This document shows, piece by piece, positions 1 to 34,221 of a stretch of DNA of 34,221 nucleotides. Each line of letters opens with the position of its first letter. The stretch's first letter is position 1. Under the pieces are notes generated by a model. That model was not told the origin of the DNA. It did no database searches and was given only the letters and a program-made list of their open reading frames with translations. Source of the stretch: a virus (taxonomy: Duplodnaviria; Caudoviricetes); the IMG/VR virus record IMGVR_UViG_3300033141_004964, positions 1 to 34,221 of that record. One strand, given 5' to 3'. The position numbers and the translations under genes are program-made.

Positions 1-14
1 GATGCGTTGCTGCT

Positions 15-114
15 GCTTCGGTCGCCCTCCGGGCTCCCTTCGCACCAGCAACGCTGGAAGGACCAGTTCAATGGTTACCTGTCAACAAAAGTGCGAAACT
101 TTCTGGACAGTACC
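15..114. mobile_element. Probable terminal segment of an insertion sequence (IS256-like inverted-repeat end)
   Basis: AAAAGTGCGAAACTTTCTGGACAGTACC at 87-114 resembles, from memory, IS256-family ends. It is preceded by a CTTCGGTCGCCCTCCGGGCTCCCTTCGC motif of the kind seen near IS ends. No transposase in the window. Confidence 0.35.
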
Positions 115-224
115 CACCGCAACAGATGGTTCCACGAAGCATCCCGGGGGGATCTGGATCAAGCCCGACATTTTGGCCCGGCTCCGGCAGCGTTTGTGGA
201 CCACGTCAGTAGCGGCTCGACCCT

Positions 225-533
225 TCACGGAATTACAGCTTGCCTTTGCCCTCCCTCCGGCAGGCCGGCAGCATCCCGCCACATTGCCTCGACTTCCTTG
301 GCCTGTTGGAGATTCTTCCTCAATCGCGCCTTTAGTGGGCCTATTCTCGCAGGATCATCGCCCTCGAGGTCCGAAAGGATGCTTTCAAGTAAACTACCTT
401 CAGCGGCAGCGACGATGATGGCCTGTTCGAAGCCTCGCGACCTCACGTGGTCTTTATAGATCAAGAAGCCGACAATCAGGGCCACATTCAACAGTAATGA
501 ACTCGCCGTAACTACTTTCATCGCTTTGCTCAT
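225..533 (-). CDS. Small membrane-anchored hypothetical protein (102 aa)
   Basis: N-terminal hydrophobic helix (VVTASSLLLNVALIVGFLIY) followed by a helical soluble domain; AAGGA RBS upstream. Confidence 0.65.
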   Translation of the reverse strand: MSKAMKVVTASSLLLNVALIVGFLIYKDHVRSRGFEQAIIVAAAEGSLLESILSDLEGDDPARIGPLKARLRKNLQQAKEVEAMWRDAAGLPEGGQRQAVIP

Positions 534-758
534 CGGTCATTTCCTTACCGGCCAGCTTGGTTGTTGCTGTACTTCCTTGCGATCCCTATTACGCTTGCGC
601 AGAATAGTACAGACCACGCCATTCCTGAATACATACACTCCCTCGTATTCCCAGGCAAGTGCCATCAACTTGGCCATGTTGGTCTCACCTCAGCACCATC
701 TAACTTCAGCCGATATACGAGCCACTCCCAACTATCCACGTTTGCCCGAGAGCATGCA

Positions 759-1859
759 TTAGAGGGGCAGCCTTGCCATCTTGGATCTCGGCTTCCCGCT
801 GATGTCAAAAGCACTCAGTGCCTCGTGTACCTGACGGGTCTTCAGAATATCCTCGAAGAAACTATGTCCGCCATCGCTGAGCACAACAACATCGAGCACA
901 GTCAATGCGCTGCTATCGGCCATACTTACTGGAGCATAGAAATGGTACGATAGGTCATCCTGTGCAATCCCAGGGACTTCCTTCACAAAGCAACTCTTAG
1001 CCAAATCATATATCTTGATTACTGGCAACCCATCCAGGATCGCATAGAGAAATACATATTTCGCAGTGGGGCATAGGCTTGCTGATGCGAAGGCATCCAT
1101 ATCATTCAACGGTATTCTGCGATCATCAACAATACGATTCGGCTTGGCGCGGCAGACATTGACTTCAATGCCCTGTGTGCTACGAGTTTGCTTTGTGAAG
1201 TGCAGCTCGTCTTGTCGGGTCGTAATACTACCGATTCGGTTGCACTGCTGGGGGCCGATCAGCGTGCGGATTGCCCCCGATGTGCAGTCAATCACCACAA
1301 TCGAATTGTCGTTGCCACACATACACACGGCGTTATCGCCATACCATGTCAGGCCACCATCCACGCGCACGTCTGTAAGTAACTGTCGTCCGCTGCCGCT
1401 CTCTTCCCCAATCCTAACAAGCTCTCGAACAGCTCTCGTGTCTACGTTGACTAGGTAAACCGATACTGTGGCCAATCTGGAAGCGCTATTCTTGTCGAGT
1501 GAGGTGGCGGCAAACGCAATGTGCTTCTCGTCAGGGGACCACGCTATGGAATGAATATCTGAGCCGCCACTCGTCGCGGACCATATAGCTGCAAACTCGG
1601 TGGCACTGTCATCCGAATTTGCATAGAGACCGACATCTCCCAGCGTCCCAGCCGCCACGGCGGAGAGTGTCCTGGGGCTGGAAAACGCGGCAGAAGTGGT
1701 TAGCGCCGTGTTGGGCTGGGGGAGCAATTGTGTGCCTAACGGCTTAGGGAGCGAAACGGGAGGAGTCACATCGCCCAGCGATAACTGCGACAAAGCCATA
1801 GCAGTGCCAGCAAAAGCCGCATTCTGAATGAATCTTCTTCTTGATATGCTTTCAGGCAT
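759..1859 (-). CDS. Tat-exported beta-propeller (TolB/WD40-like) protein
   Basis: Twin-arginine motif SRRRFI plus hydrophobic stretch and Pro/Thr linker; blade motifs SIAWSPDEKHIAF, GGLTWYGDNAV, SIVVIDCTSG, IKIYDLAK. Confidence 0.75.
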   Translation of the reverse strand: MPESISRRRFIQNAAFAGTAMALSQLSLGDVTPPVSLPKPLGTQLLPQPNTALTTSAAFSSPRTLSAVAAGTLGDVGLYANSDDSATEFAAIWSATSGGSDIHSIAWSPDEKHIAFAATSLDKNSASRLATVSVYLVNVDTRAVRELVRIGEESGSGRQLLTDVRVDGGLTWYGDNAVCMCGNDNSIVVIDCTSGAIRTLIGPQQCNRIGSITTRQDELHFTKQTRSTQGIEVNVCRAKPNRIVDDRRIPLNDMDAFASASLCPTAKYVFLYAILDGLPVIKIYDLAKSCFVKEVPGIAQDDLSYHFYAPVSMADSSALTVLDVVVLSDGGHSFFEDILKTRQVHEALSAFDISGKPRSKMARLPL

Positions 1860-1897
1860 TCTTCACCATACCTTTCCTATATTGTGATATATCCAAG

Positions 1898-2440
1898 CTA
1901 GCCTCCGCCTGAACAGCCATTGGCGACAGGACACGAAATGTCGAAGAGGCCACAGTCAGTATCACTTACGGAGCAAGTATTCGCCGTACACCAATCATCC
2001 TCTGTACAGGTATTCGTTCCGCAAGTATTATAGGAACATGAGTTTGTGCTACATCCGTCCGCATTTGCGCATATGTCAAAATTGCAGACATTCGTGTCAC
2101 ATGTATTGCCGCCAGTGCAAGAATTGCCGCTGATAGTACAATGGACCTCATTGTATCCAGTGCAGGTATGTCCATTTTGACAGGTGTTGAAATTGCAGAC
2201 ATTGCTGGTCTCACATACGTTGTTCTGAGTACAACTGTTCTCGTCACAATTGTCGCAGCCTGCATCACAACTCTCGCAGCCACAGGCTGCCGCTTCCCCG
2301 TTCAACGCAGCCACCACCCCTGCAGCACCAGCAACTGTCATGGACATTCGCTTCAGGAATCGCCTTCTGCTAATGCCCAATGATCTGAAGATCTCTGGAA
2401 GCTCATACGCTCTTCGACGCGGTGTTGTGTCCATCTGCAT
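1898..2440 (-). CDS. Tat-exported Cys-rich repeat peptide, putative radical-SAM substrate (RiPP-like precursor)
   Basis: GISRRRFLK Tat motif, AAA|C cleavage site, then a 128-aa core with 24 Cys mostly every 5-6 residues (N/D-x-C repeats); overlaps the end of the rSAM gene; GAGG RBS. Confidence 0.85.
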   Translation of the reverse strand: MQMDTTPRRRAYELPEIFRSLGISRRRFLKRMSMTVAGAAGVVAALNGEAAACGCESCDAGCDNCDENSCTQNNVCETSNVCNFNTCQNGHTCTGYNEVHCTISGNSCTGGNTCDTNVCNFDICANADGCSTNSCSYNTCGTNTCTEDDWCTANTCSVSDTDCGLFDISCPVANGCSGGG

Positions 2441-3704
2441 TATCCTCGTGATTTGCGGTACTGTCGTTATCCCGCTTACTCGCTAGACTAGGCTTCTGGT
2501 TGTGATAATACGCTTTCATGAACACGGGATTCTCCTCTGCTAGCAACGTATCATGGAACTCCTTAACCACATCCGCAGTCACTCTCATTACGTCACACGC
2601 TGTCGGATGCCGCCGCCAGATATTCCCCGTGTCTTCAAGGTTTTCGGCAGGGCAACCCCCTGAACAGAGATAGTGTGCAGGACATGCCCCACAATAGTGC
2701 ATTTCTTCCCCCTTCTGGCCCAGATCGTCAATGAAGCCTTTGCTCTCATAGTTGAAATCCCCGTCATATATTGATCCTAGCCTCCATTCGTATTGGTCTT
2801 CCCTGCACCACCGATGGCATGGCCAAATATCGCCGTTGACATCTATCAATACCATCCCTCGGCCCGCTCCACAAGAGGCGGATACTGAGGGTCGCGAGCC
2901 AGTACTGGCCAATTGTCTGCATCCCTCATCGAAGAATTTCAGTTTGACAAACTGCCCATCTCGGAATATACGGATGACCCGGAGCATGATAGCTCTAAAC
3001 TGTTCAGCAAACTCCGTTACCGACTTCTCATCCCATAGCGCAAACGCCCCTGGAACAAGCGCGATATCCCTGTATCCAAGGGCTAGAAGGTACTCGAAAC
3101 TCTCTGCTAGGTTCTCGACAGTATCGGGCAACACAGTGGATCTGGCGGTCGTGTTCGGCCGAACAGAGAGAATCCTGGGCAGGTTCCCGGCAAGTACATC
3201 CGAAGTCCCCCTTCCGTCAACAAAACGGCGGTGCCGATCCTGTACCCCTGGGCAACCGTCTATTGATGTATGGAAACCTAGGCCCCATTGTCTCCACAGA
3301 GACAGGATGTCTTCAGTAAGTATCGTGCCATTTGTTGTCATCCCAAAATGGATCTCTTTGCCATGCTGATAGGCCCTTCGCTTTGCAAACGGGACAAGCT
3401 CCCTTATCACACCAAAGCGCAGTAATGGCTCTCCGCCTATGAAGGTTGCTGTAATCTTGGGAGACTCGCCGCTTGCCAGAATAAGCCACACTATGGCATC
3501 TTGGGCCGTCTCAAGTGACATATGCTTGGTGCCCCTTTCCTTGAAGCAGTAGTCACAGGCAAGATTGCAGTCTACAGTAAGGTCTAGATCTATAGCAGTG
3601 ATCGTTACTCCCCCGATCGGCATGGACCCTGGATGGACCGTCTTCCGGCAGGCATGTGGCATGCATGTGGAGCCGGGAGTGCAGTTTCCTGTGGCATAGC
3701 TCAT
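2403..3704 (-). CDS. Radical SAM/SPASM peptide maturase (anSME/ranthipeptide-like)
   Basis: CNLACDYC cluster motif, FIGGEPLL, TTNGT, SIDG; SPASM CGAG...GDIWPC...CGACPAHYLCSGGC...C. Start set at ATG 3704 (TGATG overlap with upstream gene, GAGG RBS). Confidence 0.92.
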   Translation of the reverse strand: MSYATGNCTPGSTCMPHACRKTVHPGSMPIGGVTITAIDLDLTVDCNLACDYCFKERGTKHMSLETAQDAIVWLILASGESPKITATFIGGEPLLRFGVIRELVPFAKRRAYQHGKEIHFGMTTNGTILTEDILSLWRQWGLGFHTSIDGCPGVQDRHRRFVDGRGTSDVLAGNLPRILSVRPNTTARSTVLPDTVENLAESFEYLLALGYRDIALVPGAFALWDEKSVTEFAEQFRAIMLRVIRIFRDGQFVKLKFFDEGCRQLASTGSRPSVSASCGAGRGMVLIDVNGDIWPCHRWCREDQYEWRLGSIYDGDFNYESKGFIDDLGQKGEEMHYCGACPAHYLCSGGCPAENLEDTGNIWRRHPTACDVMRVTADVVKEFHDTLLAEENPVFMKAYYHNQKPSLASKRDNDSTANHEDNADGHNTASKSV

Positions 3705-4960
3705 CACATATCCTCGCCCAATGGCATTGATCGTTTGTGCACACAAGCCCGGAGATCCAAGCATTCACTGGCAACTCTCCGCAGGTACGCTTTCCGAGAT
3801 GAACACCACACACTACTGATGGAATGATACTGCTCCCGAGAGACGCTTGAGCAACTGTCCAAGCCGCCACATATATGCTTCCATGAGCAACTCCTACATC
3901 GACCATATAGCCGTGGCTGCCTGTGAGAAGAGAACACATTCGGGGCACCGGCACCGCTAGTGCTCTGCGGAGTATGTCTCAGTAGCGCTGTAAATGGGAA
4001 TGCACGAAACCGCAATATTCGCCCATCCCCTTCTACCAATGCGTGAATATGGTTCCTGGTTCCACAATGTGATATGCGATCTTCCATATCCTCAAAGGGC
4101 TCGTCCATGAACTCAGACAATGAATGATCAGCGTAGCAACCGTCCAATGCCGCCAGGAAACCGGTGCCGTCAATACGACCGTCATCGTCTGCCGGATTGA
4201 AGTATGGCGACATAAAGTACGGCAGCAACCCTATCCCAGATAGCTTGTTTGACACCAACGCGTTTCTCAGCACGTTCGCAACGCTTTCGGCATCCTCGCC
4301 AGACCAATAGTACAAGACAGGAACACGAAGCCCGTAGCTGCATGTTCTTGACAAGGTCCCCCCTTCTCTCCCGTCAAGACCTGTAGCATAACCCAGACGT
4401 GATCCCAGGATATATCTCAGTATGACCTTGTGCCTTACCAAGAAATCCATATGATCTGAGCTGGGGCACGAAAACGATGCGTCTATGAATACATTCGTGG
4501 TGATTCTGGCGCCATGGGGGTCCCCGTTTACACTGCAAAAAGTCTTTATCCACGCTATGACGCTATCCCACTCAAATGTATCTGGACCAGTATCGAGGAA
4601 GATCCGCAGTCTTGATATGTTGGTTGCATCGGAGGCCATACCCTTGATCGCCATGACGCTCTCTGGGCCAGAGAGGCACGAGCGCCGACAGTATAAACTA
4701 ACGCTTGCGCCATCCCTCCCCTTCCCGCCTGCCTTCCGGTATGGTACAGTAGTATTCTCTGATGCGCTCAGGCCTAGCTTGTGTTTCTCGACATTGCATG
4801 GCTGAAGTAATTCCATAGCCTCTAATTCGGTCAGCACTTCAGCATGCTTTGCGAATCGGTCGAGTACTGCTATCTGGCCAGACCGCAACGGAGCCACTGG
4901 GAGTCCAAGGGCTCGTTCCAGCTCATCAACTACGTCGTAACGGTCTGTATCCATGGCCAT
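3704..4960 (-). CDS. Degenerate radical SAM/SPASM-like protein (probable pseudo-enzyme, possible N-terminal RRE)
   Basis: Only CRRSC at the expected CxxxCxxC position; C-terminal CRSCSWKHICGGLDSC...WC is SPASM AuxII-like; translationally coupled to the intact rSAM. Confidence 0.65.
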   Translation of the reverse strand: MAMDTDRYDVVDELERALGLPVAPLRSGQIAVLDRFAKHAEVLTELEAMELLQPCNVEKHKLGLSASENTTVPYRKAGGKGRDGASVSLYCRRSCLSGPESVMAIKGMASDATNISRLRIFLDTGPDTFEWDSVIAWIKTFCSVNGDPHGARITTNVFIDASFSCPSSDHMDFLVRHKVILRYILGSRLGYATGLDGREGGTLSRTCSYGLRVPVLYYWSGEDAESVANVLRNALVSNKLSGIGLLPYFMSPYFNPADDDGRIDGTGFLAALDGCYADHSLSEFMDEPFEDMEDRISHCGTRNHIHALVEGDGRILRFRAFPFTALLRHTPQSTSGAGAPNVFSSHRQPRLYGRCRSCSWKHICGGLDSCSSVSREQYHSISSVWCSSRKAYLRRVASECLDLRACVHKRSMPLGEDM

Positions 4961-5185
4961 CTATGGTGTGTCGGGTATCGGCTCGGGAAGGTTAGACAGC
5001 CCTCCCTTAGGGTCCAGCCATACTCTCACCACATCCTTATAGGAGTGGCCCAACTCAACGTGGCCACCCGATCAACTCAACCAGATGCCGGTTGCGCCAA
5101 TTCCGCGACACCTTGGACAGGTACACCATGGGGCATTCGATACTGGCGACTCCTGCCTTCCACAGTTGGCATGATATAGCACTAT

Positions 5186-6679
5186 TTAGGAGCCATCGAT
5201 GGCTCCCACGAGAAACTTCTGCAGTCCCTGAGCCTTCAGCCAATCTAGTACGATCTTAGTGGCTGCTCCGTCATTGCCCAGAGCCCCTAGGGCACGAGCA
5301 AGATTGGAGATATCCTGAGGCTTCATAGCCTGCAAGTCATCATCCTTACCTACGGGGAACACTTCCAATAGCCTTCTTCCCCAAAGTTGACGTTCCTCCT
5401 CGTCGAGTCCGTCATGGTAGTACTTGGCAAATTGACTCCAACGATGGGTCCCAACTGATCCCGCAACTGAGTCATTCAGGAAGTATTTGCCGGTTATGTG
5501 TATGGCCACTCTCCTGCGCCCCGACGTAACCGCCTGTTCTGCCGGGTAGCCATACCCAAGTCTTCGACCAAGATCCGCAAGCTGGTCTACTGTCCAAGTC
5601 TTCCACGTGTCGCTATGGCCCGTCCAAGTAGCCAAGAACTCATTCCCATGCTGTTCGCCGAGTTCCCAGAGAACGTCCTGAATCGCTCGTGCTTCCTGAT
5701 ACCCCATGGCCCGAGTACCATAGGTCGTCCTTAACTTATTTCGCCAGCCTGCCAGAGCTGCCGCGGCAGTCGGGGCATTCTTCAAGGACGCCATCGCCCG
5801 CCCTAACGAAAGTGCTTTCTGGAAATCTTCCGGTTGAAGCTCACGGTTTATATGCGTCTCTATCCAAACAAACGCCAGACTCGCAGCCTCTTCCTTCGCC
5901 CCTAAGGTCGACATTGCCTCTGCAACTGGCCCAACACTGTCGATGGAGAGTTCCCCAACGTCACTGTCAGTGACACAGAATGCAGATCGCAGTTTATTGG
6001 CCCACGTGGCTCGCTCGCTTTGGGACAATCCTTCGGTGTAGTACTTCACAAATCGTGTCCAATGCTCGAGTCCGACCGATCTTACTGATGGGTCGTCGGA
6101 CATGTGGGTGGTCGCTATATGACTGGCCACCCGCCTCCTCCCCTGCGTAACTACGGGCTCAACCGGGAATCCCCACCCCAACATGCCGCCAAGCCCGACC
6201 AACTCCTCAAGAGTCCATGACTGCCACGATGTATGGTTGCCAGTCCACGCCGCAATGAATGCATTCCCGTGCTTCTCTCCCAGCCCCCAGAGCGCGCCCT
6301 GAATTCGCTTTGCCTCTTCATAGCCCATCTCCTTGCTACCGAAGCGAGATCGCAACTGAGTACGCCAATGCTCCCTGGTGGACAACTTCATGTCCTGGCC
6401 AAGGAACGTCACAAACTTCTCCCAGTTGTGCGCATCCACCATGTCCGTCGTGATTTCATCTGCAAGGAATCTGCAACTGATGTAGTCTGCAAGTAGCGTC
6501 CGCTGCTCGGAGGCGGCCTTGCCCTGATTGGCCAGTTGCTCAGATAGCACTGCGAGATCAACGGGGCCCATTGATGACCACTCAACAGGGCATTCAGCGG
6601 CCCGCGATATGGCCGCCGAAAGAGTCAGGGCCACAAGCCCCGCTACTACGCAGAGCCGCTTAATCATTCCGCCCATCAT
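5186..6679 (-). CDS. Secreted Trp-rich alpha-helical repeat protein (497 aa)
   Basis: Sec-type signal (KRLCVVAGLVALTLSAAISRA); internal duplication of ~200 aa (MGYEEAKRIQGALWGLGEKHGN vs MGYQEARAIQDVLWELGEQHGN; GRRRVASHI vs GRRRVAIHI). Confidence 0.8.
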   Translation of the reverse strand: MMGGMIKRLCVVAGLVALTLSAAISRAAECPVEWSSMGPVDLAVLSEQLANQGKAASEQRTLLADYISCRFLADEITTDMVDAHNWEKFVTFLGQDMKLSTREHWRTQLRSRFGSKEMGYEEAKRIQGALWGLGEKHGNAFIAAWTGNHTSWQSWTLEELVGLGGMLGWGFPVEPVVTQGRRRVASHIATTHMSDDPSVRSVGLEHWTRFVKYYTEGLSQSERATWANKLRSAFCVTDSDVGELSIDSVGPVAEAMSTLGAKEEAASLAFVWIETHINRELQPEDFQKALSLGRAMASLKNAPTAAAALAGWRNKLRTTYGTRAMGYQEARAIQDVLWELGEQHGNEFLATWTGHSDTWKTWTVDQLADLGRRLGYGYPAEQAVTSGRRRVAIHITGKYFLNDSVAGSVGTHRWSQFAKYYHDGLDEEERQLWGRRLLEVFPVGKDDDLQAMKPQDISNLARALGALGNDGAATKIVLDWLKAQGLQKFLVGAIDGS

Positions 6680-6793
6680 TCTTCCTTCTCCTACCCATAG
6701 AAATGACTGTCGCGCCCAATAGCTTACCGGACCGTATCAGCACGCATCTGAAGGGCCTGCCATACGGCTACCCAGACCCCGTTGACGATGCTC

Positions 6794-6822
6794 ACTCTAA
6801 TCTCCACCCCGACTTGTGTCAA
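6794..6822 (-). promoter_or_regulatory. Sigma70-type promoter of the rSAM operon
   Basis: TTGACA (6822-6817), 17-nt spacer, TAGAGT (6799-6794), ~115 nt upstream of ATG 6679. Confidence 0.7.
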
Positions 6823-6961
6823 GCGGATTCCGCCCTGATTCATTCCCAGTTTGCGTGGGCGATTTCCTTTCTCAGTTCGCGGAGGAGGCGGAAGAGTCCG
6901 GGGAGTCGGTCCATGAAGAGGAACTGTCCAATCGCGAAGAGGCCGTATTCATGGGGTCTAT

Positions 6962-6978
6962 AGTTGCCCCGGGCAACT
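6962..6978. promoter_or_regulatory. Perfect palindrome, candidate operator
   Basis: AGTTGCCC-C-GGGCAACT in the spacer between the phage tail end and the operon. Confidence 0.3.
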
Positions 6979-7245
6979 GGACATGGGCGACAGAGATGGT
7001 AACCGCACCTGCCGGGGCTGTCAAACGCGGACCGGATGCTCTCGACGGCAAACGTCAGCAGGAAAGGGCGACAGGTGTGGTCGCACCACACAGAGAAAAG
7101 AAGGCCCGGTCCGGGGGAGAGACCAGGCCAATTTCCGGCCAGGGAGGGGGAGCCCTAACCGTGGGTTGCAGCCTACCAGAAAAACGTGCTTCTACGCAAG
7201 GTCAAGGCTGACAAGAGTAGCTCGTGGCTGTTACCTTTCGGCGGA

Positions 7246-7452
7246 TTAATCGCCTGACCGATGAATGCAGACTTGGCAAATACCGGCGTCGACATCCCGG
7301 CCAGTGAGTTGGCAAAGACTTGGCTGGCCGCAGCAGTTGGGCACGAGATGCGGGCAGCGATCTGTGGCAGTTGCGCCGCGTCGTCTGCGCAGTTCCGCCA
7401 CCGTCCTCACAGCGTCTCCTGGCCCTTTGCCGAAGGCTCTCAATTTCGTCAT
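7246..7452 (-). CDS. Small Cys-rich phage protein (68 aa)
   Basis: ATGA overlap with the upstream gene; CPH...CCGQPSLC...CQVC. Confidence 0.6.
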   Translation of the reverse strand: MTKLRAFGKGPGDAVRTVAELRRRRGATATDRCPHLVPNCCGQPSLCQLTGRDVDAGICQVCIHRSGD

Positions 7453-8078
7453 AGCGTCACCGTCCAGTAGCCGCAGAAGCACGCGCTACCCGGGCTGGAG
7501 GCGTGCTCGTCGCACCAGCCGGGCGGGTAGGTGTTGCCGCTACAGTCCTTCATCACCAGGTCGAACGCCCCCGTCAGTTGCCCGCCCACGCACGAGACAT
7601 GTTCCGTCACGTCCTGCATGTCGGCCAGGCACGAACCGATGAAGCAGCTATCCGGGCAGCCCTCGCACGGGTCCACCAGGACGCTGGGGCCGGTGTAGTA
7701 CAGCCCCGCTTCGATCCGCACCCCGTCCGGCTTGCTCGCGTCGGTATAGCAGCCGATCCATAGCTTGTAGTAGAACGTCCACGTCTCCGGGTAGTATGGG
7801 TGGTCCACGAGCCGCCGCATTTCGTACAACCACTCGGTCCAGCCCGTCCCGTACCACTTCATGCAGAGGTGTTCGTACGTTCCGTCGGCCAGGAACTCGA
7901 CGTACCACCACGGAGCGTTGTCGTTGTAGTTCTCGATGTTGTCATCGTTCACCGACGGCGTGCCGACCCAATCGCGGCAGGCCTCGCAGCAGTTGCCCGC
8001 GATGGCGCAGTCGGTTGCCAACACACCACCGGTCGGACGTGTGAGGATAGCGACGTCGCCGGCCATGATCGGAGCCAT
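7449..8078 (-). CDS. Cys/aromatic-rich putative tail-tip or receptor-binding protein (209 aa)
   Basis: Start at ATG 8078 (TAATG overlap); NCCEAC near the N-terminus, many W/Y/C; last large gene of the tail operon. Confidence 0.65.
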   Translation of the reverse strand: MAPIMAGDVAILTRPTGGVLATDCAIAGNCCEACRDWVGTPSVNDDNIENYNDNAPWWYVEFLADGTYEHLCMKWYGTGWTEWLYEMRRLVDHPYYPETWTFYYKLWIGCYTDASKPDGVRIEAGLYYTGPSVLVDPCEGCPDSCFIGSCLADMQDVTEHVSCVGGQLTGAFDLVMKDCSGNTYPPGWCDEHASSPGSACFCGYWTVTL

Positions 8079-8872
8079 TACGTCACCTCGCACGGGCCGG
8101 TGCTGAACGCCACCGACCGCGTCTCTACCGATACGGCCACGAGCGCGCCCAGCGAATCGTAGGTCGGCGTGCGGATGAACTGGTAGACCGGATCGCCGCT
8201 CACGCCCGACCAGTACAGCCGCATGGGCATGAACTGCACGCCGTAGAATCCCGGCTCCTGGGCGTCGATGGCCCACTCTTCGGTGTCTGCCGTCTCGCCG
8301 CTGCCGCCAAGCACCTTGGGGTCGCCGGAGATACCTGCCCGAAGCGGCTCGCCCAGCCGGATCACAGCCCACTTCAGCCCCGTTCCGCTGTCCTTCCATA
8401 GGATCACCGCCGAACCGGACGCGCAGCTTGTCAGCACCGGCTGTCCGGCAGCGATGTCGGCGAACTGGTGGCCGGCGTCGGTGACGTTCACCACGGCCGG
8501 GCACACGCCCGCTGCGCAGGCCTTGCCGATCTCGCCCTCGGCGATGGGTTCCAGCAGAACGACAAACTTGCCCGCATGGCTGGCTGCGGGCGTCACGCCG
8601 ACTAACGCCACTTGGTTGGCAAAGCTGTCTGCGGCTTCGGACGGTGTGAAGATAGGCGAGTCGATTCCCAGGACGGTAAAGCGGGCGGCATCCGCGCCAC
8701 TGGCGTTCTTGACGGGCACGATGCCCGTCTGGCGGAACGCCTGCGTCGGCTTGGAGCCCGTTCCCTGCTGACGCTGTAGATAATCCCTGGCCGCGTCAAC
8801 GAAGGTGTTGAACGTGGCCGCAGGTATGTCCAACGGCTGGCCGGGGCGTACCTTCTTCAGGTGGTCACCCAT
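8078..8872 (-). CDS. Minor tail protein
   Basis: Second gene after tape measure; beta-rich composition; coupled to neighbours. Confidence 0.7.
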   Translation of the reverse strand: MGDHLKKVRPGQPLDIPAATFNTFVDAARDYLQRQQGTGSKPTQAFRQTGIVPVKNASGADAARFTVLGIDSPIFTPSEAADSFANQVALVGVTPAASHAGKFVVLLEPIAEGEIGKACAAGVCPAVVNVTDAGHQFADIAAGQPVLTSCASGSAVILWKDSGTGLKWAVIRLGEPLRAGISGDPKVLGGSGETADTEEWAIDAQEPGFYGVQFMPMRLYWSGVSGDPVYQFIRTPTYDSLGALVAVSVETRSVAFSTGPCEVT

Positions 8873-8875
8873 GGG

Positions 8876-9706
8876 TCACGTCCCTATCCCCAGACCCGAG
8901 AAGTCACCTTCCTCGTAGACCTTCTCGATGTAGACGGCCACGGGCTTCTTGACGATGGCCTTGGCGGCAGAGTCCTCTGCGTCGGCGTAGCGGACCCACA
9001 TGTACTCCCAGCCCTTCTTGTCGATTCCGCCGATGTCGCCGACCGTCAGGCCGGTGCGGTTCTCACTGGCCGCGAAGCGGAAGCTGATCTCCCAATCCTC
9101 GTCGCCTCGCTTCGATCCGGACGCGCCGAGGAACAGCACCTCGCCTGCGGCAAAGCCCTTGAACGACGCGTTGTTCACTCGGCCGGTGAGCGACCGCAGC
9201 GTTGACTTGTAGCCGCCCGTTACCACGCCATCGGCCAGGTAATGTGTCTCGGAGAAGTTGTAGACGGGCACTGTGATGTCCACGCCTTCGACAGAATCGT
9301 GCGTAACGCCGACAGCCCCCTTGAAGTCGGGTGCGGTCTTGCCGGCCGGGGCGTACTTGTTGACCGTGCTGATCGACTGCGTGATGTGCTGCGTCCCGCC
9401 GCCGGTGTCGAATGAGAAGGCCGAGTCGCCCGTATCCGGCGGCTCGCTGTCTTGCGAGGATCGGGCGTAGCGGACAGTTCCACTCCAGATGCAGGCGTCC
9501 GGGTTGTTGGCGTCCATCACGACCGGCTCGATCTGACTGGCCTGACGAGTGAGGTACTGGTAGCTCGAAGGTGCTTCGCCGAGCATGGCGTTCTTGGCGT
9601 CCACGTCGCTGGCCGTGCCTCTGACCTGGTAGCTGAACGTGACGGACAGGTTCGCGCCCGTCGTCCATTGCCTGCTGTCGGGGAGCTCTTCTACTGTGAT
9701 TGCCAT
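8876..9706 (-). CDS. Distal tail / tail-tip hub-like protein
   Basis: Immediately follows tape measure; beta-rich (GRVNNASFKGFAAGEVLFLGASG, WEISFRF, KKGWEYMWVRY). Confidence 0.7.
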   Translation of the reverse strand: MAITVEELPDSRQWTTGANLSVTFSYQVRGTASDVDAKNAMLGEAPSSYQYLTRQASQIEPVVMDANNPDACIWSGTVRYARSSQDSEPPDTGDSAFSFDTGGGTQHITQSISTVNKYAPAGKTAPDFKGAVGVTHDSVEGVDITVPVYNFSETHYLADGVVTGGYKSTLRSLTGRVNNASFKGFAAGEVLFLGASGSKRGDEDWEISFRFAASENRTGLTVGDIGGIDKKGWEYMWVRYADAEDSAAKAIVKKPVAVYIEKVYEEGDFSGLGIGT

Positions 9707-9716
9707 AGCTCGCGCC

Positions 9717-11501
9717 TTATGAGAACGTCAGGCCGCTCGTGTTCGCCTTGTCGAGCAGCTTCTTCGTGTTCTTGGCGGTTTCCTCGGTGGCCTTGGCCGT
9801 GCGGTCGGCGGAATCGCCGGATTGCAGGCCGAGAAGCGAGGCAGCATTGAAGGTGCCCGTCACGCCAATCTTTGCCGCTTGCTGCGATAGTTCCATGCCA
9901 CCCAGTTCGGCCGCCGTCTGAAGGCCCGACAAGTCCGGTGCCTTGATCTCGATTGCACCTTCCAGACCCAGCAACTTGCCCAGTGGTGTACCGCTCATCT
10001 TCTCGCGGAACTCCACGTCGTGTGCCTGCCAGTCCTTCGAGAGCTGCTCGCCGAGGGCGGCCACCCGGCCGGAGAGTTCCTTCTCAAGAGGACCGATCTG
10101 GCGCGCCGCGATCTTGGGCATCTCCTTGATTGCCGACTCGAAGCCTTCCAGCAGCGGCGTCCATTCGAAGTTCCATCCTTCGCCCTTCACGAAGCCGATG
10201 ATCGCATCCCACAGGGCCTTCAGGTTGCGGCCGATGTTGACGGCCACGGTCTTCGTGAATCGCCACATCGTGGTGAAGATGTCCCGCCAGTTCTCGGCGA
10301 ACCACTTCAGCGTCGCGGGGATCACCTCGACGAAGAAGTGCTTCACCTGGGATGCGAACCGCACGATGTTCAGCACGCCGGCCACAGCCGCGTACTCCAG
10401 CACCTGCCGCCAGTTCTTCACGGCGAAGACGACTGCCGATATGGCGGTGACTACCGCCCCCTTGAACCAGCCGAACGCCTTGCCCAGCCACTCGATGGCC
10501 TTGCCGCCCAAGTCGGTCGTGCCGTGCAGGACAGCACCGAGCGCGACCACCGCACCGATCACCAGCCCCAGAGGCGACAGGATGAAGCCCAGCACGGTAG
10601 CCAGGCCGCCGAGAACCGTTCCGGCAAGTGAAATGGCCGTGCCCAGCGCAGCCAGTGCGACGCCGCCGGCCACCACTATCGCCGCTACCTTCGCGATGGA
10701 CACCACTACCTGCCGGTTGGCCTCTATCCATGACTTGGCCTTGACGCCAATGGACGTAAGGATGCCAGCTAGCTGCTGAAGCGCCGGGGCCAGCGCGGCT
10801 CCCACTTGGAAGACGCCCATCTTGACGACCTTCCAGAGGGCGTCCATTGCGTCGGTGAAGTCTTCTGCGGCCTTGGCGTCCTCGCCGGACATCGTCAGCC
10901 CAAGCGCCCGGGCCTGCTGCTGAAGTTCCTCGATGCCGGCGGCTCCGCTCGCGAACATCGGCAGCAGGTTCGTGCCCGTCCTGCCGAACAGCGTCATGGC
11001 GATGGCCGCGGCCTTCGTGGGATCGGAGATCTGCGAGATCGCGTCGGCCAGCTTCTTGAACTGCTGCTCGGGAGATAGGCCTTCGAGATCCTCGAACGTC
11101 AGGCCCAGGTCGGCGAGGGCATCGACGGCCGTGGACATGCCCCGCCCGGCGTCGTAGATGCTCCGCTGCATCCGGCGAAAGCCGGTCTCCAGCGCCTCGA
11201 TGGACGTTCCGGACTGGCTGGCGGCGTACTTCAGCTCCGAAAGCGACTCGACAGACAGGCCGGTCCGCCTGGCCATCTTGGCAACCTGATCGCCCATGGA
11301 GCTGAACGCCTTGGCCGCCCCGAGCATGGGCGCAAGCACGGCCGTGCCGAGACCGGCCATCTTCAGGCCCATGTTGCGGACGCTCGCGCCGAACGCCTTG
11401 AGCTTCCTCTCCGCCGCCCTCAGCCCGCGCACAAGCTTGCTGTCGTCGGCGAACAGCTCGACGAACGCACGACCGGCTCGGATTGCGTTAGAGGATGTCA
11501 C
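9717..11501 (-). CDS. Tail tape measure protein
   Basis: AIRAGRAFVELFADDSKL N-terminus; Ala/Gly-rich helical repeats; central hydrophobic segment. GTG 11501 with AGGAG RBS is the preferred start. Confidence 0.9.
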   Translation of the reverse strand: MTSSNAIRAGRAFVELFADDSKLVRGLRAAERKLKAFGASVRNMGLKMAGLGTAVLAPMLGAAKAFSSMGDQVAKMARRTGLSVESLSELKYAASQSGTSIEALETGFRRMQRSIYDAGRGMSTAVDALADLGLTFEDLEGLSPEQQFKKLADAISQISDPTKAAAIAMTLFGRTGTNLLPMFASGAAGIEELQQQARALGLTMSGEDAKAAEDFTDAMDALWKVVKMGVFQVGAALAPALQQLAGILTSIGVKAKSWIEANRQVVVSIAKVAAIVVAGGVALAALGTAISLAGTVLGGLATVLGFILSPLGLVIGAVVALGAVLHGTTDLGGKAIEWLGKAFGWFKGAVVTAISAVVFAVKNWRQVLEYAAVAGVLNIVRFASQVKHFFVEVIPATLKWFAENWRDIFTTMWRFTKTVAVNIGRNLKALWDAIIGFVKGEGWNFEWTPLLEGFESAIKEMPKIAARQIGPLEKELSGRVAALGEQLSKDWQAHDVEFREKMSGTPLGKLLGLEGAIEIKAPDLSGLQTAAELGGMELSQQAAKIGVTGTFNAASLLGLQSGDSADRTAKATEETAKNTKKLLDKANTSGLTFS

Positions 11502-11584
11502 TTGAGCGGCTCCTGCACGCGAGATGCTTCCACGCGACAAATGGGTGTGGTACGCTTGCTTAACGAAGCCCGAGGTCCTGCGCT

Positions 11585-12265
11585 ATGAACTACAGACAAG
11601 AGGTCCGCCGCATCTCTTCGAAGTGTCGGGCCAGCCTCGACCTCAGTCGGACCGGCGAAGACTTGGCACATCTGCACTACCCCTGCATCCCTCTCTGCAT
11701 CATTGACGCCGTCTTCTCCATCAATGCGCGAGCGCAAGCTACGGCAAACGTGATTGAACGGTACCGGCGACACGCGGGGATTGGCAGCAGCCGTGAGCAC
11801 ACGGTTCAGCAGTTCATAGAAACCGTAGATGCAGCTGGTGGTGCGGAGCGGTTTGCCTCGGAGGTATTGCACAACCGCCAGCGAACCAGCCCGAGGGGAG
11901 GAATACTCAAGGCAGAAGTTGCTTTGATGTACGGTCATGTTCTAACGGAGTTCCACGTCAACCGTCGCAGAGACATTCCCAAGATCATCGACAGCGACAG
12001 ATTCTCACGGCGTATCAGGCTTCTCCCTGGGCAAGGCGTGTCCTCGGATTTCTTCCTGATGATGTTGGGCCGCGAGGATCTGGTGAAGCCGGATCGCATG
12101 GTTGCCAGGTTTGTGTCAGACTGTCTCGACAGCAAACGCGTCGCTCCCGTCATGGCGGCCCACCTCCTTGCAGAGGCAGCCAGAGATCTGCAACACGACC
12201 ATCCGCACATGACACCCCGTCTCCTGGACTGGCTTGTGTGGGACTACCAGAGCGATTCTGGCTAG
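11585..12265 (+). CDS. HhH-GPD-like (DNA glycosylase fold) moron protein
   Basis: LCIIDAVFSI, NRQRTSPRGGILKAE, HhH-like LPGQG, KPDRMV (catalytic Asp position), LDWLVWDYQ; opposite strand to the tail operon. Confidence 0.65.
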   Translation: MNYRQEVRRISSKCRASLDLSRTGEDLAHLHYPCIPLCIIDAVFSINARAQATANVIERYRRHAGIGSSREHTVQQFIETVDAAGGAERFASEVLHNRQRTSPRGGILKAEVALMYGHVLTEFHVNRRRDIPKIIDSDRFSRRIRLLPGQGVSSDFFLMMLGREDLVKPDRMVARFVSDCLDSKRVAPVMAAHLLAEAARDLQHDHPHMTPRLLDWLVWDYQSDSG

Positions 12266-12309
12266 TGGCCGTCGTTCTCCGTATGGCTCTGCATTCGAGC
12301 GTCATACCG

Positions 12310-12537
12310 TCACTCCCCGTCGTCCAGCGGCAGCGCATACCAGCCTTCGGGCAAGTCCATCTTCCCGGCGACTGGTTCGCCGCCGGAGTCCTTCACCCAG
12401 ACCTTCGCATCCTTGACGGTCTCGCGCAGACGTACCGGCGTGCCGTGCGGGACATAGATCGTCCGCACGCATCCCGCGCAGGTTGGCAGCAACATGATGG
12501 GCAGAAGGAACGGTATCAGTCGCCTTAGAAGCTTCAT
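12310..12537 (-). CDS. Small lipoprotein (o-spanin-like)
   Basis: Signal peptide with lipobox-like CAGC; follows holin and a small membrane protein. Confidence 0.6.
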   Translation of the reverse strand: MKLLRRLIPFLLPIMLLPTCAGCVRTIYVPHGTPVRLRETVKDAKVWVKDSGGEPVAGKMDLPEGWYALPLDDGE

Positions 12538-12689
12538 GGTCTGCTCCAGTGCTTACGGACCTTGGCCCGCAGTTTGTCACGCGTATCGCGATCCGGGTCG
12601 GCGTCCTCCGCCGTGGGCCGCGATTGCCTGGCAACCCACGGCAGAAGGGCCTGGAAGAAAGCGGTCAGGATGGCGACGAGCCACTTCAT
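12534..12689 (-). CDS. Small N-terminally anchored membrane protein (i-spanin-like, 51 aa)
   Basis: MKWLVAILTAFFQALLPW; TGATG and ATGA overlaps with flanking genes. Confidence 0.55.
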   Translation of the reverse strand: MKWLVAILTAFFQALLPWVARQSRPTAEDADPDRDTRDKLRAKVRKHWSRP

Positions 12690-13069
12690 CACGCGGCCTT
12701 CGAGTCGCTCAGTCCGCCGAAGCGGTCCAGGTCGTTGTGTGTGATCTGGATGCCTTGCTTGATCTCCTCGACGAGCTTCGCCGACGGCTGCTTGCCGTTG
12801 TTGGCTTCCGCGTATGCATCGATAACGAATCGCAGAGCTGCGTCGAGCTTGGCCAGTCCGGCGTTGGGGGTGTCGTCGGGAATCTGTTTCTCTGCCAGCT
12901 TGATGCCGGTGATGATGCTGCCCTCGTACTTCTTCCACGCTTCCTGGAACGGGTTGAGCTTGCTGGCCAAGAAGATGAAGAATCCGACCACAGCTGCCCA
13001 CGTCACGGCGAAGCCGAAGCCCGAGTTGAGGAACTTACCGATGGCCTCGATGATTGCGCTGACGTCCAT
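12689..13069 (-). CDS. Holin-like protein (LL-H type)
   Basis: One N-terminal TM helix, then IKLAEKQ...AKLDAAL...VEEIKQGI pattern typical of LL-H holins. Confidence 0.6.
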   Translation of the reverse strand: MDVSAIIEAIGKFLNSGFGFAVTWAAVVGFFIFLASKLNPFQEAWKKYEGSIITGIKLAEKQIPDDTPNAGLAKLDAALRFVIDAYAEANNGKQPSAKLVEEIKQGIQITHNDLDRFGGLSDSKAA

Positions 13070-13070
13070 G

Positions 13071-13490
13071 TCATTGTCCTTTCCGGCCTTGCCCTTGTAG
13101 GAAGGCCTGCTTCAGAGTTCCGATGTTCTCGCTGTTCACTTGCACGACCTCGCCTGACTCGCGCCCGTACGGGTCATAGTCCGACGGCTTCAGCGCCCGG
13201 CCCTTCTTCGGATCGCGGTGACAGTTGGCCGTCAGTGCCAGCAGGACCGACAGACGGCTCCACTCGTCGCGGCCGTGGCCTTCGGCCATCCACAGCAGTT
13301 GCCGCAACGTCAGCGGTCGGGGATCGACGCGGAGGCCTCCGGCAATGAGCCAGACATCGCGCCATCTATCACTTCCTGCACGTCCATCCCGCCGATCTTC
13401 TCTTCGATTGCCTTCACGGCCGCGTCGATCATCGCCGCCTGCGTCTCCACGGCGCGGGCCCGGTCGGCCCGGCCGCGGCTCTGGAAAAAA
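13071..13490 (-). CDS. Tail assembly chaperone C-terminal (gpT-like) frame, probably made by -1 frameshift
   Basis: -1 frame relative to the gpG-like gene; contains VDPRPLTLRQLLWMAEG...ANCHRDPKKGRALKPSDYDPY. Confidence 0.6.
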   Translation of the reverse strand, partial: FFPEPRPGRPGPRRGDAGGDDRRGREGNRREDRRDGRAGSDRWRDVWLIAGGLRVDPRPLTLRQLLWMAEGHGRDEWSRLSVLLALTANCHRDPKKGRALKPSDYDPYGRESGEVVQVNSENIGTLKQAFLQGQGRKGQ

Positions 13491-13780
13491 CCCACGAGCT
13501 CCTCGTAGAAGGCCTTCTGCGCCGCCAGCAGCGTCGCCCCGTCGAAGCCGGCCCGCACGTCCGCGGCTGTGACCTTGTTCGCCTCGAACTGGCCGGCGAG
13601 CAGCGCACAAAGCACCTCGCCGAGGAGCATCTCGTCTGTGCCCAGCCGCGTTAGCAATGGAGGGTCTCCCGCCTCCGGCTGGAGCAGGTCCACGCCGAGC
13701 GCGTCCTTGACGGCCATGGCCGTGCCCAGGTTAAGACTGATGGTCCAGTTCCGTCCGTCTGCGTCGGCGAATGCCTTCAC
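13310..13780 (-). CDS. Tail assembly chaperone (gpG-like)
   Basis: Directly after the major tail gene (TAGTG overlap); contains slippery GGGTTTTTTC. Confidence 0.75.
   Translation of the reverse strand: MKAFADADGRNWTISLNLGTAMAVKDALGVDLLQPEAGDPPLLTRLGTDEMLLGEVLCALLAGQFEANKVTAADVRAGFDGATLLAAQKAFYEELVGFFQSRGRADRARAVETQAAMIDAAVKAIEEKIGGMDVQEVIDGAMSGSLPEASASIPDR
13484..13493 (-). other. Slippery sequence for programmed -1 frameshift
   Basis: G GGT TTT TTC gives two in-frame X XXY YYZ heptamers; the -1 frame stays open to 13071. Confidence 0.55.
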
Positions 13781-14223
13781 TATGCACCTCCGACTTCGTG
13801 CCATTCGACGAACACGGCCAGCTTCGCCGTCACGTCAGCGACGATGGCCTCTTCCAGAGATTCGTTGCGGGAGAAGTTGGTGATGGCGAAATCGCCCAGC
13901 GGACCTTGTGCGCCGCTGACGGACACCTTCTGGTCCAGCACGGCCAGGGCGACCGTGCCGGCCGTGAGGAAGGCGGCCTTGATCGCGTCGAAGACCGCAT
14001 CGCCCGGCCGCCAGACCATCTGAAACTCGACGGTGCACTCGCGGAGGGTCGGAGCCGTCGCACGCCAGCCGGAGTTGCCCCGCGTGGTGATATCCGCTTC
14101 GCCCGCCTCCATGTTGAGCGTCACGTCGCGCACGTTGTCCACCTCGGTCATGCCCGATGGACTTGTCTCGCCGGCCGCTCCCTGGTACAGCCCGGCGTTC
14201 ATGCCGAGAACGTAGGTTGCCAT
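13780..14223 (-). CDS. Major tail tube protein
   Basis: NVRDVTLNMEAGEADITTR...WRATAPTLRECTVEF...ITNFSRNESLEE pattern; position before the chaperones. Confidence 0.85.
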   Translation of the reverse strand: MATYVLGMNAGLYQGAAGETSPSGMTEVDNVRDVTLNMEAGEADITTRGNSGWRATAPTLRECTVEFQMVWRPGDAVFDAIKAAFLTAGTVALAVLDQKVSVSGAQGPLGDFAITNFSRNESLEEAIVADVTAKLAVFVEWHEVGGA

Positions 14224-14236
14224 TGCGTGTCACTCC

Positions 14237-14674
14237 TTACCTGACACTGCCGGCCCACATGGCGGGCAGCTTGGGTTGCTCCTTCTCAAAGGCCGGTCCC
14301 ATGTATGGACGCGCCTTCATTCGCACACGTCGCTTCCTACGATGGCCTCGCAGGCCTTCGACGATGGTGGACGTTCCGCCGTGCTCCAGCGCCTGCGGCG
14401 CGTCGCCGATCTTCTGGTTCAACCGCTGCGGTCCTATGACCACGCTTCGCCGCTGCCGGTCGTAGCCGAAGAAGATGAACCGCCTCAGCAGGCCCGTGTG
14501 GCTGCTTGGGGGCTCGCCGGGGGCGCTGATGCGTTTCCGTTTGCGGATGGAGGATCTTGCGCCGCGCCTGACGAACGCCCCGAAGCGGCTAAAGACCCTC
14601 CGCGTCGCACGGTCCACAGCGCCCGTGACCGCCTTGCTGTCGAAGAACATCTGCTTGGTCACGAAGCGGATCAT
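14237..14674 (-). CDS. Neck / tail-completion protein (HK97 gp10-like)
   Basis: Basic protein with SAPGEPP, TGLLRR, LEHGG, ARPYMGPAF; ATGA overlap at start. Confidence 0.8.
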   Translation of the reverse strand: MIRFVTKQMFFDSKAVTGAVDRATRRVFSRFGAFVRRGARSSIRKRKRISAPGEPPSSHTGLLRRFIFFGYDRQRRSVVIGPQRLNQKIGDAPQALEHGGTSTIVEGLRGHRRKRRVRMKARPYMGPAFEKEQPKLPAMWAGSVR

Positions 14675-15786
14675 CTGCGGTGCCCCCTCGCCGTGCTGGT
14701 AGACGTGGACGTTCCGCCGGGTACTCCGTCGGACGGTAGCGTGATCTCCAGAAAGGCCGCGTTGTCGCCGGTCAGGTCGTAGCCGTGATAGCGAGGCTGC
14801 GTAGGAGGCGTCGGGGTGTCCCACGGGTCGATGATGCACAGGTGCAAACCGTTACCCGCCGGCCATTCGCCGGCTGCGACGATGTCCGGCGACTTGATCC
14901 ATCCCGCCCCTTCCTCGGGGGCGCTCTGCCAGTCGATTCCGATCGGGTGAGCGGCCACAGCGTCCAGGATGTCGGAATAGTTGTCCGCCTCGGTCAGGCC
15001 GCCCGAGATGCCTGTGCTGTTGGCCAGGCGGATGGCGGTCGGATCGGCGATGCTGTCATGCAGATACATCCGGGCCGCCAGGGGGGCCTGGTACTCGGTG
15101 ATGTCGAAGGCCATTAGCGAGCGGTCTATCGCGCAGAAGCAGTCCTCGCGGACGCGGGTGGTGATGCCCGTGCCCTGCCAGGAGCTCTCGGCGGCGGCTT
15201 GTATCACGGCCCACTGGCCCGGCGCATCGTCGCGTGTGTAGATGCGCACGGCCATATCGCCGTAGGTCAGGCGGACGGTCTCCGGGTCGAGGTTGATCTC
15301 GTCGATCCCAGCCGCTTCGGCGTATGCCTTCGCCTTGGCCAAGCTGAGCTGCACCCGTTTGGCGGCAAGGTCAATCGAGCAATCCTTGCCCAGCCGCAGC
15401 TTCCAGGCGTCGAAGAACAGACCGCAACGCAGGCCCTCGATATCGGGGAACTCCAGGCCGTCGGCGACGACGCTCACGTTCCTACTGAAGTCCACGTCGA
15501 ATGCCAGGCCGTCCGGGCAGGACGCGGGCGTGAGGACTGGCCCGAAGTGTGTAGCTGTGACGACATCGCGCTTGGTCGCCAGCGCCAGTGCAGCTGCGTC
15601 GGTTGCGCTTGGCCGCAGGGATATCCAATCGTCGGCCAGGCGGACAACGTAGGCTTCGCCGTCCCGCTTGACGCTCAGCAGGCTATCGACGCGCCGCCAG
15701 CGGCCTTCGTAGCGGGCGAACTTTGGTCCGGCGTACAGCCGTGCGCGGCTGCCGATGGTCTCGGTTGTGGCGTTCAGGACGGCCAA
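14671..15786 (-). CDS. Accessory virion-associated protein (371 aa)
   Basis: TTG start with GGAGG RBS; INLDP linker then beta-sandwich-like C-terminus (DRSLMAFD). Confidence 0.6.
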   Translation of the reverse strand: MAVLNATTETIGSRARLYAGPKFARYEGRWRRVDSLLSVKRDGEAYVVRLADDWISLRPSATDAAALALATKRDVVTATHFGPVLTPASCPDGLAFDVDFSRNVSVVADGLEFPDIEGLRCGLFFDAWKLRLGKDCSIDLAAKRVQLSLAKAKAYAEAAGIDEINLDPETVRLTYGDMAVRIYTRDDAPGQWAVIQAAAESSWQGTGITTRVREDCFCAIDRSLMAFDITEYQAPLAARMYLHDSIADPTAIRLANSTGISGGLTEADNYSDILDAVAAHPIGIDWQSAPEEGAGWIKSPDIVAAGEWPAGNGLHLCIIDPWDTPTPPTQPRYHGYDLTGDNAAFLEITLPSDGVPGGTSTSTSTARGHRR

Positions 15787-16100
15787 TTGTCATCCTCCGT
15801 CACGAGCACGGTTTCGTCGGGAAGCACCACGGACACCGACTGCTGCCCAGCCGGCGCCAGCAGGCGCTTGGCCAGGCCGAGAGCGGTCTCACGCTGAATA
15901 TGCGGCTGGCCCGGAACGTCGAGCAGGCCGATCACGAAACCATCCTCGCTGCCGTTGGCGTGAACGTAGCGCGTGGGCGTGACGCTGACACACAAGCGCA
16001 AGGCGGTTACGGCATGACAGACGGCCTCATCGGCTATCGCTCGCCTGCTAGGGGCGACGCCAAGCTCTATACGCGCGAGATGTGTCGGGCAATTCCTCAC
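15774..16100 (-). CDS. Hypothetical phage protein (108 aa)
   Basis: GTGA overlap with upstream gene; CVSVTPTRYVHANGSEDGFVIGL motif. Confidence 0.55.
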   Translation of the reverse strand: MRNCPTHLARIELGVAPSRRAIADEAVCHAVTALRLCVSVTPTRYVHANGSEDGFVIGLLDVPGQPHIQRETALGLAKRLLAPAGQQSVSVVLPDETVLVTEDDNWPS

Positions 16101-16459
16101 GATGCCACCGCTCCGAACGGCGTCCATGTGACGGTCGAGTCGCTCGCACCGACCGGCTTGGCGTAGAGCTTGGTGCAGCCGGCGCAGTCGATCTGGTGAT
16201 TGCCCTCGGCCTTGTAGCCGCAGCCGACGTTCGACGGATCGCCGGCCTCGACCTTGGCGACCAGGTAGGTTTCCTCGGAGACGCCAACGTGGAGGTACTG
16301 CACGTCTTCCGGCAGGTCGATTGCCGTCCATTGGCCTGCCGTCGCTGTCACCGCCGCAGGTGCGGCGATAGCCCGGAAGCCGCACGCCAGACGAACCATC
16401 AGAGCGCCGGTCTCGTCGTCTACCTGCACGTCAGCGGAGTTGAGCCACTTCTTTGCCAT
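16097..16459 (-). CDS. Hypothetical beta-rich virion protein (120 aa)
   Basis: AGGAG RBS; coupled within the head-tail region. Confidence 0.6.
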   Translation of the reverse strand: MAKKWLNSADVQVDDETGALMVRLACGFRAIAAPAAVTATAGQWTAIDLPEDVQYLHVGVSEETYLVAKVEAGDPSNVGCGYKAEGNHQIDCAGCTKLYAKPVGASDSTVTWTPFGAVAS

Positions 16460-16471
16460 GTCGTTCGGCTC

Positions 16472-16906
16472 CTAGGTCAGAAGTCTGTAGGTGAGAGTCA
16501 GCACCGATGTGAACAACCGCTTCTCTGCCAGATGGTCGGGCGCGTAGACGGGCTCATTGGCGGTCCTCACCCAGCACGCCTGAGGCGCTGCCGACAACGG
16601 CCGGCGCTGGAGGAACCCGGCGATCTCCTCGACCAAGCCGACCAATTCGGCTACTTCGGTATCCAGGTCCGTGCCCAGCTTCTTCTGTACGCCCACGTCG
16701 ATCTGCACGTCATGCTGGCTCATCGTGCGGGAAGAACCTGTGATCTCCACGGCACGCGGAACGACAGTCACGCGCAGGTCTTGAAGGTCGGACAACTCGA
16801 AGTCCGGCAGCACACTGCGTTGCGGTGTGAAGCTCTGGCTGAGGTCTCCGGTGCCAGCCGCAAGCTCAGCCGTAACCGCGTCCGCTATGTCGATGATGGT
16901 TGACAC
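16472..16906 (-). CDS. Tail terminator-like protein
   Basis: IIDIADAVTAEL...IDVGVQKK...FTSVLTLTY; position in the head-tail connector cluster. Confidence 0.7.
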   Translation of the reverse strand: MSTIIDIADAVTAELAAGTGDLSQSFTPQRSVLPDFELSDLQDLRVTVVPRAVEITGSSRTMSQHDVQIDVGVQKKLGTDLDTEVAELVGLVEEIAGFLQRRPLSAAPQACWVRTANEPVYAPDHLAEKRLFTSVLTLTYRLLT

Positions 16907-16910
16907 TTGC

Positions 16911-17147
16911 TTATGCTCCGAACACCAGGTTCCAGACTGCCCCGACGGCCAGAGTGACGGTCGAGCCAGCGATGATCCAGAGCAGCCGCGACCGGGTCAT
17001 CTCGGCCGCTTCCAGGCGATCAAGTCGAAGCTGAATGCCCGGTCTGCCGTTGCCGCGAATCGCCTCGTCCATCCGGTCGAGTTTGGCGTGGATCGAGGCG
17101 AACTCGTCCCTACAGATGCTCTCATACTGTGCTTCGCAGCCGTTCAT
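16911..17147 (-). CDS. Small coiled-coil protein with C-terminal TM helix (XhlA/holin-like)
   Basis: ATGA overlap; KLDRMDEAIRGNGRPGI...LLWIIAGSTVTLAVGAVW. Confidence 0.6.
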   Translation of the reverse strand: MNGCEAQYESICRDEFASIHAKLDRMDEAIRGNGRPGIQLRLDRLEAAEMTRSRLLWIIAGSTVTLAVGAVWNLVFGA

Positions 17148-17503
17148 TCCGTGCCCACTTCCTTCGTATGAATCCGCATTGTCGTCCGGTACGGATCGCT
17201 CCATCGCCAGTGCCCCTGGCCCGCCAGGTTCATCACCTCGTAGACCACGCCGTCGGCGACGATCTGGTCGCCCGCCTCCGGTTCGTCGAACGTCGGTGAA
17301 AACGCCTCGGCCAGGATCAGGAAGTCCGTCACCTGCGCACCGACCCGAAGGCCGTAGTCGTCCTCGACCTCGTACTCCGTGCGGCCGAACGTGGCGCTGA
17401 CCTGAAGTTCAGTCGCGTCCCGGCGATAGGTGACCTGGCTGGAGCAGTGCGCCGTGCGCTGCTGCTCCAGCCATTGGCTTCCTTGCCTCAACAGGTCACC
17501 CAC
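17144..17503 (-). CDS. Head-closure / head-tail joining protein
   Basis: VTYRR...ATFGRT...DFLI...PEAGDQIV...YEV beta-barrel pattern; position after capsid genes. Confidence 0.75.
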   Translation of the reverse strand: MGDLLRQGSQWLEQQRTAHCSSQVTYRRDATELQVSATFGRTEYEVEDDYGLRVGAQVTDFLILAEAFSPTFDEPEAGDQIVADGVVYEVMNLAGQGHWRWSDPYRTTMRIHTKEVGTE

Positions 17504-17518
17504 GCTCGTGAGACTCCT

Positions 17519-17848
17519 TTACTGGCTCAGGCGAACGCGAACGGTCGTGTCGTCATCGCCTGCAGCGGCGACGGTCTTGCCGATCAGCTTGTTGCCGGTG
17601 GCGGTGGTCGTCGCTTGCTGGTTCGCTTCGTCCCAGTACACGTTCGCGCCCGCGCCGATGGCTTCACCCGTGCCGGTCGCCTTGGGCAGATCGAACACAC
17701 CCGTGACCGCCAGCGCCCCCAGCTTGTCCGCCGGGATGGGCACCTTGGCCACGCCGATGAGTTCTCCCTGAACCACGACATCGCCCGCCGCGACGTCGGT
17801 CGCCGGGGTGTAATCGATGGTGTTTCCGTCATGCACAAAAGTCGCCAT
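17519..17848 (-). CDS. Capsid cement / decoration protein (DUF2190-like)
   Basis: FVHDGNTIDYT...VAAGDVVVQG...GVFDLPKA...VYWD...VRVRL. Confidence 0.9.
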   Translation of the reverse strand: MATFVHDGNTIDYTPATDVAAGDVVVQGELIGVAKVPIPADKLGALAVTGVFDLPKATGTGEAIGAGANVYWDEANQQATTTATGNKLIGKTVAAAGDDDTTVRVRLSQ

Positions 17849-17873
17849 GTGTCAGTTCCTTTCCGTTATGGGC

Positions 17874-19865
17874 TTACGCCGCGCCCTTGCTCTTGACCAT
17901 GCCGCGGAAGTCCACGACGTTCGCTTCCACGTCGAAGACGACCTCGTACTCCACGCGAAGGATCGAACCGTTACCAACCTGCGTGATCGTCGGCGTGCGC
18001 TGGCCGTTGAGGTAGTCCACCTCGACGGTGTCGCAGACGGCCGTATCGCAGATCAGAGACCAGGCGCTCTCGCTGGCCCCGGCGTAGGTGGTGTTCGACA
18101 GGCGCGGCTCGACGATGATCGTGAACACGCCCTGGAACGGGTTGTACGTCGGGTTATTCTTGTCGGCGGCCGTAGCCGCACCGACGTGCTGGAGGCTGGC
18201 GGAATTGATCAACTGCCGGGCGATGAACTCCAGTTCCGGCGGCACCAGCAGGTATCGCGGCTGGAGGCCGATGGCGTTGCCCTGCGAGTCGGTCTGCTTG
18301 CGGAAGGTCTCTAACGCCTTACGCAGCCCCTCGGCTGACAGAACGGTCGTCGCGCCAGTGAGGTAGTTCTTGTTACCGCTGGCAAACAGGCTGGTCGTGC
18401 CGTCGGAGAGCTTGTTGGCCAGCAGCTTGGTGTAGACCAGGTCGTCAATCTTCCGCCGACAGATCGCCCCGAACGCCGCGGGAAGCCGTGTCAGCGCGCC
18501 GAGATCGTCGTTGATGATGTCCGACCGGCCAATGGCGAACGCCAGGGCTTGGGTCTTGAGCTTCACGACGGCCGACTCGTCCGAGGCGGTCAGGTGCTTC
18601 GGTTCCCCGTCGGGACCGATCTCCTGGAGACCGCCGGAGAGATTCAGCCGCGCACGGGTTTGGGTCTTGAAGTCGGGCAGATCGCCCTGGCCGCACCAAC
18701 TCAGCGCCGTGGACGGGAAGTCCGTGTAGCTCTTGAGGAGCGCCTTGTTGGCCACGTTGCTCAACAGCACCGGGAACGACGTGGTGGACAGAGCTGCGCG
18801 AACGATTGCCGCACTGTCCAGATCGGCTTCCAGCCCATCGATCCGCAGGCACATCGCCGCGGCCTGCACGAGGCCCATGCGGCGGTATCGTTGCGCGCCG
18901 TCGAGATAGTCGCGCCCGTATTCGGCCTCGACGAATTTGGTGTCATCCGTGGCGCGAAGGCACAGACCGGCCTCGATGGCACGGACCGGCGAGTGTTCGC
19001 CCGTCACCGTGACCGCCGGGGCCTTGGGACGCTCGGCGCGCAGGACTTCCAATTCGGCCTTCGTCACGTCCCATCCCTCCTTGATCGCCGTGGCGGCGAG
19101 GTCCGCGTGATCTCCACAGACCTTTCGCACGGCGGCGATACGTTCCTGTTCGGCAGCCGCTTCGGCGCGGATGTCGCCCGCCGGATCGATTCCGGCGGTT
19201 GCGGACGGACCGGTCTCCTTACCGGTCCCATCCGCTGCCTGCGCGTCGGCGGCCTCGATGTTCTGTTGTTGCTGTTTGACTTCCGTGTCCTTCATCGTGT
19301 CATTCTCCCTGGCCGAAGCGGCCACGTTTGCCGAGGTATTGCCGTCGGCTGCAAGGTCTACAAAGCTGATCTCACCCAGCGTCGAGCGCCGGACGACATA
19401 GACAGGTCCGGCGAACTCCCGGCCGTTGACGGCGGCCATCTGGCCATCCTTAACGAACTCGAACTGATCTACTGTCGCGCCGATGCTCGCCTGCCACGGG
19501 AATCCGTTATGGGCGTCGGCGACGACCTCCTGGGCCGTCCGGCCCGTACAGGAAACGATCCCCTCGGCCGTGAGTGTTCCACCGTCCACGCGGATCGCGT
19601 CGGTGTGGCCCACGCGTTTGTCGGTGTCGTGGCCGACGCGGATGGGCCGGACCTGCGAGGGAATGCTCATCCCGGCCAGGTCCACCACGACCGGGAACTT
19701 CCACTCGGCCAGGCGCATCGGTCCGCCGGTGTAGGCGATCATGCTGAATCGAGGCAGTTTCGCCTTGGCATCGTCGTCCGAACGGTCGGCGACGCCGCCT
19801 GCTTCGATCCGCATGGACGCCGTGAGCGTGAGCTGCTCAGGCGGCTTGTTGGGATTGTTCTTCAT
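17874..19865 (-). CDS. Fused prohead protease and major capsid protein
   Basis: N-terminal protease (AYTGG, GHD...VGH, PWQASIG, EISFV), scaffold-like linker, HK97-fold C-terminus (IINDDLGAL, PRYLLVPPEL, YLNGQRTP, DFRGMVK). Confidence 0.9.
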   Translation of the reverse strand: MKNNPNKPPEQLTLTASMRIEAGGVADRSDDDAKAKLPRFSMIAYTGGPMRLAEWKFPVVVDLAGMSIPSQVRPIRVGHDTDKRVGHTDAIRVDGGTLTAEGIVSCTGRTAQEVVADAHNGFPWQASIGATVDQFEFVKDGQMAAVNGREFAGPVYVVRRSTLGEISFVDLAADGNTSANVAASARENDTMKDTEVKQQQQNIEAADAQAADGTGKETGPSATAGIDPAGDIRAEAAAEQERIAAVRKVCGDHADLAATAIKEGWDVTKAELEVLRAERPKAPAVTVTGEHSPVRAIEAGLCLRATDDTKFVEAEYGRDYLDGAQRYRRMGLVQAAAMCLRIDGLEADLDSAAIVRAALSTTSFPVLLSNVANKALLKSYTDFPSTALSWCGQGDLPDFKTQTRARLNLSGGLQEIGPDGEPKHLTASDESAVVKLKTQALAFAIGRSDIINDDLGALTRLPAAFGAICRRKIDDLVYTKLLANKLSDGTTSLFASGNKNYLTGATTVLSAEGLRKALETFRKQTDSQGNAIGLQPRYLLVPPELEFIARQLINSASLQHVGAATAADKNNPTYNPFQGVFTIIVEPRLSNTTYAGASESAWSLICDTAVCDTVEVDYLNGQRTPTITQVGNGSILRVEYEVVFDVEANVVDFRGMVKSKGAA

Positions 19866-21282
19866 CGTCGTCTTCCTCGATTGGTTCTTCCTGTTCGGGT
19901 TTCGACCGCGCCTGCGAGGCGGGAAGTCCCAGTTCCTTGATCAGGGCGACTTCGCGCGCCCGTTGGCGCAGCTCGGTCTCCCAGTCCTTTCCTTGACGGG
20001 CATACTCTGCCGCCAGCGTGGTGGTATTGCTGGTCAGGCGGGTCGCCTGGGCGTTGGCTTCCTTGGCCGGATCGACGTGTTCGTGCCCGTCCCAGAACCA
20101 CTGGTGCGGCGAGTCGACCGCGTCGCCCGCCCCGAACACGCGAACAGCCTCCGACAGCCACGCGCCGAGGATGCGGTCCAGAACGCGGGATTCCAGATCG
20201 GCCTGCTCGACGGAGATGCTCTTGTAGTAGGTCTGGTGGTCCAACCGACCGGAGGCGTAGTTGTAGTCGCTGGAGTTGCAGGCAGCGATGTTGTACGGCA
20301 TGTTCAGACAGCGTGCGATCTCGTTGAGAATCTCCCGTTTGAACATGTCATAGGTGGTCGCGGGCTGCTCGGCCTTGATCTGCGACGGCTCCCAACCCTC
20401 CGGCGTGAAGACGGCCATGTTCGAGACGAACTCCATTTCCGTCATGGGCTCGACCTCGGCCGACTCACCCCCGGCGGGCGTGTTAGTCTTCATCAGAATG
20501 GCGATATTGGCCGCGCTTTCCGCCGCCTTGATCACCGCCAACGTGTAACGCCGCAGTTGGGCGAACAGCGGAAGCGCCGGCAGAATATCCGGCAGGCCGC
20601 GCGATTGGCCCGGCCGGTCGGCGCGGAACCAGTGAATCATGCTCGTCGCCGGGATGCGGTCGTACCGCGTACCCACCGACGCGCCGCTCGAGCCGGGATG
20701 CTCGCCCAGCACGTGGTACTCTTTCGGGTTGCCGAACTCGTCGAAAACGATCCCGTCCACCTTCCCGGCCGAATCGGCTATGATCGGCGAGAGGTCAGGC
20801 GTGGTGACCTGATCGGCCTCGATCAGGCGGATGTCGAGCTTGACCGGACCGTCGAGTTCGGCGTTGTTGAACAGCAGCGCGAACGCCTCCCCGTCGGCGG
20901 CGCGGGCCTGTCGCATGGTGCGGAGCTTGCCGGGCAGATCGACAGCCTTCGCCCAGGCGGCGAACTCGGCTTCGATCTCGCGATTGGTCTGATCGCTGTC
21001 GGTCAGCATCTGGAGACGCGGCCCGGTGCCGATCACGTCGTTGGCCAGTGTGAGCACGATCCCGCGAGCATAGGCGTTGTTGGCCACCTCGTAGCGGGCG
21101 CGGCTGCGGAGGGTGCGGCGCACGTCCGGTGAACCGGCGGCGTCAGCCGAGAGATGATCGGCATTGGCCCAGTGTTTGCGGTTATCCGGCGTGGTCCGCG
21201 CCGCGTCGAATCGGCCGCGCACGAGCATCATCTGCCCGACGGTCTGCACCTTCTTGCGTTTTATCCAGGGCCACAATCCCAT
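19837..21282 (-). CDS. Portal protein (lambda family)
   Basis: LRSRARYEVANN, DGEAF, RPGQSRGLP, NYASGRL, HVDPAKEA. Confidence 0.93.
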   Translation of the reverse strand: MGLWPWIKRKKVQTVGQMMLVRGRFDAARTTPDNRKHWANADHLSADAAGSPDVRRTLRSRARYEVANNAYARGIVLTLANDVIGTGPRLQMLTDSDQTNREIEAEFAAWAKAVDLPGKLRTMRQARAADGEAFALLFNNAELDGPVKLDIRLIEADQVTTPDLSPIIADSAGKVDGIVFDEFGNPKEYHVLGEHPGSSGASVGTRYDRIPATSMIHWFRADRPGQSRGLPDILPALPLFAQLRRYTLAVIKAAESAANIAILMKTNTPAGGESAEVEPMTEMEFVSNMAVFTPEGWEPSQIKAEQPATTYDMFKREILNEIARCLNMPYNIAACNSSDYNYASGRLDHQTYYKSISVEQADLESRVLDRILGAWLSEAVRVFGAGDAVDSPHQWFWDGHEHVDPAKEANAQATRLTSNTTTLAAEYARQGKDWETELRQRAREVALIKELGLPASQARSKPEQEEPIEEDDDEEQSQQAA

Positions 21283-21285
21283 GTG

Positions 21286-21483
21286 TTACACCGCTCCCGG
21301 GGGTACAATCTTGGCGCGAGTGAACGCCTTGGCCGGATTCTTCCCCGCGTCTTTACTCGCGAGGTACTTGTCGGCCTCGATCTGGTCTTTCAGCGAATGC
21401 TGATCGACACTGCCCGAATCGCCGCTGGCGCGCTTGGGCCCCTCGGCGTTCTGCTTGATGGTTTCCTTCAAATCTTCAGCCAT
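21286..21483 (-). CDS. Head completion protein (gpW-like position)
   Basis: 65 aa between terminase and portal; AAAGG RBS. Confidence 0.65.
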   Translation of the reverse strand: MAEDLKETIKQNAEGPKRASGDSGSVDQHSLKDQIEADKYLASKDAGKNPAKAFTRAKIVPPGAV

Positions 21484-21558
21484 AGCGCCGCCTTTCCTTC
21501 ACTACCTACCGCCGAGGAGCGCTATGTGTCCGGGCGTGGGCCACGCGGGGGATGAGGG

Positions 21559-21572
21559 TTCCAGATATGGAA
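21559..21572. promoter_or_regulatory. Palindrome upstream of head genes, candidate late-activator site
   Basis: TTCCA-GATA-TGGAA in the spacer just after the zinc-ribbon gene. Confidence 0.35.
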
Positions 21573-21578
21573 AGAATG

Positions 21579-21782
21579 TCAGTTGTCCGAGCCGACGGCC
21601 CGCTCGGACGTGGTCATGCGCCGGCCGCAGTGGCGGCAGCGACGGTAGCGGATGATCATCCGGTTCACCTTCCGGGTGTGGTCCACGACGAAGTGGCGAC
21701 AGCCGCAATCGCGGCATTCCAGACCCACGGCCCGCTCGGTAGACGGCCAGGCTTTGCGTTCGCTCAACTGCTCGTCCATCAA
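21579..21782 (-). CDS. Zinc-ribbon protein (Ogr/Delta- or NrdR-N-like)
   Basis: CRDCGC...TR...IIRYRRCRHCGRRMTTSE. Confidence 0.75.
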   Translation of the reverse strand: MMDEQLSERKAWPSTERAVGLECRDCGCRHFVVDHTRKVNRMIIRYRRCRHCGRRMTTSERAVGSDN

Positions 21783-24067
21783 TCTCTCCTCCGCAGATCA
21801 GCCTGCGTGTAGCGCTTCCGAGAGCGGGCGGCGGTCTCGCCGGGGGCCTTGACGCCGCACATCGAAGCCGCGGCGGCGCAGCCGACCAGGCAGTCGAACC
21901 AGTGGTTGTCCGGGCGCGTCGGACGCGGGGACCATTCGTGGACGACCCGGCCCAGGGCGGCGGTTTCGACCCAGGTTTCCGAATGGGCAACGTGCTCTGC
22001 GAACAGTTCGTGCTCGCGGCCGTCGGTGCCGAAGATGCTGATGCCGCCCCGGTCCCCGGGGGCGGTGAGCAGGCCCGAATGCACGAACGTTTTCCAGTAG
22101 TTCACATCCGTCAGCACGTGGGGGAACTCGCCGGTCTTGCGGACGTTGGGAATGTACCAGTAGTGGCCGTGCACCTCGCCGGGATGGCGGGTGTAGGTCG
22201 CCAGCGGCTTGCGGGACGCCCGGATGCCCATGCCCTTGGCGAGCATCATGGCGTTGCCGCCGGCCTTTCGTTTCACGTCGGCGACGATGCCCGGCTTATA
22301 GCCCATGTCCACCAGCACCCGGTCGATCTTCATCAACCCGTCGCCGCGCTTCCATTCGCGCGACAGGTAGGTCGTGACCAGTCTTTCCATCCCGGCGTGG
22401 ATCGCACCGTCCACGCCCGCGCCGGGGAAAGACCGGCCCAGCGTGCCCGTGGCAGTCTTGAGTGTGAAAATGTGCCGCCTCTGCTGCGGGAACGTGCCGT
22501 AGTCGATGATGTAGCCGGTGAAGTTCTCCTCCCAGGCGCAGACGCAATAGAACAGCAAACGGTCATGCACGTCGATGAACATGGTCAGCTTCGTGCAGGA
22601 CGCGGGCACCTCGCCGCGCTTGCGCCCGTTGATCTTTTCACAGACCTGATCAACGGTGAGAACCTGATCGTTGATCTGTTCCAGGACCGGCTCGTTTTGA
22701 TACTCGCTGGCGAAGGCCTCGGGACCAACCTTGAGCTTCAGGTTCACCGCGTGTTGGATCGCCGAGGCTTCGGTCCTGCTGTCGTAGCGGGCGGGCCAGG
22801 CGACGGCCGCGCCGGCATCCATCGCTTCCCGGTTGTCGCGGTAGAACTTTGTCGCGGCGGCGTGGCCTTGCGAGCGGCGGATGTTGGCGTACTCGTCCCA
22901 GAGCTTTTCGGCGATTTGTCCGACCGGAAAGGCGTAGACCAACTTGGTGCATTCGCTATCCCATTCGGGGTTCTTCTCGCGGTCGAGCACCTGATCGGCC
23001 AGGTCGCCGTCGTAGATTTTCGTGCAGGTCAACACCGCCGAAATGGTCTCGCCCGGACCGGCCATGCCGAGCACATCTCCGTTGAGCAGTTCCGCGCGGC
23101 GTTTGGTCTGCGTCGGAGACGCCGCCGACTGGCGCGTCTGGGGATCGTCCAGGAGAACCAGAGACGGACGGATGACCGAGCCGTCGGCGCGGGTGTGCTG
23201 TTGGCCGCGCATGTTCGCGTCGAGACTGGTCGTCGTGATGATGGACCCGCACGACGGGCTGGTCTGGTAACCATTGTCGCGCAGCGCGCGGGGCAGGTGT
23301 CCTTCGGAAAAACCCTCGATGGTCGGGAAGACCAGCTTTTCCTGGCCCCAATGGACGTGCGTCAAGCGGCCCTGGATGTGCTGTTGAAGCTGTCGCTTCG
23401 AGCTGTTCTCCAGGCACCGTAGCGGATGGACCGCCTCGGGGAAGTCCGCCAGCAGCAGCGGGTTCTCCAGAACGTGTTTCTTGATCGGCAGCAGCAGCTC
23501 CTTGGCGCGATCGTCGGCTGCGCCGATCAGGCAGACGAACGGTCGATAGCCGTAGAGTATCGCCCACAACGCCGAGCAGCGCGCCAGCGTGGTCTTGCCC
23601 GAGCCGCGCGGCATGGCGAAGGCGAACAGCCCGCCGGCGCGCACGGCATTCTCCATCCGGCCGATCACGCGGAGGTGATCGTCCGACCACGCCCGGTAGA
23701 AGGCTGAGGGGAAGTAGGTCTCGCAGAACAGACGGAACGACTCACCGCACGACCTGCGTCGGTCGTAGTCGTCGATCTCGGGGATGGGATGGACGTCCTG
23801 GGACGCCTTGGTAGCCGCGCGGTTGCGTTCGGCCTGCCTGCGCCGCGCCTCGGCGTAGTCGGCCTTCGGCGGTCGCGGTTTGTCCAGCTCGTCGGCCAGC
23901 CAGCGGGCGTAGCGTACCAGGTGGATGCGCGTGCCGTCTCCGAACTTCAGCGCCCCGGCGTCCATCTGACGGCGCAGGCGCGAGCGGGTCAGCACCACGC
24001 CCAGCGACGTGGCGTTGATCACCTGGAGCAGATCGCTCCGCGTCAGACTGGTCGGGTCAATCGCCAT
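21779..24067 (-). CDS. terL: Terminase large subunit (GpA-type) with N-terminal HTH extension
   Basis: Walker A MPRGSGKTT, Walker B LVLLDD, EYQNEP, nuclease FIDV...VDMG...DNHWFDC. Confidence 0.9.
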   Translation of the reverse strand: MAIDPTSLTRSDLLQVINATSLGVVLTRSRLRRQMDAGALKFGDGTRIHLVRYARWLADELDKPRPPKADYAEARRRQAERNRAATKASQDVHPIPEIDDYDRRRSCGESFRLFCETYFPSAFYRAWSDDHLRVIGRMENAVRAGGLFAFAMPRGSGKTTLARCSALWAILYGYRPFVCLIGAADDRAKELLLPIKKHVLENPLLLADFPEAVHPLRCLENSSKRQLQQHIQGRLTHVHWGQEKLVFPTIEGFSEGHLPRALRDNGYQTSPSCGSIITTTSLDANMRGQQHTRADGSVIRPSLVLLDDPQTRQSAASPTQTKRRAELLNGDVLGMAGPGETISAVLTCTKIYDGDLADQVLDREKNPEWDSECTKLVYAFPVGQIAEKLWDEYANIRRSQGHAAATKFYRDNREAMDAGAAVAWPARYDSRTEASAIQHAVNLKLKVGPEAFASEYQNEPVLEQINDQVLTVDQVCEKINGRKRGEVPASCTKLTMFIDVHDRLLFYCVCAWEENFTGYIIDYGTFPQQRRHIFTLKTATGTLGRSFPGAGVDGAIHAGMERLVTTYLSREWKRGDGLMKIDRVLVDMGYKPGIVADVKRKAGGNAMMLAKGMGIRASRKPLATYTRHPGEVHGHYWYIPNVRKTGEFPHVLTDVNYWKTFVHSGLLTAPGDRGGISIFGTDGREHELFAEHVAHSETWVETAALGRVVHEWSPRPTRPDNHWFDCLVGCAAAASMCGVKAPGETAARSRKRYTQADLRRRD

Positions 24068-24296
24068 CGTGCTCCTTCAGCCGCCGATTCAGCCAGGCGG
24101 TGTAATGCACCAGGTTGACGCTGCCATCCGCCGCCGTCGGCGCGCCGGCCGCGATGTGCCGGCGGACCTTCGACTCGGCCAGCCCCAGTAGCCGCGCGAG
24201 CTGGACGACGGTCAGCGCCGCCGGGTCGGCCGCCCCCGCGTCGCCAGTCGGGGCGGGGGACGGAGAATTCCTCGAAGAATCTTTGCGATTAGTCAT
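24057..24296 (-). CDS. Terminase small subunit-like HTH protein
   Basis: LTVVQLARLLG...RRHIAAGAP...NLVHYTAWL, Nu1-like wHTH; overlaps terL start. Confidence 0.65.
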   Translation of the reverse strand: MTNRKDSSRNSPSPAPTGDAGAADPAALTVVQLARLLGLAESKVRRHIAAGAPTAADGSVNLVHYTAWLNRRLKEHDGD

Positions 24297-24417
24297 AACT
24301 CTTTAGCCCATAGATATCTGTGGCGCGCACTAGTCCGCTGTCCTTCCGCGAACTTGCCTTGGCACGGGCGCGAAACCATGGCCTGATGGGGTCATGGAAA
24401 ACGGAAAGGACAACGCA

Positions 24418-24618
24418 ATGAAGCATGAACGCGAGAACCACAAGGAAGGCAGCACGATCTACCGGGCGACCGTCACCGACACGATCAACGGTGAACGGGT
24501 CGGACGGTTCACCTTCAGCGCTGATCGGCTGGAAGAAGCGCGGCAGCGCGGCTGGCGGATCGCCGGTAGCCGATTCGGCAACGACATCCACGTCCGCATC
24601 GAGCGGATTTCCAAGTAA
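24418..24618 (+). CDS. Small hypothetical protein
   Basis: AAGGA RBS before ATG 24418; first gene of the plus-strand cassette. Confidence 0.6.
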   Translation: MKHERENHKEGSTIYRATVTDTINGERVGRFTFSADRLEEARQRGWRIAGSRFGNDIHVRIERISK

Positions 24619-24633
24619 CCCCCAACCGAAGGC

Positions 24634-24897
24634 ATGTCCATGAAAACGACACGAATCGAGTTCACCGACGACGACAACGAACGCTTCGTTACCGTCCAGC
24701 GCCAGGGCGCATACCTGCTGGCCACCTTGTTCAGCCCGGAGACGCCCAACGGCAGGAACCATTGGATCGGGATCGATGACGCCGACGACATCCGTTCCGC
24801 CGCCGACCTGCTGTTCTGCTTTCTTGAAGGACACGACGGCACGAACTCGGATATCCACGAGATGTACCTGCGGCTGCTGCCGCTTTCTGACATCTGA
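24634..24897 (+). CDS. Small acidic hypothetical protein
   Basis: GAAGG RBS; GC3-rich codons; in cassette. Confidence 0.65.
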   Translation: MSMKTTRIEFTDDDNERFVTVQRQGAYLLATLFSPETPNGRNHWIGIDDADDIRSAADLLFCFLEGHDGTNSDIHEMYLRLLPLSDI

Positions 24898-24915
24898 CCA
24901 GAAGGAGAGACGACT

Positions 24916-25143
24916 ATGAGACACAAACAACCGAAAACCTACGACGCGAGGATTCTCACCGACGCCATCAAGGACAGCCTCAGCCCGAAGGCCGCTGCGG
25001 CGATGGGGTGTTTCCTGCTCGACGTGAAACTGCCCATCGGCGACGACGACGTCTGGCGAGAGCTGAACTGGTTTGCGGAAGAGATCATCGACGTATTGGG
25101 CGAAGGCGAATTCACCCGCCTCTGCGACGAGATGGGACTGTAG
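24916..25143 (+). CDS. Small acidic hypothetical protein
   Basis: AAGGAG RBS; in cassette. Confidence 0.65.
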   Translation: MRHKQPKTYDARILTDAIKDSLSPKAAAAMGCFLLDVKLPIGDDDVWRELNWFAEEIIDVLGEGEFTRLCDEMGL

Positions 25144-25182
25144 AAAACCGGCCCACCGGGCCCCAACAGAAAGGACAGCACG

Positions 25183-25647
25183 ATGAAGAAGAGCGAAGTC
25201 AAGATCGGCGGCACGTATCTGGCGAAGGTCACCGGAAAGGTGGTCCCCGTCCGCATCGACGCGGCCAACGCCCGCGGCGGGTGGGACGCGACCAACACGG
25301 TGACGAAGAAAAAGGTGCGGATCAAGAGCGCCCAGCGACTTCGAGGCCAGGCGGCCACACCGGATGAACCTGAGCCGAAGGCCAAGACCCCGACCGCCAG
25401 CGCCGAGAAGAAACCGAAACGCCTCAGCGGACTTGACGCCGCCGCGAAGGTCCTCGGCCTGGGCGCTGCGCTGCCGATGCGATGCGGCGACATCGTCAAG
25501 ATCATGATCGACCGCGGCTACTGGAAGACCAACGGCAAGACGCCGGCGGCGACGATTTACGCGGCAATTACGCGCGAGATCGCCGCCAAGGGCGACGCCA
25601 GCCGATTCCGCAAGGTCGAACGCGGCAAGTTCACATTGGCCAAGTAG
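25183..25647 (+). CDS. Winged-helix (HARE-HTH) protein with N-terminal SH3-like barrel
   Basis: LDAAAKVL...[22 protein letters not shown]...[10 protein letters not shown] matches the HARE-HTH pattern. Confidence 0.8.
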
Positions 25648-25655
25648 CGCCCGCC

Positions 25656-27008
25656 TCACGCCTTCGCCTCCTCCGCCCCGGCTTCCACAGGAGCGGGGGT
25701 TCCTTCTTCGGCACTGTCCGCCGCGATCCGCTCAGCCTTCCTTCCCGTGAACTGTTCCCAGCGCTGCACGATCACGTCGCAGTACAACGGGTCAAGTTCC
25801 ATCAGGTACGCCTTGCGGCCGGTCTGCTCGGCCGCGATCAGCGTGCTGCCCGAGCCGCCGAACAGGTCCAGGACGTTCTCGCCGGTCAATGACGAATACT
25901 GCATCGCGCGGACGGCCAACTCGACGGGCTTCTCGGTCAGGTGAATCATCGATTGCGGGTTGATCTTCTTGACGGACCAGACATCGGAGACGTTCGCCGG
26001 ACCGTGGAAGACGTGAGCCGCTCCCTCCCGCCAGCCGTAGAAGCACCACTCGTGGTTGCCCATGAAATCCTTGCGCGTCAGGACCGGATGCTCCTTGACC
26101 CAGATGATCATCTGGCTGAAGTACAATTCGCAGTCCTTCAGCGCGTTGGGGTAATTCCAGATATTCGAATAGCCTCCCCAGATGTAATAGGCCCGTCCCG
26201 GCAGCAGCGTCCGTTGGATGTTGCCGAACCATGCGCGAAGCAGACGCGCGAACTGCTCGTCCGAGATGAAGTCGTTGGCCAGCGGCCGATCCTTGGGCCG
26301 CATCTTGTCGGTGGTCGCGTGGGCCTCGCCTCGGAGCTTGGCGTCCATGCCCTGCTGGCCGGTGTATTGTTTCGCGGCCCTGGCAGTAGCCACGGCATTG
26401 TTGCTGCGCGGGGCCAGGGAGACATTGTACGGAGGATCGGTATTGACCAGATGCACCGGCTGCCCGTCGATGAGGCGGTCGACATCTTCGCCTTTACCGC
26501 TGTCGCCGCAGAGCAGTCGATGATCGCCGAGGATGTACAGGTCGCCCGGGCGCGTGATCGCCTCGTCCGGTGGCGCGGGCACGTCGTCCGGATCGCATTG
26601 GCCGTCCTGAACGCCACCGTCGAGCATCTTGGCCAACGCGTCGGGGTCGAAGCCCAGCAGATCGAGGTTGTAGTCCGCAGCTTGGAGGTCCTTCAACTCG
26701 ATGGGCAGCAGTTCGTAGTCCCACTCGGCCAGCGTATTCGTCTGGTTATCGGCGATGCGATACGCCTTGATCTGTTCCGGCGTCAGGTCTCTGGCGACGT
26801 GGACCGGCACCTTGGCCAAGGCCAGTTTCTTCGCCGCCTTCCATCGCGTGTGGCCGACGATGATCACGTTGTGCTCGTCGACCACGATAGGCTGGCGGAA
26901 TCCGAACTCGCGCAGGGACGCCGCCACGGCGTCCACGGCCTGGTCGTTGATACGGGGGTTGGCCTCGTAGGGCCGAATGTCGTCGATGTTCATCAGCTTG
27001 ACATCCAT
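25656..27008 (-). CDS. ParB-N domain fused to N4/N6 DNA methyltransferase (beta class)
   Basis: PYEANPR...FGFRQPIVVD...GHTR ParB domain; motif IV TDPPYN precedes motif I LDLFGGSGST. Start at ATG 27008 with GGAG RBS. Confidence 0.92.
   Translation of the reverse strand: MDVKLMNIDDIRPYEANPRINDQAVDAVAASLREFGFRQPIVVDEHNVIIVGHTRWKAAKKLALAKVPVHVARDLTPEQIKAYRIADNQTNTLAEWDYELLPIELKDLQAADYNLDLLGFDPDALAKMLDGGVQDGQCDPDDVPAPPDEAITRPGDLYILGDHRLLCGDSGKGEDVDRLIDGQPVHLVNTDPPYNVSLAPRSNNAVATARAAKQYTGQQGMDAKLRGEAHATTDKMRPKDRPLANDFISDEQFARLLRAWFGNIQRTLLPGRAYYIWGGYSNIWNYPNALKDCELYFSQMIIWVKEHPVLTRKDFMGNHEWCFYGWREGAAHVFHGPANVSDVWSVKKINPQSMIHLTEKPVELAVRAMQYSSLTGENVLDLFGGSGSTLIAAEQTGRKAYLMELDPLYCDVIVQRWEQFTGRKAERIAADSAEEGTPAPVEAGAEEAKA
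25676..25709 (+). terminator. Candidate intrinsic terminator for the plus-strand cassette
   Basis: Imperfect GC hairpin CCCCGGCTTCC-ACA-GGAGCGGGGG followed by TTCCTTCTT, ~30 nt after the stop. Confidence 0.4.
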
Positions 27009-27064
27009 GTCATCATCTCCTGATCTGGGGTGTTCGCTATCGGCAACAAACAAAAACATGGCGC

Positions 27065-27112
27065 GCGACTGTTCCCGTCGCAGTCACCCGCCAAAATGGC
27101 GGTGAAGGAACC
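27065..27112 (-). other. Candidate cos / packaging initiation site
   Basis: GGTTCCT (lambda cosQ is GGGTCCT) followed by a hairpin and a GCGAC-N7-GTCGC dyad, upstream of the MTase/terminase genes. Confidence 0.35.
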
Positions 27113-27341
27113 GTGCCGCGCGCTTCCTTCACCTTACTTCCTTCACCCCCCGTCTCACGTACACGCGAGGGGGTAAATACACGTGCGCGAGGGCGTAGGG
27201 GTGAAGTAGGGAAGTAAGTACGTAAGTTGTTGTTCTTACTACACATCTTTCTTCACCCTTCCTTCACCTTCCTTCACCATACTTCACCCCCAAACGTCCG
27301 TTTCGAGGGGGCTTCCTTGACTTCCTTCACCTTTCTTCACC
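27101..27341. repeat. CTTCACC iteron-like array (candidate replication origin)
   Basis: Eight forward copies (27127, 27141, 27251, 27262, 27272, 27282, 27325, 27335) and two inverted copies (27101, 27200), at and just beyond the Prim-Pol stop. Confidence 0.7.
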
Positions 27342-29444
27342 CCCGGATATCAGGCGGTAGACGATCCCGGTCCGTCCGGTCGTCTGGACCTGGGCGGCCG
27401 TCACATCGCCGCGCTGTACCAGGGTTTCGATCAAGTCCCGAAAGTCCCTGGCCTTGGTCTTCATCCGCTTAAGCAGCACTTGGTGGGACAGCTGCCCGCC
27501 CGGCGCGTTTCGCAGTTTCTCCATCACCTTGAGGCACTCGGCGTGAAAGGGATTGTCCGCCACGTGGGCCTGGGCCATGAACAGCATGCGACGCGTCTGG
27601 TGCATGACGAACCGCGACGCCCAGCGGGCGGAGGCGACCTCGATGCACGGCGAGCGGTGGTTGGCGCTGACGGCGTGCAGCAGCGCCAGCTTGCGGACCT
27701 GTTCGCTGACCCGACCCCAGACGGTCGTGCCCACCGGATCGCTGCGGGCCTCGGCCCGGGCGTATTCGGTCTCGGCCTCCTCGCGGGTTTCGACCAGAAC
27801 ACCCAGCGCCTCGGCGGTCTGTTCGATCACGGCCGGGACCGGATGCCAGTCGGTGAGGTTGCCGGTGCCAGGCCGGTAGTCGGCCCACCATTTCGCCGTT
27901 GCCAGAACGCGGGGCGGCAGCTCGACGATCCTCGGCTCCTGGCCCTTGCATCGCCTGCCGGCTTCGAGAATCACCATGCGGGCGAAGAACCCATTGGTCA
28001 GCATCCGCTCGGACAGCGCCTGGTAGTAGTGGTTCGGGATCGCCGTGCCGAAGATGACCAGGTTGGGCTGGTCGATGACGCCCGGGGACTGCTTGCCCGC
28101 CTTGCGGCGCATGGGAAAGACGCTGTTGGCCGACGAGTACATCGTCAGCAACGTGCTCATTGCGTTCTCGTGACGGGCGTCCTTGGCCTTGTTGATCGAC
28201 TGGAGCATCCCGTCGATCTCATCGGTCTGAAAGAGCATGCACGGATTGATGAACAGCGCATCCTGCACGCCCTCGCCGGAGGCGAACTTATCACCCAGAC
28301 AATCCGACAAACCGACCTCGTGGACGATGCGGGTATTGACCTTGCGGGGCCAGTCCTTGCCAGCCGCCGAGTGCGCCAACCCCAGCAGGTAGATGTTCGT
28401 GCGGTTGTCGCCGCCGTCGCGGACCTTGCGCCCGGCGAGGAAAGCCTGTAACGCCAGCGCGCCGCAGAACGCGATCACCGGGTTGGGATACGGGGCGGTC
28501 GCCAGACTGTAATCCATGACCTCCCCGACGAACCCGGGCACGCGGAGCAGTTCGTCCGGCATGGGTCCGGGGTCCTCGATCATGGGCGTTTCGGCGTCGC
28601 CGGGCGGGCCGAAGATCTGCTCGTAGTGGTTCTCCACCAGCGCCACCGAGACCGCGTCCGGTTCGTACCGCGCGATGCTGGCGGCGATTCTATCGACCTC
28701 GCCTTCGCCCAGCGGCGGGTCGCACCGTCTCCGGTTCGCCTGCCGGAGGGCCGCGGCGATCTCGCCGGCGGACATGCCCATGCGGCGCATCCCGCCGCCC
28801 AGTCGCGCCAAGGTCGCGTTCCGTTGACCGGTCGGAATCTTGCCCGATCCGTCGCCGGATGTCGCGCCCTGCGCCAACGTGGCGCGACCTGACGCGGATT
28901 CGGCGATCCGGTCGAGCCGCTCGACGAGCCAGTCCGGCGGTTCGGGAAGCTGCTCGGGCGGAACGTCCAGTTCCAGCGTCGGCTGCCACCGGTAGGCCCG
29001 CCCGTCTTCGCGGATCGAGGGGGGCACGACGATGTAGCCGCCGTCGGTGCGGGTATCGACTTTCGGGGCGAGCTTGCCCTCGGTGCAGCGCCACGCCTTG
29101 CCCGGCGGCCGACAGAATAGGTGATGTTGGCCGCCCCGGGGTGTGATCGACATGGGCGCTACCGCCAGGTCGAGTTGCTTTTCCGGCTCGTCGCTTAGCC
29201 ACGGGTTTGGCTCGCCGTCCACCACGTCAGCGTCCACAGCCAGCATGCCCTGTGTGGGCATCCCGATGTTGGCGCGAGGATGCCGTCGCCACCAGGCCTC
29301 GATCTTTGTCGGATCGGTCGTGGCGTCCAGGAACCCGCGGGTCGTCAGCGGCACCTTGCCGCCCGGCGCGCAGGGAAAGACCGCGTAGCCCAGTTCGGCA
29401 TACGCCAGCGCCGCATCCAGCAGGATGTTCTGCTTGTCGCCCAT
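27327..29444 (-). CDS. Bifunctional primase/polymerase with PriCT and DUF3987-like helicase domain
   Basis: AALAYAELGYAVFPC, ANIG, DAD, TPRGGQH, GGYIVVPPS; GQRNATL (PriCT); AHSAAGKD Walker A, DEID. Confidence 0.9.
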   Translation of the reverse strand: MGDKQNILLDAALAYAELGYAVFPCAPGGKVPLTTRGFLDATTDPTKIEAWWRRHPRANIGMPTQGMLAVDADVVDGEPNPWLSDEPEKQLDLAVAPMSITPRGGQHHLFCRPPGKAWRCTEGKLAPKVDTRTDGGYIVVPPSIREDGRAYRWQPTLELDVPPEQLPEPPDWLVERLDRIAESASGRATLAQGATSGDGSGKIPTGQRNATLARLGGGMRRMGMSAGEIAAALRQANRRRCDPPLGEGEVDRIAASIARYEPDAVSVALVENHYEQIFGPPGDAETPMIEDPGPMPDELLRVPGFVGEVMDYSLATAPYPNPVIAFCGALALQAFLAGRKVRDGGDNRTNIYLLGLAHSAAGKDWPRKVNTRIVHEVGLSDCLGDKFASGEGVQDALFINPCMLFQTDEIDGMLQSINKAKDARHENAMSTLLTMYSSANSVFPMRRKAGKQSPGVIDQPNLVIFGTAIPNHYYQALSERMLTNGFFARMVILEAGRRCKGQEPRIVELPPRVLATAKWWADYRPGTGNLTDWHPVPAVIEQTAEALGVLVETREEAETEYARAEARSDPVGTTVWGRVSEQVRKLALLHAVSANHRSPCIEVASARWASRFVMHQTRRMLFMAQAHVADNPFHAECLKVMEKLRNAPGGQLSHQVLLKRMKTKARDFRDLIETLVQRGDVTAAQVQTTGRTGIVYRLISGGEER

Positions 29445-31153
29445 CAGAAGGGAATCTCATCCTCCGTGTAGACGTATTCAGGTTCGTCCGCAGCCAAGTC
29501 ACCGCCCGTGACGGGCGTGGGCTTCTCGCCAAGGGTGTGTGCGACGATGCGGTCGTATTTCTCGCCGGTCACGCTGCGGACGGTGATCGAGCGTGCGGGC
29601 GCGAGGCTTCCGGCCTCGGCCAGCTCGACGGCCTGCTCGGCCGTGCCGGGCACCGGATCATCGCTGCGCTTTCGCCACCACGCCTCGGCTTTGGCGCTGG
29701 CGTAGCCGGTGTGCTCGAAGCAGACCCATTCGGAGAAGTACTGCTGCCAGCCCACCTGATACTCCACGCGCATGCTGCGCGGATGATCCGGCTCGGCGTC
29801 GCGCTTGACGTGAACGCTGTAATACGTGTCACGAACGTCGTATTCGGTATCGGTAGCCTGGCCGGAGAGAATCCCGTCCGAGGACGCCGTGGCGTCGTGC
29901 CTCGTGCGTCGCGGCGGTGGAAACTCATAGCCGCATTCGGGACAGACGGCGTAGGCGGCGTGGATGAGGGCCTGACATTCGGGACACTCCTTGGCGGGGG
30001 CTTCTCCGTTGCCCTTTTCCGGTTCGGTGATGCGGATCGCGTCGACCGGGCCGTGACGCAGGACATTGCCGCCGAAGTCCAGGACCAGACAGTCGGCCTT
30101 GCCCTCGCAGAGGCGAAATCCACGACCGACCATCTGGTAGTAGAGTCCCGGCGACATCGTCGGGCGCAGCATTGCCACACAGTCGGTGTTCGGCGCATCG
30201 AAGCCGGTGGTCAGCACGTTGACGTTGCAGAGGTATTTCAGAGGCTTGGTCTCGCCGAACAACTCGCGCCCGCCCTGATGTTTGAACCGTGCGATCAATG
30301 CGTCGCGCTGGGCCGCCGGGGTCTCGCCGGTGACGAATCCACACTCGACGCCGTGCTCGCGCCGAAGAATCTCCACGACATGCCGACCGTGGGCGATTCC
30401 GGCCGCGAAGATCAGGACGGAGCGACGGTCCTGTGTCTGATCAACGATCTCGGCGCAAGCGCTGCGCACCAGCGAGTCCTGATCCATCAGGTCCTCGACC
30501 TCGGAAGCGATGAACTCGCCGCCTCGGATGTGCAGGTCCGACGTGTCGGCCTTGGCTGCGCCCGCCTTGGTCCGCAGCGGACAGAGGTAGCCGTCGCGGA
30601 TCAGTTCCTTCACGCCAACGTCGTAACAGACGTGATTCAGGAAATGGTCGTCCCGGCAGATCATCCCGGACGTCATGCGAAACGGTGTGGCCGTCAGGCC
30701 GATCACGTGCAGGCGCGGGTTGACGACCTTCGCTTCGGCCAAAAAGGTCCGGTACATCCCGTCGCCCTCGGGCGGGATCATGTGGGCCTCGTCGATGATG
30801 ACCAGGTCGAAGGCTTGGAGATCGACCGCTCGGCGGTATACGCTCTGAATCCCGGCCACGATGACCGGATGCTCGGTGTCGCGGCGTTTCAGGCCCGCCG
30901 AATAGAGGCCGACGTGCAGTTGCGGGACCATACGGTCCAGCGTGCCGGCCGTCTGGGCCAGCAATTCCTTCACGTGCGCGAGTACCAGGACGCGGCCGTC
31001 CCAACGCGAAACGGCGTCATCGCAGAGCGTCGCCATCACCGGCGTCTTTCCGCCGCCGGTGGGGATCACGACCACGGGGTTGTCGTCGCGCTCCCGCAGG
31101 TGACCGTAGACGGCGGCCACGGCCTCACATTGATATGGTCGCAGTGTCAGCAT
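29444..31153 (-). CDS. SF2 DEAD/DEAH helicase with zinc finger (RadD/YejH-like)
   Basis: LRPYQ, PTGGGKT, DEAH, TAT, TTGFD, QMVGRG, CPEC...CPEC. Confidence 0.92.
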   Translation of the reverse strand: MLTLRPYQCEAVAAVYGHLRERDDNPVVVIPTGGGKTPVMATLCDDAVSRWDGRVLVLAHVKELLAQTAGTLDRMVPQLHVGLYSAGLKRRDTEHPVIVAGIQSVYRRAVDLQAFDLVIIDEAHMIPPEGDGMYRTFLAEAKVVNPRLHVIGLTATPFRMTSGMICRDDHFLNHVCYDVGVKELIRDGYLCPLRTKAGAAKADTSDLHIRGGEFIASEVEDLMDQDSLVRSACAEIVDQTQDRRSVLIFAAGIAHGRHVVEILRREHGVECGFVTGETPAAQRDALIARFKHQGGRELFGETKPLKYLCNVNVLTTGFDAPNTDCVAMLRPTMSPGLYYQMVGRGFRLCEGKADCLVLDFGGNVLRHGPVDAIRITEPEKGNGEAPAKECPECQALIHAAYAVCPECGYEFPPPRRTRHDATASSDGILSGQATDTEYDVRDTYYSVHVKRDAEPDHPRSMRVEYQVGWQQYFSEWVCFEHTGYASAKAEAWWRKRSDDPVPGTAEQAVELAEAGSLAPARSITVRSVTGEKYDRIVAHTLGEKPTPVTGGDLAADEPEYVYTEDEIPF

Positions 31154-31409
31154 GCTTCCTCTGTTGGCGTTGTCGATTGCGGTGCCATTCGTGAACGAGC
31201 TCCCGGTCGCGGATGGGCTGACACGAGGCGACCAGAGCCTTGGCGAACCGCAGCGTCAGGTCCATCTCGGCTGCGAAGGTCTTGGCGTAATACACGCGGA
31301 ACGACCACAGCCGGAACTTGCCCTCGATGGAGGGCCAGTCCTCAGTTGTTGCGGTATTCGCCTCCGCACAGGGGGCATCGTGTAAGCGGCAGTTGTTCAA
31401 GTCGCGCAT
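31125..31409 (-). CDS. Possible small hypothetical protein
   Basis: Fills the rusA-helicase gap but overlaps both; start unclear. Confidence 0.3.
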   Translation of the reverse strand: MRDLNNCRLHDAPCAEANTATTEDWPSIEGKFRLWSFRVYYAKTFAAEMDLTLRFAKALVASCQPIRDRELVHEWHRNRQRQQRKHADTATISM

Positions 31410-31746
31410 GCAATCGGCCTCCGTCCGTTCGCTGCTTCCTTCGCGTGATCAGAAGGTCGATCTGGCTGTCGTCGGCGTAGACGCCCGCGTGTTCGAGCGC
31501 GTCGAGCACGGGCTTTTGAATGTTGTCCAGATCGCGCCTGCGCCGATCCGGCGGATAGGCGTCCATGCACAACGCGATGCGCCCGCCCGACGGTGGTTTG
31601 CGTGGACCGTTGCCGCTACTGGCCGCCAACAGGGCGCAGACGGCCTTGCGGTACGCACGCCCCTGGCGGCTCAGCAGCATCCGGCCGTTGACCATGCGCC
31701 ACGTGCGGTTGACCGACGGCGGGTACGGCAGGCAAAGATCAAGCAT
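31342..31746 (-). CDS. rusA: RusA family Holliday junction resolvase
   Basis: LPYPPSVN, PPDRRRRDLDNIQK, DAL...DDSQID. Start at ATG 31746. Confidence 0.92.
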   Translation of the reverse strand: MLDLCLPYPPSVNRTWRMVNGRMLLSRQGRAYRKAVCALLAASSGNGPRKPPSGGRIALCMDAYPPDRRRRDLDNIQKPVLDALEHAGVYADDSQIDLLITRRKQRTDGGRLHARLEQLPLTRCPLCGGEYRNN

Positions 31747-32098
31747 GTGCCGGTTCCGCCGATGATTCGATGCGACGGCCGTGGGCGATGCGGCGGACGT
31801 CCTGATCGAGCTTGATGTCCAGGGCGTCGGCGATCTCCAACACGGCTCGGGCCAAGATGCGCGAGACGTGCCTGCGCGACGCGCGCGAGCCCCCACAGAC
31901 GCGGCGCGGCGTCCAGGTCATCTCGCAGGCGTCGGCGACGGTGCGGATATTGTTCTCCGAACAGGCAAATCCCAGTTCCCCGCCCGCCTGCCGGGCGACC
32001 GCCGCATAGCTCGGCCGCTCGGCGCGGATTTGCTCGCTGTGGGCCTTGATATAGTCTGCCAGAGCGAACAGCTGCCTGTGCGTCATCTGGTTACGCAT
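31739..32098 (-). CDS. Hypothetical HTH-like protein (119 aa)
   Basis: GGAGG RBS; SYAAVARQAGGELGFACSENNIR HTH-like segment. Confidence 0.6.
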   Translation of the reverse strand: MRNQMTHRQLFALADYIKAHSEQIRAERPSYAAVARQAGGELGFACSENNIRTVADACEMTWTPRRVCGGSRASRRHVSRILARAVLEIADALDIKLDQDVRRIAHGRRIESSAEPAHA

Positions 32099-32110
32099 GC
32101 GTCGGCCTCC

Positions 32111-32566
32111 TCAGGTCCGCGCCCAGGGCGGGGTGTCGGTTGTCGCCTGCTGCGGCTGGCCGGAGGCGGCTTCCTTCTTCTCGAAGCCTTTGATCTCGTT
32201 GGTCAGTTCGCCGTTGTCGTTGCGCTTCTTCACGCGGACGTTGATTTGAAGCGGCAGGTTATGCAGTTCGACACTGTCCTTGGGCTGCATCACGCCGACC
32301 GCCCGGCAGATGGCCGACAACTCGGCCCGTGCGATCTGCACCGTCGTGGCGTTGGGGTTATCGAGGTTCAGCCGCGCCCAGAGGATGCGGCCCTTGCAGG
32401 GGCCTTCGAGTACCTGGAACGAAAGCTCCAGGTAGTTGCCGACGCCGCTCTTGGTGGCCTTCATCTCCGAGGCGATAATGGCGGCCAGGTATTTGCCCGC
32501 CGGGATCGGCTCAAATGCGACGGCCGGGTCCACTTCGTTTGCGTTGAATCCCTGTAGGTTAGCCAT
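32111..32566 (-). CDS. DUF669 single-stranded DNA-binding protein
   Basis: FEPIPAGKY...YLELSFQVLEG...NEIKGF, PPW tail. Start at ATG 32566. Confidence 0.85.
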   Translation of the reverse strand: MANLQGFNANEVDPAVAFEPIPAGKYLAAIIASEMKATKSGVGNYLELSFQVLEGPCKGRILWARLNLDNPNATTVQIARAELSAICRAVGVMQPKDSVELHNLPLQINVRVKKRNDNGELTNEIKGFEKKEAASGQPQQATTDTPPWART

Positions 32567-33326
32567 TGGGTTTGTCTCCTTGGTTCGTGGTTGCGGTGAC
32601 GAATCGCGCGTAGGCGCTGTAATCCAGGGGAAGTTCATCCGGCAGATTTAGCCGGTTCTTGGCAACGTGAGCCGGGCGCTCGGTGGTGTAGATGACGCGT
32701 TCGCCGTCGCCGACGGCGCGGGTCTTCTTGCGGTTGAAGCCCTCGTCGCTCTGACGGGTGTAGACCTTGTAGGTGGCGAACAACACCTCGTCGCACCACT
32801 CGGTCACCACGGCCGAGGCGTGTTTGTGCAGGCGCGGGGCGTAGCGGTCGTAGGCCTCGTTGGCCGGATCGTCGAACTTGGCGATCATGCTGTGCGCCAC
32901 CAGCAGCACCGTCATGCCCCGCTCGCGACGCAACGCGTCCAGTCCGGCCAGGACGTCGCGCCAGTGGTTCAGCGCGAAGACGTAGCCCTTCTGGTAGCCG
33001 ATGTCCTCGATGCTCTCGACCATCTTCCGCCGGCAGACCTCGGCCCAGATCATCCGTTCCAGCCAGTCCAGCGTGTCGATCACCACGGTGCGGTAATCGT
33101 GCTTCTCGCGGTAGAGCGTCGACAGCGCCTTGATCACGTCATCGAAGCCGGAGGCCAACGGGAACTTGTCGCAGTCGATCTGTCCCAGGCCATCTTCGGT
33201 CTGGATGAAGATGGGTTTGTCGCTGTCGGCGGCGAACCGGCTCTTGCCGATCCCCGGCGTACCGTACAGCATCATTCGCCGGGGCGCGGTCGTCTTGCCG
33301 CGCTGAATCTGGTCCATGAGTGTCAT
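32559..33326 (-). CDS. AAA_24 ATPase (Sak4-like recombinase)
   Basis: YGTPGIGKS, TVVIDT, VAH, EWCD, AKNR. Confidence 0.88.
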   Translation of the reverse strand: MTLMDQIQRGKTTAPRRMMLYGTPGIGKSRFAADSDKPIFIQTEDGLGQIDCDKFPLASGFDDVIKALSTLYREKHDYRTVVIDTLDWLERMIWAEVCRRKMVESIEDIGYQKGYVFALNHWRDVLAGLDALRRERGMTVLLVAHSMIAKFDDPANEAYDRYAPRLHKHASAVVTEWCDEVLFATYKVYTRQSDEGFNRKKTRAVGDGERVIYTTERPAHVAKNRLNLPDELPLDYSAYARFVTATTNQGDKPNG

Positions 33327-33348
33327 GTGCGTCCTTTCCGGTTTGGGG

Positions 33349-34218
33349 TTAGAGGTAATCGAGGGTTCGCAAGTCCTCGTATCCGGTCGGCCAGTGGTTT
33401 GCGGCGATGCAGCGGGCCAGATGCTCCATCGCCTGCTCGTTTTCCTTCTGCGCTGCGGCCAGCACGTCCTGGGCGACGGCCCAGACGCCGGTGCGATGGG
33501 GCTCGCGCTTCTCGACGCCGATGATGAAGACCGGAACCAGCACGCCGGTGGCCTGAAAGATCAGGGCGCGATAGAACGCCATCTGATGCAGATAGCCGAA
33601 GCCGCGGGATTCACCCTCGAACCACGTGAGGTGATCGCAGGTTTTCAGGTCCACCAGCCCGCGCGAGGGATTCACCCAATCCAGCCGCCCCTGGCAGTCC
33701 ATGCCCATGTACGACGTGCGAACGACGCCTTCGGCACGCCCGTCGGTCAACAGATCGACGGCAAGCTTGTGCGTGTACACCGACTCGTTGAGCTTCTCGA
33801 TCAGCGCGGAGTCATCGTTGGTGATGACCGGCTTGCCCTGGGCCTCGGCCCATTGCTCGAATGCCTTGGTGTAGCGACCGAAGGGCTGGCCGGTCTTGGG
33901 GTTGACCGGACCTCCGACGGCGTATTGCTGGCCGAAGCGATCACGCCCTTCCAGAATCAGCGAGTGCGCCGCCCGTCCCAGCAGAAACGCTGGGCGGTCC
34001 TGTTCGGCGACCAAGCCGAGTTTCTTCTTGTGGTACAGGTACGGATCGCGCCGAAAGTCGGCCAACTCGTGGCTGGTCAAATGGTCATCGGCGCGTTGGC
34101 GATAGGTTTCGTCGGGTTCCTCTACGAGAAATGAGAGGTCTTTCAGTACGGTCATGGATCGGCGGTCCTTTCCGTTGTCACCAGGACAAAAGCGGTCCAG
34201 GATCGATGCGTATTTCAT
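33349..34218 (-). CDS. PD-(D/E)XK exonuclease (DUF3799 / RecE-C-like)
   Basis: GRAAHSLILE, GRLDW, DLKT, YLHQMAFY, IGVEK; alternative start at 34155. Confidence 0.88.
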   Translation of the reverse strand: MKYASILDRFCPGDNGKDRRSMTVLKDLSFLVEEPDETYRQRADDHLTSHELADFRRDPYLYHKKKLGLVAEQDRPAFLLGRAAHSLILEGRDRFGQQYAVGGPVNPKTGQPFGRYTKAFEQWAEAQGKPVITNDDSALIEKLNESVYTHKLAVDLLTDGRAEGVVRTSYMGMDCQGRLDWVNPSRGLVDLKTCDHLTWFEGESRGFGYLHQMAFYRALIFQATGVLVPVFIIGVEKREPHRTGVWAVAQDVLAAAQKENEQAMEHLARCIAANHWPTGYEDLRTLDYL

Positions 34219-34221
34219 GTG

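Follow-up and report, generated by a model that had tools for sequence, protein, structure and literature searches.

Analysis of the 34,221-nt window, that is, the whole stretch of DNA examined, points to a conserved gene set in which a radical SAM (rSAM) enzyme probably staples Cys residues of a precursor to downstream Asn or Asp (Asx), a dead twin of the enzyme is predicted to grip the precursor's leader and Tat likely exports the product. The window is a prophage bounded by tRNA-Asn. The cassette, a low-GC bacterial gene set, is accessory cargo of a temperate phage whose host is likely to belong to the Phycisphaerae. The features of the region are as follows.

7103..7129, minus strand: terminator-like hairpin (10 pairs and a T-tract) at the end of the phage tail genes that precede the cassette
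6794..6822, minus strand: candidate sigma-70-like promoter (10/12 matches)
5186..6679, minus strand: ORF for a 497-aa protein, helical in its model, with a Sec-like N-terminus and a two-copy internal repeat
3704..4960, minus strand: dead rSAM/SPASM partner, 418 aa, with an RRE-like N-terminal domain, no CxxxCxxC and four SPASM Cys
2403..3704, minus strand: intact PapB/QhpD/CteB-type radical SAM/SPASM enzyme, 433 aa (longest ORF to 3764)
1898..2440, minus strand: twin-arginine precursor, 180 aa, exactly 24 Cys (start at 2440 or 2434)
759..1859, minus strand: Tat-signal beta-propeller-like protein, 366 aa, directly after the precursor
225..533, minus strand: ORF for a small co-oriented protein of 102 aa whose N-terminus is hydrophobic, a candidate neighbour only

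The first-pass annotation had described one promoter followed by five co-oriented genes, the middle three overlapping. Each of the five ORFs is real and lies on the minus strand, and the overlap of the partner, rSAM and precursor genes is borne out by their coordinates. The promoter is a candidate only, promoter-like sites occurring at chance level (5 in the scan against 5.8 expected from shuffles), and one transcript for all five genes is at most a possibility, as 226 nt separate the 497-aa gene from the partner gene. The promoter-like site at 6822-6794 is well placed behind the terminator-like site at 7129-7103; terminator-like sites likewise number 5 against 5.5 by chance, the support for 7103..7129 being positional. 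The true start of the rSAM is most likely 3704, giving 433 aa rather than the 453 aa of the longest ORF, because of an SD-like sequence, the one-base overlap of its ATG with the partner stop codon and the identical length of the cluster representative P0007.

The proposed five-gene system contracts to a conserved core of three genes: rSAM, dead partner and Cys precursor. Relatives of the cassette were found in Planctomycetota and Verrucomicrobiota. A neighbourhood analysis of rSAM homologues, suggested earlier as a check, agreed with co-occurrence of a Cys-rich precursor: among 21 well-flanked rSAM clusters, 16 have a precursor of the window type and 20 the dead partner, counts that come from related and hence non-independent sequences, and four of the other five clusters have a different Tat Cys-repeat ORF. 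One locus (L064) encodes enzyme and partner, with the precursor missing from both the locus and its incomplete genome, and in one case (P0088) the partner is fused to the rSAM. Tat leaders and CXXX repeats are seen in a distant sister branch (L068, L071, L042), which matches TIGR04119/TIGR04117 weakly. The earlier labelling of the system as a candidate undescribed one held, in that no curated family model was reached at cut-off. No description of the cassette was found in the literature searched, where coverage is poor for subscription papers; a term search of the available parts of the supplements of PMC13692751 and PMC10288494 returned no precursor rows of this type, and searches of GenBank phages and plasmids returned distant rSAMs only.

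Outside this core, the 497-aa protein does contain the claimed internal repeat (41% over 173 aa), but it is a doubtful member of the system: no homologues within 0.55-1.75 times its length were found, and Pfam, NCBIfam and PHROG gave no match. Structural look-alikes of its helical model are generic helical repeats only, and in the nearest loci a TPR protein takes its slot. For the Tat beta-propeller, the Tat signal stood. The protein is constant in the window branch but is not a family-wide part: a narrow profile finds it in 3 of 21 clusters and it is missing from most other branches. The propeller assignment derives from profile matches to WD40/TolB chains rather than from fold prediction. 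In other branches a different exported protein family often adjoins the precursor. A second recurrent neighbour family, A5, has an N-terminal signal and a C-terminal hydrophobic segment; Pfam matched none of the 9 members scanned, and solved structures offer no clear relative.

The rSAM had been called intact and likened to thioether-forming enzymes; the first description holds, and the second gains support by inference from its top-scoring families. CxxxCxxC and seven SPASM Cys are present in 91 of 91 aligned members, a seven-Cys pattern reported for QhpD, CteB and CrpC (PMC10352776, PMC13692751; papers given by PMC number are cited here and below for the parts that were available). The top NCBIfam scores were for PapB (248 bits), Nif11-type (214), QhpD (194) and CteB (156), all thioether formers, and the closest solved relative is CteB (E 7.5e-50). 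The earlier suggestion of screening against ranthipeptide, Cef and CXXX models, followed here with PapB, QhpD and Crp among them, gave no match at cut-off: the rSAM scored 247.9 bits against a cut-off of 340 for PapB (NF047865), 193.5 against 453 for QhpD, 113.8 against 350 for the CXXX-repeat rSAM model TIGR04115, 63.2 against 600 for CefB and 54.2 against 525 for Crp (TIGR04463). A His-Arg pair behind the AuxI Cys, present in 90 of 91 rSAMs, aligns with the His-Arg of QhpD, to which the rSAM is 27% identical. The six catalytic-proximity residues are F, M/I/L, T, S, H and R, compared with F, F, T, S, H and Q in CteB; four thus agree with CteB and position 6 with QhpD, whereas position 2 differs: all 91 members have Met/Ile/Leu where QhpD, CteB and the Glu-rich CXXX branch have Phe, a hint of an altered acceptor preference. 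The conserved Arg would be equivalent to Arg372 of PapB, an enzyme outside the alignment. The rSAM has no RRE of its own.

The designation of the second protein as a degenerate rSAM/SPASM is consistent with the absence of CxxxCxxC from all 34 partner members and with the rSAM/SPASM fold nevertheless predicted by its model. Four SPASM Cys are kept (C355, C358, C364, C386). The model aligns with CteB over residues 18-402, N-terminal domain included (Z 15.0, rmsd 4.7, 331 aligned); the modelled N-terminus (H5-18, three strands, H45-51, H54-68) aligns with that of CteB and lacks a PqqD-type Pfam match. An rSAM with a motif-less SPASM partner and a Cys-repeat target recalls the CXXX-repeat system, as defined by the models TIGR04115 and TIGR04119, but the repeat here is 5-6 residues with Asn/Asp; TIGR04119 matched 0/34 partners, as aligned, at E 0.01. 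A single three-chain prediction, beyond the calibration of the tool and with the representative P0007 (at least one residue different from the window protein) as chain 2, docked the twin-arginine motif onto the dead partner with a score of 0.86, compared with 0.02 for the best of three controls and 0.00 with the partner swapped out; the mark applied to this score is reached by 116/157 solved pairs and 2/215 mismatched pairs. The runs share at least 81% of contacts, with leader pLDDT of at least 59. The predicted interface joins leader R23/R24 to partner E283 and helix 396-403, mostly outside the RRE-like N-terminal domain. The partner residue nearest the second leader Arg is Asp/Glu in 32 of 34 members and lies five residues from P288, the sole invariant residue. 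The predicted complex suggests that the export signal doubles as RiPP leader.

Both Tat signals of the window pass the TIGR01409 cut-off of 16.7 bits (19.5 and 17.3 bits). Across the 31 precursors the first Arg is conserved in 31, the second in 29 and the Phe in 26. TatC was found in 5/5 carrier genomes tested. From the claim that the peptide is crosslinked in the cytoplasm and exported by Tat, it is Tat export and the cognate Cys-repeat substrate that gain inferential support; the claimed lack of an ABC exporter survived a motif screen of 122 neighbouring proteins, with the signature in one relaxase only. We consider it very unlikely that the twin-arginine motif serves purely to tag the precursor for recognition by the partner, on a product that bypasses Tat or is cut by host proteases into short peptides. 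The RR-centred predicted interface alone could explain RR conservation, and some loci (L022, L032, L070) have an S41 or S9 peptidase nearby, but no peptidase is conserved among the loci, the precursor alignment shows a hydrophobic stretch and an AxA-type site after the motif, the adjoining propeller has a Tat motif in 7/7 near relatives, and the window leader exceeds the TIGR01409 cut-off, though only 5/31 precursors match that model at E 0.05.

The claimed 24-Cys Tat peptide is a 180-aa ORF with an approximately 50-aa twin-arginine leader, an AxA-type cleavage site and a 128-aa core of C-x2-3-[N/D]-x repeats. A single-sequence search gave only one relative, and a profile was required to assemble the family, whose members carry 12-31 Cys per chain. 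In the 31 precursors, Asn/Asp occupies position +3 in 175 of 177 five-residue Cys intervals and +4 in 276 of 291 six-residue intervals, Glu occurring at none of these 468 positions; overall, the Cys-Asx register, nearly one Asx per Cys, is kept in 513/629 intervals, compared with 173 +/- 10 in shuffles. Asn makes up about 70% of candidate acceptors. N/D/E is also found at +3/+4 past the last Cys in 20/29 precursors (9.1 expected) and 45/77 further homologues (22.6 expected), and this retention of Asx past the last Cys favours serial Cys-to-Asx thioether rings over disulfides. Asx at -2 of the first Cys shows no excess (1/31; 9/81), and the chain-end comparison of first and last Cys disfavours the opposite, NxC ring polarity. 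AlphaFold2, run with 31 sequences, yielded no confident core fold (pLDDT <50 over most of residues 46-178). Methylamine dehydrogenase light chain, tried as an identity for the precursor, was rejected on an Atlas feature match of 0.89, below the bar; the CefA-type model did not match the window precursor and was weak in 5/31 precursors (best E 0.0011).

Dicty_CTDC repeats are generally regarded as disulfide repeats. The precursor profile also matches 43 large proteins among the best 149 listed, 7 of the 8 scanned carrying Dicty_CTDC repeats, and the N/D-x-C motif recurs in these repeats at lower frequency (39% and 60%). This cross-match, together with solenoid look-alikes of a low-confidence Atlas model (pLDDT 0.39), would accord with a CTDC-like disulfide or metal-binding repeat, the rSAM pair loading a cofactor or modifying the protein otherwise (e.g. 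at Asn C-alpha). We hold that to be rather improbable: Dicty_CTDC (PF00526) matches 0/31 precursors at E 0.1, Cys counts are odd in 18/31, spacing is an irregular 5/6/7 (spacing 4 in only 20/629 intervals), Asx persists past the last Cys, and the SPASM domain is of the seven-Cys type with an open site, as opposed to the eight-Cys anSME type. Tat substrates, moreover, fold in the cytoplasm, where disulfides normally do not form.

Asn positions may, against full stapling, stay unmodified, because the acceptors of PapB and QhpD are Asp/Glu and a conserved Arg is thought to read the carboxylate (PMC9413430). Stapling could then be confined to Cys-Asp/Glu pairs, the remaining Cys becoming disulfides or metal ligands after export, an outcome we judge unlikely. 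Such partial stapling would suit the conserved Arg of the rSAM, the presence of Asp at 25-29% of acceptor positions and the incomplete modification of CrpA in a heterologous host (PMC13692751); Asp or Glu is present in only 309/629 Cys intervals. It is at odds with the interchange of Asn and Asp at one fixed position from which Glu is excluded, and with the non-Phe residue at active-site position 2.

Serial stapling has partial precedents. QHNDH (QhpD/QhpC/QhpB; L097) likewise bears Cys-to-Asx thioethers, formed in the cytoplasm within a protein subunit (PMC7876137), where those proposed here are candidate links, and shares the order secreted protein, rSAM, cross-linked subunit, propeller. The window cassette, however, lacks dihaem QhpA, QhpG, the QhpE protease and the QhpF ABC exporter, and it has about 20 candidate links, a Tat leader and a dead partner where QhpC has 3 links; Trp occurs in only 14/31 precursor cores, hence no quinone (CTQ). 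CrpC/CrpA of Methanococcus voltae pairs a ranthionine rSAM/SPASM, also seven-Cys, with a large Cys-repeat protein in which Cys precedes the acceptor, but CrpC is a TIGR04463 enzyme with its own RRE, the CrpA repeat is 17 residues, and the available text describes no Tat signal or dead partner (PMC13692751). PapB, which makes the ranthipeptide freyrasin from PapA, fully accepts 1-5 intervening residues, a range that includes CX2-3-Asx (PMC9413430); the present system differs in its RRE-less enzyme, Asn-dominated acceptors, Tat export and 12-31 Cys. Asn as beta-acceptor of a thioether, a candidate role here, is known from NxxcB/NxxcA, where a single ring forms in a short streptococcal peptide with, by the motif name, Asn before Cys (PMC9389541), the reverse of the polarity favoured here; the available part of PMC10739248 contains no passage on Asn.

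Under serial stapling, leader residues 11-36, centred on S-R-R-R-F, would be held by the dead partner with help from the N-terminal arm of the enzyme, as in the predicted complex, so that the partner would supply the substrate recognition missing from the RRE-less rSAM. The rSAM would then link each Cys to the beta-carbon of an Asn/Asp three or four residues downstream, presumably, as in family chemistry, through abstraction by a SAM-derived radical at C-beta of the Asx, with the C-S bond made at the open AuxI site; this would leave a string of small non-overlapping rings one residue apart. By analogy with TorD and other REMPs, the chaperones of Tat signals, which bind and shield the twin-arginine signal in the cytoplasm during maturation (PMC8428690), the predicted binder, though an unrelated rSAM/SPASM fold, may hide the signal from TatC until release. 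Signal peptidase I would cut off the leader, making a dedicated peptidase or ABC exporter unneeded. In the window branch, gene order faintly suggests that the co-exported propeller carries the rigid, redox-proof product as a small subunit, comparable to QhpC on QhpB minus the quinone cofactor, and a binding or envelope-structural role may fit better than an antibiotic one. We regard as possible, though tentative, a reading in which the dead twin is a Tat proofreading chaperone that takes the gripped twin-arginine signal as RiPP leader and passes the chain through its active partner, at least 20 serial Cys-Asn/Asp staples thereby licensing export, with a thioether-rigidified protein polymer replacing disulfides in anoxic planctomycetes and spreading by mobile elements, prophage included.

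Few cases of protein-scale thioether stapling are known (QhpC, with three links, and CrpA, partly mapped), to which serial Cys-Asn rings on 12-31 Cys per chain would be added if the proposal is true, making the enzyme of interest for engineering multi-ring peptides. The residues named in the model make the role of motif-less rSAM/SPASM partners testable. Should the signal peptide double as leader, one recognition event would couple modification to Tat quality control, and prophage carriage means that such cassettes can pass between hosts.

The cassette is real and conserved: a system of three genes, as yet uncharacterised, to which one clade adds a propeller, and which in this case rides on a prophage. 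All five co-oriented ORFs proposed in the first-pass annotation were confirmed on the minus strand of the window, as were the 24 Cys of the precursor and the Tat signals of precursor and propeller, both exceeding the TIGR01409 cut-off. The idea of a five-gene system held for the conserved core of three genes only, the propeller being clade-specific and a search for relatives of the 497-aa gene returning none; TPR proteins occupy its slot at near loci. This first gene is followed by a 226-nt gap. For the rSAM gene the probable start is 3704, where it is coupled to the stop codon of the partner. The single promoter proposed earlier corresponds to a well-placed promoter-like site, yet such sites are no commoner than in shuffled sequence, and the same applies to a well-positioned terminator-like site.

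The listed relatives of the rSAM enzyme number about 95 (43-65% identity); an alignment of 91 sequences served to retrieve loci from metagenomes (51), genomes (19) and viruses (22). In the viral set, this phage alone carried a close family member. From 71 loci considered (L005-L075), 14 with a partial rSAM were excluded and the remaining 57 were grouped into 43 clusters at 95% identity, 21 of them flanked by at least 2.5 kb on each side. In these 21, the suggested neighbourhood check found the dead partner adjoining the enzyme in 20 and a window-type precursor in 16. Four of the five clusters without such a precursor (L042, L048, L068, L071) form a sister branch encoding Tat-leader Cys repeats with CXXX or mixed spacing and up to 144 Cys; at the fifth, L064, neither a window-type precursor nor another Tat-leader Cys repeat was found.

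Tat-leader CXXX-type repeat ORFs of the sister branch
L068 5139-7124, 661 aa with 144 Cys
L071 6809-7834
L048 about 4245-4679
L042 6068-6346

At active-site position 2 the rSAM of the sister branch has Phe. An additional TIGR04119-like domain is joined to the partner in L068 and to the rSAM in L071, and L042 encodes two intact rSAMs. Elsewhere, L070 (12433-15348) holds three tandem precursor copies; a small membrane-anchored protein comes after each, together with partly duplicated stretches of the end of the partner. The database protein P0088 (six member sequences, two contigs) is a 793-aa fusion with the dead partner as N-terminal half and the active rSAM as C-terminal half.

In the branch of the window the genes run partner, rSAM, precursor and propeller. 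A propeller gene comes immediately after the precursor gene in the window itself and in L005-L008, L039, L056, L058, L184 and, weakly, L062; a narrow propeller profile matched 3 of the 21 well-flanked clusters. Another exported family, A5, was detected in 10 of the 21, in part owing to how its profile was built. This unnamed family of about 340 aa, with an N-terminal signal and a C-terminal hydrophobic segment (L014 2014-3024, L022 6787-7821 and 18 more loci), usually lies between precursor and rSAM in a Verrucomicrobiota-rich branch; no relative was found in Pfam or among solved structures. Downstream of the propeller, L056 encodes a very Cys-rich 217-aa ORF (4255-4908). The reported lack of an ABC exporter was borne out, the ABC signature occurring in a single relaxase among 122 neighbours of 22 loci; S41 and S9 peptidases were seen close to just a few loci. 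Four clusters (L022, 2775-12010; L026; L027; L032) have the core flanked by genes for an AraC regulator and a Wzy_C (O-antigen ligase-like) protein, three of them also carrying an S41 peptidase-Ig fusion, and a PMT_2 glycosyltransferase lies near the core in L011, L064 and L067. Such surroundings hint at envelope attachment or glycosylation.

The partner is degenerate, as first read: CxxxCxxC and GGEP are each present in 0 of 34 sequences, and an AuxII-like Cys motif is retained in 27 of 34. Its model (pLDDT 87) matches anSME, SuiB, ChlB and CteB, the last over almost its full length. In a three-chain complex prediction the leader scored 0.86, against 0.02 for the best of three controls and 0.00 with the partner replaced; on solved pairs the tool's mark is attained in 116 of 157, on mismatched pairs in 2 of 215, figures that are only roughly valid for the three-chain case. 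Runs shared at least 81% of contacts, with leader pLDDT of at least 59. The most certain predicted contacts join leader residues 21-30, containing the twin-arginine motif, to partner residues 279-293 and 396-403; 32 of 34 partner sequences carry an acidic residue at position 283, and the conserved N-terminal arm of the rSAM is also in predicted contact. The prediction supports a partner that would bind the twin-arginine leader, a role comparable to that of TorD, which is described as shielding a Tat signal (PMC8428690).

For the active enzyme, the proposed thioether-type rSAM/SPASM assignment agrees with top profile scores from thioether-forming families, though all fall below every cut-off. 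The seven SPASM Cys are invariant in the aligned family, and proximity positions 5-6 are His-Arg in 90 of 91 sequences, aligned with the His-Arg of QhpD, where CteB has His-Gln (PMC10288494). In PapB, Arg372 is described as essential and is thought to lie close to the acceptor carboxylate (PMC9413430); the Arg of the present family would be its equivalent. Since CxxxCxxC begins only 45 residues into the window rSAM (family median 71, QhpD 111), there is no room for a full leader-recognition domain (RRE).

Precursors were analyzed as 31 cores containing 660 Cys, spaced mainly by 5 (177) or 6 (291). Asn or Asp stands two residues ahead of the next Cys in 175/177 and 276/291 cases, respectively, a position that is about 70% Asn and never Glu at these spacings, and independent library homologues follow the same rule (441/472 and 775/842). 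This register alone is, as a pattern, compatible with two ring polarities, which the repeat ends help to separate. No excess of Asx precedes the first Cys, while N/D/E at +3/+4 follows the last Cys in 20/29 precursors and 45/77 homologues, about twice background; for the homologues, 81 of 84 non-redundant sequences, some possibly partial genes, were analyzed. These ends argue for Cys placed before its candidate acceptor, an order common to PapB, QhpD, CrpC and, by sequence, the window family. The window precursor is an exception, with Ser-Gly-Gly-Gly after its last Cys. Against a stapling reading, large CTDC-repeat proteins show the same motif at 39-60%; the precursors did not match the CTDC Pfam family. 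AlphaFold2 yielded no fold for the precursor core.

Named carriers belong to Planctomycetota and Verrucomicrobiota, with single partial matches in three further phyla. The system is rare in Planctomycetota: across 401 genomes the partner profile matched strongly in the seed genome and weakly in four others, three of these hits also being strong to the rSAM profile and the fourth a fragment. Integrases, a relaxase, IS66 and a recombinase were seen in the vicinity of several loci. The window, a virus record, encodes portal, capsid, terminase, tape measure and replication functions, and the cassette comes after the final tail gene; the final large ORF of the tail region (7449-8504) is Cys-rich in its C-terminal part. 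The cassette is compositionally foreign to the phage (GC3 0.51-0.60, versus 0.74-0.86 for four genes of the phage itself). A longer record of the phage, L001/G001, is identical over window 115-3299 and differs at 1-114, a stretch not found in the right-end region of G001; the junction there may be an insertion-sequence end, judging by its motif. At its end G001 has tRNA-Asn and an ORF that, on inspection by eye, resembles a serine recombinase.

Prophage ends
L004 12250-12323, tRNA-Asn, one end
L003 757-765 (G001 757), 9-bp copy of the tRNA-Asn 3' end, other end, just past the cassette

These ends delimit about 41.5 kb, and because the 9-bp copy sits just beyond the cassette, the latter likely lies within the prophage. 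A TauE gene is found outside the left end. The cassette occurs in 1 of 80 related phage loci (this phage), many of those contigs stopping soon after the tail gene. At this post-tail position, two close phage relatives have unrelated genes of lower GC (L105 13443-20315, L106 13319-18506), marking out a slot for variable cargo. The phage tail gene is present in 84 of the 301 genomes from the class to which one Sedimentisphaerales carrier belongs, suggesting a host among the Phycisphaerae.

Profile tests place the system outside the PapB, CXXX and Cef families, and the papers searched contained no description of the cassette. It would work much as QhpD/QhpC and CrpC/CrpA do, but belongs to neither. 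RiPP precursors with signal peptides of the Sec and lipoprotein routes are known, and the relevant passages of one account make no mention of Tat (PMC13056109). The chemistry is likely an extension of known ranthionine formation. What would likely be new is the formation of Cys-Asn rings in series, the export by Tat, and the use of a dead rSAM that is predicted to recognise the export signal.
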